64,000 nt of DNA, taken from the IMG/VR virus record IMGVR_UViG_3300020416_000002. One strand, given 5' to 3'. Each line of letters begins with the position of its first letter. Positions within the stretch are counted from its first letter, which is position 1. The notes beneath the pieces are model-generated. The model was given only the letters and a program-made list of their open reading frames with translations. It was not told where the DNA came from and searched no databases. Positions 1 to 64,000 of the stretch are shown piece by piece. The position numbers and the translations under genes are program-made. The stretch is from a virus.

Positions 1-3000
1 ACTTCACCAGCAGCACGGTATGCAACACTGATACCATTAGTATCAGATCCATTTGTTCTTAAGTCAAATAATGTTGCACTAGAAAGACCAGTTGTATTAG
101 CGTATGCCCAGAATTCAATTGTGAAGTCTGTGTTTGTGCCAAATCCAAAATCTCCAGTAGAAGGAATACTTATAGAATCGTTAGTTCCATCAAGTGCGAG
201 AGACGCGGTTCCGAACTTCTTAACTGAAGTATCTAACTGAGCACCATCGTTAAATGTGACTGACTTAGCAGTTCTAGCATTAAGAACTTCAAATCCAGTT
301 TGTTTGCCAGTTACACCTAAGTAAGTTCCATCAAATGATGCGACAACAGCAGTTCCTAATCCAGTGGTTCCGTCAGTATCAAATAGAGTAATTGTATTAC
401 CAACACCAACTGTTGTAATACCTGACAATCTTAATCTAGTTTGACCAGCAGATGAAATACCTAATGATCCAGACTCACCCTTGATCGCTTCTGCAGCAAA
501 ATAAGTAAAGCAATTGATATACTCACAACGGGAACCGTTGGTTAATACAACACCTTTGCTGTTAGGTACAATAAATGTAACCTCATTGAACAGCATCGCT
601 GCCTCAAGCGATCCTGCTGCTACCTCAGAACCATCTAGGTATGCACCACCACCAGCAAGGAACGATGATGGATTTGAATCTGCAGAACCATAACCGTATG
701 GATCAGATGCAGTAACATTACTACCTTTGTTGAATACAGTTACACGCTGTACATAAGGTGATCTGCTAGTAATTGCAATGCCAGGTGCATACTTAAACGC
801 ATAACCTTCATTTGCTGATGTGTTGAAGAACATCTCAGCAACGGTAATATCCTCAACAACAGATCTGTCATTAAGTAAGAAAGCATCCTTTTGCTTGGTA
901 GCACTAGTAGGAATAATTTTAGTAGCACGAAGACCAGCACCCTTAACTGTTAAACCAGCAGGAACAGTAAGTGGGAATGTTTCTTGATAAACACCAGCAG
1001 CGATGTTTAGAACATCGTTAACACCGATATTTGAAATCTGTGACAGAGCATATGCAATTGTTCTGAATGGTCTCTCTGGTGTTCTACCACGAGATGCATC
1101 ACCATCGTCAACACCATTTGTAGATACAAACCATGTATCTAACTTAGCGTTGATTGTTGCAATACCAATCTGAGCAGGTTCTTTCCATGAAAGAGTGTTA
1201 TCAGGATTAGTACTCAACATATGCTGAGTGTTAATACCAACAACTCCTGTGGAGTCATATAGAGAGGTTATATAACCAGCACCAACCTTAAGGTTTACAA
1301 TATCTGCATCATTAACATCAATAACACCTGTGAAGGTTGCTGCAGTAGCTACAACAACATCAGTAACTGCTAATCCAGTCAAGGATAAACTATCAGCACT
1401 TAGATTTGTAACATGTGCAGTTGTGACAGTAGCATAAGTACCGACTAATGATGTAACAACACCAGCAGTAATTTTTGCATTAACTATGTCACCTTCTGTT
1501 GCGTCAATTGTTGTGATTGTAGCAGCAGTACCAACGATATCAGTAATGATACCAGCAGTGATCTTAACATCTTTAAGGTCAGCAGTCTCCGTGTCAAAAT
1601 TAGTAATCGTAGCGTAGGTGCCGACTATAGAAGTTACAACACCCGCAGTAATTTTGGCATTAACAATATCGCCTTCTGTTGCGTCAATTGTCGTAATTGT
1701 TGCAGCAGTACCAACGATATCAGTAATAATACCAGAGGTAATTTTTACATCTTTAAGATCTGCGGTCTCAGTATCAAAGTTTGTAATTGTGGCATATGTA
1801 CCAACTATAGATGTGACAACACCAGCAGTAATTTTAGCGTTGACAATATCGCCTTCTGTGGCATCGATAGTTGTTATAGTTGCTGCAGTACCAACGATAT
1901 CGGTGATAATACCAGCAGTAATCTTAGCATCAAGGATATCAGCAGAATCTAGATGTGCTGTACCATCAATGTAAATATCTCTCCACTCTCTATCTGTGGT
2001 TCCTAAATCATGAGTATCATCAGCAGCAGGATTAAACTTTTGGTTGATAGTCCAAGCAGCTCTTGATAGATCCCACTCAATAGTTTTATCTGTAGTACCC
2101 TTAAGTGTAATACCACCTCCAGAAGCGGAAGCGTCACTAGGTGACCCTGCAGTAGTTACACCAAGTTCAATGTTCTTATCATTGACTTGAAGAATAGCAC
2201 TTTGTAAATATGATGTTGTTCCTTCAACATCAAGGTTACCCTTGATTAAAGTGTCTCCAGTAACAGTTAATGCTCCACCAACTCTTGCATCTCTTGTAAC
2301 ATCTAAATCTCTAATAGTAGAGTATGTGCTGACTAGAGAAGTAACAATACCAGCAGTAATATTAGCGTTAACAGAATCTAAGTTGTCAAAATCTGCCTGT
2401 GTATATGTTACACCAAAACCAGATAGAGATGTAACAACACCAACTGTGATATATGCGTTAGTTGTTAGACCAACTTCATTGCGGAAATAAGTTGCGTCAA
2501 AATCAGTTGCTAAACCAGCAACAATTTTTGCTTGCTCAATATCAGCGTTAACAAAATCTACATTAGTGATGGTAGCAGCAGTACCAACTGTGTCTGTTAC
2601 AGCAAGTCCTGTAATGTTAACATCTCTAGCATCTAATGTCTCAATGTCTACAACACTGATGGTTGAGTAAGTACCAACATATGATGTTACAACACCTACA
2701 TCAATGTAAGCATTGGTGATAATACCAACTTGATTGACTAAATTGGTAATAGCAAAATCAGTTGCTAAACCAACAGTAACTTTAATATCTTCTACATCTG
2801 CATCTACAAAATCAACTCTTGTGATTGTTGCTGCAGTACCAACTGTGTCAGTGATAATACCTGACTGAATCTTGGCGTTAGTAATTGCAAAGTCTGTTGC
2901 TAAACCAGCAGTGACTTTAATGTCCTCAATGCCAATGTCATTAGCATCAATTTGAGGAACAGTAACAACTCCAGAAATACTTACATCACCATCTACAGTG

Positions 3001-4637
3001 AGTAAAGCAACTGGTGTGGTGGTTCCTATACCAACCCAGCCATCACTATTACCATTGATCCATTTAACATCACCAGAACCAATAACTAATTGGTTATTTT
3101 GATCTGGATATCTAACATCCTGTCCTTGACCAATAATAACATTACCACTACCAGTGTTGTCAGCACCAGCAGAATTACCAATAGCTACATTGTTATTGCC
3201 ATAAACATTGTATAAAGCAAACGCACCAATAGCAATGTTGTTGCTCTGGTTGGTTGATATACCAGCACCCCATAGTGCTTCACGACCTATACCAATATTT
3301 TGATCATGATCTTCTTTACCACTAATTGTTGTGATTCCAGCTCTTACAACTAAGAATCCGAAAACATCAGTAAGTCCAATACTACCAGATGATAGGTAGA
3401 TTGCATCATTCTTATCAGTTAATAGACCAAAATCATCCTGTCCTTTAACTGTAAATTGTTGACCAATTAATTTGCCTAAGTGTGCATTAGTAGAGGTACC
3501 AATATTAAATGATAAATTACCACTAACCGCATTGTTAATGATTCCAAGATCAGCAAGTTGGGTAATAGCAATTGCAAAATCACCACCCTCTATATTGGCA
3601 AAATTATCGGTAGTACCATAAACTCTGTAAGCATATGGATCATTACCTAAAGTACTGGTGTCAGAGAATGATATATTGCTGGCATTACCAGTCTCACCAT
3701 AGGTTAAGACAGATTGAGAACCTAAATCTTGACCTACCTTATCACCAATGTAGATATTGTAAGAACCCTCTGCCTCTTGACCAGCAAAGTTACCAAGGAA
3801 GACATTAGATTCTGCCTTAGTCTTACCACCTTTTTGGAAGGCACTATTACCAATAGCAATGTTCCTTTTGGTGTCTGCTGCTAAACCTGCTTCACTACCA
3901 GCAAAGTTACCAATGAACATACCCTGACGATCATTACCGTCAGTTTCTAATACACCTGCCTCTCTACCAATTCTGATTAACTGCGTTCTAAAGTCGTAGT
4001 TATTTTCAATTGTAGCAATGCCTGTAATCGTTAGATTTTTAGTTGTAGAGGCATGACTAACATTGATCTGTTCAAATTGTGCAGATGTGGCATTCCAATC
4101 ATTAAATGTACCACCAACACCAGCAATAGCACTAATAAGACCAACTCTGTTAGTAAAGAATGGAGTATCTAAACTCGATGTAATACCAAGAGTGGCAATA
4201 GTACCGATGCCAGCAATATCAATATTTCTACCTGTTACCTCATCATATGAAATATCTCCAGTTACATTTAATTGTCCACCAACTGTTAAATCTCCAGTAA
4301 CAGTCGCTGCAGCACCAACAACCATGTCGGTGGCAATATCCCATTTATTGACCTGCCCTAAGGAATTTAAAACAAGAACTTTAGACGCTGTTGGATTACC
4401 AAAGTCTAGGGGGTTTTCTTGGAAAAGACTTGTGTAATATTCACCACCAATAGGAATTGGTGCAGCAGTATTACCAGAAGGGTCACCAATATATAATTTC
4501 TTAAGAGACTTACCCGCTCCTACATTTGTAACATCATAGGTGTATACTAATTCACCAAAAGATACACCAGTTCCTACGGGAGCTGGAATTGGAGGAGAAG
4601 TTCCTTGAGTTCTTTTTATCAGGATAGTTGCTGACAT
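1..4637 (-). CDS. Long tail fibre/structural protein, >1545 aa, 3' end outside window (missing from ORF track)
   Basis: ATG at 4637 overlaps the upstream stop (TAATG). Starts MSATILIKRTQGTS..GELVY. Contains N-x-x-I-G-x-x-A head-like repeats, 20-aa tandem repeats, a beta-helix-like segment (WFVSTNG..PFRTIAYAL..GAGLRATKIIP) and a LamG-like start (KFGTASLALDG..DFTIEFW). Confidence 0.85.
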   Translation of the reverse strand, partial: MSATILIKRTQGTSPPIPAPVGTGVSFGELVYTYDVTNVGAGKSLKKLYIGDPSGNTAAPIPIGGEYYTSLFQENPLDFGNPTASKVLVLNSLGQVNKWDIATDMVVGAAATVTGDLTVGGQLNVTGDISYDEVTGRNIDIAGIGTIATLGITSSLDTPFFTNRVGLISAIAGVGGTFNDWNATSAQFEQINVSHASTTKNLTITGIATIENNYDFRTQLIRIGREAGVLETDGNDRQGMFIGNFAGSEAGLAADTKRNIAIGNSAFQKGGKTKAESNVFLGNFAGQEAEGSYNIYIGDKVGQDLGSQSVLTYGETGNASNISFSDTSTLGNDPYAYRVYGTTDNFANIEGGDFAIAITQLADLGIINNAVSGNLSFNIGTSTNAHLGKLIGQQFTVKGQDDFGLLTDKNDAIYLSSGSIGLTDVFGFLVVRAGITTISGKEDHDQNIGIGREALWGAGISTNQSNNIAIGAFALYNVYGNNNVAIGNSAGADNTGSGNVIIGQGQDVRYPDQNNQLVIGSGDVKWINGNSDGWVGIGTTTPVALLTVDGDVSISGVVTVPQIDANDIGIEDIKVTAGLATDFAITNAKIQSGIITDTVGTAATITRVDFVDADVEDIKVTVGLATDFAITNLVNQVGIITNAYIDVGVVTSYVGTYSTISVVDIETLDARDVNITGLAVTDTVGTAATITNVDFVNADIEQAKIVAGLATDFDATYFRNEVGLTTNAYITVGVVTSLSGFGVTYTQADFDNLDSVNANITAGIVTSLVSTYSTIRDLDVTRDARVGGALTVTGDTLIKGNLDVEGTTSYLQSAILQVNDKNIELGVTTAGSPSDASASGGGITLKGTTDKTIEWDLSRAAWTINQKFNPAADDTHDLGTTDREWRDIYIDGTAHLDSADILDAKITAGIITDIVGTAATITTIDATEGDIVNAKITAGVVTSIVGTYATITNFDTETADLKDVKITSGIITDIVGTAATITTIDATEGDIVNAKITAGVVTSIVGTYATITNFDTETADLKDVKITAGIITDIVGTAATITTIDATEGDIVNAKITAGVVTSLVGTYATVTTAHVTNLSADSLSLTGLAVTDVVVATAATFTGVIDVNDADIVNLKVGAGYITSLYDSTGVVGINTQHMLSTNPDNTLSWKEPAQIGIATINAKLDTWFVSTNGVDDGDASRGRTPERPFRTIAYALSQISNIGVNDVLNIAAGVYQETFPLTVPAGLTVKGAGLRATKIIPTSATKQKDAFLLNDRSVVEDITVAEMFFNTSANEGYAFKYAPGIAITSRSPYVQRVTVFNKGSNVTASDPYGYGSADSNPSSFLAGGGAYLDGSEVAAGSLEAAMLFNEVTFIVPNSKGVVLTNGSRCEYINCFTYFAAEAIKGESGSLGISSAGQTRLRLSGITTVGVGNTITLFDTDGTTGLGTAVVASFDGTYLGVTGKQTGFEVLNARTAKSVTFNDGAQLDTSVKKFGTASLALDGTNDSISIPSTGDFGFGTNTDFTIEFWAYANTTGLSSATLFDLRTNGSDTNGISVAYRAAGE
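1420..1960 (-). repeat. 60-nt (20-aa) tandem repeats with a 120-nt super-period inside the tail fibre
   Basis: Alternating units GTAATITTIDATEGDIVNAKITAGVVTSIV / GTYATITNFDTETADLKDVKITAGIITDIV; more degenerate copies at ~2280-2960. Confidence 0.85.
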
Positions 4638-4852
4638 TAGAATTCACCTCCATCGACTGTGGTTGATGGCAGAGTGGTCTGAGTCACGAATTTGGCAGAC
4701 GCCGAATCGAAGACTAGAAAGCTACCGTTTGTTAGGTTATTAGCGTTGACATCAGAGAGTAAAACTAGTTTACCTCCTCCGCCTCCTCCTCCTAAAGATC
4801 CACTGGCGATAACCTTAACTTGGCTGCCAGTGCCAATTCGTAAAGATGGCAT
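4637..4852 (-). CDS. Small virion-associated protein with poly-Gly linker
   Basis: 71-aa ORF with LSDV..NGSFLVFD motif and C-terminal DGGEF, typical of cyanophage tail-region genes; coupled to both neighbours. Confidence 0.7.
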   Translation of the reverse strand: MPSLRIGTGSQVKVIASGSLGGGGGGGKLVLLSDVNANNLTNGSFLVFDSASAKFVTQTTLPSTTVDGGEF

Positions 4853-5187
4853 TACCTCGTTACCCCTGCTCTAACATTGATCATACCCTCAACGACTTTT
4901 ACCGTGCTTGTGCCGTCTTGCAATAGAACATCATATAGGTAACGACCTGGTTTTATGTCGGCTGTTATAGTGCTTGCCATAGAGATTTTTATTTCACCCT
5001 CTAATGGACTAGAAATCGTCGAAGCGAAAGCAACATGGTTAGTGCTACCTGCCCACTTACGCAGTTGTGCTGTTGCTGTAAACCCTGCTAAATTTAAGAC
5101 TGTATTATTGTCATTATCACCTAGAGCAAATAAATGCTCAAAATCACAGCCCGATTCAATCTGCAGGTTAGAGACAAATACTGCCAT
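4852..5187 (-). CDS. Conserved cyanophage structural protein (BppU-like Ig fold likely)
   Basis: 111 aa, LNLAGFTATAQLRK..GRYLYDV..KVVEG pattern. Confidence 0.7.
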   Translation of the reverse strand: MAVFVSNLQIESGCDFEHLFALGDNDNNTVLNLAGFTATAQLRKWAGSTNHVAFASTISSPLEGEIKISMASTITADIKPGRYLYDVLLQDGTSTVKVVEGMINVRAGVTR

Positions 5188-5207
5188 CTTTTATGCCGAC
5201 TATTATC

Positions 5208-5369
5208 CTATAAGGTATTTAGTTTCTTTATCTCTGTTAGAAGGTTGTCTACCTTTGCTTCTAGTCTTTCTAAATGATTTGTTAATATTTCAATATTAGT
5301 TTGGTCTGTTGAGGTAATATCATTTGACCCATGATGATACCGTAAAAACTCACTGTGTCCGTCTCTCAT
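5208..5369 (-). CDS. 53-aa coiled-coil hypothetical protein (not in ORF track)
   Basis: MRDGHSEFLRY..HLERLEAKVDNLLTEIKKLNTL; ATGA overlap with the upstream gene. Confidence 0.55.
   Translation of the reverse strand: MRDGHSEFLRYHHGSNDITSTDQTNIEILTNHLERLEAKVDNLLTEIKKLNTL
5216..5222 (-). promoter_or_regulatory. Putative late promoter (CTAAATA)
   Basis: T4 gp55-type TAAATA core ~30 nt upstream of the 5187 start. Confidence 0.45.
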
Positions 5370-5563
5370 AATTTAGATACGATGGTAGCTAACATTTCTT
5401 TGATGTCTGAAATGTCCTTTTTCATATTATCTATCTCTTTTCTCTCAATTCTTTTTTTATCTTTTGCCTGCATGTAGGCATTATAAGAGGAGCTATCGCC
5501 ATTGACGATAGCCCCTGATTTTTCATCTCTATAAAGATGAGGATGTCCTTCGACTCTTTGCAT
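5366..5563 (-). CDS. Conserved small cyanophage protein
   Basis: 65 aa, VEGHPHLYRD..SGAIVN plus C-terminal coiled coil. Confidence 0.75.
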   Translation of the reverse strand: MQRVEGHPHLYRDEKSGAIVNGDSSSYNAYMQAKDKKRIERKEIDNMKKDISDIKEMLATIVSKL

Positions 5564-8500
5564 TATGCTAGTGCTAGTCCCCTTACATTTTTAATGATAG
5601 GTACTTGAGCTTGATTGGTTCCATTCATTACAATTTTAATAATAAAACCTGTGAATGGTGACAAATCATTTGCGGTATACTGATACTCATTCCAATTGGA
5701 CTCTGGATTGATGAATTTATCAGGAGTACCATCCCCACCTGGTAAGGTGAGTCTTAATGTATCTCCAAATCCATCTCCATCAGTATCTGCAAGATTACTG
5801 AAGCCAGGGAATAACTCAAAGACCTGATCAATTTCACTAGAATCCGTTCTGATTAGACTATAGAGAACTCTAAAGTCAGCAGAGGCAGGTCTATATGCAT
5901 CAAAGATAACCTTTAACGAAGTTGCAGGTTGCTTGATGTTAATAACCTTAGTCATGTAGTATGATGTATGTAGGTCACCATAAATTGTATTTGCTCTAGG
6001 ATCAATGGCGTAGTTATCAATAGGTTTATTAATCCTATTTGAAGTGAAACTCATCTTAGCAGTGTCAAGACACAGCATAGGAGAACTCCAGAAGTTTCCA
6101 CCATTTGACATTGCAATTCTGGTTGTCAAAGATCTATTTCTAAACAATCCGTCTAGACGATTTAATTCATTGACTTCAGATGCAACAATTCTAGTTGTAT
6201 CAAGTTTGGTTTCCTCATTAACATTGACATTAATAAATCCAAGATCAGTAAATGATGTTTCATTACCATCAACACTAGTTCCACTAACAGTTCTAATATT
6301 GACAGTAGCACTATCAGTGCCGCCAGGTGTGGTAATATCATACACTGGGGTAACTGCATCATATTGAATGTTCTTAGAGGCGTGAGCAGCGATACCACCG
6401 CCTGAGACCTCTTCAGAGAATGATAGTTGAGGAACACCAATACCAGAGATATCAGTTGATCTACCTTCTCTATCAATCTTGATTAAGAACTCATCCATTT
6501 TCTTGCCTAGAATCTCAACATCGTGAGTAGCATTAATCTTGGTTAGAGAAACTCCACCAAATTCATACTTTCTAATTGTAGATCCAGAGTTATGGGTAAT
6601 AGATTGAGAGTTATTAATACCTCTAACAATACCGCTTAGAGTATTGATACCAACACTGGTATAAGAGATAATCTCATTACCGATAATTGCATACGCAGTA
6701 TTCGCTGCACTAACTAACACTCCCTCAAATACATCGAATCCAGTGCTGTCAGCAACAGAAATATTAGATGATGTTGAGTTAATAATAGTTGTAGTGGTTG
6801 TAGGAAGAGTATTTGCTTCTACTCCACTAATCACAGTCCTGTTACCTACTCCATACATTCCATGGTTAAAGTAAGAAACTTTTGCGTATTCACCAGTGTA
6901 AACACTACCAGTAGCATCATATCTATAGACATCAACACCTGAGTCAACAACTGTTCCTGCCTCATGGAAGTAGTTTAGATTTGCACCATTAGTAAATTCA
7001 TCTCCTTGAATACCAGTTAGATAGAGAGTATCAATACCATTGATAGAGTTAATACCAATTCTGCAACCAGAACCAGCACCGCCCATATCAGCAGTAACAA
7101 TACCTACCATATCACCAACTTTGTATCCATTACCAGCAACTAATATATTTGCAGCAGTAATCGTAGAATTACCAGCACCAACTGTGACTTCTAGTTTCAG
7201 ACCAGTTCCTTCACCTGTAATATTAAAGGTTCTAACCTGTGTCAACGGAGTACCGTATCCAAGACCGTTAGTAGCAATACCAACAGTGCCTGCTGCAGGA
7301 CCGCCTTTATCATCAATAAATCCATATCGGTAACTGGCAGTGCTATCACCAACTTTTCTACCTTGAGTGAATACTGTACCAATTAGTCCAGCATTTTGAC
7401 TCGTGGTAAATCCAATAGCAGCTTTCTTTGGAAGTGCTGTAATAGGGTTCTTCCTAAGAGCCTTAAGAATACCATTATTAGATCTAATTGGAGGATTCTG
7501 GAAGGTAACAACAGCATCTGTAGGTGTAAACTTAGCTCTATAGATCTTGAATGTCATGTCTTCAAATTGACATGGCGTCCATTCTCTACCGTTTTGAGAT
7601 TTGTACAGAGAACCAACTAAGAATTGGTTAGAATATACTCTACCTGCAGCATTAGGTAATGCTTGAGCATTAAGAGCAGTCTGACCCATTTCTGCAGTAA
7701 AGATCTCATATCCGTTCGCTGGAGCACCAACAACCAAAGCATAAGGTTTGCCAGGTTCGCAGTAAATAGGCGATGGGAATGTAAATCTGGTAGGTATAGA
7801 TGCGTCAGTAGAAGTTTGAATCGTTGCAGGGTCAATAGAGACATCTGCATCTGGAGTCAAAATTTCTGCCTTAGGAATACCAAGTTCCATTTCTCTAATT
7901 TGAGCAAATGGTGCCCTAGTAGGATCATTATCTTTAGTAGCAAAGAATACCTCAACAGCAGTAATATATGCACCATTTTCATCAACTACAAAGGATTGTG
8001 CCAACGGGTCATCATCCTGAGATTCCCATACGGGAACTGGAACAGGTACGGGTACAGGAACAGGTACAGGGTTAGGTACTATAACCTGTCTTTCTACCTC
8101 TCTAATAACTTCGTTATTTACAACTCTTTCCACCGTTACAGTATTATCAATAACTGTTTCTGTATTGATAGTAATAGTGTTGTCGATGATGACTGGGGGT
8201 GGTGGTGGAGGTGGTGGGGGCGGTCTTCTATTAATCAGTGTCAGTCCATAATCACGCCTAATCGTCGTAGTTTCTAGAGTAGTAACTCTAACATCAGTAT
8301 GAATAAGTCTAGTAGTACCAATTGTTGTATAAATTGCAGACGCATTAGAAATTAAACTACTTCCTCTTAAACCAGAAGCATTTGTATTACTTGAAGTTAA
8401 CTTGAATTCTCTTTCACCAGATCTAATTCTTGCTAATGGAGTAGGTGAAGCGTTAGGATCTCTAATCCAAACAGCACCAAACAAATCTCCCCAAGCATCT

Positions 8501-11500
8501 GTTAAAAGATCAATCTCAGAAATTGTTGCTTGAGCACCACTAGTCTCACCAGCAATAGTTGTTCCAACTGGAAGATATCCAAAGAAATCACCCTGTGCTT
8601 GTGCAGCAAGTGCAGCAACATCAATGTTGATTGCAGTTGAACCCTGAGAATATGAATCAGGTAAAGTCTCATCTCTATTCAATGGGTTTTGTTCATATGA
8701 TCTAGTAGGTGATGCAAACGGACCTTCTTTATGATCTGGTCTACAAAGTCTAAATCTAAAAGTTTCTCCGTTGACTAATGCAGTTATTGTTTCACCAACT
8801 GTGAATGATCCAATTACATTTTCAATACCAATAATTTTTGGGATAACATCAATATTACTTTGATCATCAAAGAATACAAAATATCTTGCAAAAGGTCTTA
8901 AACCAACAGCGTCAAACTGGATATTTCTAGATCTAATAAATGGATCAAAAGTTTCACTTCTAATAAAGGTGTTCTCGGATCTAATATCATCAGCTTCTAC
9001 ACTTTGAGATTCATTAGTGCTTAGTTGTAATTCATCTTGACCAATACCACCATCAATAGTATTAGCAGTCAACCTTGTATCGTAAGAAGTTCTCCTAATA
9101 ACTTGAGTTTCTAAAGATTGTGATTCCTCAGTATTGATCCAATTATCACTAGTAGGAGTAAGACTTAGATCTCCAACAAATTTATGAACAAAGAATGGGT
9201 TTAAGTTCTCAACTCTAGTAGCAAAGTTTTGTTGAACCATGATATCATCTTCATAGTCCAGAGTAACCATTCTTCCAGTTTTTCTGGCATTAGGATCTAA
9301 AAGTGGGAAATCTTGACTAAGATCTAATTGTTCTGGTGGCAGACTAGTTTCTGGTAAGATCTGCATATCAATAGAACTTAAATCTCTAAGAGGTCTAACT
9401 TCACCTTTGGTGATATCAACATCAATAGGTGCTGCATCATCAACAAAATCAGTTGATTTAAATGAATCTGCAAAGAAACCACTCTTAAATCTATCGAGTC
9501 CGTCAGCATCCTTAACTTGTAAAGTTTGAACTTTTTGTTCTAATAGAGATAACGATGTAACTCTTTCTAAACTCTCAACTCTATCTTCAATTCTACCAAT
9601 ATCCCGCATGGTATATCTACGGTTATCGATAAGATAAACTTTTACATCCTTAACATCATATAAGTAAGGAGGCATTACGATAGTTGCCAGAGTCATACCT
9701 GTGGGGCAATCTGCTGGTGGTTTAGGATTATTGGCGGGTGTTCCTTGCTCAATATAGAGAGCACCACTAGTTTTGAGAACTAACTTATCAATTCTTCCAT
9801 AGTAATTCTTATATCCAAAATTAGATGACTCATTAGGAGTTGCAATTCTTCTTGGTTGATCTGCAAATACTCTACTACCAATGTAGTATGGAGAGAAAGA
9901 TGCAGAGGCAGGAGTAAATACTGGAACTCTTGGTCTAAAATCTAGTGTGTCAGTTGCTCTAATTAATCCTTTTCCAATCCTAGGAATATCTTTAGAATAT
10001 CTTTCTACATCATAACTGTTAACAGTAAAGAAATCTCCTGTGTCAGTAGACGGAACATCGTATCTATCAAAAACTACATAAAGTTGTTTAGTAGGTACAT
10101 AAGCTCCTCTAGTTCTTACAATACTGGAGTAATCATAATATTGATCTTTTTGACCTTTGTCTAACAAATATTGATCGGTAAGATCTTTGTATTTGCCAGG
10201 AACAAATGCTTGTAATACTGCAACAGCATTAGAGTCTTGGAAATTAAGAGTTTCTAATAAATTAAATTTATCTTCAGTAGTAAAGACAACTTCAATCCTA
10301 CTGTTACCAGCATCAACTGCAACAATTCTAGCAACAGCGTTAGTGTCTGCTCCAATAATATCTTCACCAACTAATGCTTCAGTAAAAATACTATCTGTAG
10401 ATGTAAATACTAATTTGTCAAGGACTGGAGCGTTAGTATCTAATGATTCATAAACAGCAATAACTTGATTTACATCAGGATAGTTAAGACAAATTTTATC
10501 ATCTTGTACTCTGGTACCATATAACTGACTGCTAATTAATCCATCATTAATATTTTGACCACTTGTTACACCAGATCCAATATTATTTGAGAATGTAATA
10601 TTAATATTTTCACTCTTCTTAAAGTTTTTAACTTTATTTTTAATATTAGTTTTAGCAACAGTTACATTAACAGTAACATTACTTTGAGAGAAATCTAAAC
10701 CATTAATTGTTAAGGTATTTGCTGAAATTTCTACTTGAGATCTATCAATTACAGCAATTGATTTATTTGAATATTGTACTTGATATCTTTCTTGATCAAA
10801 TGCAACAAAACTACAATCATCAATACCCACTGATGAAATAGGAACTACAAGAACACCATTACCATCTGTAGATTCTCCAGTAACTTGCTCAGATAATAAG
10901 ATTTCAGATCCATCAAAATTAAGATCAGCAATGTGTCTCTTAGGTAATGGTAAATAAAGACCTGTTTTTTGCTCTGAGGTTAAATCTTGAACTCCAACTC
11001 TAAAGTTTACATCAATATTACCACTAGGAAGTGTTCCGTCAAATAGGTTACTGACGCCACTACCCATTGCCACAACGGTAATAGATCCACCATCACTAGC
11101 AACTTCATTTACAACATTTCTTGATGGTAAAGTAGCACCTTCTTTATTGTAGATAATAATATCGCCTGGTCTAAATCTTTCAAATGTTCTTCCTGCACAT
11201 GTAATTACACCACCACTTGTAATCCTAACAATATCACTAGCAGTGAAACCAAAAGGCACTGTACCATTTAAAGCTTTGTATGCTGTAAATGAATTACCAG
11301 ATTGTGCTAATCTAGTAACATCATTCATGCTATATGCTTGAACCTTTTCTACAGTCCTACTTAAATTTTGTGGTCTACCATTAACAATAATTCTTTCGCC
11401 TGGTTGGAAACTACCAGAGGTTTGAGTAACTGTTAGTGTACTACTACCAGCACCACTTACAGCATATGCTGTAGCACCACTCTCATTACCCTGAATATAC

Positions 11501-12927
11501 GCAGATACATTGATATCTGTAGAGGTAAAATTATCATTTAATTCTAAGTCAGTATATGTTTGTACATCAAATAAGAATAAATCAAACTCTGTAGAATTAT
11601 CTTCATACTTAGCATCTACTAAACCAAAATTATAAACCTTTGCCTCACCAACTTTTACGGTATTGTTACCAGAAGTTTGACGCTGTAAGTCAATTGTATT
11701 TCTAAATGTAGTGATACCAGCAACAGCATTAACAGTTAATTGATTTCCTAGTTTAAATGCAAAAGTCTCATCTATAAATTCTGATGTAGTTCTTGGTTTT
11801 AATACATCAATAGTTTCTCCTAAAGTATTCCACTCATATCCTTGCACATACGCTTTACCTGCAGAAACTTTAACACATGCTAGTGGTTCTGTAGGAGTGT
11901 TACCTTCTCTGGTAACCTCATTTGCATAGTAAATACCGTCATTTCCTCTTCTATTGTTTAAACTCTCTTTTACATCAACAAAGAAAGGTTGAAGAGTGTA
12001 ATCTCCAGATTCATCTGCAGTTCTTTTAGCAATATAATCTCTAATTAAACTATATTGTGTATCTTTATTAACAGATGCTTCTACTTTACCTGCTCTAATA
12101 CGAAGAATCTCAATAAAATCAGTGTCATTATAATCATGAACACTCTTTTTAGTTAAGATAAGTTGAATTTTTAATCTGTCTGCACCTGGTGCGGAGAAAT
12201 TAGAAAATCCTTTTGCATTATCATATAAATCTGGATCATCTTTTGCGTTAACAGCAGTCTCAACTACTTGTAAACCAACTCTAGCAAAAGGTCCGTTAGA
12301 ATATTGCTCTAAAATAATTGTTTGTTGATTGACTCTAACAAAATTTCCTCTTACAAAATATACACCACTAGAAACACTTGCTGAGGAACCTATATTTGTT
12401 GCGTTTATAGAAATTGTAGATGCAAATGTAGAACCTGCATTTAATGTTGTATTACCGTATTGTACTGACTCTTCTAATAATAGTAATTCTGAGTCTTGGA
12501 AGAATGAGAAATCTCCACTAGGACCGCATTGTTGATACTTAACATAGATTGTTGGATGTCCCTCATCAGATACAGCAGCAGTAACACAGTTAATAATTCT
12601 AGCAGTAATAAGAGATGTTTGACCCTTAATTTTTGTACCAATAAGATTTTTTAAATATACCTCAATATCTGTTCCTAAATGTGTTGGATCTAATTTTACT
12701 GCAAAATATTGATCATCAAAAGTTACACCACCAGGCACAACAACAGAACCTTCTTTAAAAATATGACTACCAAATACCTCAACCTGATTCTGCATGATAG
12801 ATTGCAGAGTCGTAAGTTCGCGAGCCTGAACAGGGAATCCTGGTTTAAACAGAACTCTATGGTAATTATCTGATCTGTCAAAGTCGTCGTAATAGGGACT
12901 TATGTTCAGGTTAGTCTGTTGTGGCAT
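5563..12927 (-). CDS. Large virion structural protein (VrlC-like / DUF4815 type)
   Basis: 2454 aa; N-terminus MPQQTNLNISPYYDDF..RVLFKPGFPVQARELT, RRYTMRDIG..LE and DPLAQSF motifs; adjacent to gp8. Confidence 0.85.
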   Translation of the reverse strand: MPQQTNLNISPYYDDFDRSDNYHRVLFKPGFPVQARELTTLQSIMQNQVEVFGSHIFKEGSVVVPGGVTFDDQYFAVKLDPTHLGTDIEVYLKNLIGTKIKGQTSLITARIINCVTAAVSDEGHPTIYVKYQQCGPSGDFSFFQDSELLLLEESVQYGNTTLNAGSTFASTISINATNIGSSASVSSGVYFVRGNFVRVNQQTIILEQYSNGPFARVGLQVVETAVNAKDDPDLYDNAKGFSNFSAPGADRLKIQLILTKKSVHDYNDTDFIEILRIRAGKVEASVNKDTQYSLIRDYIAKRTADESGDYTLQPFFVDVKESLNNRRGNDGIYYANEVTREGNTPTEPLACVKVSAGKAYVQGYEWNTLGETIDVLKPRTTSEFIDETFAFKLGNQLTVNAVAGITTFRNTIDLQRQTSGNNTVKVGEAKVYNFGLVDAKYEDNSTEFDLFLFDVQTYTDLELNDNFTSTDINVSAYIQGNESGATAYAVSGAGSSTLTVTQTSGSFQPGERIIVNGRPQNLSRTVEKVQAYSMNDVTRLAQSGNSFTAYKALNGTVPFGFTASDIVRITSGGVITCAGRTFERFRPGDIIIYNKEGATLPSRNVVNEVASDGGSITVVAMGSGVSNLFDGTLPSGNIDVNFRVGVQDLTSEQKTGLYLPLPKRHIADLNFDGSEILLSEQVTGESTDGNGVLVVPISSVGIDDCSFVAFDQERYQVQYSNKSIAVIDRSQVEISANTLTINGLDFSQSNVTVNVTVAKTNIKNKVKNFKKSENINITFSNNIGSGVTSGQNINDGLISSQLYGTRVQDDKICLNYPDVNQVIAVYESLDTNAPVLDKLVFTSTDSIFTEALVGEDIIGADTNAVARIVAVDAGNSRIEVVFTTEDKFNLLETLNFQDSNAVAVLQAFVPGKYKDLTDQYLLDKGQKDQYYDYSSIVRTRGAYVPTKQLYVVFDRYDVPSTDTGDFFTVNSYDVERYSKDIPRIGKGLIRATDTLDFRPRVPVFTPASASFSPYYIGSRVFADQPRRIATPNESSNFGYKNYYGRIDKLVLKTSGALYIEQGTPANNPKPPADCPTGMTLATIVMPPYLYDVKDVKVYLIDNRRYTMRDIGRIEDRVESLERVTSLSLLEQKVQTLQVKDADGLDRFKSGFFADSFKSTDFVDDAAPIDVDITKGEVRPLRDLSSIDMQILPETSLPPEQLDLSQDFPLLDPNARKTGRMVTLDYEDDIMVQQNFATRVENLNPFFVHKFVGDLSLTPTSDNWINTEESQSLETQVIRRTSYDTRLTANTIDGGIGQDELQLSTNESQSVEADDIRSENTFIRSETFDPFIRSRNIQFDAVGLRPFARYFVFFDDQSNIDVIPKIIGIENVIGSFTVGETITALVNGETFRFRLCRPDHKEGPFASPTRSYEQNPLNRDETLPDSYSQGSTAINIDVAALAAQAQGDFFGYLPVGTTIAGETSGAQATISEIDLLTDAWGDLFGAVWIRDPNASPTPLARIRSGEREFKLTSSNTNASGLRGSSLISNASAIYTTIGTTRLIHTDVRVTTLETTTIRRDYGLTLINRRPPPPPPPPPPVIIDNTITINTETVIDNTVTVERVVNNEVIREVERQVIVPNPVPVPVPVPVPVPVWESQDDDPLAQSFVVDENGAYITAVEVFFATKDNDPTRAPFAQIREMELGIPKAEILTPDADVSIDPATIQTSTDASIPTRFTFPSPIYCEPGKPYALVVGAPANGYEIFTAEMGQTALNAQALPNAAGRVYSNQFLVGSLYKSQNGREWTPCQFEDMTFKIYRAKFTPTDAVVTFQNPPIRSNNGILKALRKNPITALPKKAAIGFTTSQNAGLIGTVFTQGRKVGDSTASYRYGFIDDKGGPAAGTVGIATNGLGYGTPLTQVRTFNITGEGTGLKLEVTVGAGNSTITAANILVAGNGYKVGDMVGIVTADMGGAGSGCRIGINSINGIDTLYLTGIQGDEFTNGANLNYFHEAGTVVDSGVDVYRYDATGSVYTGEYAKVSYFNHGMYGVGNRTVISGVEANTLPTTTTTIINSTSSNISVADSTGFDVFEGVLVSAANTAYAIIGNEIISYTSVGINTLSGIVRGINNSQSITHNSGSTIRKYEFGGVSLTKINATHDVEILGKKMDEFLIKIDREGRSTDISGIGVPQLSFSEEVSGGGIAAHASKNIQYDAVTPVYDITTPGGTDSATVNIRTVSGTSVDGNETSFTDLGFINVNVNEETKLDTTRIVASEVNELNRLDGLFRNRSLTTRIAMSNGGNFWSSPMLCLDTAKMSFTSNRINKPIDNYAIDPRANTIYGDLHTSYYMTKVINIKQPATSLKVIFDAYRPASADFRVLYSLIRTDSSEIDQVFELFPGFSNLADTDGDGFGDTLRLTLPGGDGTPDKFINPESNWNEYQYTANDLSPFTGFIIKIVMNGTNQAQVPIIKNVRGLALA

Positions 12928-12931
12928 CGGT

Positions 12932-14503
12932 TTAGAATTCTAATACGATTTTAATGTCTTCTTTTTGACGAACATTTCTTGTAATAGATGGTCTATTATC
13001 AAGATAGATGATCTCGCCACTCCTCTTATTTATCTCAGCGTTTGCAATTCCATTTGTAAACTGAACACCAAGATCCACAACCTTACCAGAAGGTGTTGTG
13101 GTAGAGATACCACTAAAGGTTTGATCTACATTCACACTAAATGCGGTGCTTGTAACAGCATCAGCAGTTGATTGGAATTCCAACACTGGTGCTTGAATAG
13201 CAACATTAGTGTTATCAGTATTATCAAATGTAGATTGATTAAATACAAGACTCTTGTCTTGGAAGTATTTAATCACCTTAGTGTCAATATCATATGATGC
13301 AACATATCCTCTGGCAGTACCTACTCCAGAAATATTTTGCGTAATCGCTGTACCAATTCCCAACACCTGTGAGGTATCTCCTGTAAACTTAAATGACTTA
13401 AGAGCAGAAAATTCAGATGTTTGTAAGAAATTAGTTCCTGCGGCACCAATCGCAGTCGGGTTTCTAATTAAACCAACTTGTGCAAAAATAGTATCACTAG
13501 CAAAATCATATGAGGAAGAATCAAACCTAGTATAGATAAGAACTTTATCAGTTCCTAATTCTTTGTACAGGTCAAATCCATGTCCTCTTGATGGTGGAAT
13601 GATGGGCGTGAGCCTAGCAAACTTTGTAGCACTACCATTAATAGAAGAAAGATCAACCCTGCCATAACTATAACCAAATCCTCCATTGGTAACTTGAGCG
13701 GAAATAATTTGCCCGTTAGTATTTGTTAAAATCCTAACTTTAGCACCTGTCCCGTCCCCAATTATATCAACTTCAATAGGACTTGACAAGAAGGCATAAC
13801 CAGCACCCGCTTCATCAATAGATACAACCTTAATTTGATTGTTATTGACATCAGAATCGCCATTGTTTCTAACAACGGTGATATCAGTATCTGTGCTAGT
13901 ACTCCAATCGTTAGGAACAGCAATATACTCAGTTGAGTCAAATTTAACAATATCAGCAGGAGGTACAGTGAAAAGATACTTCCACAAATACCCGTCACCA
14001 CTTACACCAGCAGCAGATGGTTCAAGGTCAGTAAATGTTGGTTCATCTAATGACGCACTAGCGACAGTAGAAATACCAGCAGCACCATTGTTGATACAAA
14101 TATAGACTCTATAGTCTTTATTCATAACATAATAGTTAGATGAATAAAGTCTACTTGAGTTTGAAACTAATGATCTTGAGGTACTACTATAGTCGTGACG
14201 ATACATGTCATAAGATGTACCCTTAGTCCAATTGATCTTATTGATCAATCTCCTAACATCACCAGGAAAGACCTTTCTACCAAACAACATAGTATCGTAT
14301 GTATGATTAGTATACTCAATGTTATCAACAGGTGATGGTGGTTGTACTGTGGTACTATTCCATGTATCCGTCCGACCAAACCCCGCATAGGTTGGATTTG
14401 CCAAACCTAGGAAGGCATAGTAAGAGTTATTCCCGCTAGTAACATCATCCATGAAGTTATTAGCGTTGATAATTCTAAATTGATCGGTTATAATTGCTGC
14501 CAT
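12932..14503 (-). CDS. gp8: Baseplate wedge subunit gp8
   Basis: YDMYRHDY, YRVYICINN and DGYLWKYLFT motifs; gp6-gp7-gp8 synteny. Confidence 0.9.
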   Translation of the reverse strand: MAAIITDQFRIINANNFMDDVTSGNNSYYAFLGLANPTYAGFGRTDTWNSTTVQPPSPVDNIEYTNHTYDTMLFGRKVFPGDVRRLINKINWTKGTSYDMYRHDYSSTSRSLVSNSSRLYSSNYYVMNKDYRVYICINNGAAGISTVASASLDEPTFTDLEPSAAGVSGDGYLWKYLFTVPPADIVKFDSTEYIAVPNDWSTSTDTDITVVRNNGDSDVNNNQIKVVSIDEAGAGYAFLSSPIEVDIIGDGTGAKVRILTNTNGQIISAQVTNGGFGYSYGRVDLSSINGSATKFARLTPIIPPSRGHGFDLYKELGTDKVLIYTRFDSSSYDFASDTIFAQVGLIRNPTAIGAAGTNFLQTSEFSALKSFKFTGDTSQVLGIGTAITQNISGVGTARGYVASYDIDTKVIKYFQDKSLVFNQSTFDNTDNTNVAIQAPVLEFQSTADAVTSTAFSVNVDQTFSGISTTTPSGKVVDLGVQFTNGIANAEINKRSGEIIYLDNRPSITRNVRQKEDIKIVLEF

Positions 14504-14537
14504 TGCAATTTATTCGTGAAAGGTCTTACTATTTTGG

Positions 14538-14545
14538 TATTTATA
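14538..14545 (-). promoter_or_regulatory. T4-type late promoter TATAAATA
   Basis: Exact consensus, ~35 nt upstream of the gp8 start. Confidence 0.7.
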
Positions 14546-17500
14546 AGGTTTTTCCAAGTGCTCCAGTATTACGAAGACCGATGTTAGTCCTCTTCGCTAT
14601 TGGCCACTCATCCAAATCAGAATTATAATTTAATCCTTTAGCAGTTATTGTTAGAGGATTTACAACATCTCTGGTCGCTGCACCAAAGCGTCCCCATGTG
14701 AATTTTGCTGCAGGGAATGCAGTTGATCCAACACCAACAATTCCAGTGACATCTGTGCCAGAATGAATATTGCAGGTTATGACACCTGTTCTAGCACTTC
14801 CATCCCAATGCAATCCATGGGCATAATATATGTTATCTAACTCAAAGGTACTAATACCAATTGGATCACTATCATGAGTATCAACACTAGTTATAACACC
14901 AGCAGCAGGAGAAATACCAGAATCAAATAATTTAAATGGATAACCTTGCTCAAATTCTTGAACATACGAGGCATTGTTAGCATTGACCAAAGCATTCATA
15001 TCTAACTGGAGTACAAGACCAAGGTCAGTACCAATACCAGCAGAGGTTGTAATACCTGTAATGAGACCAATGTAACCTTGTACATTTGCGTTTATAGGTT
15101 CAATATTATTCCAAAGTTCATAATTAACACCCGCTTGTGCAGTTGTGCCAACACCAACATTGTAGATAAACAAACCAAAGTCTGCATCTAGTTGCCCATC
15201 AAGATCTCTAAATCTCTCAGTATGATCAACAAATAACTCAGTATCAGTTGCGGCATATCCAGCAAGAATATTAGCAGTAGGAACAATTTGTGCCTCCAGT
15301 GTATCTCTTGCCTTAGATACTAAACCACCACCAAAAACTTTGTCCTCTTTTTGTTTGTTCCATCTAAATGGTTTGAAGTTATCATTATTAACACCAGAAC
15401 CTTGATAGAATGGAGTCTCAACAATAGATGCACTAGCGTAGTTAACTACAATTCTAGGTTCTGTTTGTTCAAAATTAGAAGCATCAACAGCAACTTGATT
15501 CAATTCAATCTCAGGACTCTTAAATAATTCAAGAGAATCACCGATCTTAATAATTTCATTAACATCAAAGAGAATACTATCATTACCAACTGTACCCCTG
15601 TAGAAGAATATAAAGACTTCATCCTCTACTGAAGGTGCAGTATCAAAACTAACTGATGTACCACCAGTAAATTCATAGTGTTTGCCAGGTTCCTGAAGAA
15701 TACCATTGACAAAAATCAGTAACACAGGAGCAAGATCAATTTCCTTAGAATCTGGATCGTTAGTATCAGTCTCAAAACTAATTAACTGATCTTGATAATA
15801 CAGAGGATATCTAAGTCTATTACCGTCTTGGAAAGGTCTGATATTATCAATGTAATCAATATTACCAAACTGCCAAGCAGCAACATCATCATTAAAGATG
15901 TTAACAACCTCGATCTCAAATGGTAAGAATAAATCACCAGCTTGAGGATCAGTAGATAAACCAGCGACAGTGAACTTATCACCTACTTTAAAACCATAAC
16001 CAAACTTAGTAAACTTCCAAATGTATACTTCACTCAACTCAAACTCTGGTGCTGTAGACATTCCTACAAAATTAGTTGATAACCCAATCACATCAACGGT
16101 AATTGAAGCACCAACACCTGTAAGTGTAGTGCTACCAATTCCTGTTCTAAATGTACCTTCAATGCCAAGATTTGAACCATTAGGATCAGCAACATCGAGA
16201 ATAGCATCGGAACTATAATTTGTGCCAGGTCCTGTGATGCTGTATATCAAAGTTCCACCAGCACCAACTGTTGCAGTGATAGTAGCACCAGTTCCTACAC
16301 CACTGTAATCATGAACACAAACCTCTAATACTCCAGAAAGTTGGTTATAACCAGAACCAAATGTTAAGTCATCTAAGAACTTAAATGCGTATGGTGATCC
16401 ACCACCAGTATATGTGTGAGGTATTGTGCTAGGACCTACATTTGTATTGAATACTGTTGGTGATATAACTTCAGTTATATCTGTAGATTGATCATAGTCA
16501 GGGAAGATGTTAGTTGTAACACCAACATAGTTAAGAGTTTGTACCGCATTAGGTGCTGCACTTACAAATGTGTGTGCTGATTGTGGTAAAGATTGAACTG
16601 CACTTGTAGCAGCAGAAACAAATGTGTGTGCAGATGTTCCAGTGCCACCAGTTCCTACATTAAGATCAATAGTCCCTGTTTGTTTTATTAACGCATTTGA
16701 TGCTACAGATAATAGTAAATGCTCACTTGCATCGAAGTGGGGGAAGATACCATTAGATGAACCTACATCAATAGAGAATGTATTGACTGTTGTACTTGCT
16801 ACTGCAACCCACTTATCTCTTATCCTGTCAGTTAATCTAGGATATGAGTGAGGAGTTGCGTGATTATCTTTACTACATGTAAATGTTAGAGAATCACCAG
16901 CAATTTGTATTCTATTACCAACCATAAGTCCGTGACTTGCGGAGGTTGCTGTCAATATACCTGCTGTAGGATCGTAAATTGCAGTAGATATATTTGCAGT
17001 CGCTGTTCCTACCGCAACAACTTCTAGAGAAGCACCTGATGCAGGGTCGGTAGCACGAGGATATGTCTTAACAGCAGTATTACCATCTTGAGCACATGTA
17101 AATGAGAATGAGTTGTCAGGTATTACAACACCCTTACCAACATACAGATCATGTGTTCCGATAGTTACAGTCATGATACCTGCATTAGGATCGTAGTCTG
17201 CATCTGTAGGATTCCAGAATACATTAGTACCTGCAGCACCTACATTGACTCTGAAAGTATTTGTGGTAACATTGGATATTGTTAAGTATTGATTATTTCC
17301 TGCAAGAGGGTCAGTTGGACGAGGATATGTCTTATTGCCTGTACCCATTGTACATGACATTGTTATTGAGTTTTCTCTGAAACTAATAGCATCGCCATTA
17401 GATAATCCATGATCAGGTAAAGTAACTGTTGTTATACCTGTTGCAGGGTTATATACAAAGTTTGTAGGTGTGCCTACATCATCTTTTGGACATGTAAAGT

Positions 17501-20500
17501 ATAGACCAACAAGTTTTACTTGATCATCAATAGTAAGTCCATGATTTGTTGCAGTTGTGACTTGTAATATACCAGTTGAATTATTATACGCAGCAGTGCT
17601 GATTTGGAATCCAGTTCCTGTTACAGTAGGAATACCGATAACATCTATAATATTACCGTTAGAATTTACTTGAGGAACTACTTTTGAACCTACAAATGGA
17701 GCATAACCTCTGCCTGGCGTAGAGGCAACAGACACAATAATTCCACCTCTAGGCAATTGGTTCTCATTTACATCATCTATGTCTATAATCGGATCCGTAA
17801 ATCCAAAGGAACTAATACCTGTAAACTGAACACTTGCAATACCTGCAGGTGATTCAAGAATTTTAAAGTTTGACTCAGGGTTATTCTCACTAAATGGTGC
17901 TTGGAAAATGTTGTTAATAAACAGAACACCGTTACCACCAGTTGTACCAATACCTGTAACAGCAGCACCAATAGATGTTAATGGGTATGTTGATTCTAAA
18001 CCATCAAAGGATACTGATAAATCGTCAAACAATTGGTTTTTAGAATAATCATTTCTTAGGAAAGTTCTACCACCAAATGTTGCTCTAGCAAATGGTAAAT
18101 TATTTGGATTAACAATACCAATGTCACCACCAAGAGGTGCTTGAGTAAAGTGAATCGTACTATCTAAGATCTGGAAAGACCCTCTAAAGACTCTAACAGT
18201 CTCACCAGCAGAGTGTGGGGTAGCAGCAGTACCAACTGCTCCTCTCTCCACCTCTACAAGCAAATTAGTACCTAAACCAATAACAGGTCCTATGGTAGTA
18301 GTACCGAATCCTACAGTTCTTACAATAGAATATTCATCTTCAATTTTAAGTAAATCTCCAGATTGAATAGAAGAAATACCACTCAATACAAATGCAGTAA
18401 CAAAACCACTAACAGGAACATCAAGATCATAATTGACAGATGTAAATGATATTGGTTTTTGAACAAGACCAGAGATAGAAATCATGGACTTAGAATCTCT
18501 CTTTCTCATAGAGAATCTATGTTGGTTACCAGCACCAGAACCAGGCACAAATGTTACAGCAATACCTGCTCTAGCATTGATTTCTGAAGTAGCAATTTGA
18601 TATTGATTATTATTATTCTTGATAGCAAACACTTCTTCAGGAAGACGAGCGGTACTACCAGCACCTGTATAATAAACTAATCCTGTACCAGCAACACCAA
18701 TAAGGTTAGAATCTGCAGTGTAAGTTAACTGCTCAAATGGCATAAAGAAATGCTTTTGATTAAATATACCAAATGCGTAATCAAGTTGAGAAGGATCGGC
18801 AATATTAGTCTCACGAGCGTAGATTGGAGTTCCTTTGTGAGTTAAGTCAAATGATTTAAGATCTCTATTGTTAATACCTAAGTATGTGTTTTGTGCAACA
18901 GATTCAAAGACTTGTCCGTAATTAAGTTCACCAATACCATCAAGAGTACCATTAGGGTCACTTTGTTTGTATAGAACTTCACTAAATGCAGTAACACTAA
19001 CGATACCAGCAACAGATGGATGGAACTCAATGTTTAGATCGCCATTTGGTCTATATGTAGAACCAAATGTACCAACACCAGTAGTGCTACCAATCGCTGC
19101 TATTGGATTTTCGGTAATAAATGATTGTCCTTTTTCTGGATCTGATAACAGATATAATGAGTGAATAGATTGGGTTGCTCCATATGCTACATGAACTGTT
19201 GTTCTAACACTAAGATCAGTAATACTTGTTATACCAACAATTGTAGAAATACCTGCTTTTGCTTGACTTGTAGTTTCTAATCTACCAGTTCTTTCTGTAC
19301 CATCAGGTGTAAATGGAATCTTAAATCTGTAATTAGTAGCACCAACAGTAGATGGATCAATTGCTGTAGTCTTAACTTTAACTTTAACAGATCTCTGTCT
19401 ATCATTAGCAAAGTTAAGTTTAAGAAGACCACCATCAATTTCGGAAGTAAATGTTCCAATAAACCTAGGGTTAGACAAACCACTAAGATTTTGCTTAGTG
19501 TTAAAGGCAGCTAATTCAGTTAGATAAGTGTCTGTTCCATCATGCATCAATGCATACTCTAGGTAATCAACTTGATTGCCTTCAACAGTATTTTCGCCAG
19601 GTGTATCAATAACAATTGCTTGAATTACGGCAGCTGTTGTAGATACTGTAGATACTCCAATAATATTAGTTGTAGAACTAACTCCTAATGTACTAGCAGC
19701 ACCAGCAAGAACAACACCACCATCTAAACGAACATGTCCAAAAGCAGTGCTACCAGTACCAACATCATCTGAGAAATTAGTTTGTAGTGATTTGACTTTA
19801 TAGTCAGTATCAAATGGTTCTGTTGGTCTAAAAATTAACCTTGTTTTTTGATTAGCATCATCATAAATTGTATCAAAATCACCATAGGATGTAGTGATGC
19901 CAACTTGATCAAAATTCTTAATTTGTACTTTTTGTAATAAGTAAGTGTTTCGATCAACAGTTAATGAAATAAATTCATTAAGTTGATAATGATTTTTAGC
20001 AGGATCTTCTGCTTCAAACACAGTTTGTGTAAGGAATCTTTGGAAAAATCTTCCTGCAGGATATTGAGCAACAACTCTGAAATCACTTAGATCATTAGAT
20101 TCATTGGATACAAATTGAGGTGAAATGTCATCAATTTGTAAAACTCTATTTGTTTTGTTTAAAATAAAGTCAGAAAGACGAGTATTCTTTAATTCTACAA
20201 ATTTAGATATATTGCCAACCGATAAGAAATCTCTAGCAAGATCAAAATATGCTATTGAATCAACTCTTAGAGGATCACCAATAAAATCAAGAACTAACCC
20301 ACCAGCGTCTTCTGCTGGTTTGTTAGTATCGCCAGGTTTACCCTCAACAAAAACTTCTGTATTTGCAAAGTTTTTAAGACCAGTTGGGTGAACAATGTCA
20401 TTAACATAGTTAACTAGATCTTCATATGTCTTAGGACTCTCAATTGCATAAGACATATTTTGATAATAATCATTATCAGGCAATACCTGATTAGTATCGT

Positions 20501-23500
20501 TAATAATACCAATATTGTCTCTCCATCCAACAATAGTTCTAACAGAAGAATCTAAATTAAAACTACCATCAAATTCAGTTATATCAATAACTCTTGCCTT
20601 AGAACCGCTCAATTTACCTGTTAATCTATCCCCAACATTTAATGGTTCTGCACCACTAAGAATAATCTTAGCACTATTCTTATCAATGAAGTCTAACTGA
20701 ATATCAGCGTTAGGTTTATCATTTTTTGTAAATGGTTCATTTGGAATAAAATCAGATAAAACTTTTACTGCCTCAAACTCTGCAAGGAAATCACTTTGTA
20801 CTAATTGACCAAATCCAAATGTAACTGTAGCACCAGTACCAGGATTGGTTGAAACCCCAGTTAAATCAAAGGTTACCTGCCTTGGGTTAACTGCATCATT
20901 ATAATCACTAACTGTAAATGGTACAAACTTATAATCTCCAGAATTGAATCCATCTCCATCATTATTAAATGAAATACCCTCAACAACAACAGAATCTCCA
21001 ATAGCAAAAGGTTCTGCAACATATCCTAAAACAGGAGTACTAATTCTGCAGGTCATTATGCCGCCTTGAGATTCAACACTCAATATGCTAATTCCGTTAC
21101 TGTTTCTTACGGGAGCAACACCAAATTCATTATTTGATAATCCAACAGGTTCAACTGAGACTTTAGCACTGATAACAGCAGAATCACTTAATTCACAAGT
21201 AATTAAACCACTATCTACGATCTCACCAGTTGCTTTATCGAATAAAACAAGAGATGGTGCATTAACATAGAATTTACCACCACTAATAACATTTACCTCG
21301 CCAATAGTACCGAAACTATCAATACTGACTAATCTAGGAATAAATGCATCTGGTTTAAGAGTATTGTCTGATGGATATCCATAAACATCATCTGGAACAT
21401 TCATTTGCTCCAATCTATTGATATTATCAGATTCTGGGATCAATGTTGCATTAATACCATTTCCAGCAATGCTAGAAATGCCAGGTAATTTAGCATATTC
21501 AAATCCACCACTTATAAGTCTAACTGTAGCAATACCACCAGTTGCATTAGGAGATGTTGTCTCATAAAATAATTTTTCACAATCATCTGCTTTATACTCT
21601 AAACTTTCTGGAATTCCCTTTAAATTAAAACTAAATTCTGTGCTTGCAACAGAAATTACTTTATGATTGCCATTATAGTTACTATTAACAAATTTAATCT
21701 CGTTAGCGTTCAATACTGTGCGATCATTAGTAGATAAACCACTAGGACCGAAAACATTGTAATAAAGTGTCTTAATATTGTCAGAATAATTTAATTTGAC
21801 TGTAGGATGCCCATCTGAGTCTGGATTAGTAGAAGCTATGCCAACTGTTGCTAAAGTGGTTACACCAACAACTTCAAATCCTTCACTACTTCCAGTTCCA
21901 ACAAATTCATTGAAGAAATTGCTATCATAGTAGAATTTAAGTTGGAATCCAGTAAGACTAGGATCACTTAAGTCAAATTTTACAGTATTATCTTTAAAAG
22001 GTCTAAGTTGCGGATTAATTGGGTTAACACTCCAAGAACCAATACCAACCGAAGTAATATCAACAACTGTTGGTGTTTTAGCAATCGCTTGTTTTAAAGT
22101 TTCCGATAATTGAATAGTATCTTGATCAACTTTGATAACATAGTACTCTCTTTGAGTAATACCGCCTGGTAAGTCATCACCGTAGTAATAAACTCTATCT
22201 CCAGTAATCAAACCATGACTTAGAGCGGTAATTCTATTAGTAACAGTGTTAATACCTGTGGTATCAACAGTTAAAGGATTAGCAATTAAATAATCATCAA
22301 TAATTCTTAAATCGACAAATGAGGTAGTTCCAATACCAGTTGTTAGACCAGGTTTGACAATAAGATCAATTGTATCTCCAGTTTCTAATTCATGAGCAGA
22401 AGATGTTTGAACTTTACCTTTAATTCTTTGAGTTCTACCAGTTAAGTTAGTATTTTGTTTTTCAAACAGATAATCATACGCATCACTACCACCACTGATA
22501 AAAACTAACTCTTTAGAGTCTTTGGTAGTTTTTACACCAATAACATTTTCATTTTTAGCAACAGCAAAGACTGTAGAGGGGAGAGAGAAAGTTCCTGCAA
22601 ATATTGAGGATGTTGCAACAGAAATTGCAGATCCACCAGTAGGCACAGAGAAAGATAATTGATCATTGGTTTTTAAACCATGATTTTCCAAGAAAATAGT
22701 TTGAGTCTTGACAGATCTAGTTTTAGTAACACCAAGATACTGATAACTCTTACTAACACTTTGTCCAACAGTTGTACCAAATCCAACAGTCTCAGTAGGG
22801 TTAAAGAATATTTTTCTATCAGGATCTGACTCAAATGCATCTGTTCTGATTGGAATGGTATACTCGTTAGGGAAATATGTAACTGCAATACCAGTTTGTT
22901 GAGTAGATCCTACACCAACAGATCTACGAATTCTAAGAACACTGTCATCTCTGAATATATTGAGAACTGCTGCTGTTTCCGAACCAATTCCAGCAGTAGT
23001 GCCAAATCCAACTGATGACCCTACAGATAGTGTACTAGGAATAGACTGAACTCTAATGTCAGTAACAACTCCAACAAAACCATCATCTAATAATTTTGTA
23101 GAAAACTCAACTACACTAATTTTATGACTATCATTAAGTTTATCGACTGCTGTTGATAAACCAGAAATAATTACATCATCTTCTAATTGTAATTCATGTA
23201 ATGGTTCAATTCTTCCAACAACTCTATCGGGATACCATTTAAATACGGTATTGTCATAAGTTAAGAACTCTGTTTGAATTTTATTGATATCTTTACCAGT
23301 TAACTTAGAAACAAAAGCACTTGCTCCAGTTCCACCAGTATCATCATTATTAAATTCTATATTTGATCCGATACTGTAACCAATGCCAGGTTGTCCAACA
23401 GAAACGCTAGTAAGATTACCACGATTTAACTTAGAAGGTAAAGCAACCTGTGATACAAAATTATAAGGTTGATATACAAAATCATATGATGCTCCATCCC

Positions 23501-26500
23501 CAAACATCTTATATGGGAATGTATTTCTGACTAATTTTGAATTTTCAAAACTAAACGAAGTCTGTTTAATTTTTTCACCAGAAACTGTATTGACAATTAA
23601 TGGAAGAGCTCTATAAGTGTCTCCAACATAATATGGAAATTCTGGTTTATTATTAATATCTACTGTTGCATAGTATGCATAAATTCCATCGGGAAAATCT
23701 GGTGTTTTTGCAAATCTACCGTTATGTTCGTCTAAATCTCCTGTAGAGTCATAGTAATAATCTTCAATAAATGAACCAGCAGGCCAGTCTGTAACTGAAG
23801 GTCTATTTGTAATTCTATTAACATCTATCTTATATGAAGTCTGCATTCTTCTTGATGAAGACTGAATATTATCAGTATCATCAAATCCAAACGCACCATA
23901 GATAGGAATTCCATCATATGCCCATCCGATAATAGGAGAATGACCACTACCATCATCATTGAATGATTCTCTAATAGTATCCCCATATCCAATTGTCTCA
24001 ATTGCTAATCCACCATCAACAGCACCAAGAAAATCACCATTTACTGTACCAGTAGTCTCAAATTGATTAGTTGATAGTTTTCTTATTCTAGTAGAAAATG
24101 TTGCAGAGTCACCTGGTTCTTTAACAGTAACAAGTGCATTTCCAGCACTGTATCCAATACCTGAAGATATAACAACAACACTATCAATACCATCTCCGTC
24201 CATAACAGCACGAAGTTTTGCACCAAAAGCAGTTCCTGTACCAACAACTGTTAACTCAGGAGGACCGTTATATCCAACACCTCTACTTTGTACAAATGCA
24301 TCAATAATACGACCATTAATAATACTTAAACCAATTTGACCAAATTGTCCTTTAGTTAATGTAACTGCAGGTGCTTTTTCAAAATTGAGAATGTTTGATC
24401 CATAATCTCTACCCTCATCAAATAAAATAGCATCAACAATACTACCACGCACCACTGGTGTCGCAGTTAGTTTCACGATTTTATTCAAACTGGTGATAAC
24501 ATTTAAATCAACATTGATAGGAGGATAGAAAAAGTCCTGTTGATCTGTACCAGTGCTATCTAGTCTTACATACTCTTTATTGTCGAAGTTTGTAGTAACA
24601 GGAACATTAGAGGTTGCTAAACCAGAATTACATAATCTGAAGCGATCCTCATCGATTGTAAGAACTTGATATTGAGCGTCGGTTGATAATCCACTGATGA
24701 CTGTACCACCTGTAGAGGAGATACCGTAATGAACTACTTCTCCGTCTTTGAATCCGTGATTATTAAATTGAATAAAGTCTCTTGATGTACTAACACCAGC
24801 AGATAAGACTGATATTTTCCTGTTTGAATATCCTTCTCCACCACTGACCATAGTAACGCGAGAAATTCTTCTCTTAGTTTCAAAGTCTCTAAAGGCATGT
24901 ATGCCTGTGTTTAATGCGGTAGCGGCAGTGCTAAACCCAATTGTATTTACACCAGCAATAGAGTCTGCCTTAGATCTGTAAAGTTGGAAGATAGTGTCAC
25001 TAGAAACACCAACATAATATGATTGACCTTGAACTAAAGAAGTATCAATACCTACTGCAGCAGTTGTTGCTAACCCTACAGGAGCGTTGTTATTAGTTAA
25101 ATATACAATCCTATCACCAGTTTGATAGAAGTGGTCTGAGGGCGTAATAAACCTATTATCTACAGGATCAATTGTTCCACCATCATAGAAACTTTTTGAG
25201 TTAAACTCAAAGGTTCTGTAATTTAATTCTGTTACTGCTTGTGCCTTAGCACCTTTTCCGTTACCACCAAAAATATCAACAGAAACTACTTTATTAATTT
25301 CAAATTCAACAGGGTCAATATCAACATCAACAATCTCACCAGAAACTGATACTCTACCAAATGCAGTATTGACACCTGTACTACTATCTTCAATTACCAA
25401 TTTAGGAGGATTCATAACATCGTAACCCTCACCATCATTAACTACATCTAAAGATTGTACAGGTCCATAATAGATGTAATTGTCTGATTTATAGTTACGG
25501 ACTTCTACTCCGTTAATCAACATACCAGTATTACCAGAAAGAGTTCTTTCTGATGTAGTTCTTGTCTCTTTACCTAAAGTTAAGTCTTGTTTAAGAACAT
25601 ATCTTTTAAGAGCTCTGCCTGGAAAAATAGATTTGCCCGCTTGTTCTAAAATAACAAAATCGTGTGTGCCCGCAGTTTTAGGAGGAACAAATTCAACAGA
25701 AATTCCAGAAGGAATAAATGATCTTGATTGGTATAACTTAATTTGATTATTTAAAGTCAATACCTCGACAAAATATGATGCCCTATCTAATCCAGCAATA
25801 GGATCAGATCCTGATGAGGGAATATATACAATTTCATCACCAGTCCTAAAGGGAACAGGGTTTGCAAATGAAATAATTGTAAATCTATCAGTTAATGTGT
25901 TATATCCTTGGAAGTTACCCGCACCTACAGTAGGATTGACTAAAACTGAGTGAATTTTATCAGCATCGATGCGATATGATGGTAATGAGTTTGATGCAAC
26001 GAATCCTTCTACATCTCCACTCTCAGATTTGTTTTTATCAAGAATATATGTATTGGCAATGTCAGTTATGATCTGATTTTGACCACCTATGATAGGAACA
26101 ATGCTACTAGTTGATTTATTCTGAACTCTGCGAATATCATAGTTTAAACTAGGGTCAGTAACGAACGGAGCGTTAACATTAACTGAATTATTGGCACTAT
26201 TGACAATAGTAATCTTAAGATTGCTTGCAGCAACCGTTTCAGTGTTTCTAACAAGTAAATCTACAGTATCTCCTACCTTTAAACTAGAATCATCAATTGT
26301 TCCTGCTAAAGTTAAGGTAGAACCTCCTAAATCAGCAATTTGATATCTTGCACTAGTATTATAAATCCAAGAGTTAAAAAATATCTGTTCGTACGACTTT
26401 GAAGTGGATGGATTGGTAATAAAGCGACCTAAGTTCTTAACTTTGATTCTAGACTCATTACTTAGTCCAAATAATTCTTGATTACTGGTAAAATCTCTAA

Positions 26501-27731
26501 GAACGCCAGTAACTCGCATATTGACCCTTTTTGAAAGGTCATTATTTTCAAAACCGTAAACTACAGTAGGTGTAAAGATGTTTGTAGTCGAAGGAATGTC
26601 ATTTTTAGTGGTGCTTACCCCAATAAATTGATTAACAGTCTTTTCAGTGTAATCTACAACCTGATAGAAAGAATCTGTAGACTGTCCAATTTCAATAGTG
26701 CCAGTTTGACCAAAACCGATAGTAGAGTCAACAGTTAACACTGTTGCACCAAGTCCAACCTTACCAATTACTTGAGTTTTGCCAGGAACTGCAAATGTGC
26801 CTTGAATTAAGTCCCTATCATCATAACCAATGAATACAGACAACCTATAAAAGTTATCTCTTATCTGAGTTACCTCAGAAATAGGTCCGCTTGCTTCATT
26901 TACATTAGGATTGTTCGGTTCATTGTCTTGATACAGTGTTTGACCAACTAAGTTCAACGGATCACCGTCAACTAACTCAATTGCAAAGGATTCTCGTCTA
27001 AGATAGTTTGCATATGATGGTTTAATCAGATATTTCTCAAGATCATTGATTTTTGGTTCTAAACCAAATAATGCTTTGAATAAAATCTTAAAAGATTCGT
27101 CAGTACCCTTAGATTCATATAAACTTCTTGCCTCTTTGACAAAATTTACTACATCTAGTTCTGGACTAAGTTGTACACCCTCTAAACCAGGTGTGTACAT
27201 TGTTTTTAATTTCTTATATACCTCATTTAAGAACAATGCACTTAAGTTTTGAACTTTAGTGCCCTGAGCGTGTTCTCCTGGCGTCGAGGTGGAGTATACT
27301 AACTCACTAGGTGCATTTTCCTTACGGAATGTTGTAATACCACTAAAACCTCTTACACACCCCTTAAAGCAGTTACTAGTAATACCACTATATGTAACAA
27401 TCTCATCACCAATCTTTAGTAAACCCCATTGAGCGGGAAATCCACTAGTAGTAAAGGTTCCAATACCAATCTCATCATCAGTAGCACTAATACTAGCAGC
27501 TAATGCAACTTCACCCCTAATAACATCTTGAGTTAGGTTATCAATACGAATATATTTGTCAATATTCTCAGAAATATCTGCAGCACCACCTTGATGGTCT
27601 TGTGAAATATAATATTGCGATAAAAAGTCCTCTAACAGAGGATTCTCAGTAATTGCGAACTCTGGAACATAGTCCGAAACTACTTGGTATGTCTTAACTC
27701 TGGATGATAAGGGGCTATAGGTTTCTAACAT
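14541..27731 (-). CDS. gp7: Baseplate wedge initiator gp7 (giant, 4396 aa)
   Basis: FLSQYYISQ..Y-x-SKGT-x-x-S-F-K-I-L-F, YYQNMSY..HPTG and HSPIIGWAYDG-x-PIYG motifs; lies between gp6 and gp8. Confidence 0.85.
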   Translation of the reverse strand: MLETYSPLSSRVKTYQVVSDYVPEFAITENPLLEDFLSQYYISQDHQGGAADISENIDKYIRIDNLTQDVIRGEVALAASISATDDEIGIGTFTTSGFPAQWGLLKIGDEIVTYSGITSNCFKGCVRGFSGITTFRKENAPSELVYSTSTPGEHAQGTKVQNLSALFLNEVYKKLKTMYTPGLEGVQLSPELDVVNFVKEARSLYESKGTDESFKILFKALFGLEPKINDLEKYLIKPSYANYLRRESFAIELVDGDPLNLVGQTLYQDNEPNNPNVNEASGPISEVTQIRDNFYRLSVFIGYDDRDLIQGTFAVPGKTQVIGKVGLGATVLTVDSTIGFGQTGTIEIGQSTDSFYQVVDYTEKTVNQFIGVSTTKNDIPSTTNIFTPTVVYGFENNDLSKRVNMRVTGVLRDFTSNQELFGLSNESRIKVKNLGRFITNPSTSKSYEQIFFNSWIYNTSARYQIADLGGSTLTLAGTIDDSSLKVGDTVDLLVRNTETVAASNLKITIVNSANNSVNVNAPFVTDPSLNYDIRRVQNKSTSSIVPIIGGQNQIITDIANTYILDKNKSESGDVEGFVASNSLPSYRIDADKIHSVLVNPTVGAGNFQGYNTLTDRFTIISFANPVPFRTGDEIVYIPSSGSDPIAGLDRASYFVEVLTLNNQIKLYQSRSFIPSGISVEFVPPKTAGTHDFVILEQAGKSIFPGRALKRYVLKQDLTLGKETRTTSERTLSGNTGMLINGVEVRNYKSDNYIYYGPVQSLDVVNDGEGYDVMNPPKLVIEDSSTGVNTAFGRVSVSGEIVDVDIDPVEFEINKVVSVDIFGGNGKGAKAQAVTELNYRTFEFNSKSFYDGGTIDPVDNRFITPSDHFYQTGDRIVYLTNNNAPVGLATTAAVGIDTSLVQGQSYYVGVSSDTIFQLYRSKADSIAGVNTIGFSTAATALNTGIHAFRDFETKRRISRVTMVSGGEGYSNRKISVLSAGVSTSRDFIQFNNHGFKDGEVVHYGISSTGGTVISGLSTDAQYQVLTIDEDRFRLCNSGLATSNVPVTTNFDNKEYVRLDSTGTDQQDFFYPPINVDLNVITSLNKIVKLTATPVVRGSIVDAILFDEGRDYGSNILNFEKAPAVTLTKGQFGQIGLSIINGRIIDAFVQSRGVGYNGPPELTVVGTGTAFGAKLRAVMDGDGIDSVVVISSGIGYSAGNALVTVKEPGDSATFSTRIRKLSTNQFETTGTVNGDFLGAVDGGLAIETIGYGDTIRESFNDDGSGHSPIIGWAYDGIPIYGAFGFDDTDNIQSSSRRMQTSYKIDVNRITNRPSVTDWPAGSFIEDYYYDSTGDLDEHNGRFAKTPDFPDGIYAYYATVDINNKPEFPYYVGDTYRALPLIVNTVSGEKIKQTSFSFENSKLVRNTFPYKMFGDGASYDFVYQPYNFVSQVALPSKLNRGNLTSVSVGQPGIGYSIGSNIEFNNDDTGGTGASAFVSKLTGKDINKIQTEFLTYDNTVFKWYPDRVVGRIEPLHELQLEDDVIISGLSTAVDKLNDSHKISVVEFSTKLLDDGFVGVVTDIRVQSIPSTLSVGSSVGFGTTAGIGSETAAVLNIFRDDSVLRIRRSVGVGSTQQTGIAVTYFPNEYTIPIRTDAFESDPDRKIFFNPTETVGFGTTVGQSVSKSYQYLGVTKTRSVKTQTIFLENHGLKTNDQLSFSVPTGGSAISVATSSIFAGTFSLPSTVFAVAKNENVIGVKTTKDSKELVFISGGSDAYDYLFEKQNTNLTGRTQRIKGKVQTSSAHELETGDTIDLIVKPGLTTGIGTTSFVDLRIIDDYLIANPLTVDTTGINTVTNRITALSHGLITGDRVYYYGDDLPGGITQREYYVIKVDQDTIQLSETLKQAIAKTPTVVDITSVGIGSWSVNPINPQLRPFKDNTVKFDLSDPSLTGFQLKFYYDSNFFNEFVGTGSSEGFEVVGVTTLATVGIASTNPDSDGHPTVKLNYSDNIKTLYYNVFGPSGLSTNDRTVLNANEIKFVNSNYNGNHKVISVASTEFSFNLKGIPESLEYKADDCEKLFYETTSPNATGGIATVRLISGGFEYAKLPGISSIAGNGINATLIPESDNINRLEQMNVPDDVYGYPSDNTLKPDAFIPRLVSIDSFGTIGEVNVISGGKFYVNAPSLVLFDKATGEIVDSGLITCELSDSAVISAKVSVEPVGLSNNEFGVAPVRNSNGISILSVESQGGIMTCRISTPVLGYVAEPFAIGDSVVVEGISFNNDGDGFNSGDYKFVPFTVSDYNDAVNPRQVTFDLTGVSTNPGTGATVTFGFGQLVQSDFLAEFEAVKVLSDFIPNEPFTKNDKPNADIQLDFIDKNSAKIILSGAEPLNVGDRLTGKLSGSKARVIDITEFDGSFNLDSSVRTIVGWRDNIGIINDTNQVLPDNDYYQNMSYAIESPKTYEDLVNYVNDIVHPTGLKNFANTEVFVEGKPGDTNKPAEDAGGLVLDFIGDPLRVDSIAYFDLARDFLSVGNISKFVELKNTRLSDFILNKTNRVLQIDDISPQFVSNESNDLSDFRVVAQYPAGRFFQRFLTQTVFEAEDPAKNHYQLNEFISLTVDRNTYLLQKVQIKNFDQVGITTSYGDFDTIYDDANQKTRLIFRPTEPFDTDYKVKSLQTNFSDDVGTGSTAFGHVRLDGGVVLAGAASTLGVSSTTNIIGVSTVSTTAAVIQAIVIDTPGENTVEGNQVDYLEYALMHDGTDTYLTELAAFNTKQNLSGLSNPRFIGTFTSEIDGGLLKLNFANDRQRSVKVKVKTTAIDPSTVGATNYRFKIPFTPDGTERTGRLETTSQAKAGISTIVGITSITDLSVRTTVHVAYGATQSIHSLYLLSDPEKGQSFITENPIAAIGSTTGVGTFGSTYRPNGDLNIEFHPSVAGIVSVTAFSEVLYKQSDPNGTLDGIGELNYGQVFESVAQNTYLGINNRDLKSFDLTHKGTPIYARETNIADPSQLDYAFGIFNQKHFFMPFEQLTYTADSNLIGVAGTGLVYYTGAGSTARLPEEVFAIKNNNNQYQIATSEINARAGIAVTFVPGSGAGNQHRFSMRKRDSKSMISISGLVQKPISFTSVNYDLDVPVSGFVTAFVLSGISSIQSGDLLKIEDEYSIVRTVGFGTTTIGPVIGLGTNLLVEVERGAVGTAATPHSAGETVRVFRGSFQILDSTIHFTQAPLGGDIGIVNPNNLPFARATFGGRTFLRNDYSKNQLFDDLSVSFDGLESTYPLTSIGAAVTGIGTTGGNGVLFINNIFQAPFSENNPESNFKILESPAGIASVQFTGISSFGFTDPIIDIDDVNENQLPRGGIIVSVASTPGRGYAPFVGSKVVPQVNSNGNIIDVIGIPTVTGTGFQISTAAYNNSTGILQVTTATNHGLTIDDQVKLVGLYFTCPKDDVGTPTNFVYNPATGITTVTLPDHGLSNGDAISFRENSITMSCTMGTGNKTYPRPTDPLAGNNQYLTISNVTTNTFRVNVGAAGTNVFWNPTDADYDPNAGIMTVTIGTHDLYVGKGVVIPDNSFSFTCAQDGNTAVKTYPRATDPASGASLEVVAVGTATANISTAIYDPTAGILTATSASHGLMVGNRIQIAGDSLTFTCSKDNHATPHSYPRLTDRIRDKWVAVASTTVNTFSIDVGSSNGIFPHFDASEHLLLSVASNALIKQTGTIDLNVGTGGTGTSAHTFVSAATSAVQSLPQSAHTFVSAAPNAVQTLNYVGVTTNIFPDYDQSTDITEVISPTVFNTNVGPSTIPHTYTGGGSPYAFKFLDDLTFGSGYNQLSGVLEVCVHDYSGVGTGATITATVGAGGTLIYSITGPGTNYSSDAILDVADPNGSNLGIEGTFRTGIGSTTLTGVGASITVDVIGLSTNFVGMSTAPEFELSEVYIWKFTKFGYGFKVGDKFTVAGLSTDPQAGDLFLPFEIEVVNIFNDDVAAWQFGNIDYIDNIRPFQDGNRLRYPLYYQDQLISFETDTNDPDSKEIDLAPVLLIFVNGILQEPGKHYEFTGGTSVSFDTAPSVEDEVFIFFYRGTVGNDSILFDVNEIIKIGDSLELFKSPEIELNQVAVDASNFEQTEPRIVVNYASASIVETPFYQGSGVNNDNFKPFRWNKQKEDKVFGGGLVSKARDTLEAQIVPTANILAGYAATDTELFVDHTERFRDLDGQLDADFGLFIYNVGVGTTAQAGVNYELWNNIEPINANVQGYIGLITGITTSAGIGTDLGLVLQLDMNALVNANNASYVQEFEQGYPFKLFDSGISPAAGVITSVDTHDSDPIGISTFELDNIYYAHGLHWDGSARTGVITCNIHSGTDVTGIVGVGSTAFPAAKFTWGRFGAATRDVVNPLTITAKGLNYNSDLDEWPIAKRTNIGLRNTGALGKTL

Positions 27732-27736
27732 CCTTT

Positions 27737-29656
27737 TTATGACCTAATGATTGTTCCGTTGGAGTAACTAGAGGTAACCTTATACCCAATTCCAGAAATT
27801 TGCTGTCCAGAAGATATGGTGTCTCTCACGATATTTATCCTACTATTAGACATGTCTAATTGAAGGTAAAGATCTTTCAAACCAATGATATCATTAGATT
27901 CTGGATATGCTTGAACTTCAACCAACCCAGATGATCGTTCAGTGTCAACAATATTGATAGTATTGATGATAATTTCACCCTTCACATAGTCTACGGTACC
28001 TGCAGACTTAAGAATAACTGATGTTTGGGTATCATCAATCTCAGACAACTGAACAACGGCAATATTTCCTGTCTTTAAGTCTTCATTTGGAATATCGGCA
28101 AAGTATAACATATTAGGATTGCCATTAACCTTAAATCCTGTACTCTTAATGTTTCTACCTAAAGGATTGACATGGAATTGGTTACCAAAGCACAATTCAT
28201 ATTGAGTAAATGCATTTAAGATTGGTTTAAGATCTCTTCTAATTGTTAGTTTAGTAATATTCGATGTAATTGCACTATTTGTATTGTCAATAACCGATAA
28301 TGCGTCGGAATATTTAAATCTTCCACCAAATGCATTTAAATTAGTCGATTTTCCGTAAACATTGAGAGAATTTGTGACCTGTGCCTTCAATCCGTCAGTA
28401 TCACTGAAGACAGTTGGGTTATAATATGCATTTACATCCAATTCTACATACAAAATCTTAAGATCGATGATTCTTTGGTTAATACCTGCAATAGAATAAC
28501 TTTTTAATCGATCTAAAATTAAAGATTTACTAAAATCGGATAAAAATGTTGCATTTCTAGGTTTAATGCTTAAAACTACAGTTCCAAACTCAGGAGGATC
28601 TAATTCTTCTCCACCAATAACAGAAACTGACTCTGCATCTGGAAAAACACTCTGAATAATTGCTTCATAATCCTTTGCTGTAACCGCTCTGTACTGCGAC
28701 GAGTAGATTCTAGGTGCGATATACTTAATAGAGTCAATATCTTCGATCTCACCGCCTCCTTTAGCGGTTTGAACCGTTTTAACAACTACTGTTTCTGATG
28801 AATCAAGAGGATTTCCTGAATCATCTACAGCATTTCCACTATATGAGAAAAATTTACCATCATTTCCGTCTACACCATCAGTAACAATGTATGTTACCTC
28901 AATTCTATCTCCATTTTCAATTTTTTTACCAAATAAACCGTCGCCAAACAGTAATTCGTACTGTTCATCCTTAACTTCTTGAATTAAAAAGATATTTGAC
29001 TTCTCGTTAATGCCTGTAATGTTATCTAATACAGAATATTCAAGTCCTGCGGACGCTCCTGCCTTAGTAACAAAGACTCTAATGGAATCTGTATCAATAA
29101 ATGAGTTTTGTAATACAAATCTTTGGTCTTTTTGACCATTTGCAGTAAAAGTTTTCTTAAGTAGAGTCCCTTGGAAGATATTTAAGTTCCTAAACTTAGC
29201 ACATCTGCTAGGATTTGTCTGTGATGGACTATTTGCGTCAATTGGAGACGCTACACTTATGTCATCTGGGATAGAAAATGTAAAAGATGTGTTATCTTGA
29301 GCACCTACACAGACTAAACCCTTCCTTAAAGTGACAGTATTGCTATTTCCGTTAAATTTAAAGTCAAAATCTACGATTGCCTTTGAAGATTTACGAGATC
29401 TAGGCACATATCCGATATTTCTTGCCAATGAAACAACATTTTCTCTTAATGTTGCCGAATCCAAGAAGGATTCGTTGACCACCATATTGCTATTAAACGC
29501 TGTAATATAGGTATTGTACGCCAAAATGTCGATTAATATCGACATATTTGATCCTTCGTAGTCAAAATCCGTAAAATTACTGTTCGCACGAAGATAATCC
29601 CTTATCTGGGACTTAATTTGATCAAAATCTAAGTTAGTAAACTTCGTTACGGGCAT
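27737..29656 (-). CDS. gp6: Baseplate wedge subunit gp6
   Basis: LDFDQIK..FTDFDYEGS..LAYNT..ESFLDSA and QYRAVT motifs. Confidence 0.93.
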   Translation of the reverse strand: MPVTKFTNLDFDQIKSQIRDYLRANSNFTDFDYEGSNMSILIDILAYNTYITAFNSNMVVNESFLDSATLRENVVSLARNIGYVPRSRKSSKAIVDFDFKFNGNSNTVTLRKGLVCVGAQDNTSFTFSIPDDISVASPIDANSPSQTNPSRCAKFRNLNIFQGTLLKKTFTANGQKDQRFVLQNSFIDTDSIRVFVTKAGASAGLEYSVLDNITGINEKSNIFLIQEVKDEQYELLFGDGLFGKKIENGDRIEVTYIVTDGVDGNDGKFFSYSGNAVDDSGNPLDSSETVVVKTVQTAKGGGEIEDIDSIKYIAPRIYSSQYRAVTAKDYEAIIQSVFPDAESVSVIGGEELDPPEFGTVVLSIKPRNATFLSDFSKSLILDRLKSYSIAGINQRIIDLKILYVELDVNAYYNPTVFSDTDGLKAQVTNSLNVYGKSTNLNAFGGRFKYSDALSVIDNTNSAITSNITKLTIRRDLKPILNAFTQYELCFGNQFHVNPLGRNIKSTGFKVNGNPNMLYFADIPNEDLKTGNIAVVQLSEIDDTQTSVILKSAGTVDYVKGEIIINTINIVDTERSSGLVEVQAYPESNDIIGLKDLYLQLDMSNSRINIVRDTISSGQQISGIGYKVTSSYSNGTIIRS

Positions 29657-29661
29657 GTTTT

Positions 29662-30057
29662 TTACCTAGTAGCTTCTAATAAGAAGGAAAATTGGGTTAT
29701 CGGTATCTCTTCACCGACAATATTAAACGCGATTTTCACTTCAAAGGCATTATCGTCAGGTTTAGGTAACGCATCAACCTTTACATTAGCAACTCTTGGT
29801 TCAAAAATCTTCAAAAGATCCACAATTTGTGTTGCAATTATACTTCCTGTTGCAACATCGATGAATCCAAACAAATTATTTGTGATATTAGACCCAACAT
29901 CTGAATAAAATCGCTCTTTCAGACCAGTTTGAATCAAATTTCTAACACTACGCACAATTGCCCTCTCATTTTTTAGTACATTTAAATCACCAGTAACGGG
30001 ATTTGGTACAAATGAGAGGTCAATGTCTTTATATGAGCGGGATTTTAAGGTCGCCAC
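29662..30057 (-). CDS. gp25: Baseplate wedge subunit gp25
   Basis: YKDIDLSF..NPVTGD..AIVRSVRNLI..FEPRV. Confidence 0.9.
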   Translation of the reverse strand: MATLKSRSYKDIDLSFVPNPVTGDLNVLKNERAIVRSVRNLIQTGLKERFYSDVGSNITNNLFGFIDVATGSIIATQIVDLLKIFEPRVANVKVDALPKPDDNAFEVKIAFNIVGEEIPITQFSFLLEATR

Positions 30058-30082
30058 TAAATTTAAAAATAGATATCAGGGT

Positions 30083-30090
30083 TATTTATA
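30083..30090 (-). promoter_or_regulatory. T4-type late promoter TATAAATA
   Basis: Exact consensus ~26 nt upstream of gp25, heading the baseplate operon. Confidence 0.75.
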
Positions 30091-30098
30091 TCCTAATT

Positions 30099-30314
30099 TC
30101 AACATCCTTCAGAATCGTGAGTAATTTCAAGATCTGGGTCTTCTATTTCGATCTCAATTGAGTCATCATCCATCTCCCACTCCTCATGGATAACGAATCC
30201 AAGTTCGTGAAGAGTGGTATGTACTGCAGTTCGTACATATTGTTGAGTGGAGAGGTCATCACCAATAGGAAGTTCTGAATTTACGGAACCGTCTGGTGCA
30301 ATAGTCAGTTTCAT
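30099..30314 (-). CDS. Hypothetical acidic protein
   Basis: 71-aa ORF, co-oriented with neighbours. Confidence 0.6.
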   Translation of the reverse strand: MKLTIAPDGSVNSELPIGDDLSTQQYVRTAVHTTLHELGFVIHEEWEMDDDSIEIEIEDPDLEITHDSEGC

Positions 30315-30344
30315 AATTAAAAGGAGTTTAGGAGATACTGGTAT

Positions 30345-30557
30345 TTAGTTTGGTTTATCAACAATTTTTACTTTATATACTAGAGTTCTCGACTTCTTCT
30401 TTTCAAAATGATAATCGATTCTATTCTTTAACCAATATAGAAATGTAAGTACAAGAATAAATTGAATACCCTCTCCCCAAGAGAGATTCCATGCATCATT
30501 AAGATCGAGACTCGCCGCCGCGAGCAGTTCGCGGGTCGCTAGAAGTTCAGTACCCAT
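30345..30557 (-). CDS. Hypothetical membrane protein
   Basis: 70 aa with hydrophobic segment GIQFILVLTFLYWL followed by a basic tail. Confidence 0.6.
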   Translation of the reverse strand: MGTELLATRELLAAASLDLNDAWNLSWGEGIQFILVLTFLYWLKNRIDYHFEKKKSRTLVYKVKIVDKPN

Positions 30558-30709
30558 TATTTTCCTTGCCCCCTATAAGGTTTACGAGCCGAGTTACGGG
30601 ATGTGGCAGAATATTTAGAATTCTTACTATTACCTTGCCTCGTCTTTTTAGCGGGAGTGTCAACATTATAGGAGGTTCCCATAATATTAGTCTTTAGTTG
30701 TCTTGCCAT
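30557..30709 (-). CDS. Small basic conserved cyanophage protein
   Basis: Start re-called at MARQLK; ends KKTRQG..KPYRGQGK. Confidence 0.7.
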   Translation of the reverse strand: MARQLKTNIMGTSYNVDTPAKKTRQGNSKNSKYSATSRNSARKPYRGQGK

Positions 30710-30866
30710 AATAAGTTTCGTGAGAGATTGTCTGAGGGTCAGGATAACCTGTCTCATAATAACATGAGGATAGTTCAGTCATTTTATCCATGAACTCCTC
30801 TTCGGAGAGGTCAGAGTAAACCTCCCCACCTTGTATAGTAATTTTAAATAACTCTTGTTTTTTCAT
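30687..30866 (-). CDS. Small conserved hypothetical protein
   Basis: Start re-called at MKKQELF; LSEEEFMD..YYETGYP. Confidence 0.6.
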   Translation of the reverse strand: MKKQELFKITIQGGEVYSDLSEEEFMDKMTELSSCYYETGYPDPQTISHETYYGKTTKD

Positions 30867-31605
30867 GACCAACACGAATACGAGGATCACACCAGATCTC
30901 GAAACCTGCGTTGAGTGCATCGAGACAGAATGAAACATCTTCTCCGCACATGTCCTGTACCTCTCCAGACTCAAAGACCTGCATCTTAGGAGCAAACCAT
31001 GGGTACTTCATCTCTTTATGTTCCCATACACCATGCTTGATAAGCACCCAACCAAATCCTGTGTAGTCAACAGTGAAAGGTTTACGACGCTTAGTCATGG
31101 TCTCACCAGTTTCATGATTCATGACACCACCGTTATTACGGAAGTTATCTTCATCCAACCAGTGTGCAACTGAGGTAGTCTGACCATCTTCTGTCATATA
31201 CCAACCTGCAGCAATCTCTTTATCCATGAGAACAAGTTGCAACAACTTCTCAGTATTAAAGACAATATCGCTATCGATCCAGAGTTGATAGTCATACTTC
31301 AGTTTACCATCCCAAGGAATTTGGTCAGGTCCTCTTAGTACATTAGCACCAAGACACTTACAGCGAGCAAAGTTAACCATGCTACTATAGTCTTGGGATA
31401 TCTGAATACTTACTCCATGCTGTACCAGATCGAAACACATCTGTACAAAATTCTTTAGAAATACAAATGAGCAACCACGACCAGGCATACAAAAGACAAG
31501 ACTCTTGCCCTTCAACATTTCCCACGCCGCGTCATAGTCCCATTCGTTCTGCCCTGCCTGTTTCTTTGGAGGGTTCTTAGCTTTAACAGTAAATCCTTTA
31601 GCCAT
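30844..31605 (-). CDS. GT-A-like glycosyltransferase-family protein
   Basis: WIDSDIVF (DxD), VDYTGFGWVLIK, GEDVSFC and RVGHEK motifs. Confidence 0.75.
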   Translation of the reverse strand: MAKGFTVKAKNPPKKQAGQNEWDYDAAWEMLKGKSLVFCMPGRGCSFVFLKNFVQMCFDLVQHGVSIQISQDYSSMVNFARCKCLGANVLRGPDQIPWDGKLKYDYQLWIDSDIVFNTEKLLQLVLMDKEIAAGWYMTEDGQTTSVAHWLDEDNFRNNGGVMNHETGETMTKRRKPFTVDYTGFGWVLIKHGVWEHKEMKYPWFAPKMQVFESGEVQDMCGEDVSFCLDALNAGFEIWCDPRIRVGHEKTRVI

Positions 31606-31627
31606 AATTAATTACTTGGACATCAGT

Positions 31628-31656
31628 ATTATAACAGATTATATATGCACAGTCAA
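31628..31656 (-). promoter_or_regulatory. sigma70-like promoter
   Basis: TTGACT-17 nt-TATAAT upstream of the 31605 start. Confidence 0.75.
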
Positions 31657-31829
31657 TAAGAGGCATCTGCGAGACCTTCATCATCTTGTTCTACTCTCAA
31701 GACTTCATGTTCATTGAAGTCTATTCTTCTTTCTTTAATTTTCTGTAGTAGTTGATCCTCATCAATGTTAACGAGGTCGTGACTTACTGGGTAGTTGTCT
31801 CTACCGTATACATGGAATGTGGTTCTCAT
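31653..31829 (-). CDS. 58-aa hypothetical protein (not in ORF track)
   Basis: MRTTFHVYGRD..EGLADASY; start overlaps the upstream gene's stop. Confidence 0.6.
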   Translation of the reverse strand: MRTTFHVYGRDNYPVSHDLVNIDEDQLLQKIKERRIDFNEHEVLRVEQDDEGLADASY

Positions 31830-32293
31830 TTTAATTTAAACGCCAAGGTGATCCTCATCGGGCAATTCTGGTTTGAGAAGGCATACCCCTTATGTTGTAT
31901 GTTGCCGTCAAACACAATTAACCGATTCTGTACGGGTGGTATGATGATCTGTTCATCTCCACTTATTAGTTGTGTGAATCCTCCCCACTCTGGTCGAGAG
32001 GGGTTGACATATAATAACACGGTTCGCACACAATTATCTATGTGCAAAGAACCATCCCTACCAGGCCATTGCCCGTTAAAGTATATTTCGTCTACCTTAT
32101 AGTCGCCGTCTAATATTGGTCTGAGTTGCCCCCAGAGGTGTTTATTATAGTACTCCCTATCACTTACATCATAATGTAGGAAATCATTGCCCGATCCGTT
32201 ACTAGATTGAATACGCCAACTAACATCATCCGTATCATTAACAACTCTCTCAAGATCTTTTGGATCTAAGAAGTTATCATATTGCTCAATCAT
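31826..32293 (-). CDS. 2OG-Fe(II) oxygenase (P4H-like)
   Basis: H-x-D (HID), distal H (QHKG), R-x-T and WGG motif. Confidence 0.85.
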   Translation of the reverse strand: MIEQYDNFLDPKDLERVVNDTDDVSWRIQSSNGSGNDFLHYDVSDREYYNKHLWGQLRPILDGDYKVDEIYFNGQWPGRDGSLHIDNCVRTVLLYVNPSRPEWGGFTQLISGDEQIIIPPVQNRLIVFDGNIQHKGYAFSNQNCPMRITLAFKLK

Positions 32294-32474
32294 TGTTCTC
32301 TTCTAAGTACACACCGTCTCCGTCTAGAGACATCATAATGTTTGTTCCTTCGTACCAATCTAATTCATTACAGAATGATTCGGGGATTATGAGAGTATAT
32401 TCGTCTGTTATCGGGTCAACCCTGAGGGATACTTTTATTTTGGAAAATTTTTTCACAAATATGTGGACTGACAC
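32286..32474 (-). CDS. AbrB/MazE-like small DNA-binding protein
   Basis: IIPESFCNELDWYEGT..MSLDGDGVYL swapped-hairpin pattern; start uncertain. Confidence 0.6.
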   Translation of the reverse strand: MSVHIFVKKFSKIKVSLRVDPITDEYTLIIPESFCNELDWYEGTNIMMSLDGDGVYLEENND

Positions 32475-32720
32475 TTAGAATTATATATCAGAAATTTTTT
32501 TTATATCTCGTTATCTCGAAGTCGATCTGGGTCGTTTATAGCTTATAAAGGTTCCATGAATTTAAATAGGCATCACCCGCCACATAATAACACATAAGAC
32601 ATAAAATAACTGTCAAAATGTAACATCGAGCACTGTCAATACTGTGCTTATGTTATACTAACTGTAGCTGTGGGTTGCTGTTAATTACTCATGAACTTTG
32701 AATCCCTGTGTGATACTGTT

Positions 32721-32750
32721 ATTATAACACATAATCTCACAGACTGTCAA
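32721..32750 (-). promoter_or_regulatory. Consensus sigma70 promoter
   Basis: TTGACA-18 nt-TATAAT with TG extension. Confidence 0.7.
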
Positions 32751-32824
32751 CAACTGTGAGCATGCTATTTGTTAGTATGTCATGATACTTTCAGGACTGT
32801 GTGTAACTTTGTGTGTCTGTGTTG

Positions 32825-32853
32825 TTGACATTTTCAAATTCTTATGTTACGCT
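32825..32853 (+). promoter_or_regulatory. Putative sigma70 promoter on the plus strand
   Basis: TTGACA-17 nt-TACGCT; no ORF downstream on this strand. Confidence 0.45.
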
Positions 32854-32963
32854 CGCTTAATGCACAACAACTCAACGCATTTAAATATACATTTAGTGAC
32901 CACACAGTTAATGACATATAACACGCATATATGTTTATTTAAGTATTTAAAATAAATGCGTAC

Positions 32964-32995
32964 TTTTCCACAAAACTGTTAATAACTGTGGAAAA
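32964..32995. promoter_or_regulatory. Inverted pair of cyanobacterial-type DnaA boxes
   Basis: TTTTCCACA (32964-32972), 14-nt spacer, TGTGGAAAA (32987-32995). Confidence 0.6.
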
Positions 32996-33078
32996 CACTT
33001 ATTAACACATAGTGCCCCTAATTGCGAGATTGATTGTGATAACTGCGATTTACACATTTGCGTACAGTATACACTTAA

Positions 33079-33303
33079 CTACGCATCTTTGTGGATTTCG
33101 TTGTTACTAACTAACTCACAATCTTTCCATTGGTGGGGATAAACTAGCATTGCAACTTTACAGGTTGGATGTAAACTATGGGGACAATGTGAGTCCTGTT
33201 CACTAACACAAAAGGTGATGTATTTGTCATCAACAAATTGTACTTCACCAATTATATTATCGTACTTAATTGTTACTCCGATTGCAAATTGTTCTTTCTG
33301 CAT
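33079..33303 (-). CDS. Hypothetical protein (SH3-like pattern)
   Basis: 74 aa; F-x-x-G..GEVQFVD..YIT. Confidence 0.65.
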   Translation of the reverse strand: MQKEQFAIGVTIKYDNIIGEVQFVDDKYITFCVSEQDSHCPHSLHPTCKVAMLVYPHQWKDCELVSNNEIHKDA

Positions 33304-33473
33304 GTTAGTAACTGATGTCTAGTTGATGTTAATAAGTCTTGAACATGTGCTGGTAATTGATCTCTACCTGCCCAAACATTCTCATAGTTGACTAACAACA
33401 AATTAAGAAAACTTAGTTGGTTATGTGATAACTCAATTGTAAATGTTGCTGTCTTATTTGTTGATGAACTCAT
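33273..33473 (-). CDS. Hypothetical protein
   Basis: 66-aa ORF in early cluster. Confidence 0.55.
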   Translation of the reverse strand: MSSSTNKTATFTIELSHNQLSFLNLLLVNYENVWAGRDQLPAHVQDLLTSTRHQLLTCRKNNLQSE

Positions 33474-33622
33474 TGTAATTTGTTGGATTGCTTAACTCTC
33501 TGGCGGCGTGACTCGCTGTTAGTTGTTGATACATAGAGACCAGATTTGACCTCTTCAGGATATGCTTCAAAGTATTTTACGATTTCTTCGTAATCAATTT
33601 GTTCGCATAGATTGTGGGGCAT
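33470..33622 (-). CDS. 50-aa hypothetical protein
   Basis: MPHNLCEQIDYEE..; ATGA coupling to the next gene. Confidence 0.5.
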   Translation of the reverse strand: MPHNLCEQIDYEEIVKYFEAYPEEVKSGLYVSTTNSESRRQRVKQSNKLQ

Positions 33623-33626
33623 GATG

Positions 33627-33788
33627 TTAATTAGTGTGAATAGATTTAGATTTTAAATTGTCACTTAAGACAGGATAATCCTCCCAGTTGATAACATATT
33701 CATCAACATGATTAAACCACAATTCTTGTGGAATAGACTCCATAAGTTTGTCAATGTAGATGTCATTTAGTTGTTCGGAATTAGTCAT
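33627..33788 (-). CDS. 53-aa hypothetical protein
   Basis: MTNSEQLNDIYIDK..; fills the gap between neighbours. Confidence 0.5.
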   Translation of the reverse strand: MTNSEQLNDIYIDKLMESIPQELWFNHVDEYVINWEDYPVLSDNLKSKSIHTN

Positions 33789-33792
33789 TTAA

Positions 33793-34089
33793 TTAACTCT
33801 CAGTAAGTGATTTGAGTGATAAGTAAGCGATATCAAAATCATTATTCATTATATCACATAAGGAGCGAATTTGTTTCTCTCCATATGCATAAATGTGAAA
33901 AATGTTGTCCTCTTCATCATCATCTTCAACATACACTATATTACAATCTTCCTGCTCATATTTATTGACAAAGTTAATAATAGTGTCATAAGATTTGTCA
34001 AAGAACTCAACAACTAACTCACCTACATATCCATGAAAAAAGTTAAGATCTTTGCTAAGTTTGTCAATTGTTAGTGATTTACGAGGCAT
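33793..34089 (-). CDS. Hypothetical acidic protein
   Basis: Start re-called at MPRKSL, downstream of the terminator hairpin. Confidence 0.6.
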   Translation of the reverse strand: MPRKSLTIDKLSKDLNFFHGYVGELVVEFFDKSYDTIINFVNKYEQEDCNIVYVEDDDEEDNIFHIYAYGEKQIRSLCDIMNNDFDIAYLSLKSLTES

Positions 34090-34110
34090 GATTGTAAGAA
34101 TGAAAGTAAT

Positions 34111-34135
34111 AAAGAAAGAGGGCAATTTGCCCTCT
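34111..34135 (-). terminator. Intrinsic terminator
   Basis: AGAGGGCA-AAT-TGCCCTCT hairpin followed by TTCTTT. Confidence 0.55.
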
Positions 34136-34140
34136 ATGTG

Positions 34141-34458
34141 TTAACTAATTGCTAACTCGAAACCGTCAACAAAATCCTCTTTGAGATTTTTGTAACCTAC
34201 GAACCACTCGAAATTCTTTTGGAATACTCTAGCACCATATGAAAATTCATCTAATAGTGCATTGAGTCTAGACTTAGTGGTGTTAGACTGCCAACCACCA
34301 TCGAAGAGTAAAATCGAATTTTGTCTTACTGTGGCAATATGGTTGCCATGAAGATAAACAAATGTCTCTGCACCATCGTGCTGAACTGAAGTGTTTGAAG
34401 AACTGAAGTTACGCCCCTGTCTGATAGCGTCGTTCATTTGTTGTTCGATTTTTCTCAT
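34141..34458 (-). CDS. Conserved early phage protein
   Basis: MRKIEQQMN..LHGNHIA..GGWQSNTTKSRLNALL; start re-called downstream of its promoter. Confidence 0.75.
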   Translation of the reverse strand: MRKIEQQMNDAIRQGRNFSSSNTSVQHDGAETFVYLHGNHIATVRQNSILLFDGGWQSNTTKSRLNALLDEFSYGARVFQKNFEWFVGYKNLKEDFVDGFELAIS

Positions 34459-34482
34459 GTGTTGTTGTTTGTTGTTATTATA

Positions 34483-34541
34483 ATAATAGGGCATTTTGGG
34501 GGTCATTGCAACCCCCTGTGTGACACTTTGTTAGGTGGCAC
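34483..34541 (-). promoter_or_regulatory. Early promoter with palindromic upstream element
   Basis: GTGACAC-N8-GTGGCAC (34520-34541) plus TTGCAA-17-TATTAT. Confidence 0.75.
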
Positions 34542-34782
34542 ATGATAGTGCTGAATTGAAAAATTGTGGAATAGTATTGAAGTCGGTTACCTCGTAACCG
34601 TAACCCTCTACACGAGAATCAACTTCATTTGTGAAATCTTTGTAATTAATATAACTCTTTGATTGAGTAGCACCTTGGAATGTGACAATCTTAAGCAACT
34701 GACGAGAGTTTATAGAACCATCCAAATACTTAACAGGATAGAAATCAACTTTCATTGATGCTTTTTTAGATGTGAGTTGCAT
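34531..34782 (-). CDS. Conserved early hypothetical protein
   Basis: MQLTSKKASMKVDFYPVK..GYGYEVTD; start re-called. Confidence 0.65.
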   Translation of the reverse strand: MQLTSKKASMKVDFYPVKYLDGSINSRQLLKIVTFQGATQSKSYINYKDFTNEVDSRVEGYGYEVTDFNTIPQFFNSALSCAT

Positions 34783-34860
34783 AGGATTGACTAGAGAAGA
34801 ATGATTGAAGCGAGGGTATCCCTCAGCGTTTGATAATGTGAGCATCGCTTCAATACTATT

Positions 34861-34918
34861 ATTATAGCGATTGAGCGAGCACTGTGGGGTGCTAGTGTGA
34901 CAGTTTGTCTACTGGCAC
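34861..34918 (-). promoter_or_regulatory. Early promoter with palindromic element
   Basis: GTGACAG-N8-CTGGCAC 30 nt from TATAAT (34861-34866). Confidence 0.75.
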
Positions 34919-35091
34919 AAGTCATTGAATCGGCGTGTTGCCTCTTCTGCTATAACTGGCAAGTATCCTAGTTTGCTATTTTGCTCTAATGCATATAATT
35001 GATCATCAGTCAAATTATGCTCTTTTCTGTAATCCTCCCATGATTCGTCGTAACATGTTTCTAAGAGTGATTCGTGGTGAAGTGATGACAT
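34909..35091 (-). CDS. Hypothetical protein
   Basis: 60 aa; MSSLHHESLLETCYDE..F-x-D-L-C-Q. Confidence 0.7.
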   Translation of the reverse strand: MSSLHHESLLETCYDESWEDYRKEHNLTDDQLYALEQNSKLGYLPVIAEEATRRFNDLCQ

Positions 35092-35117
35092 TTTTCTTAA
35101 TTCGTTTGTATATACTA

Positions 35118-35176
35118 ATTGTACATGAAAAAAGCGGTCTTGTGACCGCTCAGTGTGCAGTTTGTGAACTGTCCAC
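35118..35176 (-). promoter_or_regulatory. Early promoter with palindromic element and embedded terminator hairpin
   Basis: TGTGCAG-N8-CTGTCCA, AGCGGTCACAAGACCGCT+T-tract, TACAAT at 35118-35123. Confidence 0.7.
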
Positions 35177-35358
35177 TAATCCTGATCTTGGATTATGTCC
35201 CATACTGCGATATAATTATTTAACCATTTTTGTTGTGAAATGGTTAGGGCATCGATCTCAGCATACTGGTGCCCATATAAAAGATCGTCAGCACTCATGA
35301 AAGGAAGATCGTTTTTAGAGCAAAAATCCTCTAATACATCTGATAAAAAATCTAACAT
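35176..35358 (-). CDS. Hypothetical protein
   Basis: 60 aa; SADDLLY..Q-x-x-WL-x-x-YI. Confidence 0.65.
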   Translation of the reverse strand: MLDFLSDVLEDFCSKNDLPFMSADDLLYGHQYAEIDALTISQQKWLNNYIAVWDIIQDQD

Positions 35359-35774
35359 TACTTAACCTCCTGTGGAATTGCAACAGGTCTAGAGGTGTCT
35401 TCGTTATAAACCTGATAAGCATGCCATTTATTATCTTTGAATAGATAAGCGAACTCACCACAACATCTATCAGTCGCTTTAATAAAATCCTTGAAATTCT
35501 TATGTAATACTGGTGGCACATTCTCGCCACGCTCACTATAATATTCTGGGCATGGTTTACGCTTTACAAATTCCTGTTTGTCATAGTCATACACATTGTC
35601 TGACCAACATGAACTCATGTCACCACCATCAATTAATTCGGCAACATTTTGAATTTCATTGAACTGCTGTTCAAGAGTAACGCCTAACCACTCTGGATAA
35701 CCATCCCAGTGATGATAAGCGGATAGAATTGAACCGTCTGATAATTGAAGTCCGATGCGTGAATTAGTTGACAT
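35358..35774 (-). CDS. Conserved phage protein (YHHWDGYP motif)
   Basis: MSTNSRIG..SAYHHWDGYPEWLG..LIDGGDMS; start re-called. Confidence 0.75.
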   Translation of the reverse strand: MSTNSRIGLQLSDGSILSAYHHWDGYPEWLGVTLEQQFNEIQNVAELIDGGDMSSCWSDNVYDYDKQEFVKRKPCPEYYSERGENVPPVLHKNFKDFIKATDRCCGEFAYLFKDNKWHAYQVYNEDTSRPVAIPQEVK

Positions 35775-35801
35775 TTGTTGTTGTTTGTTTGTTATGTACT
35801 T

Positions 35802-35859
35802 ATTATAATGCCTATTGTAGAGCAATAGGGCAATAGTGTGACAGTTTGTCGATTGTCAT
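35802..35859 (-). promoter_or_regulatory. Early promoter with palindromic element
   Basis: GTGACAG-N8-TTGTCAT 30 nt from TATAAT. Confidence 0.75.
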
Positions 35860-36191
35860 AGGTATTGAATTTCTCCCTGTTCTACTGCTTCCATATATTC
35901 ACACATATCAGAATGTGCCTTTTCTTTATTGTCATTATTTTCTTTCCATGTTAAATCTTTGTAGATATCAAAAAGTATTTCCATATTGACGCCCTCCCAG
36001 TCAGTCCATGAACTGACATATTCTAATTGTGATTTGTCATAACCACCTGATTTAAGACTAGGTGCAGTTATAAACTCAAATGCAATGTCAATGAAAAAAT
36101 GTCTTCCAAACTCTTCGGATTGAATAGTTTGCAATGGAATAAATTCACCATTGTCATCATTTAAGTAATTTTTGAATATGTAAGTTCTCAT
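35856..36191 (-). CDS. Hypothetical protein
   Basis: 111-aa ORF. Confidence 0.65.
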   Translation of the reverse strand: MRTYIFKNYLNDDNGEFIPLQTIQSEEFGRHFFIDIAFEFITAPSLKSGGYDKSQLEYVSSWTDWEGVNMEILFDIYKDLTWKENNDNKEKAHSDMCEYMEAVEQGEIQYL

Positions 36192-36394
36192 TATACAATC
36201 CCCTGAGCAACTAAATCAAAAATGTCACCGTAGTCAAATACGATTTCACCAGTTGAATTTTCTCGGACACATGAATATCCGTAATCCTGACCCCATTCGA
36301 TACATGCATTTTCTGCAGTCTCTAGGTCAGATGTATAAATGTCACCACCGATAGTCTTAGATGGTGTTTCGATTGTGTAAAGGAATTTGTTCAT
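36191..36394 (-). CDS. Hypothetical protein, probably leaderless mRNA
   Basis: 67 aa; ATG 6 nt after TATAAT. Confidence 0.65.
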   Translation of the reverse strand: MNKFLYTIETPSKTIGGDIYTSDLETAENACIEWGQDYGYSCVRENSTGEIVFDYGDIFDLVAQGIV

Positions 36395-36400
36395 GTCTTT

Positions 36401-36458
36401 ATTATAAGGAAGATTTGCATGTAATAGGGAAACTGTGTGACAGTTTATTATCTGTCAC
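36401..36458 (-). promoter_or_regulatory. Early promoter with perfect palindromic element
   Basis: GTGACAG-N8-CTGTCAC 30 nt from TATAAT. Confidence 0.8.
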
Positions 36459-36715
36459 TCTCCTATAAACTTATAGTTGTAATCATAGAGTAAAATGTCT
36501 CTGACTTTCTCTCTGTCAAGTGAGTCACCATCACCCCAGTTAAAAAGTGTTTCAGTCTCATCAGCACATAATTGTAGATAGTTGTAAACTGCATTGTAAA
36601 TGTCAGTTCTACATAATGGTTGCTTAGTCTCTTTAGACATCATAGGATAAACTGGATCATCCTGACCATAAAATGAATCAATGTAATCAACAAATTCAAT
36701 CATTTCTCTTTGCAT
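36455..36715 (-). CDS. Conserved hypothetical protein
   Basis: 86 aa; FVDYIDSFYG..WGDGDSLDREKVRDIL. Confidence 0.7.
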   Translation of the reverse strand: MQREMIEFVDYIDSFYGQDDPVYPMMSKETKQPLCRTDIYNAVYNYLQLCADETETLFNWGDGDSLDREKVRDILLYDYNYKFIGE

Positions 36716-36717
36716 GA

Positions 36718-36936
36718 TTAACCCTCCCCTCTAATGTAACCATTTTCAGATTTGATGAACTGGTCTAACATAGGGATATGTAATTCAGGATCATCTAGAT
36801 CGATTCCATTTAGATGATATACACCCCACTCTGCTATCTCTTGTAAAAACTCTGACCAGTCAGCACATACACATGCAACATTACTCATATTGCGTGAATA
36901 TAGAATTCTGTTAATAACTGTTTGGGTTTTAGTCAT
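36718..36936 (-). CDS. Hypothetical protein
   Basis: 72 aa, directly after an early promoter. Confidence 0.65.
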   Translation of the reverse strand: MTKTQTVINRILYSRNMSNVACVCADWSEFLQEIAEWGVYHLNGIDLDDPELHIPMLDQFIKSENGYIRGEG

Positions 36937-36963
36937 AATACTGTTGTTGTTTGTTATATACTA

Positions 36964-37021
36964 ATTGTACACAAAAAAAGCGGTCTTGTGACCGCTTAGT
37001 GGACAGTTTGTCAACTGTCAC
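36964..37021 (-). promoter_or_regulatory. Early promoter with palindromic element and terminator hairpin (near-copy of 35118-35176)
   Basis: TGGACAG-N8-CTGTCAC, identical hairpin, TACAAT. Confidence 0.75.
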
Positions 37022-37172
37022 CATCTTTGATAAATTCATCTAGATCGTTTATAATGCTCTCAATGTCCTTTTCTTCATCATCACTCAAATCAATGTAACA
37101 TTGCTCAATGCACCATAACAGTAAATCCGCTTGATTTCTATTCAGTTTGAGATTGATTTGTGAAGTGATCAT
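37011..37172 (-). CDS. 53-aa hypothetical protein
   Basis: MITSQINLKL..; ATGA coupling. Confidence 0.5.
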   Translation of the reverse strand: MITSQINLKLNRNQADLLLWCIEQCYIDLSDDEEKDIESIINDLDEFIKDGDS

Positions 37173-37309
37173 TTGTTAAGAGGTGAATTAAAATATGCTT
37201 TGTTGACTGTGTAAACAGTAAACAATGCAACAGCGATACCCAAAAAACCTAACCAAAGAATAGGTGAATGGGGAAAATCGTAAGTTGGAATTGTCATTGA
37301 ATTTGTCAT
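37169..37309 (-). CDS. 46-aa single-pass membrane peptide
   Basis: ..YDFPHSPILWLGFLGIAVALFTVYTVNKAYFNSPLNK. Confidence 0.6.
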   Translation of the reverse strand: MTNSMTIPTYDFPHSPILWLGFLGIAVALFTVYTVNKAYFNSPLNK

Positions 37310-37312
37310 TGA

Positions 37313-37585
37313 TTAATAACCGTAATTTGGAAGTTGTGAGTCATCGTCATCTTCATTAGCAAAATACATTGCATTGAATTGAGCGATGTTTAAATAGTCC
37401 TTTTCATGATATCGTTGCCACTCTGAATCGTCTTCAGGAATAAAAACGAACTCTTCACAAAAATGCTCAACAGATGCAAGTTTTTGTTTTTCAATGCACC
37501 TGAGCATGTCACCGATCTGTTGATCATCCATTTCACATTCATCGATGCAAAATGCGATGTTCTTTTCAAGTTGTTCAGTACTCAT
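37313..37585 (-). CDS. Hypothetical acidic protein
   Basis: 90 aa; SVEHFCEEF. Confidence 0.65.
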   Translation of the reverse strand: MSTEQLEKNIAFCIDECEMDDQQIGDMLRCIEKQKLASVEHFCEEFVFIPEDDSEWQRYHEKDYLNIAQFNAMYFANEDDDDSQLPNYGY

Positions 37586-37715
37586 TGATTAGTGCCTTGA
37601 TTAGTACATTGTCAATATACTCGTTATCTGGAGCATATTCAAGTGGTCTTGTGCCACTTTCTAAACTGTCATACCAGAAGTCATTCCAGTCCTCTTTTGA
37701 TGCTTCACTGATCAT
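37575..37715 (-). CDS. 46-aa hypothetical protein
   Basis: Start re-called at MISEASKEDWNDFW. Confidence 0.45.
   Translation of the reverse strand: MISEASKEDWNDFWYDSLESGTRPLEYAPDNEYIDNVLIKALINEY
37614..37672 (-). promoter_or_regulatory. Early promoter with palindromic element
   Basis: GTGCCAC-N8-CTGTCAT 31 nt from TATATT. Confidence 0.6.
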
Positions 37716-37879
37716 GGTGCATAAACCTCCCATTGTGATTTGTTTACTGATTCTCTGCAGCACATACAAGTTAGTGCTGACCAACTAAAATGATATACTT
37801 TAGAGGTCTGGGAGCATTTAGGGCAAGTTATCCACTTGCCGTCTCTACTTGCTCTAGTGTAACGATTAACTTTAGTCAT
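37712..37879 (-). CDS. 55-aa Zn-ribbon protein (not in ORF track)
   Basis: MTKVNRYTRA..CPKC..YHFSWSALTCMCC. Confidence 0.7.
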   Translation of the reverse strand: MTKVNRYTRASRDGKWITCPKCSQTSKVYHFSWSALTCMCCRESVNKSQWEVYAP

Positions 37880-37965
37880 GAGTGAGGATCATACTTGCGA
37901 ATAATGTAAAGAGCGAGGGCAACACCTACTGATGTTGACCCGAAAATGATTAAAAACAATGGCAT
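37876..37965 (-). CDS. 29-aa membrane micropeptide
   Basis: MPLFLIIFGSTSVGVALALYIIRKYDPHS, coupled at both ends. Confidence 0.55.
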   Translation of the reverse strand: MPLFLIIFGSTSVGVALALYIIRKYDPHS

Positions 37966-38327
37966 TAACCCCTCCTAAGGTAAAGATAACCGCCTGCCCA
38001 GTCTGTAAAACTAGGATCATGCACCATTCTTCTCTCTGAAATAAGTCTCATATCAAATCTGACATGCTTTGCAGGAGATTTCCAAGATGCAGGTTTGTAA
38101 ACTTCACCAGTTTTACGATCTACAAATGCATGAACACTACCGTCATGCAAGATCTTCCAGTATTTCTTGCCTTGAGACATTGAAAATTCCTTGCCTTCCT
38201 TACCCCATCTACGAGAGTAGTTTTCTTCAAGAGATCTGCACATTTGCCAAGTCCACTTTTCTACTCTCTCTGTTAGAGATAGATTTTCATCTGCAATAGT
38301 TGCGATAGTTGGAATTGGTTTGAGCAT
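37965..38327 (-). CDS. Conserved cyanophage early protein
   Basis: GKKYWKI..SVHAFVD..GEVYKPASWKSPAKHVRF..WAGGYLY; start re-called. Confidence 0.8.
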   Translation of the reverse strand: MLKPIPTIATIADENLSLTERVEKWTWQMCRSLEENYSRRWGKEGKEFSMSQGKKYWKILHDGSVHAFVDRKTGEVYKPASWKSPAKHVRFDMRLISERRMVHDPSFTDWAGGYLYLRRG

Positions 38328-38351
38328 AAGACCTCTTGTTGTTATATTATT

Positions 38352-38409
38352 ATTATACACGCTCTAAGGCATCTGTAAGTCCATTGTGTACCACTTTATC
38401 AACTGGCAC
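38352..38409 (-). promoter_or_regulatory. Early promoter with palindromic element
   Basis: GTACCAC-N8-CTGGCAC 30 nt from TATAAT, inside the 3' end of the MTase. Confidence 0.75.
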
Positions 38410-39303
38410 ACGCTCATCAATTAATGAACTGTACTCTTCATGCAGTTCACATCCTATATAATTTCTGCCCAGATCCCTTGCTACCATTGCAGTTGTGCCA
38501 CTTCCCATGAACGGATCTAGTATGATATCACCCTTTTCTGATCCCGCTTTAATACATGGTATAATTAAATCGGGTGGAAATACTGCAAAATGAGCACCCT
38601 TATAAGGTTTATTTGTTATAGACCAAACTGATCGTTTGTTCTTTTTTGCATAACTTTTACTTAACCCTGTGTGAGGGGATAAACCAGTGCCAACATTATG
38701 ATACTTACCTTTACTACGGTTGCGAGTACCCCAGTCCCTAGCAGGTTCTTTGATTGCTTCGTTGTCATAATAATACTTTTTGTTTTTACTTAATAGGAAT
38801 AAGTATTCATGGGATTTTGTACATCTATCTCTTACACTTTCAGGCATTGGATTAGGTTTATGCCATATAATATCCTGTCTGAGATACCATCCATCTGCCC
38901 TTAATGCAAATGCCAACATCCAAGGAATACCAATTAAATCTTTCTCTTTTAGTCCCTCTAATTTGTTACCTCGTCTAGCACATTTATCAGGTAAATCTTG
39001 TTTAGTATTTGATACAGTTTGTTTAACTAATGCCTGACCTTTTCCTGGTCTATAGTTATAATAACTGTCACCAATATTTAACCATAATGTACCATCATCA
39101 GTAAGACAATTTCTAACACCTCTAAACACATTTACAAGATTATTAATATATTCTTCTGGTGTATCTTCTTGTCCTATTTGATTACTTTCTCCACCATAAT
39201 CTCTTAATCCATAATAAGGTGGGGATGTAACACACATCCTTACTTTATCATCAATTTGTTGCAATGTGTCACGACAATCGCCATATAATATGATATTATG
39301 CAT
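38353..39303 (-). CDS. DNA methyltransferase, beta class (N4-cytosine likely)
   Basis: Catalytic TSPPY before SAM-binding DPFMGSGTT; HFAVFP. Confidence 0.92.
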   Translation of the reverse strand: MHNIILYGDCRDTLQQIDDKVRMCVTSPPYYGLRDYGGESNQIGQEDTPEEYINNLVNVFRGVRNCLTDDGTLWLNIGDSYYNYRPGKGQALVKQTVSNTKQDLPDKCARRGNKLEGLKEKDLIGIPWMLAFALRADGWYLRQDIIWHKPNPMPESVRDRCTKSHEYLFLLSKNKKYYYDNEAIKEPARDWGTRNRSKGKYHNVGTGLSPHTGLSKSYAKKNKRSVWSITNKPYKGAHFAVFPPDLIIPCIKAGSEKGDIILDPFMGSGTTAMVARDLGRNYIGCELHEEYSSLIDERVPVDKVVHNGLTDALERV

Positions 39304-39458
39304 TAGTTAAGATTAATCCTCTTAACATCTACATCACCATACTGTTCTTTAACAGTTCTAGATGCTGATTGATAATTAGTAGCAGGAACTGTAACAGTAA
39401 TCAAACCCATATCGTTACGATAAAATGTAACTGAGGCGGTGCGATTGTTGCCAAACAT
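39303..39458 (-). CDS. 51-aa hypothetical protein
   Basis: Start re-called at MFGNNRTASVTFY. Confidence 0.55.
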   Translation of the reverse strand: MFGNNRTASVTFYRNDMGLITVTVPATNYQSASRTVKEQYGDVDVKRINLN

Positions 39459-39460
39459 AG

Positions 39461-39634
39461 TTAAGAATTGATAGAGGGAACAGTAGTGAGACACTTGATA
39501 ATTTCAATTTCAGTGCCTAGATCATTTTGAATTAATACCTTAGCAGCATTTGGTGTACTAGCAAACTTTTCTTCAGTATAATGTTTTCTACCGTTGGGAA
39601 GTTTGCGATAAGTAACTGACTGAATGTAAGACAT
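39461..39634 (-). CDS. 57-aa hypothetical protein (not in ORF track)
   Basis: MSYIQSVTYRKLPNG..; fills the gap. Confidence 0.55.
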   Translation of the reverse strand: MSYIQSVTYRKLPNGRKHYTEEKFASTPNAAKVLIQNDLGTEIEIIKCLTTVPSINS

Positions 39635-39656
39635 AATTGTTATTTAAATTTGTAAT

Positions 39657-40847
39657 TTATTTAGTGACAGTAGAGATAGCAGGCAAACCTTGATTGAAAA
39701 TAGTATCAACAACTGCTTCAACTTTGCGAGCAGTGGATACACCTACATTAGAGTAAACTGGGACACATACGAGACCGAATACTTTAGTCTCATCACCTTT
39801 ACGAATAACTCTACCGATTGTTTGACTGATACCTATGTAATCCATAGAACGCAAAAACAATACTGCTTCAAGTCCATTGACATTGATACCTTCTGAGAGT
39901 ATGCTGTGATGGAGTACAACAAAACGAGTTTTGTCTTTACCCCATGCATTTAGTTGCTCAAAGAACTTGTCACGATTGACTTTTTTACCATTGATGATTG
40001 CACCAGTTTTTGCTGTGATGTACATCCAATTGTAACCACGCTGAGATAGTTCATAACAAAAATCAGTGTGAGTAACTAGATTTACAATTTGCTTAGTTGA
40101 CTTTGCACAAATGAGCACTTTATGCTTTTTGATGTTGTCAAGAGACTGCAGCATTTGCTCTGAATCTACATCAGCAACCAACTCATCTTTTTTGAGCAAA
40201 CGAGAGGTATAAACTTCTACCTTTGGTGGTAGAATGTAACCTTGATCTACAAGAAGAGGAGCGGGAACCTGACATATTACATTGCCATACACTGCTGTGT
40301 CATTCATACCTGCCTTGAAAGGTGTTCTAGAGTGTTTTGGAGTGGCAGTGAAGAAATAACAACGCTGAGCATTAGCAGCGAAATGCTCTGTAGCAGGGAA
40401 GAAGTTTTTTTGAACTGAGTTGTGTGCTTCATCAAAGTAAATAGTGTCAACATTTAGGTTAGCATCGACAACTCTACGCAAACTGTGATAAGTTGTGAAG
40501 ATGAAGCGATGGCATTGCATTTGGGAGCACATCACATCAAATAATGCGATCTGCTTTGCATTTGTTGTGCTGAAATGCTTAGTCTCACCACTGTGGATGT
40601 GTGCAGGCACGACATCAGGACGAGCAAAACCATCGAACTCTAGAAATTCCTCGCACAATTGCTGTGCAAGTAGAATACGAGGAGCAACAACAACAAATGT
40701 CAATGGATGAGTAGACTCATTCATTTTTGTAATTGCATCAGTGATCATGCATGCAGTCTTACCACCACCAGTAGGAATAATTACCTGACCTAAGTCATTG
40801 TTACTCATTGCATTGACTGCTTCAATTTGATGGGGACGAAGTTGCAT
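39657..40847 (-). CDS. SF2 (DEAD/DEAH-box, ResIII-like) helicase
   Basis: LRPHQ, PTGGGKT, DEAH, TAT and QTIGR motifs. Confidence 0.9.
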   Translation of the reverse strand: MQLRPHQIEAVNAMSNNDLGQVIIPTGGGKTACMITDAITKMNESTHPLTFVVVAPRILLAQQLCEEFLEFDGFARPDVVPAHIHSGETKHFSTTNAKQIALFDVMCSQMQCHRFIFTTYHSLRRVVDANLNVDTIYFDEAHNSVQKNFFPATEHFAANAQRCYFFTATPKHSRTPFKAGMNDTAVYGNVICQVPAPLLVDQGYILPPKVEVYTSRLLKKDELVADVDSEQMLQSLDNIKKHKVLICAKSTKQIVNLVTHTDFCYELSQRGYNWMYITAKTGAIINGKKVNRDKFFEQLNAWGKDKTRFVVLHHSILSEGINVNGLEAVLFLRSMDYIGISQTIGRVIRKGDETKVFGLVCVPVYSNVGVSTARKVEAVVDTIFNQGLPAISTVTK

Positions 40848-40869
40848 AAACCTTGATTGCTATACATGT

Positions 40870-40927
40870 ATTATGACATAAAAAAAGCACCCTGTAAAGG
40901 GTGCTGTGCCACTTCAAAGACTGTCTA
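40870..40927 (-). promoter_or_regulatory. Early promoter with palindromic element and terminator hairpin
   Basis: GTGCCAC-N8-CTGTCTA; AGCACCCT-TTAC-AGGGTGCT+T6; CATAAT 30 nt from the element. Confidence 0.7.
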
Positions 40928-41056
40928 GAACAGGACTGCCCATACCCAAACAACAACAAGAGTATAAATCAGGAAGTTACGCTGTTCCTTGACAGACTCA
41001 CTCTTTTGAACGGCATCAAATAATTCTGCCTTAGTGTTCTTGAGTGATAGTTTCAT
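40925..41056 (-). CDS. 43-aa C-terminally anchored membrane peptide (not in ORF track)
   Basis: MKLSLKNTKAELF..FLIYTLVVVWVWAVLF, directly downstream of the structured RNA. Confidence 0.6.
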   Translation of the reverse strand: MKLSLKNTKAELFDAVQKSESVKEQRNFLIYTLVVVWVWAVLF

Positions 41057-41082
41057 AAAGCAAAGTATGTAAGTGTGAGATA

Positions 41083-41284
41083 AATGTGGTTAAGAGAGTG
41101 GGGCAATGATCTGGGTTTCACCCATGTTGCCCAAATTTACCCTATGGGAATCGCTTACACCTGTACCCCTACTGAACTAGCAAGTAATCATATAAGGAAT
41201 CTTAGTAGGATAACCCCACAATCCAAAATGATTGAACCCTTGCTATCGTTCGGGCATAGGAACCACATATCCCTTAACCACATT
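41083..41284 (-). ncRNA. Candidate ~200-nt structured non-coding RNA or cis-regulatory leader
   Basis: Perfect 12-bp terminal inverted repeat, several nested helices, and an early promoter placing the TSS at the 5' arm. Confidence 0.7.
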
Positions 41285-41287
41285 CTT

Positions 41288-41345
41288 ATTATAGCAAGTC
41301 CATGTCCTTACGCTGGTGACCTTGTGACACTTTATCAACTGTCTC
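41288..41345 (-). promoter_or_regulatory. Early promoter with palindromic element, driving the RNA
   Basis: GTGACAC-N8-CTGTCTC 30 nt from TATAAT (41288-41293). Confidence 0.75.
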
Positions 41346-41480
41346 CCACCAAGGGTGTTTCCACTCGGCACTAACTGGTTTCTCCCATGTGTCAGAATTA
41401 CTTTCTACCCACCTTTTTAGAGCGTAATATCTATCCTTCCATGTTTGTGCTTCCTCCTTTAAGATTTGCTCTGTGTTCAT
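41289..41480 (-). CDS. Hypothetical protein
   Basis: 63-aa ORF. Confidence 0.55.
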   Translation of the reverse strand: MNTEQILKEEAQTWKDRYYALKRWVESNSDTWEKPVSAEWKHPWWETVDKVSQGHQRKDMDLL

Positions 41481-41668
41481 AGTTGATCTGAGATTAAAAG
41501 TGATGGATTGCCAAGTTGAACTTCGATTTCATCGAAAATTCTTTCAAGAGTGTTTGACATATTATTGTAACCAGTTCCAACATAGATTTGACCCACTACC
41601 ACTGCAGCAGTGCAAATACCCCAGAACCTATAATATGCTGATGATTTGATTTGATTTTTTTTAGACAT
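41477..41668 (-). CDS. Small membrane protein
   Basis: AGGAGG RBS; YYRFWGICTAAVVVGQIYVGTGY. Confidence 0.7.
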   Translation of the reverse strand: MSKKNQIKSSAYYRFWGICTAAVVVGQIYVGTGYNNMSNTLERIFDEIEVQLGNPSLLISDQL

Positions 41669-41714
41669 GAAAAAAGACCTCCTATTTCATTATTATATCA
41701 CATTCAAAACCGAT

Positions 41715-41894
41715 TTATTTATTATACCTGTGTTCTAGCATGATCCTGTAGAAATGATCTCTCATTGTCAATAGATCTTCTTGTTCCATGGGATCTCCTC
41801 CTGCCCATTTACTACATGCCTGAGTGAGACCAGTGTGGATAACCCTAACTGCCTCTATTGGCAATTCTAAATGATAATACTCTTCTTCCTCCAT
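41715..41894 (-). CDS. 59-aa conserved hypothetical protein (not in ORF track)
   Basis: MEEEEYYHLEL..KWAGGDPMEQEDL..FYRIMLE. Confidence 0.65.
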   Translation of the reverse strand: MEEEEYYHLELPIEAVRVIHTGLTQACSKWAGGDPMEQEDLLTMRDHFYRIMLEHRYNK

Positions 41895-41920
41895 GATTAC
41901 TCATTCAAAAAATCTATTTA

Positions 41921-42649
41921 TTACACATGCAAATGAAACATCATACCATGATATCCTGAATTATATTTCTTACCTGATCCCTTCATTTGTAAATGAAACA
42001 TTTTCTTACCATCTTCATCCCTGAATTCTAGAGTTGTGTTGTTCATTGTCCACTTCCCTCCTTCAATTCTCCTGAGCATTGCAACAACTGACATCATTCT
42101 GATCATTTCAGATCCTTTTCTATGCCATATGACAGTATCAACGGCATCACCTTCAAAACCTCTAGTAACAATCACATCAAATAATGATACTTTATTTTTG
42201 TTGATCCACTTCAAAAATGCGTTGCAAACCTTCTTATCTATGTTATCACGATAAATCCTATTCTGTCTCTTTTCAGCGTCACTCAGAGCGATTTCAGGGT
42301 GCTTAGACTCGACAATAGAGACACATTCCTTATTAGGATAACCGAAGAATTGTCTGATAAATGTCTCACTAAGTGTGCCCTTGAGTTTAAAATGTTTTAT
42401 AAATTTCTCTGCTGATAATAATGCTACTTGAGTATGATTTTTTGATGCACTCTTTACTGAATACTTTCTATTACTAATAGTCTCCATGATATCCACCTTA
42501 GTGCATGGTCTCCCATCAACTTTATGATCACCACCAAATAATTCATCAAATGTAGCAGCAAGACGATGTTCAAATTCATGACCATCTTTTTTTGCTTTTC
42601 TTCCTGCTACTGCTCTGGTTGTCATTTCTGATCTCTTAGGTATCTTCAT
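41921..42649 (-). CDS. PD-(D/E)XK-superfamily endonuclease-like protein
   Basis: GHEFE..TKVD..YSVKS pattern and HLQMKG. Confidence 0.65.
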   Translation of the reverse strand: MKIPKRSEMTTRAVAGRKAKKDGHEFEHRLAATFDELFGGDHKVDGRPCTKVDIMETISNRKYSVKSASKNHTQVALLSAEKFIKHFKLKGTLSETFIRQFFGYPNKECVSIVESKHPEIALSDAEKRQNRIYRDNIDKKVCNAFLKWINKNKVSLFDVIVTRGFEGDAVDTVIWHRKGSEMIRMMSVVAMLRRIEGGKWTMNNTTLEFRDEDGKKMFHLQMKGSGKKYNSGYHGMMFHLHV

Positions 42650-42689
42650 ATTAGTGTATTAAATTATGATATGGTGCAATGGTGGACAG

Positions 42690-44090
42690 TTATTTAACTG
42701 ACCTTATATCAAATGTTAGTTCACCATGCACTTCTTTTAAATCTATATGAGGAACTATTAGTGGGAACTTATCAGCATAATCAGCACCAAAACCATAAGC
42801 ACACTCTACAAAATCTTTATAGTTACCTGCAAAATTGGGTAGGTCATGTCCAATATATTCATGTATTCTACCATAGATAAAATCTTGAGTTAATTTAGGA
42901 TCATCTGCAATAATATTATAAAAGTCATCAGTAAAGTTTTGATCTTCATTTAATATAGTAAAATTCATAATATCTTTATTGTTTAATAAATCCCTAGAAT
43001 CTTTACTAATAGTTCTCCAGAATGGTGAATCATACTTAGAACCAAAACTATACATCCATGCTGCGTTTTTATACCAGTCATCAACAACTGTTGAATAATA
43101 CCAGTCATTTAAATGATTAACTAGATTTTGATTATGGGGATCTTCATCAAGTACATAATCACATATTTTATCTGACATGTAATCATAATACATGCCTGCC
43201 AAAGATTCTAATGGATCAATAAATCCAATAGCATTACCATTGCGAAGATATCTACCACTGTGATGCACCATATACTTTGATAATCTAGGTGTCCATGTAA
43301 ATTTCTTGTACGGATAACCTAGTGACTCAGGAATTATAGTTCTAAAATCTTTTAGTGCCTCCTCTTCAGTTGTAATATTATCATTATAAGTATATCCAAA
43401 TGTTCTCCTTGACTGTAATGGTATTCCAAACATCCACCCATTTTGATGAGCATATGTTATAGTACAACCCCAATCTGCTGGTTCGGGTAGTCTTAATGCT
43501 AATACAGTATTTACAGATACGAACTTAGAATCAAAGTAATAATCATCATGTAATAATGACTTACCACCAGTGCAATCAATAACAAAATCAAATCGTTTTT
43601 GATATAACTCAGATTTAGATGATGATAGATAAACACCATCGGGAGTAAACTTTATATCTGTTATATTCTCATCCCTTAGTGATAAGTTAGGTGTAAATTT
43701 TGGTAGATATTCTAAAAAGAATTCACTAAAATATCTTGTATCAAAATGCATACCCACTGAGTGTGGATCTAACCATCTAACAAAATTGCGTTTTTTACCC
43801 CATCCAATAAACTTATTACCAAACTTAATTGTGGCATCAAAATACCTCTTAAAATGAGGAGCAACCATGGTTGTGGTATTTGATATTTGTGATGGTAGAT
43901 CAGGTGTAGTTGACTCACCTATACCAAATATACTGATATCTGAGTCATATATCCATGTCAATTCTGTCTCAACCTGACGATTTTGCCAGTTTTTGCTGTT
44001 AGGTTCAACCTCTATTGCTCTCTCATCAATTAATCTTAATAGGCAATTGATACCAACAACGCCTGCACCCAATACTGCTATTTTTCTCAT
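42690..44090 (-). CDS. Tryptophan-halogenase-like (PrnA family) flavoprotein
   Basis: GAGVVG, GIGESTTP, ATIKFG, DCTG, GWMFGIPL and GFIDPLES motifs. Confidence 0.85.
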   Translation of the reverse strand: MRKIAVLGAGVVGINCLLRLIDERAIEVEPNSKNWQNRQVETELTWIYDSDISIFGIGESTTPDLPSQISNTTTMVAPHFKRYFDATIKFGNKFIGWGKKRNFVRWLDPHSVGMHFDTRYFSEFFLEYLPKFTPNLSLRDENITDIKFTPDGVYLSSSKSELYQKRFDFVIDCTGGKSLLHDDYYFDSKFVSVNTVLALRLPEPADWGCTITYAHQNGWMFGIPLQSRRTFGYTYNDNITTEEEALKDFRTIIPESLGYPYKKFTWTPRLSKYMVHHSGRYLRNGNAIGFIDPLESLAGMYYDYMSDKICDYVLDEDPHNQNLVNHLNDWYYSTVVDDWYKNAAWMYSFGSKYDSPFWRTISKDSRDLLNNKDIMNFTILNEDQNFTDDFYNIIADDPKLTQDFIYGRIHEYIGHDLPNFAGNYKDFVECAYGFGADYADKFPLIVPHIDLKEVHGELTFDIRSVK

Positions 44091-44091
44091 A

Positions 44092-45474
44092 TTAATATGT
44101 TTTATATCCTATAGTTCCAAATTTTTCTGGTGGATAGCAATAGTCTAACGCACTAAAACGATCTGCATAAGGAGCACCTAATCCAGTTGCTAACTCAGAG
44201 AATAATGTACGATCATTCATTATAACAAATGGCACGACTTTATGTCTACCGCTTACATCGTCCTCCTCATCACTGTGTATAAGTGCTTTGTAATCTTCAT
44301 CAGTCCATTTATCATTTAACACCTCATCTAACCAAGGTTTTCCTGGAAAGAATGATGGATGTAAATATCTCTCTTGAGATAGATATTCTCTCGCTTGTGC
44401 TTTAATATTTTTCCAAAACTTTGTATTAAATCTTGAACCATACATGTACATGAATGACAACATTGCTTGATAATCCATTGCCAATAGTTCATAGTATGTT
44501 TCTTCAATATGATTTACAATTTTTTGTCTTCCCTTCTCTTTTTCATTAATTAAATGAGTATACATTCCAATTGAATCACACATAATATGAACACATTCAT
44601 TATGAGTTGCAGTTAATGGCATAATATCAATTAATGCAGCACCATTTCTAATATATCTACCAGTATGAGGACAAACACAATAATTAGATACTCTAGGCAC
44701 CCATGTTCTCTTCTTAAACTTCCATGTACTCACATCATCATCAGGAAATGCATCCTGAATATCTTTCATAATTTCTTCATCAGTTGTATCTTTACGATGC
44801 ACTGAGTCATACATGTATATCCATAACTGTCTACTCTTAAGAGGAATACCAGTCATGTGACCATATTTACCTGCATACTCAATACAATAATCCCAATGAC
44901 CCGCTTCTGGTTTCTCTAGAATAATAGCAGTATTTACTGGTCTAAGACTGGGATCACCAAATGCATGAGGATCAAAGAGTGGATTTTTTTCTGTACAATC
45001 AATAACAAAATCATAGAACTCACCATTGATCTTTGCACCACTCTCATTGATAACAACAGAGTCAATCTGTTGTTCTATAATCTTTACACCATTACCAAAA
45101 CACTGTCCACCATCTTTTAACATTTCATTTCTAAACATTTCAATGTCAATAAACTCTGCAGTTTGTGAATGAAATGATAATTGAAAATTCTTATTACCCT
45201 GACCCCATCCAATATATTTGTACCCATGACAATCTCTAGCATCAGCATATTTTTCCATCCACCTTTTAGTTAAATTTGTAACTACCTGTAGATCATCAAA
45301 AAATGCAGGATTTGTACCTGACATCATTTCATTGTAAACTTTGTCAGGATCATGAATCAGCACATATTCATCATCTTTGAACATGCTGTGCAATCTATAC
45401 TTTGATTGTTGTAAAGATGCTAACTGCACAAATCCTGCAGCACTAGCACCAACAACGGCAATTCTTCTACTCAT
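44092..45474 (-). CDS. Degenerate tryptophan-halogenase-like paralog
   Basis: GASAAG, YIGWG, DFVIDCT, GIPL, GRYIRNG and YGSRF..FW motifs. Confidence 0.75.
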   Translation of the reverse strand: MSRRIAVVGASAAGFVQLASLQQSKYRLHSMFKDDEYVLIHDPDKVYNEMMSGTNPAFFDDLQVVTNLTKRWMEKYADARDCHGYKYIGWGQGNKNFQLSFHSQTAEFIDIEMFRNEMLKDGGQCFGNGVKIIEQQIDSVVINESGAKINGEFYDFVIDCTEKNPLFDPHAFGDPSLRPVNTAIILEKPEAGHWDYCIEYAGKYGHMTGIPLKSRQLWIYMYDSVHRKDTTDEEIMKDIQDAFPDDDVSTWKFKKRTWVPRVSNYCVCPHTGRYIRNGAALIDIMPLTATHNECVHIMCDSIGMYTHLINEKEKGRQKIVNHIEETYYELLAMDYQAMLSFMYMYGSRFNTKFWKNIKAQAREYLSQERYLHPSFFPGKPWLDEVLNDKWTDEDYKALIHSDEEDDVSGRHKVVPFVIMNDRTLFSELATGLGAPYADRFSALDYCYPPEKFGTIGYKTY

Positions 45475-46031
45475 GATTTATATTTTACTGTAGGTGTATT
45501 TAGAAAATTAATGTTAATCAACATACGGCGACCACTGACAGGTGGTGAACCTGCATGTCTACAATTTGATGGGAATTGTATTAATCTACCTTGCTTAGGC
45601 GTAGTAACATCAAGAATACTGTCCATATGGTTAAACAGATATGTATCTCCACTACTTTGGTGTGGATAATATATAAAACTAATTGCATTAGGATTACTAT
45701 TATCTATGTGTGGTGCATAATGTTTGGGTGCATCGGGAATTGGCACCTGTAATATCGCTCTGCTTCTATAGTGATAAGCAGTAGGGCATATTTCATCTTT
45801 AATTTTAGATAGTAATCCGCATAACAGATTGTGTAATAGATGATCATTAACATTTTCTTGATCATCAAATATTCCATGCACAAATTGAGAGTAACCTCTG
45901 TCACTCTCATCCATATTATCCTGATATATCCAATGAGTATCAGGACTAGAAATAAAATCTTTAATTACATGCTGATAAGATGGTGATATAAAATCATCAT
46001 ATACTTTAATCAGGGGGGAGTTCTCCGTCAT
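45471..46031 (-). CDS. 2OG-Fe(II) oxygenase-like protein
   Basis: PHID, IYY..SGDT, PKQGR, HAGS and R motifs. Confidence 0.8.
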   Translation of the reverse strand: MTENSPLIKVYDDFISPSYQHVIKDFISSPDTHWIYQDNMDESDRGYSQFVHGIFDDQENVNDHLLHNLLCGLLSKIKDEICPTAYHYRSRAILQVPIPDAPKHYAPHIDNSNPNAISFIYYPHQSSGDTYLFNHMDSILDVTTPKQGRLIQFPSNCRHAGSPPVSGRRMLININFLNTPTVKYKS

Positions 46032-46287
46032 ATGGAATTGATAATGGAACTACTTTCTCATTAAGAGAGATTTTTAAATCTTCCCACACATCAGGATCTT
46101 CAAAATTCTCTTCAACATTATCTATAAACCCTTTGAGATCCCTGATTAGTTTCCAACATTCATCTACCTCTAGTCTCTCTTCTGGTGATAGATCATTAAA
46201 TCTGCCCATACGAGCATAATAATCGTACTTAGCAGTTACATATTCTCTAATCTTGATAAAATCCTTAAAGGTTGCAGTTACTGCCAT
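46006..46287 (-). CDS. Hypothetical protein
   Basis: 93-aa ORF. Confidence 0.65.
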   Translation of the reverse strand: MAVTATFKDFIKIREYVTAKYDYYARMGRFNDLSPEERLEVDECWKLIRDLKGFIDNVEENFEDPDVWEDLKISLNEKVVPLSIPYDGELPPD

Positions 46288-47441
46288 GATTTGATTACTG
46301 ATATATTCGCTCTACGAAACTCGTCATCAACTAGTTTTAGAGCATTGCCATTATATGATACCACATAACCCTCATGATGTGAAGGTGCATTGTTTACAAA
46401 TGTTTTGATATCAGAAACTTTGTTTAGTTGACTGATAAGCATTTTCTTAGCAAGACGAATAGACAGGTAAGATGCAACGGTAAAATAGATATCCATTTCA
46501 TATTTTACGATGAACGCAAGACCTTGACGCTTCATGTCAGTATACTTGTCTTTACCTTTTTGAGATTTTTTACTAGCAATCTCCTTGTCCATTGCATCAG
46601 AAAAGAACTTTGCAAAATCACTAGCAACAGTCTTTGTACTGATTAGTACCTTGCCTGCACGAACTTGCTGATTGAAGAACTGTTTGAATAGCGATGCCAT
46701 GACAAATCTAGACTGACCATACTGCTGAATGATGTCAAGAAACTTAGATGAACGCTTGAGAGATCCTTGTGCTCTGTTGATGATAGCAGTATACTTAGCA
46801 GAATCACGAACATCAAAATTAGATATACCTGAATAGTCAGAACTTGCTACCCATACATCATTGGTGCTCTCAATAACTGGAATAGTATTGTATACAGCAG
46901 TTGAATTAGCAATTGTATCACCCTTGTACACTGTATGAAATACAATACCTAACTGAGATACAATAACCTTGACACCTTTAGGTGTATTTGCCTTTACAGC
47001 ATATCTGAGAGCATTAGGTTGGAATGTAATATATTGCTGATTACCAATAGTGCCCCATGCTTTATCTGACTCAGTATAGAGCAAGTCACCTTGAACGATA
47101 CCTGTAATGTTAAGTTGTGGCAAATAAAGAAGACATGCCTTTAACTTAGAACTGAGTTCTGATACACCATAGAAATTATCAATATCATCATTTGTGTAGC
47201 AAACTTTAGGATTAGTTTTGTTGAATACTGATTTAGTACCAACAAAGAACTTACCATTGAGAGGGTCAGTGCCACATATGATAGCAGGAGCACCGTCCCA
47301 TTTAGTACTGATAGATAAATTACTGTTACGACCGCTCAACTTATTACCGAACTGCTTTAAGAAGTCAACAACCTCAAAACCACCAGCAGTGCCAGCGTTG
47401 AGGATATTATCTTCTAGATGCTCTAGGTGTGTGTTTTTCAT
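46278..47441 (-). CDS. Ligase/nucleotidyltransferase-like protein (DUF6267-like)
   Basis: Start re-called at MKNTHLEH; KWDG (motif I), EGYV (IV) and LKLV (V). Confidence 0.75.
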   Translation of the reverse strand: MKNTHLEHLEDNILNAGTAGGFEVVDFLKQFGNKLSGRNSNLSISTKWDGAPAIICGTDPLNGKFFVGTKSVFNKTNPKVCYTNDDIDNFYGVSELSSKLKACLLYLPQLNITGIVQGDLLYTESDKAWGTIGNQQYITFQPNALRYAVKANTPKGVKVIVSQLGIVFHTVYKGDTIANSTAVYNTIPVIESTNDVWVASSDYSGISNFDVRDSAKYTAIINRAQGSLKRSSKFLDIIQQYGQSRFVMASLFKQFFNQQVRAGKVLISTKTVASDFAKFFSDAMDKEIASKKSQKGKDKYTDMKRQGLAFIVKYEMDIYFTVASYLSIRLAKKMLISQLNKVSDIKTFVNNAPSHHEGYVVSYNGNALKLVDDEFRRANISVIKSWQ

Positions 47442-47447
47442 ACCCAT

Positions 47448-47504
47448 ATTATAGTCCATAACAGGGGGTTTGGGGGATTTAGTGGACAGTTTGACAGGTG
47501 TCAT
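47448..47504 (-). promoter_or_regulatory. Early promoter with palindromic element; leaderless start
   Basis: TGGACAG-N8-GTGTCAT; TATAAT 6 nt before the ATG. Confidence 0.7.
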
Positions 47505-48052
47505 CGGAACGGTTTTCCTGCGAGGTGAGCAACCATAGACCTCCTGACTCCACGAGTAACAGGTGTAATCCTATGTAGGCAAAAACTAGGAAATACTATC
47601 AGTGTTCCCTTATCTCTAGGTAAATCATCAAACAATTCAGTATGATGTATTTCTAAGTTACCACCGTCATATTCATCTGATTCACTAAGTTGTAAAGAGA
47701 ATCCAATCTTTCTTGATGGTGCATCATCACTAAGATCATTATCTACATGCCAATTGTAATGACATCCATCACTTTCATATTTAATATATTGTAAATTTTC
47801 AAATCCATCTGCCTCAAAACGATACCATTTATGATTAATTTCTCTACCTATATCACCAACACGATTATAAATCCACTCAACACCCTCATCAAAATTTATA
47901 AATGAGTTCCATGATTTTCTAATAGGATTTAATGAGTTAACATCAATACCAGACTCAAGTAAACCAATACTCTCACCAATTTGAGTTATAGTATCACATT
48001 CCTCTTTAGTAAATGCATTTGCTATGCAGTGTGGGTCAATTCTTGGGTTCAT
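47501..48052 (-). CDS. 2OG-Fe(II) oxygenase (P4H/PKHD-type)
   Basis: WHVD, YDGG, FPS..HRITPVTRGVRRS. Confidence 0.9.
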   Translation of the reverse strand: MNPRIDPHCIANAFTKEECDTITQIGESIGLLESGIDVNSLNPIRKSWNSFINFDEGVEWIYNRVGDIGREINHKWYRFEADGFENLQYIKYESDGCHYNWHVDNDLSDDAPSRKIGFSLQLSESDEYDGGNLEIHHTELFDDLPRDKGTLIVFPSFCLHRITPVTRGVRRSMVAHLAGKPFR

Positions 48053-48053
48053 A

Positions 48054-48653
48054 TTATTTAAATGGTGGTCCGACTAACCATACAACTAAACTTTTTCTAA
48101 CTCCAGAAGTTACTGGTGTGACTTGATGTAGTGTATAACTGGGAAAAGCAATCACTAATCCTTTTTGTTTTGGTGCAGTCTTTAAACTTTGTGAGTGTAA
48201 TTGAAAATCACCACCCTCATACTCATCAGGATTTGATAATTGTATTGTTAGTGACAACTTACGAGAGGGTGCATCACTTTTTGTATGACCATCAATGTGC
48301 CATCCATAAAATGATCCATCACAATCATACCTAGTATACTGTAAATCCTCATTGAACCCACTGATATCAAACCTCCAGTGCAATCCATTAAGATTTCTAG
48401 ATATATTACCTATTCTATCATATAACCACTTAGTATTGTTATTTAACTCTATCCATGAATTCTGTGATTGTCTAATCGATTTATTACTTACATTTCTATT
48501 GACTGTATCTGCACCAACAACAGATGATATTAAGTTATTGGACTCACCTAAACGGATTATCTCATCACATTCTGACTCTGTAAACCCATCCTCCCAAGTT
48601 GCATAATCAACTTCATCATATGTAGGATGAGGTAATAAAGGATAAAATGACAT
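48054..48653 (-). CDS. 2OG-Fe(II) oxygenase (P4H/PKHD-type), tandem paralog
   Basis: WHID, RKLS, YEGG, FPSY..HQVTPVTSGVRKSLV. Confidence 0.9.
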   Translation of the reverse strand: MSFYPLLPHPTYDEVDYATWEDGFTESECDEIIRLGESNNLISSVVGADTVNRNVSNKSIRQSQNSWIELNNNTKWLYDRIGNISRNLNGLHWRFDISGFNEDLQYTRYDCDGSFYGWHIDGHTKSDAPSRKLSLTIQLSNPDEYEGGDFQLHSQSLKTAPKQKGLVIAFPSYTLHQVTPVTSGVRKSLVVWLVGPPFK

Positions 48654-48669
48654 AATAAACTATATTTGA

Positions 48670-49218
48670 CTAGTTGATCATACCCACTCTGGGGTCAGAG
48701 TCCTTGACTGTGTGAGGATCCATTTCTCCTTTTGGTAGGTAAGGTAATTCACGCAATGCCCTAACACTGGGATCAGTTGTAACATTTGTGGGCAATCGTC
48801 CAAGAGCGACATTATCAAAGTTAAGTTGATGCCTGTCAAATGTAGCGAGTTCATACTCCTCCGTCATAGATAAACAATTTGTAGGGCAATACTCAACGCA
48901 ATTACCACAAAAAATACATGCACCAAAGTCGATTGAATAATTTCTTAATTCTTTCTTTTTGGTTTCTTTATTCATTACCCAGTCTACCACAGGTAGATTA
49001 ATTGGGCAAACTCTCACACATACCTCACATGCTATGCACTTATCAAATTCATAATGTATTCTTCCTCTATATCTTTCAGATGGAATGAGTTTCTCATAAG
49101 GATACTGAACTGTTACAGGTCTTCGACCCATATGATCAAGAGTTACAGAGAGACCCTGCAACATATATTTTGCTGCGTTCTTAATTTCTTTTAGATAATC
49201 AAGGACTCCTTTAATCAT
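48670..49218 (-). CDS. ndhI: NDH-1 subunit I (auxiliary metabolic gene)
   Basis: [22 protein letters not shown]; two 4Fe-4S motifs [12 protein letters not shown] and [12 protein letters not shown]; start re-called at MIKGVL. Confidence 0.95.
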
Positions 49219-49301
49219 ACCCACGCATATGTTGAAAATACAAGTGCGACACCCACCAATCCAAATACTATGCAAGATGATCTAATTGGTAAATCTCTCA
49301 T
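49215..49301 (-). CDS. 28-aa hydrophobic micropeptide coupled to ndhI
   Basis: [28 protein letters not shown]; ATGA overlap with ndhI. Confidence 0.55.
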
Positions 49302-49330
49302 TGGTTTTTCTTAACTCTATAAGTATTTAC

Positions 49331-49359
49331 ACTATAAGTGTTTTTACCTATGTTGTCAA
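49331..49359 (-). promoter_or_regulatory. sigma70-like promoter for micropeptide-ndhI
   Basis: TTGACA-17-TATAGT, followed by a TAAATA late-type box. Confidence 0.7.
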
Positions 49360-49363
49360 GTCA

Positions 49364-49495
49364 TCACCTTTTGACATCATGAGCACAACCATCACCTTTG
49401 TAATCGTCACTATCATAATATCCACCTTTTGTACCAAAGTAAAGTGTGATTGCCACGAAAGGCAATGCAACTACAGTTAAAAAAATTCCGAACAT
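49364..49495 (-). CDS. ndhP: NDH-1 small subunit NdhP (not in ORF track)
   Basis: MFGIFLTVVALPFVAITLYFGTKGGYYDSDDYKGDGCAHDVKR: one TM helix plus the FGT-x-x-G-x-YDSDDY-x-G-x-G-x-AH signature. Confidence 0.85.
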   Translation of the reverse strand: MFGIFLTVVALPFVAITLYFGTKGGYYDSDDYKGDGCAHDVKR

Positions 49496-49501
49496 AATAA
49501 T

Positions 49502-51466
49502 TTAGTAGATAACTCTAATGTCTCCTCCATTAGGTATAACCTGATATGGAGCTCCAGCAACTGCTCTACCAGCAGGAGCAGCTCCCGCTTGACCCCAGTC
49601 ACCACCTGCAATGCCAGGTGTGCCAGGTGTGCCTGGTGTGCCAGGTTGCCCATTGCCGCCTGGTGTACCTGGCGTACCTGGTTGACCTGGTGTGCCATCT
49701 GTCCCATCATCGCCAGGTGTGCCAGGTGTGCCAGGTGTTCCATCGGTGCCTGGTGTGCCAGGTGTTCCATCACCGCCAGGTGTGCCAGGTGTTCCGTCAC
49801 CTCCATCAGAACCTGGTGTGCCAGGTGTGCCTGGTGTGCCAGGTGAGGCAGCATTACATGATGCACTACCGCCAGGTGTACCAGAACCGCCAGGTGTTCC
49901 ACTGCTTCCACTACCGCCAGGTGTGCCTGGTGTTCCAGATCCACCTGAAGAACCTGGTGTGCCAGGTGTTCCATCGGTACCTGGCGTTCCAGCAGTGCCA
50001 GGTGTGCCAGGCGTACCTGGCGTACCTGGCGTGCCAGGTGTGCCTGGTGTTCCAGCACCACCTGGCGTAGCAGAGGTGCCTGGTGTACCTCCAGAAGAAC
50101 TCAAAGCACCTGTTTTATTATTCCAACCTCTACCTTCAGATCCAGATCCAGCAAAACCTTTTAGACCTTTAATACCATTGAAACCACCATAACCTTTATT
50201 ACCACCTTGTCCACCAAATCCACGGAATCCACCTGCACCACCAAATCCTTTGGCACCGCCTGATCCTGCTGATCCACCCTGTCCTCCGTAGCCACGACCG
50301 CCACCAGATCCACCTGATCCACCGCCGCCACCAGATCCACCAGATCCACCGCCGCCACCAGATCCTGGTCCTCCACCAAAGCAAGCAACTTTTGATTGTG
50401 ATGTGCCTGGTTGATTTACTGTACTCCTATTTTGAACACTAACCTGATTCGATACTCTACTTCTTCTTCTACCTTGACCCCACCATCCTCTTCTACTCCT
50501 CCTTTCCTGTCGCTGATTCTGTTGTGCTACGGTTACATTTTGGAATGTGTATGTAAATGACAATGTGGTTCTCTGCATACCAGGTGAACCAAATGAACCT
50601 GGCGTACCTGGTTGACCTGGCGATCCATCACTACCTGGCGTACCTGGCGATCCATCGCCGCCATCAGAACCTGGCGATCCATTGCTTCCGTCAGAACCTG
50701 GCGATCCGTCCACGCCAGGACTGCCAGGCGACCCATTAACACCTGGCGATCCATCTACACCGTCAACACCATTTCCAACAAAATTGCTACCATCTACACC
50801 ATCTACACCGTCAACACCATCGGATCCACCACCACCACCTGCATAAATTCTAGATTGACCACCCTCACACTCAACAAAAACTACACGAGTAGATGGTGCA
50901 CCAGGATTTGTTATCTTAACTGCGTTACCACCTGGTTGATTTTTTGCACCACCAGCAGCATAAACACCATCACCAGCAGGAGAGTTAGCAACAAAAATAT
51001 GTAGATTAGATGATGCTGAACTAGCAATAGAAACGGAAGGTTGAGCTACTTGGTCGGATACCATCCTACCCCTAATCTTCAAATATTTTGTGATATTTTT
51101 ATTGAGATTAGAATTCCAGTCTACTGCTGCTTGTGTTGAGGGAGATGATAGTGTACCAACATCAAAGTATTGTTCCTCTGTATTAGGATCCTGTTCTAAA
51201 CAATATTCTTTAATTACACTTCTAACATCATCAGGAGAAATTTCTCCACTAGTAGGTACACCTACATTCTCTGTAGAATCTAAAATGTATGGAAGATCCC
51301 CACCTTGATATGGTGCATCAAGATCAGTTACCCTACGCAATTCAGATGCTGCTAACTGTTTGTTTGGATCACCAACAGCATTTCTAATATCACCAAATGA
51401 ATGTTGTGTGCCAGGTGAACCAGTGAGTAGTAACTTAGTAGTGTTTGACCAGTCGTTTGCTGCCAT
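49502..51466 (-). CDS. gp38-like adhesin / fibre-tip protein with Gly-X-Pro and Gly-rich tracts
   Basis: IYAGGGGG and GGDWG..AGRAV frame with long (GTP/GSP/GVD)n repeats; follows the tail fibre genes. Confidence 0.75.
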   Translation of the reverse strand: MAANDWSNTTKLLLTGSPGTQHSFGDIRNAVGDPNKQLAASELRRVTDLDAPYQGGDLPYILDSTENVGVPTSGEISPDDVRSVIKEYCLEQDPNTEEQYFDVGTLSSPSTQAAVDWNSNLNKNITKYLKIRGRMVSDQVAQPSVSIASSASSNLHIFVANSPAGDGVYAAGGAKNQPGGNAVKITNPGAPSTRVVFVECEGGQSRIYAGGGGGSDGVDGVDGVDGSNFVGNGVDGVDGSPGVNGSPGSPGVDGSPGSDGSNGSPGSDGGDGSPGTPGSDGSPGQPGTPGSFGSPGMQRTTLSFTYTFQNVTVAQQNQRQERRSRRGWWGQGRRRSRVSNQVSVQNRSTVNQPGTSQSKVACFGGGPGSGGGGGSGGSGGGGGSGGSGGGRGYGGQGGSAGSGGAKGFGGAGGFRGFGGQGGNKGYGGFNGIKGLKGFAGSGSEGRGWNNKTGALSSSGGTPGTSATPGGAGTPGTPGTPGTPGTPGTPGTAGTPGTDGTPGTPGSSGGSGTPGTPGGSGSSGTPGGSGTPGGSASCNAASPGTPGTPGTPGSDGGDGTPGTPGGDGTPGTPGTDGTPGTPGTPGDDGTDGTPGQPGTPGTPGGNGQPGTPGTPGTPGIAGGDWGQAGAAPAGRAVAGAPYQVIPNGGDIRVIY

Positions 51467-51477
51467 ATTATATTACC

Positions 51478-54294
51478 TTATGTTAGTGATAGGGTTGCAG
51501 ATCCTACTCCTGCTACATCTATACTTAGGTTAGTACCGTTAACGATAATAGAAACACCAGTTGTTGCACTACCAACTAATGATCTCCATACACTATCTGA
51601 ACCGTAAACCTGTACTTGATCAGTAGGTCTATAGTAGATCATGTTACTAGTAGACCAACCTGGTGGTTGCTCAGGTGGTGCAGTAGGTTCATCGGTAACT
51701 TTTTGACCTTCATTTTCGATTAGTCTACCTAAGAATCCTCTCTCTTCTAGAACATTATAGTCTAGTTCAGTTGATAGACCAACACTTTGACTATCTTCAA
51801 ATCTAACTCTAAATTTCTTAGTATGACCATCATACCACATACTACCTTCATAATCCTCATCATTAACATCTACAATAGAGGGATTACCAGGTACACCACC
51901 ACTAGGAATATAGTTTCTAGGTAAGACAAACGCCTCACCCGCATACCTCATATCCAAACTACCGCCAGGTTTATCAGTATTGAAACCGACTCTATTTGTT
52001 GTGCTACCACCAACACCAATGGTTCCACCGATACCAAGATGATTATTTCTGATTAAAATTTGACTATAAATGTCAACTTGTGGATCACCATTACCTGACA
52101 TTCTTGTATTGGTGGTTCCGATACCAACATTACCTTCAAATATTGCCTGTGTATTGATTAATTGACCATTAGGTTCTCTCAACAATCCAACATGTAGTAA
52201 GTCAGTTGCTGCTCTATCACCAGATGTAGTTCCAATACCTATACCCTTTCCTTCATTCCTAGTGTCAATGAATAACTCAGAGGTTCCACTAATTTGAAGA
52301 CCACTAGCAACTCTGGATGAAATACCAAGAGTGTTAGCACCAATTCCAAGACCTATGTACTTACCAAATACCTCGGTGTCATTACCAGATGAAATCTTAA
52401 TATCATTAAATGTTGATACGCCTGCAAAACCGATAAACTTAGTACCAGTGATGAGACCAGTAACACCATCTACCTTAGCACTACCAACATCAATAGTTCC
52501 AACACCAGAAACAGTAAGACTACCATTAACATTGAGATCTTGTACTGTTGATACTCCACTAACAGTTAATCCAGCAGCACCAATTGTTGCCTTGTCTCCT
52601 TGGAATCCTGCGGTCATTGTACAGAATCCTGCACCAGTAATACCACCATTGACGCCAAATAGTTGACCATTCATAGTCACACTAGCACCAACTACGATAC
52701 CCTCTACATATTCAGCACCACCAGATGAGAAGATTTTACCACAAGTTACTGCAGCACCTGCTACATCAATACCTAGTTTACCTACACCTCCACCAGAACT
52801 GAAGTTTACAGCACCACAAGTGAGGACACCTGATTGAATATCTACTCCAGTTGTAGAGATTGAACCTCCAGTAGAGAAGATGATAGGTCCTCCGATAGTT
52901 AAACCACCACCAACAACTACACCACCACCAAGGAATTGACCACCACCAGTAAAGTCACCTCTACCCTGTGCAGTTACACCTCCATTAACACAACTCAGTG
53001 ATCCACAAGTAAATCCACCACCAACAGTCATACCATTAGAGGTATTTAATTCATCGCATGTTATATCCCCTTGGAATACCATGTCACCTGCACCAGTGAC
53101 AGTTCCAGTAAATGAACTAATACCAGCAACAGATAAACCAGCACCAACATTCAATACATCAATATCTGTTTCCGCACCAATATTAAGACTACCCGTAATA
53201 CTTCCAGCAATACCAACACTACCATCAACAATCAAATCTCCTTGATGGACTCTGACAGTACCAATAAATCCTGCTGCCTCACCAATAGCAGAACTAGTAT
53301 TACCAACACCTATGAACTCACCCACCAATAGATCTTGTCCAATAGTGCTAACACCTGATCCTTTGATGATAGAAGGTGCAATACCATCAACAGTTACAAG
53401 ATCAACAAGAATCTCTGGTTGACCTAACAAACTAAATGCAGTTTGAGCACCAATAGCAGTAGTTGCAGTACCACTAAATGTCGTAGCAGTAATAACTCCT
53501 GCCTCAGCAACAACTCCACCACTAATTCTTAAAGTTTGGAAACTTGTGATACCAGTAAATGTACCACCAACACCTTGAATATCTGTAACACTAATACTAG
53601 GAGAATCTGTCAATCCTGCTGCTACAACTGCTCTTGTGGCATTTGTAATCGTACCAATAAATGTAGGTGCTTCAACTGTTGATGTAGCAGTGACAGTGGA
53701 GAATGTACCAACATCAGCAACAACAGTTCCCTGCCCTTGTCCACTAGAGTTAACAGCAGTAATATTTTTTGCAACTAATCCTTCAAATGTACCGACACCA
53801 CTATTGGCATCCATGAATATCTCAAACCCTACACCAAAATCTGCACCGTCTCTTGGTCTTTCTGTACCAACACCTACATCTTTAAGAGAATATATTGTAT
53901 CACCAGCACCAGGATTGATCCATACAGATACAGGTAAATCTACTAAGTTTGCACCAGAACCAAAATATTCTGTTGCCCTTACTACACCACCTTCAGTTAC
54001 TGTAAATCCCGTAGTCCCAACACCAACTTGGAAAGCTGCTTCTGGTACCGTAGTTCCGATACCTACTGACGAACCAGTTCCAACATTTAATGTACCATAA
54101 TATGTTGCTACTCCAGTGACAGTTAAATCATTTAACTCTGTCAGGTTATCGACAATGACATTGCCGCGAACATCGAGTTGTTGTCTAGGTATCGTGCTTC
54201 CGATACCAACCAGACCATTATTAGAAATCAGGTCATCAGTATCTACCTGAATACCGTCTCTGAAATTGATTACTGTTTTATAATTGCTAGGCAT
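51478..54294 (-). CDS. Tail fibre protein
   Basis: 938 aa with VGIGT and G-x-L-x-V-x-G beta-repeats. Confidence 0.85.
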   Translation of the reverse strand: MPSNYKTVINFRDGIQVDTDDLISNNGLVGIGSTIPRQQLDVRGNVIVDNLTELNDLTVTGVATYYGTLNVGTGSSVGIGTTVPEAAFQVGVGTTGFTVTEGGVVRATEYFGSGANLVDLPVSVWINPGAGDTIYSLKDVGVGTERPRDGADFGVGFEIFMDANSGVGTFEGLVAKNITAVNSSGQGQGTVVADVGTFSTVTATSTVEAPTFIGTITNATRAVVAAGLTDSPSISVTDIQGVGGTFTGITSFQTLRISGGVVAEAGVITATTFSGTATTAIGAQTAFSLLGQPEILVDLVTVDGIAPSIIKGSGVSTIGQDLLVGEFIGVGNTSSAIGEAAGFIGTVRVHQGDLIVDGSVGIAGSITGSLNIGAETDIDVLNVGAGLSVAGISSFTGTVTGAGDMVFQGDITCDELNTSNGMTVGGGFTCGSLSCVNGGVTAQGRGDFTGGGQFLGGGVVVGGGLTIGGPIIFSTGGSISTTGVDIQSGVLTCGAVNFSSGGGVGKLGIDVAGAAVTCGKIFSSGGAEYVEGIVVGASVTMNGQLFGVNGGITGAGFCTMTAGFQGDKATIGAAGLTVSGVSTVQDLNVNGSLTVSGVGTIDVGSAKVDGVTGLITGTKFIGFAGVSTFNDIKISSGNDTEVFGKYIGLGIGANTLGISSRVASGLQISGTSELFIDTRNEGKGIGIGTTSGDRAATDLLHVGLLREPNGQLINTQAIFEGNVGIGTTNTRMSGNGDPQVDIYSQILIRNNHLGIGGTIGVGGSTTNRVGFNTDKPGGSLDMRYAGEAFVLPRNYIPSGGVPGNPSIVDVNDEDYEGSMWYDGHTKKFRVRFEDSQSVGLSTELDYNVLEERGFLGRLIENEGQKVTDEPTAPPEQPPGWSTSNMIYYRPTDQVQVYGSDSVWRSLVGSATTGVSIIVNGTNLSIDVAGVGSATLSLT

Positions 54295-54321
54295 TATTTT
54301 AGGGTAGACAAGACCTTTTAC

Positions 54322-57300
54322 TTATTTATCTTTGATGTCATCAACTTGTTGTGACAAGTCTTTGACTGCCTCAATTAGTAGAGGTATTAGTTTATTATAG
54401 TGGACACCTTTAGTGCCGTCAGGTTTTGTTGATACTGCCTCAGGTAGAACCTTCTCTACATCTTGAGCAATGACACCAATGTCATGTCCAGTGTAGTTTT
54501 TGTTATTCTTCCAGTCATACTCAGTACCACGAATTTGCATAACTTTAGAAATAGGATCATCTAGTGTGGATACATTTTCTTTAAATGCAATGTCAGAGGT
54601 TTGACCATAGAAGGCAATAATATCATCACAGAAATGAACAGGACCACCACAGAATGTAACTCCAGCACCACTATGGAAGAAGTCTCCACTAAATGTAGTG
54701 AATCCAGTAAATTCAACATCTTGATTAAATGTTACTGGTGCATCATAAGCGGTATCAGTTGCAATTGCAACCTTAAAGCCTGGTGCTGCATTAAGAACCA
54801 GATCACCAACACCAAACTTAGTTGTAATCTCAGTCTTATTAGTACCAACACCAATTTTAACATTGTTGATGTTTGCACCGCTAGGGAAGGAACCAGTAAA
54901 TTCAATTGTACCAGCAAGTTCAATACTACCACTAGATACAACCTTACCAGTAAAGTTTACATCATTGGTAAATGTAACAGGACCATCAAACTGTGACAGG
55001 ATATTTTGTTGAGCACCACCCTCAACATTAATTCTTTGTTTGACTGTAATTTCATCAACAACAATAGAGTTAGCAGATGGATCCTCACCTGTAATGGTAG
55101 GAATAGGAATATCAAATGATTTTTCCTGTCCAGTAGCAGAGTTGATCTTCTTATTACCAATGAAGAAATCACCTCTGTTATTTAAACCAGTGTATACAAC
55201 AGTACCACCACTTCTATTTTGTGCTTGAGATAGATATTCCTCAACCTCAGTTAGTGATCTATTCTGAACCTGAGGTAGTGATGTTGAATAGTTACCAGGA
55301 CCATAACCAAGATATTCAAATGTGTGACCCGACGCTCTTAAGATAGATGGTCTTCTAGTTTCCACCGCAAGAATATTCATTTTCTTGAGAGGAGTTCCAA
55401 TAGGGTAAGATTTAGGAATTGTTCCCATTTGACCTCTGAGAACACTGAATGAATCATTACCAGCACCACCAAGTCCAGTAGATGAAACTCTAACAATCTC
55501 GTTTCCAATTTCTAAGTAATCACCAAGTTGGAATCTGTTTGCAGTTCCAATACCACTAGCATGTTGTACAGGGAATGAGGTATCTGTGTTAGCAACATCA
55601 GTCTTAAGACCAACCATGTCACCACCATAGAACTGTACAAATCTAGATCCAATCGCCTCATTGATATTAATCTTCTGATCATGATCAGAGTGTGCATGTC
55701 TCAGGATCTTGAATGTGCTACCCGCACCAACAGTAACTTGCGGATCATTTGTAGTTCTAGCAGTAAATGATGTGACACCAGTTGCAATAGCATCAATGTA
55801 GAAATCACCAATCTTAACATTGTCACCATTAATTAAAGTAAATTGATTACCTTGTCTAAGTCCATGAGCAGAATCAGTTACAAATGTAGTAATACCAGTT
55901 GTGGTATCGAACGATGTAGATGAAACACCTAAGGATTGACCAACCACAAATGCAAACTGACCTGAGACCACAGTAGGATCAGTAGTTGTTACACCAATTG
56001 TAAATGAAGTCTCATCCAATACATTTTGAATTACATGATATGTGTCACTAGTATTACCTGTACCAGTAAACTGAACTACATTTCCTACGGCATTAATAAT
56101 AGATGATGTAGGGACACCAATAGATGCACCAGCAAAATTCTCAGGGAATAATGTGGCACCACCTGTGTATCCTGCACCAGGACTTTGAATTGTAAGGTCA
56201 GTGATAAATGTGCTACCAGCACCAACTGTTACAATTGCAGTTGCACCCTGCCAATTACCAGAATTATCAAGTAATCTAACATTGTACTTAGTAGTTTCAG
56301 CAAATCCAACACCACTATTAAATGGTGATAGATTCTCATGCTCTACAAAACCATTGAAGGTATGCATACCCTTCAATTGAATGGTAGAAATACCAGAGGA
56401 TGCAGGGGTGGCACTAGATACAGCAAGTCCAACACCAAATGCGGTGGAGAACTTATTCATTGCCTCTCTAGTAACAGAGTTTAAAATACTATTAGTCTCA
56501 ACCTTACCAATTGGATCTCTTCTTGCAAATGAAACAGATGGTGGTGGATTCTTTCTTATATTGTCTCTATCTAACTGTGGATAGAAATCAGTGATCTGTT
56601 GACTATATTTTTGATTGGTAAACTCTGTGGGTGGTGCATAATCAGATGCCAACACCTCTAATAGATACACACCATCACTCTCATCTTTTTCATATTGAGA
56701 GATAATAGTGGATCTATAAACATCAAAGTTACCTTGATTGTTATTGATACTGAATCTAGGAAGATCTGTTGTTCTGTTTGAGTTCTTCTCTATATAATTA
56801 CCAGTATTTTTCTTGTCACCACTGGTATCAGTATTACTATACTGGAACTCCATGTTGTTAGGAACAGCAGTTACAACATAGAAACCATTGTATCCTTTTT
56901 CTGCAATTGCAGTAGGATTATTAGAGTCAGCGATGTCTTCTGTAAAAACGATATCACCAACTCTGACATTATGAGGTAACTCTGCTCTAACTGTTACAGT
57001 ATCACTAAGTTCACTACATGTAGCAATGAAACTGTACTTTCTCTTAAAGTCATGATCCTTTGCAGTGATACTAGTTGCAGTAATATCAGATGTCTTAGCA
57101 AAACCAGTAGATCCAGTGTTCTGTAACACAAAACCTTGAACTGGATCTCTAGAGTTATCTACCTCTTTGGGAATAACATAGCGTAATTTATATAATTTAT
57201 TTTCAATGCTTCTATTGTCCTCAAATCTCTTGAAGTATGATGGATCTGTCTCAGTAGTAGTATTAACATTAGGGTTGTTAACAATTTCAGAGAAGATTCT

Positions 57301-59583
57301 ACTATCTGGTTCTGTTAATACATACCAATTATTTTGAAGTGAATCAAATTGTACTGGATGCCCAATAGTATTTGATGATTTATCACTAACTCTACTCTCT
57401 ATCCTTAGATCTGCACCACCATACAATGCAATGGGAATATTATTAATTGCATTAGAGAATGTCTTAGCAACCTTGAGTCCAGTTGGACTAGTCTTAATTG
57501 CAAAATATACTGTATTTGGTTGCAATCCTTCTGGTAAATCACCCGTATCACTAAACACACGGATTGTTTCACCCGTGATAATACCAATGTCCTGAATTGT
57601 CATTTCAAAATTGACATTTGGCACAGTCGCAGTGGAGAATTTAGTTCCTCTATGTGAATTAATACCAACATTAGCAGTGACACCAGCACCAGTCACATTC
57701 TCTGGCATATGAATTGGTGAACTAAATTCTGTACCACCAATAGATACATATAATTTTTCATTTAGATTTGCACCAATTCTAAATCCTTGAGTCAATTCAA
57801 GAGGGGGAAGATCCTCTTTGGTAAATCCTTTAAGATATAAATGTGATGATAGACCAACCTGTTGTGTTTTAGGAACATCTAATTGGAACCAAGTAATGTT
57901 GTCCAAATCATCATCATAGGTAGACACAAACTCAGGAGCAATCATATGAGTGATATACCCTTTGTCGTCTCTTGGGAAAGCTTGCTGTCTAAATCCATCA
58001 GTGATAAGAGATAACTGACCAAAGTTGGAGTTAGAGTTAGTGATAGATGCGTCAGCACCACTCTCACCAACAAAATGAGCGTTATAACCAATAGCGAACA
58101 CCGACACAATCTGTAAAACTGCGTCGTTAGTTATCTTGACATGGCATTGTTCCCATCCTCTTCTATAGATTGCTCTAGAGTCTAAGTGGTATACAGTGCT
58201 AGGGTCAGTAGAACTAGATTCTGCTGTTAATGCTGCACCTTTTACTGTAGGATATGCAATGGATTCATATAATCTTGTCTCTGGATTGTATTTTACAAAT
58301 GCACGGTCATCTTTTTGTAGAGAGATACCAGTGAACTGTGCAACAACCATTGAACGGAAACCAGTTGCTTTAGAACCGTCAGCATGCATACCATTCATAC
58401 CATAAACTGATCTCAACGAACAGTTAAAGATATATGGTGACGCACCTTTAACAGTATCAGACTCAATAGTTACTTTAGCTGAACTAATGTTAGTTGGTTT
58501 TGCAGGTAAATTGCTTGGGAAGTTTGGAATTAAATATGTAAACTGCGTCTCATCAATAATACTTTGTACTCTAGTAGATAAATTGTAAGGAGTTACATTG
58601 ACTCCACTAATCTTAATAGGTGTACCAGCAGTTAATCCATGCTCACCTTGAGTTGTTACAGTTACCTGTGCAGTAGGTGTTAATCCATCACCAGCAATAA
58701 TTGCAGCAATATTTAATGGGTCAGTACCAAGGGCACCAACAATCTCAAATTCTTCGCGAACTGCATCAAAATCACCCTCAAAGTTAGGCCACTCATAGTT
58801 GACAGCACGACCAGTTGGTTCCTGATATGCATAACTCAACTTGTAATAATACATGTTGAGGTCTGTTTTCTCATACCCCTTAACATCGTTAACACCATCA
58901 GCATACTCAAAGCATGTTAATTTATGGTGTGAGAATGTAGGTCTGGACTGATTCTGTGGTGTAAACTGTTGGTGATCAGTATAAACTAATCCATTAGGCA
59001 ATCCATCAAACATGGAGAATTGCCAAAAATAACAGTTACCAGTGATTCTGAACAATGAAGTTGCAGGGACACTATCATCTGTTGGGTTGGGGACATATAA
59101 AGGACGGATCTTAGTCTTTCTTAAGTCAAGACCAACGATAGATGTACCACGAGGTACAATCACACCACCATTAACTGAATTGAATTTGTAAAGAATATTA
59201 TCTTCTACTGTTAAATCAAACTCACTAGTTAGAGAAAGTGAGAATAGTGATGTTGCCAAACTCTCAGCACCTGCAGGAGAAACTCCAATTGCTCTAGTGG
59301 CATCTGTAGGATCTTCTTTAATACCAAAGCCAGGTCTGTTATCAACCTGATGTTCGCCAGGATATATTAAGATGGTAGTCTTATCACTCTCGTCGTTGTC
59401 TATACCTGATTGGTATGAAAATCTAGCAGACTCCAACAATGCTCGTTGAATTGTCTTGAAGGGTTTGGTTAAAGAGTTACCCTGATTAGTAATACTATCG
59501 GTAGAGTCCAAGTCATTTGGATTAACATAGAGAATCCTACCCTCAGTATTCTTAATAAAATTCTCTAACTTATTTAAAGGCAT
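54322..59583 (-). CDS. Tail fibre/tailspike with beta-helix and C-terminal peptidase S74 chaperone
   Basis: PFKTIQRAL beta-helix start; SDIAFKEN..GVIAQDVE..LIEAVKDL. Confidence 0.88.
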   Translation of the reverse strand: MPLNKLENFIKNTEGRILYVNPNDLDSTDSITNQGNSLTKPFKTIQRALLESARFSYQSGIDNDESDKTTILIYPGEHQVDNRPGFGIKEDPTDATRAIGVSPAGAESLATSLFSLSLTSEFDLTVEDNILYKFNSVNGGVIVPRGTSIVGLDLRKTKIRPLYVPNPTDDSVPATSLFRITGNCYFWQFSMFDGLPNGLVYTDHQQFTPQNQSRPTFSHHKLTCFEYADGVNDVKGYEKTDLNMYYYKLSYAYQEPTGRAVNYEWPNFEGDFDAVREEFEIVGALGTDPLNIAAIIAGDGLTPTAQVTVTTQGEHGLTAGTPIKISGVNVTPYNLSTRVQSIIDETQFTYLIPNFPSNLPAKPTNISSAKVTIESDTVKGASPYIFNCSLRSVYGMNGMHADGSKATGFRSMVVAQFTGISLQKDDRAFVKYNPETRLYESIAYPTVKGAALTAESSSTDPSTVYHLDSRAIYRRGWEQCHVKITNDAVLQIVSVFAIGYNAHFVGESGADASITNSNSNFGQLSLITDGFRQQAFPRDDKGYITHMIAPEFVSTYDDDLDNITWFQLDVPKTQQVGLSSHLYLKGFTKEDLPPLELTQGFRIGANLNEKLYVSIGGTEFSSPIHMPENVTGAGVTANVGINSHRGTKFSTATVPNVNFEMTIQDIGIITGETIRVFSDTGDLPEGLQPNTVYFAIKTSPTGLKVAKTFSNAINNIPIALYGGADLRIESRVSDKSSNTIGHPVQFDSLQNNWYVLTEPDSRIFSEIVNNPNVNTTTETDPSYFKRFEDNRSIENKLYKLRYVIPKEVDNSRDPVQGFVLQNTGSTGFAKTSDITATSITAKDHDFKRKYSFIATCSELSDTVTVRAELPHNVRVGDIVFTEDIADSNNPTAIAEKGYNGFYVVTAVPNNMEFQYSNTDTSGDKKNTGNYIEKNSNRTTDLPRFSINNNQGNFDVYRSTIISQYEKDESDGVYLLEVLASDYAPPTEFTNQKYSQQITDFYPQLDRDNIRKNPPPSVSFARRDPIGKVETNSILNSVTREAMNKFSTAFGVGLAVSSATPASSGISTIQLKGMHTFNGFVEHENLSPFNSGVGFAETTKYNVRLLDNSGNWQGATAIVTVGAGSTFITDLTIQSPGAGYTGGATLFPENFAGASIGVPTSSIINAVGNVVQFTGTGNTSDTYHVIQNVLDETSFTIGVTTTDPTVVSGQFAFVVGQSLGVSSTSFDTTTGITTFVTDSAHGLRQGNQFTLINGDNVKIGDFYIDAIATGVTSFTARTTNDPQVTVGAGSTFKILRHAHSDHDQKININEAIGSRFVQFYGGDMVGLKTDVANTDTSFPVQHASGIGTANRFQLGDYLEIGNEIVRVSSTGLGGAGNDSFSVLRGQMGTIPKSYPIGTPLKKMNILAVETRRPSILRASGHTFEYLGYGPGNYSTSLPQVQNRSLTEVEEYLSQAQNRSGGTVVYTGLNNRGDFFIGNKKINSATGQEKSFDIPIPTITGEDPSANSIVVDEITVKQRINVEGGAQQNILSQFDGPVTFTNDVNFTGKVVSSGSIELAGTIEFTGSFPSGANINNVKIGVGTNKTEITTKFGVGDLVLNAAPGFKVAIATDTAYDAPVTFNQDVEFTGFTTFSGDFFHSGAGVTFCGGPVHFCDDIIAFYGQTSDIAFKENVSTLDDPISKVMQIRGTEYDWKNNKNYTGHDIGVIAQDVEKVLPEAVSTKPDGTKGVHYNKLIPLLIEAVKDLSQQVDDIKDK

Positions 59584-59614
59584 CTCTCTATTATAAGATA
59601 CATTGTGCTTCTGT

Positions 59615-59634
59615 TATTTAGTCATCGATAAATA
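59615..59634. promoter_or_regulatory. Back-to-back late promoters
   Basis: TAAATA on minus (59615-59620) and ATAAATA on plus (59628-59634) between divergent genes. Confidence 0.55.
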
Positions 59635-59653
59635 CTTCATTGGTAATAAATAG

Positions 59654-59923
59654 ATGGACTTTCAAAAAATAGCATCCACAGGTACAGCAGTCGTAGTAGT
59701 AGGGACTGGTGCCGTTGTTGGTGGAAATCAAGCACTTGACCATTATAGTGGCGGTCCTCAAAAAAGGCAAGACGCTCAAATTGAGCAAATTAAACAAATA
59801 GTTAGAGAAGAGGTATATAAACAATTAGTAGAGGCATGGCCTGTAACTAGCGGACCTGTTAAGGGAACTAAACTTCCTACAAAAGATTATAAAGAGGTAT
59901 TACCAAATGCCAGAAATAAATGA
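59654..59923 (+). CDS. N-terminally anchored small protein
   Basis: 89 aa; hydrophobic TAVVVVGTGAVVGG plus a helical segment. Confidence 0.7.
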   Translation: MDFQKIASTGTAVVVVGTGAVVGGNQALDHYSGGPQKRQDAQIEQIKQIVREEVYKQLVEAWPVTSGPVKGTKLPTKDYKEVLPNARNK

Positions 59924-60785
59924 CATATCCAATACTATACCTAATATTAATGTAAATGGTAATTATATTAATGTTAGAGGTATTAGATTTATTAACCCAA
60001 GGATTAAAGAAATTAGTGATGTTCAAGTCAACACAAGCAGAATTTGGTTAACTGAACCTCCACAAGCAATACCTCCTGTAGTTCCTGTAACAGAAATTGT
60101 AGGTACTCCCATAGTCAACATGCCTGGTTGTGTCAAAGTGCATAAAGAAAATGCACAGAAAGATCCATCTAGGAATAAGATGTTGGTCAATGATGATCCA
60201 AAACAAAATGTGGTTCTGTGTGACAATGGCATGCCATACTATGAACCACCAGATTATGACTATAGAGAACTAACATGGACAACAGTTAATACCGAACCTG
60301 AAGAGGCAGAGGGAGTAAACACTGGTGAACCACCTGCACCAGAATTCAATAGTCCCGAACCTCCTAATACAGGTGGAGCAACTGCTAATACTATTGAGTG
60401 TCCTCCACCTAATGCAAGAAGAATTGGTGATCTATCACAAAATGGTGAAGAAAGAGTTAAAGAATATAAATTGACACCTGATGGTCTAATCTGTGAGACA
60501 ATTTGGGAACCTGTTCCCACAATGGATCAGTTCCTACCTTCAGTACCTGTAGTCAGCACTACGGCAACGATAGCTGCCGTGGCCACGACTTCGGCACTGT
60601 TAGCAAAACCTCTTGCTGATCTTCTTTTGAAGGTTGTAAAACCTGTTGTGAAGAAGACGATTGCGAAGGTAAAAGAGAAGTTCCTAGGGAAGATAGATCG
60701 TCGCCCGAATCGTTCTGAACGGATGTCTGATCAGTATCGGGAGAAGAAAGGACTTCCTCCTTTGAAGAAGAAGAGGGTGAAGTAG
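59907..60785 (+). CDS. Pro/Cys-containing protein with C-terminal TM and basic tail
   Basis: 292 aa; four Cys; TTATIAAVATTSALLA followed by a K-rich tail. Confidence 0.8.
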   Translation: MPEINDISNTIPNINVNGNYINVRGIRFINPRIKEISDVQVNTSRIWLTEPPQAIPPVVPVTEIVGTPIVNMPGCVKVHKENAQKDPSRNKMLVNDDPKQNVVLCDNGMPYYEPPDYDYRELTWTTVNTEPEEAEGVNTGEPPAPEFNSPEPPNTGGATANTIECPPPNARRIGDLSQNGEERVKEYKLTPDGLICETIWEPVPTMDQFLPSVPVVSTTATIAAVATTSALLAKPLADLLLKVVKPVVKKTIAKVKEKFLGKIDRRPNRSERMSDQYREKKGLPPLKKKRVK

Positions 60786-61896
60786 ACCACTTAGGTTGAG
60801 GTAATTGATGTTCATGTGGAATAACTACACCACCTGGTTGAGTTACTACCACATCAGCACAAATAGCGTGGTAAGGAGAAGCAGGGTGGAAAAATATGCC
60901 CTGTTTTTTTAATTCTCCACAATTTTTTAACCTCGCGATCTCAAAATCTAATCTTTTATTAGCAGTGACTTGTTGTACAGATGCTATCTGTGCCTCTGCT
61001 GCCTGCTCACACTGGTCTCTTAGTTTTTTATTTAATGGTATGGATAAAGTAGCAGACAGTCCAGCATTAAATGACTGGTTTGCTCTCATGTCAGTCCTTA
61101 CTGGTTTATACCATGTTGGTGCCATGTTACCACCTGACACTGCATCAGGTATACCATCAGGACCATCTACATCAATTTCAATCTCAATACTTTCGCCATC
61201 CTCAAACCATCTACTACCATCATCTTTAGTTCTTGTGTCATACCATGACTCCCAAGGGTAGTTCTTTACTGTGACTGTTTGTTTAGTAGTCTTACCAGAC
61301 AAGTCAGTCATATTATATTGTGGTTCATTGTAGAAATCTTCCCAAGGATGTTTTCTACTGTCGGCAAACTGAATATATGGCGTAATGTTTAGTGTACTAC
61401 CTTGACACTGCACACCACCACCGTAGGTGTTAGTTATGTATGGACCTTGTAAAACTTGTATTGCCTGGTTGGTGACTGAGCCCGAACTATTCGCAATGGG
61501 ATTAGCTGTTGCACTTACACCCCCTACACCTTCCGCCATTGTGACAGGGACATGTGCAAGTTGAGTTAGACATAGTGCTATTGGGTAAAGGTACTTGTTG
61601 TGTCTGTTACGCTTTCTATTACCGTTGTTCTCTGGATTAGGGTTTGATTTGTCATACCTGGTCCAGAATAACTCTGTGAAAATTGGAAAGCCTGTCCTGG
61701 ACTGGACAGTGTGAAGTTGTTTTGACTTGATAGATCTAAGGCATCGAATGAAGAGGTTACCTGACCTGTCACGGCTGTGCCGTTTGTTGCCGTTGCTGAA
61801 GTGCTTGGCGTTACTGTTACTGTTGATGTGTTCACTGGGGGATTCAAAGGTTGACCGTTGTTGTCGATCCCTACCCCTGTCACTGAGTACTCCCAT
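60559..61896 (-). CDS. Exported/membrane cyanophage protein with overprinted N-terminus
   Basis: Core GGVSATANPIANSSGSVTNQAIQV..RLDFEIARLKNCGEL, preceded by a signal-like segment; the only upstream in-frame ATG is 61896. Confidence 0.75.
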   Translation of the reverse strand: MGVLSDRGRDRQQRSTFESPSEHINSNSNAKHFSNGNKRHSRDRSGNLFIRCLRSIKSKQLHTVQSRTGFPIFTELFWTRYDKSNPNPENNGNRKRNRHNKYLYPIALCLTQLAHVPVTMAEGVGGVSATANPIANSSGSVTNQAIQVLQGPYITNTYGGGVQCQGSTLNITPYIQFADSRKHPWEDFYNEPQYNMTDLSGKTTKQTVTVKNYPWESWYDTRTKDDGSRWFEDGESIEIEIDVDGPDGIPDAVSGGNMAPTWYKPVRTDMRANQSFNAGLSATLSIPLNKKLRDQCEQAAEAQIASVQQVTANKRLDFEIARLKNCGELKKQGIFFHPASPYHAICADVVVTQPGGVVIPHEHQLPQPKWSTSPSSSSKEEVLSSPDTDQTSVQNDSGDDLSSLGTSLLPSQSSSSQQVLQPSKEDQQEVLLTVPKSWPRQLSLP

Positions 61897-62054
61897 CCTG
61901 TTCTATAATCAATTGAATTTATTGTCTCCGTAACGGTAGATGTAGTTTCCGTGTGGCTCGTCATTGAGCCTTGTTGGAAATTTGGGACCACGGGCACCGC
62001 ATTAGCAGTACCCGTACTACCTAGTAAGACTATAATAGTTATAAGTCTTTTCAT
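61578..62054 (-). CDS. Secreted Ser/Thr-rich protein
   Basis: Signal peptide MKRLITIIVLL..ANA|VPVVPNF. Confidence 0.85.
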   Translation of the reverse strand: MKRLITIIVLLGSTGTANAVPVVPNFQQGSMTSHTETTSTVTETINSIDYRTGWEYSVTGVGIDNNGQPLNPPVNTSTVTVTPSTSATATNGTAVTGQVTSSFDALDLSSQNNFTLSSPGQAFQFSQSYSGPGMTNQTLIQRTTVIESVTDTTSTFTQ

Positions 62055-62063
62055 TAGGCATAT

Positions 62064-62579
62064 CTACTTCACGGTAAGTTCTGATACGAATTGTCCAGTA
62101 GCTGAAGTTCCAGCTCCACCAGCAGTGATTGTCATCACACCTGCAGAGGTGATTGTACCAGCTAATGTTCCTGCGACACCTCCCGATTGAGTGGTAACCT
62201 GTCCGTATGCAGGCATGTCTGCGACAATACCACTAGTGACATCTACACCTGTACCAATTGGATTTACAGCGTCCCCTGCAATGAAGGATTCAGAGAAGCT
62301 AAATGCAGATCCACTAGTATTTAATTCGTATGTGCCTTGGGTTTGTGTAGCTGCAGCTGCAGTTGAACTCTTAGTAATACCACCAAAAGTAGCAGAGTCC
62401 GATACCTTGATATTGTTGCCACTAACGGAATAAGTTGATCCCAGCCTTGTAGCTTGAGTCGCTGCTCCATCTACACTGAGTTGTGTGCTAGTCGTCAATC
62501 GATGCACCAAGTCGGCATTTGCAGGAGCTCCAAGAAGACCTGCACTTGCAAGCATAATCAATGAAAAAATTCTTTTCAT
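62064..62579 (-). CDS. Secreted Gly/Ser/Thr-rich beta protein
   Basis: Signal peptide MKRIFSLIML..ANA|DLVH; ends ATGQFVSELTVK. Confidence 0.85.
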   Translation of the reverse strand: MKRIFSLIMLASAGLLGAPANADLVHRLTTSTQLSVDGAATQATRLGSTYSVSGNNIKVSDSATFGGITKSSTAAAATQTQGTYELNTSGSAFSFSESFIAGDAVNPIGTGVDVTSGIVADMPAYGQVTTQSGGVAGTLAGTITSAGVMTITAGGAGTSATGQFVSELTVK

Positions 62580-62634
62580 TTGACAGTATTAGACTATGTA
62601 CAGTATATATATCTAAAAAAATCTTAATTTATTA

Positions 62635-62973
62635 TTAAACCTTAAAAGGCACTGACTCACTAGGTTCTAGCATTTCATCTAGTGGTTCAAAAGGTAGTCT
62701 CTCCTTTGCTTTTGGTAGTCCTTGTTGACCAGGCAATTCATCTACACCCTTTGCAGTAGTATCAATTACTTGATCTAGAATAGGTGCATTAATTTTTTTG
62801 TAGTAAAGGTTCTTCCTATCTGCTACGATAGAACAAGTTCTATTCAATTCAACAAGTTCTCGTGCGTGTTTCTCCCATCCACAGTCACAATACTGTTCAC
62901 CTTTCTCTGTATATACCCTATAAAATGGATACATGTGATAAGGAATAGTTCCTCTTTTTGGTTCGTTAGTCAT
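62635..62973 (-). CDS. Hypothetical protein
   Basis: 112 aa; YCDCGWE. Confidence 0.7.
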   Translation of the reverse strand: MTNEPKRGTIPYHMYPFYRVYTEKGEQYCDCGWEKHARELVELNRTCSIVADRKNLYYKKINAPILDQVIDTTAKGVDELPGQQGLPKAKERLPFEPLDEMLEPSESVPFKV

Positions 62974-63074
62974 CCAAATGTACTCGCGTTGTAATGTTTT
63001 CTAATAGGGGCATAAACAATTTTTTGTTTCTTTGTAACTACCTTGTAAATTCTGAGTAATAGATCTGTCTTCAT
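62970..63074 (-). CDS. 34-aa basic hypothetical protein
   Basis: MKTDLLLRIYKVV..RKHYNASTFG; coupled at both ends. Confidence 0.5.
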   Translation of the reverse strand: MKTDLLLRIYKVVTKKQKIVYAPIRKHYNASTFG

Positions 63075-63265
63075 CACTTACCGACCCCCATGGGGTCATC
63101 CGCTTGTGCCTCTAGTTTAGAAATATCAGGGTGTTTTGCATACAGCGGACCTTGATAATCTCCAGCATATGCAGGGTTGTTAAGTTTGTGAATTGCCTTT
63201 GATGCCTCAGGAGTTTCTTCCCACTCCCAAGTCTCTCCTTTGCTGCTGACGAATTGCCGTTTCAT
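63074..63265 (-). CDS. Hypothetical protein
   Basis: 63 aa; GETWEWEET..GPLYA. Confidence 0.65.
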   Translation of the reverse strand: MKRQFVSSKGETWEWEETPEASKAIHKLNNPAYAGDYQGPLYAKHPDISKLEAQADDPMGVGK

Positions 63266-63411
63266 AAATCAAATTCCTTGTGTAATGCGATAAAATCAGA
63301 CCAATCCTCTTCCTCTTCTATAATTTCTTGGATAGTTTGAGAGTATTGATCCTCATAGTCTAAACCATCATCCTCATTTTCTGGAGGATTTTGTGACTTT
63401 AATTTCTTCAT
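63262..63411 (-). CDS. 49-aa acidic hypothetical protein
   Basis: MKKLKSQNPPENEDDGLDY..; ATGA coupling downstream. Confidence 0.45.
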   Translation of the reverse strand: MKKLKSQNPPENEDDGLDYEDQYSQTIQEIIEEEEDWSDFIALHKEFDL

Positions 63412-63586
63412 AAAAGATGTCCTCTGGATCAAGAACCGTTTTGCAGAATTCTACTACATTGATGAACTCTTGTGTTCCATCACATTCTACCACTTTTTCA
63501 TCACCATCCGAAGAAATACAAACGATTGTCCGCTTCCCAAGGTTGATGACAACTCGTGAGATGTATTCATCGTCTGGGTTGTTCAT
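63374..63586 (-). CDS. Conserved hypothetical protein
   Basis: Start re-called at MNNPDDEYISRVV, after a promoter. Confidence 0.7.
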   Translation of the reverse strand: MNNPDDEYISRVVINLGKRTIVCISSDGDEKVVECDGTQEFINVVEFCKTVLDPEDIFYEEIKVTKSSRK

Positions 63587-63610
63587 ACTGTGCCTTAACC
63601 ATATTCTATT

Positions 63611-63639
63611 ATTGTAACAGGAGAGTATCATGGTGTCAA
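63611..63639 (-). promoter_or_regulatory. sigma70-like promoter
   Basis: TTGACA-17-TACAAT. Confidence 0.75.
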
Positions 63640-63656
63640 CCCCAGAGCTGTTACAA

Positions 63657-64000
63657 CTATATATGATACCAAAACGATAGAACAAATCTCTCAGATCCCT
63701 CTACCTTATTAACATAGTGTAGGTTTTCTGAATTCTTAAAAATAAAAAGTCTGCCTGGTTTTGGTTCAACGAATATGTCTTTAAATATCAAATTACCGCC
63801 AGTAAATCCATCATTTAAATATAACATCGCTGCAAGAACATTTTGTTTGTGTCCTGTATTACTATCTACATGAGGTTTCATCCATGTATCTACTGGCCAT
63901 CTGACAATACCAGCATATTCTAAAGTACACTCTTGAAAAGTTTGTACCTTAGCATTAACAGCAAGTACAACTGGATCATCTTCCTCTGGTGTAACTGGAT
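63657..64000 (-). CDS. 2OG-Fe(II) oxygenase (P4H-like), 5' end outside window
   Basis: Frame open to the window edge; PHVD, YLND..GG, H and ERF motifs. Confidence 0.85.
   Translation of the reverse strand, partial: PVTPEEDDPVVLAVNAKVQTFQECTLEYAGIVRWPVDTWMKPHVDSNTGHKQNVLAAMLYLNDGFTGGNLIFKDIFVEPKPGRLFIFKNSENLHYVNKVEGSERFVLSFWYHI

Follow-up and report, generated by a model that had tools for sequence, protein, structure and literature searches.

The stretch 41081-41284 on the minus strand of the window (the whole 64-kb stretch of DNA analysed, from an uncultured T4-like cyanophage) is a real, conserved folded RNA. Judged by its relatives in sequence collections, it appears to be the single window copy of a structured RNA family of P-SSM2-like marine cyanomyoviruses. 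The RNA is real, widespread and undescribed, and it has a cultured model phage. The earlier note on this DNA had proposed a promoter-driven, multi-helix RNA with paired ends, and that RNA proved genuine, with strong covariation among its homologues. We put at roughly 40% the probability that it is an autonomous early module, in which the invariant junction and tetraloop offer a putative surface to which a protein or a small ligand would bind. Minus is the gene strand for all genes in the region around the RNA, and the features of the unit are listed below in the order of that strand.

41323-41332, minus strand: promoter-associated box of the AAGUGUCACA type, about 30 nt upstream of the -10 hexamer
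41288-41296, minus strand: extended -10 promoter, TGnTATAAT (TATAAT 41293-41288, TG 41296-41295)
41264-41284, minus strand: P1 5' strand (outer part 41284-41278, P1a 41277-41270, bulge UAU 41269-41267, P1b 41266-41264)
41255-41261, minus strand: P2 5' strand, 7 pairs with 41146-41140, the outermost a conserved U-G
41249-41254, minus strand: P3 5' strand CCC, with the GAA of a possible loop-E or bulged-G internal loop
41174-41248, minus strand: nested module B inside P3, a long arm with internal loops and its own closing stem
41200-41220, minus strand: nested module C, a small hairpin with a tail at the tip of module B
41167-41173, minus strand: AGUA and the P3 3' strand GGG
41147-41166, minus strand: junction strand J3/2, including the invariant CAGGUGUAAGCGAUUCC (41163-41147)
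41140-41146, minus strand: P2 3' strand
41133-41139, minus strand: junction strand J2/4, UAAAUUU, invariant
41101-41132, minus strand: P4 hairpin with an asymmetric internal loop and an invariant GAAA tetraloop (41119-41116)
41083-41100, minus strand: P1 3' strand (CAC 41100-41098, P1a 41097-41090, outer extension 41089-41083)
40925-41056, minus strand: orphan 43-codon ORF behind the RNA, which may not be a gene
40880-40905, minus strand: intrinsic terminator closing the unit (8-bp stem, 5 GC pairs, U run)

The MFE of the 216-nt stretch folded was -71.2 kcal/mol (z = -3.4 against dinucleotide shuffles), and equally stable folds appeared in 2 out of 200 shuffles. The perfect 12-bp inverted repeat first noticed at the ends of the RNA (41284-41273 / 41094-41083) is exact, and its suggested extension to about 15 bp was borne out, with two G-U pairs followed by the UAU bulge and three further pairs. 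The outer extension at 41284-41278 is specific to the window; P1a and P1b covary across the family, and mutual information (MI) also recovers an outer P1 pair. Two further elements read from the letters, the helix CCUAUG/CAUAGG (41260-41255 / 41146-41141) and the hairpin at 41132-41101, are both there. The inner junction of three short hairpins that had been claimed did not hold: the MFE fold has one long arm with internal loops instead. As a whole, the window's own helices fit the P1, P2, P3 and P4 of the family.

A covariance model, R1, was built from 26 short relatives and has 128 model positions. When searched against the 64-kb window, it returned a sole match, at 41279-41081 (109.9 bits, E 1.9e-31), which spans positions 1-128 of 128 and carries a 77-nt insert in the P3 loop. 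In total, R1 recovered 101 copies in 100 sources. In the R1 alignment, which was fitted to the model and is therefore biased towards the structure, 95.3% of the helix cells of 96 distinct copies were paired, vs. 39-55% when the 3' partners were slid by 1-3 columns, and double changes were found in 22 of 33 pairs (325 cells). None of 500 column shuffles matched the observed pairing and covariation values. The structure is supported despite the model-fitted alignment, because an independent hexamer test and the MI ranking agree with it. The P2 3' strand occurs as 12 different hexamers, and 113 of 121 copies have the exact complement further upstream, while the best pairs in the MI ranking of the alignment are helix pairs, those of P2 at the top, where 5 of 7 pairs show double changes. 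RNAalifold, applied to the 26 short copies, recovered four helices unaided, with double changes in 13 of 33 pairs. P3 covaries as well (CCCC/GGGG, CUCC/GGAG, CCUC/GAGG), and so do both helices of P4, whose tetraloop and its closing pair never vary. Pairing was better on the gene strand than on its complement (94.6% vs. 89.3%, with 155 G-U cells).

The core of the family is, as the covariation shows, a three-way junction formed by P1, a P2-P3 arm and the P4 hairpin with its GAAA tetraloop. P1, the closing stem, has a purine-rich 5' side and a small bulge. On the 3' side, P2 and P3 are separated by a 20-nt strand, and a strand of 7-9 nt then leads to P4. J3/2, the strand preceding P4 and the tetraloop are conserved at 97% or more, with 17 + 9 invariant unpaired bases, and the window carries the invariant J3/2, J2/4 (41139-41133) and GAAA tetraloop. 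To exclude the bias of the first search string, the invariance of J3/2 was checked with an anchor placed in the other junction and the tetraloop; the approximately 120 true members fetched by this anchor, which lies outside J3/2, all keep the same 15 nt of J3/2. MI gave helix pairs only and no tertiary contacts or pseudoknots, since junctions that never vary cannot reveal such contacts by this measure. The window was also searched for a target of the invariant strands, and only 9-11-mers at chance level were found. J3/2 is complementary over 9 nt to what we take to be a universal segment of 16S rRNA; chance alone would give about 0.5 matches of this kind, and this reading was dropped. Readings of single motifs as a 5S rRNA element, a tRNA T-loop, a K-turn or an 11-nt tetraloop receptor were likewise set aside, as none of them fits the covarying secondary structure when compared by eye.

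The length of the copies varies across the family from about 125 to 340 nt. The P3 loop may be as short as about 10 nt or as long as about 225 nt, and it houses other conserved modules that also occur elsewhere alone. On this comparison, P3 is a hypervariable, tolerated nesting site, and the window copy holds two further independent modules, one inside the other. Module B is also found within P3 of seven other loci; its closing stem covaries, and its tip carries additional variable inserts. The 21-nt unit of module C occurs in other P3 contexts, too (L023, L037). At the base of P3, GAA lies opposite AGUA in 33 copies with a long P3, an arrangement suggestive of a bulged-G or loop-E motif. Placing independent modules inside a single stem is an unusual mode of RNA domain shuffling.

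Relatives of the RNA in phage records always lie within unannotated gaps. In a blastn search of 50,697 such records, its 3' half was found at 78-93% identity in the Prochlorococcus phages P-SSM2 and P-SSM5, and also in four single-cell-derived marine viruses; the coding DNA of the window phage is only about 79% identical to that of its nearest relatives. A 16-nt string of the RNA occurs without mismatch in at least 119 IMG/VR contigs, and among the IMG/VR matches listed there are 94 distinct full-length copies, with two copies in one contig. In the 252 kb of P-SSM2, the model finds the RNA exactly once, in the intergenic space that separates PSSM2_070 from PSSM2_071 (56698-56826). Four long contigs give one strong match apiece, and in one of them there is a weak second match (E 0.008). 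The genomes of 185,579 prokaryotic species gave one match, L123 (CAZRCY010000231.1), in a MAG assigned to a Poseidoniales archaeon. This 1.9-kb contig is almost certainly a mis-binned cyanophage fragment, because it is 99.8% identical to the viral contig behind L021. As far as the collections searched show, the RNA is confined to phages.

The early promoter that had been placed at 41288-41293 is present, and the TG at 41296-41295 makes it an extended -10 promoter. A simple promoter scan did not call it, because its -35 is poor. Transcription is predicted to start at about 41281, approximately 7 nt past the -10 hexamer, so the first transcribed bases would belong to P1. Of 98 distinct upstream contexts, 63 carry, no more than 22 nt from P1, a hexamer that agrees with the -10 at five or more of its six positions; the spacing between the two shows a sharp mode at 6-8 nt (45 cases). 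The remaining contexts, which lack a near -10, have other RNA modules ahead of the core; in about one third of copies, the core is not the first module behind the promoter.

A box of the AAGUGUCACA type stands ahead of the -10 hexamer in most related loci and occurs nine times on the minus strand of the window. These A[ACG]TG[GT]CACA boxes lie at 41323-41332, 40904-40913, ~38502, 37658, 36444, 35845, 34904, 34527 and 1430 (minus strand), about 30 nt upstream of -10 hexamers and often as the 5' arm of a stem-loop. The box looks like a cyanophage counterpart of the PeSL promoter/terminator cassettes considered below. At the other end of the unit, the terminator that had been proposed behind the peptide ORF was found at 40905-40880, where it overlaps the promoter of the helicase gene (a promoter-like site at 40898-40870). 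This gene, at 39657-40847 on the minus strand, encodes a 396-aa protein of the ResIII/DEAD type (phrog_16), and it is its promoter that overlaps the terminator of the RNA unit; in L023, a related helicase gene lies directly behind the RNA.

The 43-aa membrane micropeptide that was thought to follow the RNA did not survive comparison, and we reject it as a conserved micropeptide. Among 5.8 billion proteins, the sole match of the ORF was itself; it belongs to no Pfam or PHROG family, has no tblastn match in about 150 related loci, and shows no nucleotide homologue in related loci. A blastn search with 40850-41500 found relatives for the RNA and for the start of the helicase gene only. With this ORF an orphan, nothing that the window unit produces is conserved except the RNA.

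Elsewhere, too, the RNA always lies in the leaders of early units, on the gene strand, and what follows it differs from locus to locus. An ORF starts within 45 nt downstream in 37 of 99 distinct copies and at 46-120 nt in a further 17; other RNA modules lie downstream in 30 copies, longer leaders in 10, and in 5 the next promoter comes directly behind the RNA with no ORF. The downstream proteins are mutually unrelated (DUF7717, DUF6267, helicase, HNH nuclease, small orphans). Terminator-like sites rarely adjoin P1, the first one lying at a median distance of 435 nt downstream.

One RNA subfamily (L021:121-1026, L029, L032, L073, L097, L103, L127) is followed by a gene that encodes a DUF6267 / phrog_455 protein of some 300 aa and has a -10 of its own immediately after the RNA. 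The protein has a K-Y-D-G motif reminiscent of covalent nucleotidyltransferases (ligases and capping enzymes). It was considered as a ligase-like partner of the RNA and rejected, as a sequence search of the PDB came back empty and the association holds in only about one tenth of copies.

Several of the companion modules could be described. A second module of about 55 nt stands directly after P1 in 21 of 99 copies (L006:6945-7005, L015, L027, L049, L071 and others); its four strands are interleaved like those of an H-type pseudoknot, and inspection by eye shows compensatory changes in both stems. The window lacks this module. A third one, whose ends pair and whose inner loop tolerates inserts, lies behind the core in 9 of 99 copies (L001:1580-1675, which is P-SSM2 56817-56912, L005, L009, L013, L017, L058). 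Modules that precede the core often end in UGUAAGUCC or close variants just upstream of P1 (L001:1440-1460, L005, L013, L017, L034, L047, L058, L077). The UGUAAGUCC signature is similar to a portion of the invariant strand of the core; it may represent a common motif for structure or binding.

No catalogued RNA accounts for this family. At gathering scores, Rfam 15 matched nothing in the window; relaxing the cutoff to E 10 for 40850-41400 brought up no relevant family, and 13 RNA-carrying loci gave no matches at E up to 0.1. The families covered include manA, wcaG, PhotoRC-I/II, glnA, Downstream-peptide, hammerhead and twister, together with pistol, hatchet, HDV-like, 6S and Y-RNA-like. ARAGORN found no tRNA or tmRNA genes in the window. 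The first reading, which had recognised neither a tRNA nor a manA, glnA, wcaG or PhotoRC RNA, was right in this respect. The searchable full-text literature yielded no paper with the diagnostic strings of the RNA; the motif list of the 2023 catalogue of phage structured RNAs (PMC10690425) lay outside this comparison. The RNA is not covered in Steglich 2008 or Lott 2020.

The role that we favour, tentatively, is that of the autonomous early module. Host RNA polymerase would start about 7 nt after the extended -10 early promoter and make the RNA in quantity; the RNA would fold into a self-contained particle and would be the real product of this small unit of early transcription. The specific surface that its tetraloop and invariant junction strands would build could receive a host or phage protein or a small ligand, so that the RNA could serve, early in infection, as a decoy, an aptamer or a binding platform, independently of the following gene and of its exact position in the leader. 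A more specific version, in which the invariant junction is the aptamer or catalytic core of an undescribed class, e.g., one that captures a signal, a metabolite or a host protein, or a new ribozyme, is rather doubtful. No terminator follows P1 closely (median 435 nt), so the RNA would be made as the head of a longer transcript, and processing would be needed for it to act as a free particle. Against autonomy, the start codon within 45 nt in 37 of 99 copies would also suit a role in cis.

The main rival to an autonomous binding RNA is a roadblock to nucleases, in which the compact tertiary fold in the 5' leader would block scanning by RNase E or 5'-3' digestion by RNase J and thereby prolong the life of early mRNA, much as 5' stabiliser hairpins or viral exonuclease-resistant RNAs do. 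We regard it as unlikely, even though P1 sequesters the predicted 5' end, the RNA sits in the leaders of early units on the gene strand, and either a coding region or more transcript lies downstream, the first terminator-like site being so distant. Tandem and nested modules would also be tolerable for an additive obstacle. Yet only one early unit of the many in the window has the RNA, and the genomes and long contigs searched gave one strong match apiece. In the window, nothing but the orphan 43-codon ORF would be protected, and behind five copies there is no ORF at all. The 17-nt invariant single strand exceeds the needs of a simple obstacle; exonuclease-resistant folds do require conserved tertiary contacts. 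Protection of the very 5' end, moreover, fits poorly, because about one third of the copies are not 5'-terminal. The other positional mechanism is a riboswitch, in which the junction would bind a metabolite or signal and the formation of P1 would control the following ORF. Its position in a 5' leader, its aptamer-like core, the invariant junction bases and the covarying stems would all suit this, as would the short distance from P1 to the start codon in 37 of 99 copies and one family of 79-aa genes whose first codons are complementary to the P1 5' strand. The downstream genes, however, have no common theme, other modules separate the RNA from the ORF in 30 of 99 copies, and 5 copies have no ORF. 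Complementarity between P1 and the start has a median of -5.6 vs. -5.4 kcal/mol for control starts, a weak difference (p = 0.03) driven by the one gene family. No terminator adjoins P1, and the short leaders that were read have no Shine-Dalgarno sequence. Start-codon control thus fits poorly, because modules intervene, some copies have no ORF, and P1-start complementarity is not enriched. For these reasons, together with the orphan state of the ORF, the riboswitch-like leader for a micropeptide that had been suggested is not supported, and we consider a riboswitch improbable. With both positional mechanisms in cis fitting poorly, a mechanism independent of position and neighbouring gene is what remains, and a trans-acting or autonomous role is the better-supported direction.

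As for the 79-aa family itself, its ORF starts about 23 nt after P1 (L030, L035, L057, L100, L104), and the codons after its AUG would form a duplex of -10 to -13 kcal/mol with the P1 5' strand. Masking of the start codon by this strand is seen in the one family only and was rejected as a general mechanism; within the family, the pairing could be a local switch.

In antitermination of the HK022 put type, the nascent RNA would stay on the polymerase and cause read-through of terminators between early cassettes. The RNA is promoter-proximal, such action would be independent of gene identity and of the exact leader position, and terminators of the same orientation lie downstream. Nevertheless, read-through would be unnecessary in the window, because the next gene has its own promoter, which overlaps the terminator; the RNA bears no likeness to any catalogued antiterminator RNA in Rfam, and the need for many different nested modules would be hard to explain. 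We find this quite improbable, slightly more so than a riboswitch. A self-cleaving or otherwise catalytic RNA, cutting the leader array into separate pieces, would account for the invariant junction core with its tetraloop, and chained modules would require cutting in order to act apart. It is highly improbable, since there is no match to Rfam ribozyme models even at E up to 10, and no conserved cleavage-site context can be defined at the module borders. Finally, the stretch might not be an RNA at all but a protein-coding ORF, of 96 codons antisense or 31 codons sense, or a site at the level of DNA. The window copy does have ORFs on both strands, one of 96 codons lying on the strand opposite to the RNA. 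The statement that the RNA contains no sense ORF is, taken literally, incorrect, as there is a 31-codon ORF at 41283-41188; it stands in so far as this ORF is not conserved. Frames are open over 90% of the length in only 12 (sense) and 15 (antisense) of 94 copies, and the lengths of the elements (about 125 to 340 nt) are not divisible by 3. Coding on either strand was rejected, since the frames are rarely open and the lengths ignore codons; given also the compensatory changes in the helices and the G-U pairs that favour the gene strand, this last reading is close to refuted.

Among ocean viruses, the T4-like cyanophages that infect Prochlorococcus and Synechococcus rank with the most abundant. 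The RNA lies under a strong early promoter and shows the hallmarks of riboswitch aptamers and ribozymes, namely covarying stems, a GNRA tetraloop and invariant unpaired bases, and its function is directly testable because the cultured model P-SSM2 has exactly one copy. Should the RNA prove to bind a small molecule or a host factor, early host take-over by marine phages would gain a layer made of RNA, and the capture of a small molecule or a host protein would make it an RNA counterpart of protein 'sponges'. The nested and tandem modules would then amount to a mix-and-match RNA toolkit of cyanophages.

Several known systems resemble the RNA in part. HK022 putL and putR consist of two simple stem-loops of about 70 nt. 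They are promoter-proximal folded early phage RNAs that act irrespective of the downstream gene, and it is in position that our RNA can be likened to them. The 5' stabiliser hairpins of the ompA type and the exonuclease-resistant RNAs of viruses have a structured 5' end or a compact junction fold upstream of the RNA that they protect, and viral UTRs can contain tandem modular arrays. The RNA described here differs from both in being single-copy and in sometimes preceding no ORF. ToxI-type RNAs are short tandem repeats, and pseudo-ToxI RNAs are their phage-encoded antitoxin mimics. The likeness to pseudo-ToxI is that of a small phage RNA that putatively binds a host factor independently of its neighbouring genes; unlike it, our RNA is a single complex junction fold.

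The layout of the unit has its own precedent. In T4-type phages, PeSL cassettes are small exchangeable units of the hyperplastic early regions, each set off by sigma-70-like promoters and by stem-loops that act as terminators (Arbiol et al. 2010, PMC2839356). The unit in the window has just such borders, and the RNA shifts between gene contexts like a cassette; PeSL-like promoter/terminator units flank the RNA and probably shuffle it. A PeSL is, however, a promoter with a simple terminator hairpin, whereas the RNA is a 125-340-nt three-way junction that lies downstream of its promoter and has invariant unpaired strands. Closest in kind are manA (RF01745) and wcaG (RF01761), motifs of T4-like cyanophages and marine metagenomes (Weinberg et al. 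2010, PMC2864571), which were described as orphan complex folds, almost only marine and in T4-like cyanophages, and as potential 5' UTRs (PMC2864571). Like them, the RNA is an orphan folded RNA in cyanophage leaders. It matches neither of them in sequence or structure, and while manA and wcaG are tied to genes of sugar, nucleotide and exopolysaccharide functions and to high-light genes, the RNA has no such gene tie and is distinguished by its hypervariable nesting stem.

Follow-up and report, generated by a model that had tools for sequence, protein, structure and literature searches.

Where does translation of a gene begin when the basic part of its signal sequence is encoded within the preceding gene, in another reading frame? 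This question is raised by a 64,000-nt stretch of viral DNA (IMG/VR record IMGVR_UViG_3300020416_000002, hereafter the window), which comes from a T4-like cyanomyovirus of marine origin (Kyanoviridae). With blastn the region hits 398 phage records and with tblastn 413, nearly all of them Synechococcus or Prochlorococcus myoviruses. Same-strand genes that overlap out of frame are familiar from phages, as in the embedded Rz/Rz1 spanin genes of lambda, the overlapped LysB/LysC spanin genes of P2 and genes D/E of phiX174; long dual coding on one strand is considered uncommon in large dsDNA phages, for which genome size sets no tight limit. Because the genomes concerned here are 170-250 kb long, size pressure is no obvious driver of the arrangement. 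The features of the window that bear on the question are as follows.

62064..62579, minus strand: T4-GC237 paralogue of 171 aa with an N-terminal signal peptide, first gene of a three-gene run
61578..62054, minus strand: T4-GC236, the upstream gene of the overlap, 158 aa (Pfam DUF6322, E 6e-33; phrog_650, E 1e-47)
60559..61896, minus strand: long open reading frame of 445 aa, the conserved part of which is T4-GC235
61578..61896, minus strand: dual-coding overlap of GC236 and GC235, 319 nt, 106 codons, residues 1-106 of the long ORF
61894..61896, minus strand: proposed GC235 start, an ATG in the -1 frame of GC236
61534..61617, minus strand: signal-peptide-like segment, residues 94-121 of the long ORF
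61537..61539, minus strand: MAEG ATG, a local start codon peculiar to the window
60559..61533, minus strand: predicted mature T4-GC235, from E122, with its stop codon (phrog_848, E 1e-100)
59907..60785, plus strand: T4-GC234, convergent on GC235
60559..60785, both strands: second dual-coding stretch, formed by the GC235 tail and the 3' end of GC234, 227 nt

The GC237 paralogue matches phrog_564 (E 1e-51) and, weakly, DUF6322 (E 0.0015), and the GC237 label is carried in the annotations of P-SSM2, P-SSM7 and S-SM2. The N-terminal signal peptide of GC236, MKRLITIIVLLGSTGTANA, is predicted to be a cleavable signal and no anchor, and the signal peptides of both GC237 and GC236 are of the ordinary type.

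The proposed start, the ATG at 61896..61894, is made of the last base of a GGA codon and the TG of the TGG codon in the TGWEY motif of GC236, and in-frame stops lie 3 and 5 codons ahead of it (61905..61903 and 61911..61909). A sequence-only reading of the window had claimed that the -1 frame stays open for 106 codons from this ATG, just after two stops, and our recount agrees; the peptide STFESPSEHINSNSNAK is among those encoded in the second frame. The same reading had counted by hand 16 GC236 codons in the overlap that could synonymously end in T and thereby create a stop in the second frame (hereafter silent-stop sites), none of which does so. A script that scored TAA, TAG and TGA returned exactly 16 such codons, 0/16 of them with T, and placed the four stops that had been reported 5' of the ATG at 4 of the 9 eligible sites in that part of GC236. 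When the amino-acid-specific codon usage of the 19 other genes in the window is applied to the overlap, 8.9 stops are expected and the probability of finding none is 9e-7; when usage is conditioned on the next letters being AA, AG or GA, 9.7 stops are expected (P = 9e-8). In the 19 control genes (14,784 codons), stops occur in the -1 frame at a rate of 0.145 per codon, and the longest stretch without one spans 75 codons. These values bear on the explanation that the open frame is a compositional artefact, either because a GC236 sequence rich in Thr, Ser, Gly and Asn gives few -1 stops or because T before AA, AG or GA is avoided for non-translational reasons. Silent-stop sites are indeed sparser in GC236 (16 in 106 codons) than on average in the window (3,587 in 14,784), but the context-matched expectation, the stops before the ATG in the same gene and the length of the longest control run all argue against an artefact, as does the comparison of homologues described below, and we regard it as extremely improbable.

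The sequence-only reading had proposed that openness of the second frame should be conserved if the overlap is real, and homologous junctions bear this out. From IMG/VR and annotated phages we drew 163 unique intact junctions in which GC236 lies directly before GC235, and in 163/163 of them no stop interrupts the second frame between an ATG within GC236 and the GC235 domain. Taking all junctions together, T occurs at 0/2,064 silent-stop sites inside overlaps vs 559/1,531 (37%) outside. The junctions fall into two classes. In class I (78 junctions, the window included), the ATG lies in ACA GGA TGG, 98-110 codons ahead of the GC236 stop; in class II (85 junctions), it lies in xCA TGG (the SSW motif), 56-58 codons ahead of that stop. 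The ATG itself is invariant (78/78 and 85/85, respectively). The nonamer ACA GGA TGG is present in 77/78 class I junctions, the remaining one having GCA GGA TGG, and the Gly codon that gives the class I ATG its A is GGA in 78/78 class I junctions vs 34/85 of class II. Because each frame opens at its own ATG, the two classes serve as mutual controls. When the silent-stop sites were sorted by alignment column, the following frequencies of T were obtained.

Columns 0-32, overlapped in neither class: class I 193/547 (35%), class II 171/537 (32%)
Columns 34-88, overlapped in class I only: class I 0/594, class II 195/447 (44%)
Columns 90-146, overlapped in both classes: class I 0/724, class II 0/746

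The same columns of the same protein family thus carry T freely where they are not overlapped and never where they are, which an artefact of GC236 composition does not predict. In the GC235 tree, whose branches sum to 18 substitutions per site, a single class switch is seen. The class II sequences form one clade, which points to the short overlap as the derived state, provided that the root allows it. Overall, this comparison across the family indicates that GC236 and GC235 share a real, conserved and long dual-coding overlap, and that GC235 would carry an exceptionally long presequence before its signal peptide.

Why the start codon should lie so far upstream finds an explanation in the genetic code. 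For ATG, GTG or TTG to occur in the second frame, TG is needed at codon positions 1-2 of GC236, that is, a Trp or Cys codon, which places the start far upstream. Mature GC236 has a single Trp/Cys codon in 156 of the 163 junctions, and it is this codon that hosts the ATG. The n-region of the GC235 signal is encoded by the last ~12 codons of GC236 (ending in TDTTSxFxQ and the stop codon); since these codons include neither Trp nor Cys, a canonical start just before the n-region is impossible. The constraint also appears to run in the opposite direction. At column 34 of GC236, Trp is universal in class I (78/78), and class II mostly has Tyr (79/85); at column 90, Trp is universal in class II (85/85), and class I mostly has Phe or Tyr (64/78). 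This aromatic swap tracks the start site, so the GC235 start codon would decide which aromatic residue GC236 carries; the overprinted gene would in this way shape the older protein, with Trp vs Tyr or Phe set by a start codon at two GC236 positions.

We then consider the segment to which the overlap leads. In the window, a basic stretch (RKRNRHNK) lies within the overlap and is followed by a hydrophobic region, which begins across the GC236 stop codon TAG at 61578..61580 and ends in TMA, with EG after the predicted cleavage site. The segment was assessed across the 163 junctions by simple rules (charge, hydropathy and the residues at -1 and -3) and not with a trained predictor. Position -1 is Ala in 159/163 and Ser in 4/163, position -3 is A, S, V or T in 160/163 and the +1 residue is Glu in 128/163. 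The 12-residue n-region has a mean net charge of +3.5, and the median length of the h- and c-regions together is 15 aa, their Kyte-Doolittle hydropathy averaging 1.5 (n = 163 for both). The hydrophobic segment fits a signal of the signal peptidase I type. The whole signal occupies residues 94-121 of the long ORF, and a Sec signal ~100 residues from the N terminus is atypical among bacterial substrates; N-terminal placement (within ~30 residues) is found only in two loci, L094 and L155.

The sequence-only reading had stated that GC235 has no nearby start codon. For the window this was incorrect because the MAEG ATG at 61539..61537, which that reading itself had named as the alternative that would speak against it, is such a codon. 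GC235 might accordingly start locally, at the MAEG ATG or at a non-canonical ATA, GTA or ATT near the GC236 stop, with the long frame left as an unused relic. Besides the ATG at 61539 in the window, the GTG start annotated within the hydrophobic segment in P-SSM2 and the sporadic ATG, GTG or TTG codons in the hydrophobic region of some homologues favor local initiation. However, the Met of MAEG is replaced by Leu or another residue in nearly all homologues (TLAEG, ALAEG and ARAE), and none of the 163 junctions has a conserved start codon between the GC236 stop and the cleavage site. The MAEG ATG is, moreover, only 2 residues ahead of the predicted cleavage site, so that a start there would give a protein without a signal peptide. 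A local start would cut away most of the hydrophobic core together with the conserved n-region and its basic residues, whereas L094 and L155 keep both behind a Met of their own.

These two loci provide a natural view of what happens when GC235 is uncoupled from GC236. In L094, an HNH endonuclease gene has been inserted between the two genes, a decayed copy of the GC236 3' end is kept in front of GC235 and GC235 has its own ATG 29 codons ahead of the cleavage site; in L155, the protein has a signal peptide of ordinary length that starts with Met. The Met thus lies 25-30 residues ahead of the same cleavage site in both proteins, and the basic n-region and hydrophobic core are retained, which confirms that the segment is to be read as a signal peptide. 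Because L094 and L155 manage with ordinary short signal peptides, the long extension is not needed for GC235 itself, and it appears to go with a tight GC236 junction. The homing-endonuclease insertion in L094 also reveals the outcome once the constraint is lifted: its GC236 has acquired a T-ending codon that makes TGA in the second frame. Released frames gain stops, as they do in L094 and in class II upstream of the class II ATG (44% T), while the window still has none at its 16 sites. For this reason, local initiation cannot explain a frame that has stayed open over such divergence, and we consider it improbable. Together, the two mutually controlling start positions, the genetic-code explanation of the start site and the natural uncoupling make this an unusually clean comparative case.

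A further possibility, raised in the sequence-only reading, is an early programmed -1 frameshift near the point at which the second frame opens, which would fuse the N terminus of GC236 to GC235 at a fixed ratio. Relative to GC236 the second frame is indeed shifted by -1, it opens only a few codons (0-28) before the ATG in most loci, and class II junctions have an upstream Shine-Dalgarno-like GGAG of a type able to stimulate frameshifting, all of which would suit such an event. However, neither class (163 sequences in all) has a conserved X XXY YYZ or A-AAG-type site at the opening or beyond it; the only recurrent heptamers are at columns 4-5, far upstream and behind stops, and the sequence at the opening point (ACA GGA TGG or TCA TGG) is not slippery. 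Frameshifting, furthermore, does not require an ATG, yet the ATG is invariant in 163/163 junctions, with the frame opening at one of two different ATGs according to class, and in L140 and L147, a stop immediately abuts the ATG. The fusion product would also carry two signal sequences. The absence of a conserved slippery heptamer, the invariance of the ATG and the abutting stops make a frameshift fusion unlikely, and we give this part of the sequence-only reading hardly any credence.

Internal initiation at the conserved ATG is, from the comparative data, the best-supported mechanism, and we consider it likely that GC235 is translated from the ATG inside GC236, in the -1 frame, as a pre-protein with a presequence ahead of its signal peptide. 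Ribosomes would initiate at this ATG, 107 codons ahead of the GC236 stop in the window. The pre-protein would then consist of ~93 hydrophilic, basic and disordered residues overprinted on GC236, a Sec-type signal with a basic n-region, a hydrophobic core and an A-x-A site, and the conserved GC235 domain, which signal peptidase I would free by cleavage between A121 and E122. An overprinted extension of ~100 aa, as the sequence-only reading had put forward, has strong comparative support in the frames that are open from a conserved ATG, the lack of conservation of the MAEG ATG and the adherence of the segment to signal-peptidase rules. If this is correct, a bacterial-type signal sequence can sit ~100 residues from the N terminus.

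The surroundings of the two ATGs differ. Class II junctions have a conserved GGAGTGA at -14..-8, in which the G at -9, a silent third position of GC236, is invariant (85/85). No Shine-Dalgarno-like motif precedes the ATG in any of the 78 class I junctions, where an AU-rich stretch with an invariant A at -3 is found upstream; we note that, when the window DNA was read by eye, none was seen before the start of GC236 either. Predicted RNA accessibility at the ATG is no more than modestly raised in class I, near the 70th percentile, and is low in class II, at the 35th. These values and the missing class I motif are points against an internal start, as are the atypical placement of the signal and the poor conservation of the extension sequence. 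A scan of positions 59500-62800 for promoters and terminators gave no excess over shuffled sequences and nothing within GC236 on the coding strand. A literature search for cyanophage ribosome-profiling or N-terminal proteomic data returned none.

Which of the two frames dominates the overlap can be read from its variation. Third codon positions of GC236 have a nucleotide diversity of ~0.5, first and second positions one of 0.08-0.32, and pairwise identity is 67-80% in the GC236 frame vs 39-47% in the second frame, a pattern which indicates that GC236 is the older and dominant reading frame. The sequence-only reading had predicted depressed synonymous variation in the overlap, but any such effect is at most weak: synonymous-codon differences inside the overlap amount to 0.68-0.98 times those outside it for class I and to 0.85-1.65 times for class II, and third-position diversity is ~0.5 everywhere. 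Because second-frame identity is low and synonymous differences are barely reduced in the overlap, the extension sequence is not conserved as such. Its composition, in contrast, departs from expectation. Compared with stop-free silent recodings of GC236, the second frame has fewer hydrophobic residues (25% vs 41% expected; z = -4.7 for class I, -2.4 for class II) and fewer aromatic residues plus Cys (11% vs 28% expected). Even at third positions where T is unable to make a stop, T is found at 19% in class I vs 45% in class II in the same columns (the codon-usage reference for the expected T at these non-stop sites being the neighboring genes). These data indicate selection on stop-freeness and composition, and not on the peptide sequence. 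GC236 and the second frame each bear signs of coding of their own, GC236 in its Pfam match and its variation mostly at codon position 3, the second frame in its missing stops and its few hydrophobic residues. Separate selection for positive charge was considered and rejected, since the net charge of +14.3 in class I compares with +13.5 expected (z 0.2) and that of +7.4 in class II with +4.9 expected (z 1.0). The extension is thus basic, as the sequence-only reading had described it, but its charge gives no separate signal and follows from the GC236 sequence once stops are excluded.

In the AlphaFold2 model, residues 1-47 and 54-98 have pLDDT values below 50, and the picture that emerges from sequence and model is of a translated, hydrophilic and predicted disordered presequence. 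The extension may mainly be a tolerated spacer and not a domain with a sequence-specific role. Loci with a spacer of 92-104 nt between the genes also use the distant ATG, which hints that more than accident is involved. We therefore also considered that the overprinted segment is a working part, either as a cleaved, basic, membrane-anchored leader of ~120 residues that acts on the cytoplasmic side, a version modeled on long retroviral signal peptides, or as a start that couples GC235 output to the translation of GC236. Either version, if true, would explain why the arrangement is kept family-wide, even where 92-104 nt are available in which a local start could arise, and in the coupling version, the internal start would set the ratio of two exported partners. 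We regard such a working role as rather unlikely.

The proposed arrangement of GC236 and GC235 resembles the spanin-type overlaps in that the second gene starts in another frame inside the first (and, in the overlapped type, runs past its end), in that the products are envelope-directed and have a signal sequence and in that the overlap is conserved among relatives. It differs in that spanin genes start directly before the lipoprotein signal, whereas the GC235 start lies 56-107 codons upstream, which leaves a long presequence to be encoded by the overlap. Unlike that of a spanin lipoprotein, the GC235 site (A-x-A followed by E) is of the signal peptidase I type, without a lipobox Cys. A lipobox was considered and rejected: many homologues lack Cys altogether, and where one does occur (IALC and AALC), Leu stands at position -1. 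A spanin reading was likewise rejected as neither GC236 nor GC235 has a spanin layout, the GC236 signal being cleavable and not an anchor. The extended signal peptides of autotransporters and two-partner secretion proteins also have an N-terminal extension ahead of a normal n-h-c signal, but their extensions are far shorter than the 93 residues of GC235, have a conserved motif and are not overprinted (PMC2805444). The long signal peptide of HERV-K(HML-2) Env similarly has an N-terminal extension ahead of an n-h-c signal, and once cleaved off, its leader of ~13 kDa is itself a product (PMC2649029). The GC235 extension, unlike these long signal peptides, shows only 39-47% identity that is largely forced by GC236, comes in two lengths and is missing from the uncoupled variants.

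The overlap also accounts for inconsistencies in public annotation. In seven annotations inspected, the long ORF is called and GC236 (DUF6322) omitted in five (S-SSM7, P-SSM7, S-SM2, ACG-2014i and P-RSM6); P-SSM2 keeps GC236 and has GC235 truncated at the GTG mentioned above, and S-RIM12 has both overlapping ORFs. GC236 is missing in the five because the long GC235 ORF covers it. The PHROG 848 profile contains 65 positions that precede the point at which mature GC235 begins matching; this profile and the annotations with the long ORF speak for the extended form of GC235. According to the main text of Sullivan et al. (2010), a cassette of T4-GC 218, 219, 234, 235 and 237, for which that text gives no function, is present in 15/16 cyanomyoviruses; GC236 is not on the cassette list given there, and a term search of the same main text returned no mention of overlapping genes or signal peptides (PMC3037559). 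The window contains GC237, GC235 and the convergent GC234 of this cassette. In a literature search by cyanophage overlaps, overprinting, locus tags and T4-GC names, we found no description of the GC236/GC235 overlap.

Finally, we examined the GC235 domain itself and its downstream end. Invariant alignment columns extend from G125 to H363, and the conserved core reaches to about residue 363, beyond which there is a variable tail rich in Ser, Pro and Gln. The AlphaFold2 model, which was built from a 58-sequence alignment, has a mean pLDDT of 56, with moderate confidence for core residues 160-360. When this model was compared with the PDB by Foldseek, no known fold was recovered (best E-value 0.36), and a wide VIA-align search gave a best Z of 4.9, to a long helix only. 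A Pfam search with GC235 gave no match, and the PHROG families carry no function. The tail overlaps the 3' end of the convergent GC234 gene in the second dual-coding stretch of the window, and when GC234 is silently recoded there, the GC235 frame acquires 6.75 stops on average, the probability that none arises being 0.0002. Convergent GC235/GC234 overlaps of 16-329 nt are found in 132 unique loci.

The GC235 frame is proposed to begin at an ATG inside the upstream gene GC236 (DUF6322), 98-110 codons before the GC236 stop in class I loci, which include the window, and 56-58 codons before it in class II loci. We noted that the class II start follows a conserved motif.

-14 to -8 from the internal ATG, class II loci (e.g. 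about 1884-1890 in L084): conserved GGAGTGA

The silent third-position G of this motif was invariant (85/85 sequences), and GGAGTGA is likely to serve as a Shine-Dalgarno element within the GC236 coding sequence; no counterpart was found in class I. In some class I loci, the spacer 3' of the GC236 stop is long (104 nt in L004, L007, and L010; 92 nt in L046) and encodes a second basic stretch, e.g. RNARRIYR, ahead of the hydrophobic core. These long-spacer loci have no local start and retain the distant ATG, with T at 0 of the 16-19 GC236 codons where a silent change to T would create a stop in the GC235 frame.

In a further homologous locus, L094, the two genes are separated.

L094:865-1398, minus strand: HNH-type endonuclease-like ORF of 177 aa between GC236 and GC235, so labeled from sequence motifs alone

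A decayed duplicate of the final ~40 nt of GC236 persists upstream of GC235. At this locus, the overlapping genes have been uncoupled naturally.

GC235 also overlaps the convergent plus-strand gene GC234.

Window 60559-60785, both strands: antisense, convergent overlap (227 nt) of the GC235 C-terminal tail with the GC234 3' end

Silent recoding of GC234 predicted 6.75 stops in the GC235 frame (P(0) = 0.0002). Each end of GC235 may thus lie in a dual-coding stretch. The overlap ranged from 16 to 329 nt among 132 unique loci and is absent from S-SSM7, where an oxygenase gene separates GC235 from GC234.

Upstream of GC237, the first gene of the GC237-GC236-GC235 run, we noted a further element.

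Window 62580-62625, minus strand: AT-rich TATATATA-like stretch, preceding the start of GC237 by about 25-35 nt

This stretch might represent a late promoter that drives the run; a sigma-70 scan detected nothing there.

Finally, the GC236/GC235 pair is annotated inconsistently across the seven public records compared (L001, S-SSM7; L002, P-SSM7; L003, P-SSM2; L084, ACG-2014i; L085, S-SM2; L086, S-RIM12; and L087, P-RSM6). GC236 is left out of five, GC235 is cut short at a GTG within its signal peptide in one, and both ORFs are annotated in one; in S-SSM7, a 30-aa ORF is annotated where GC236 should stand.
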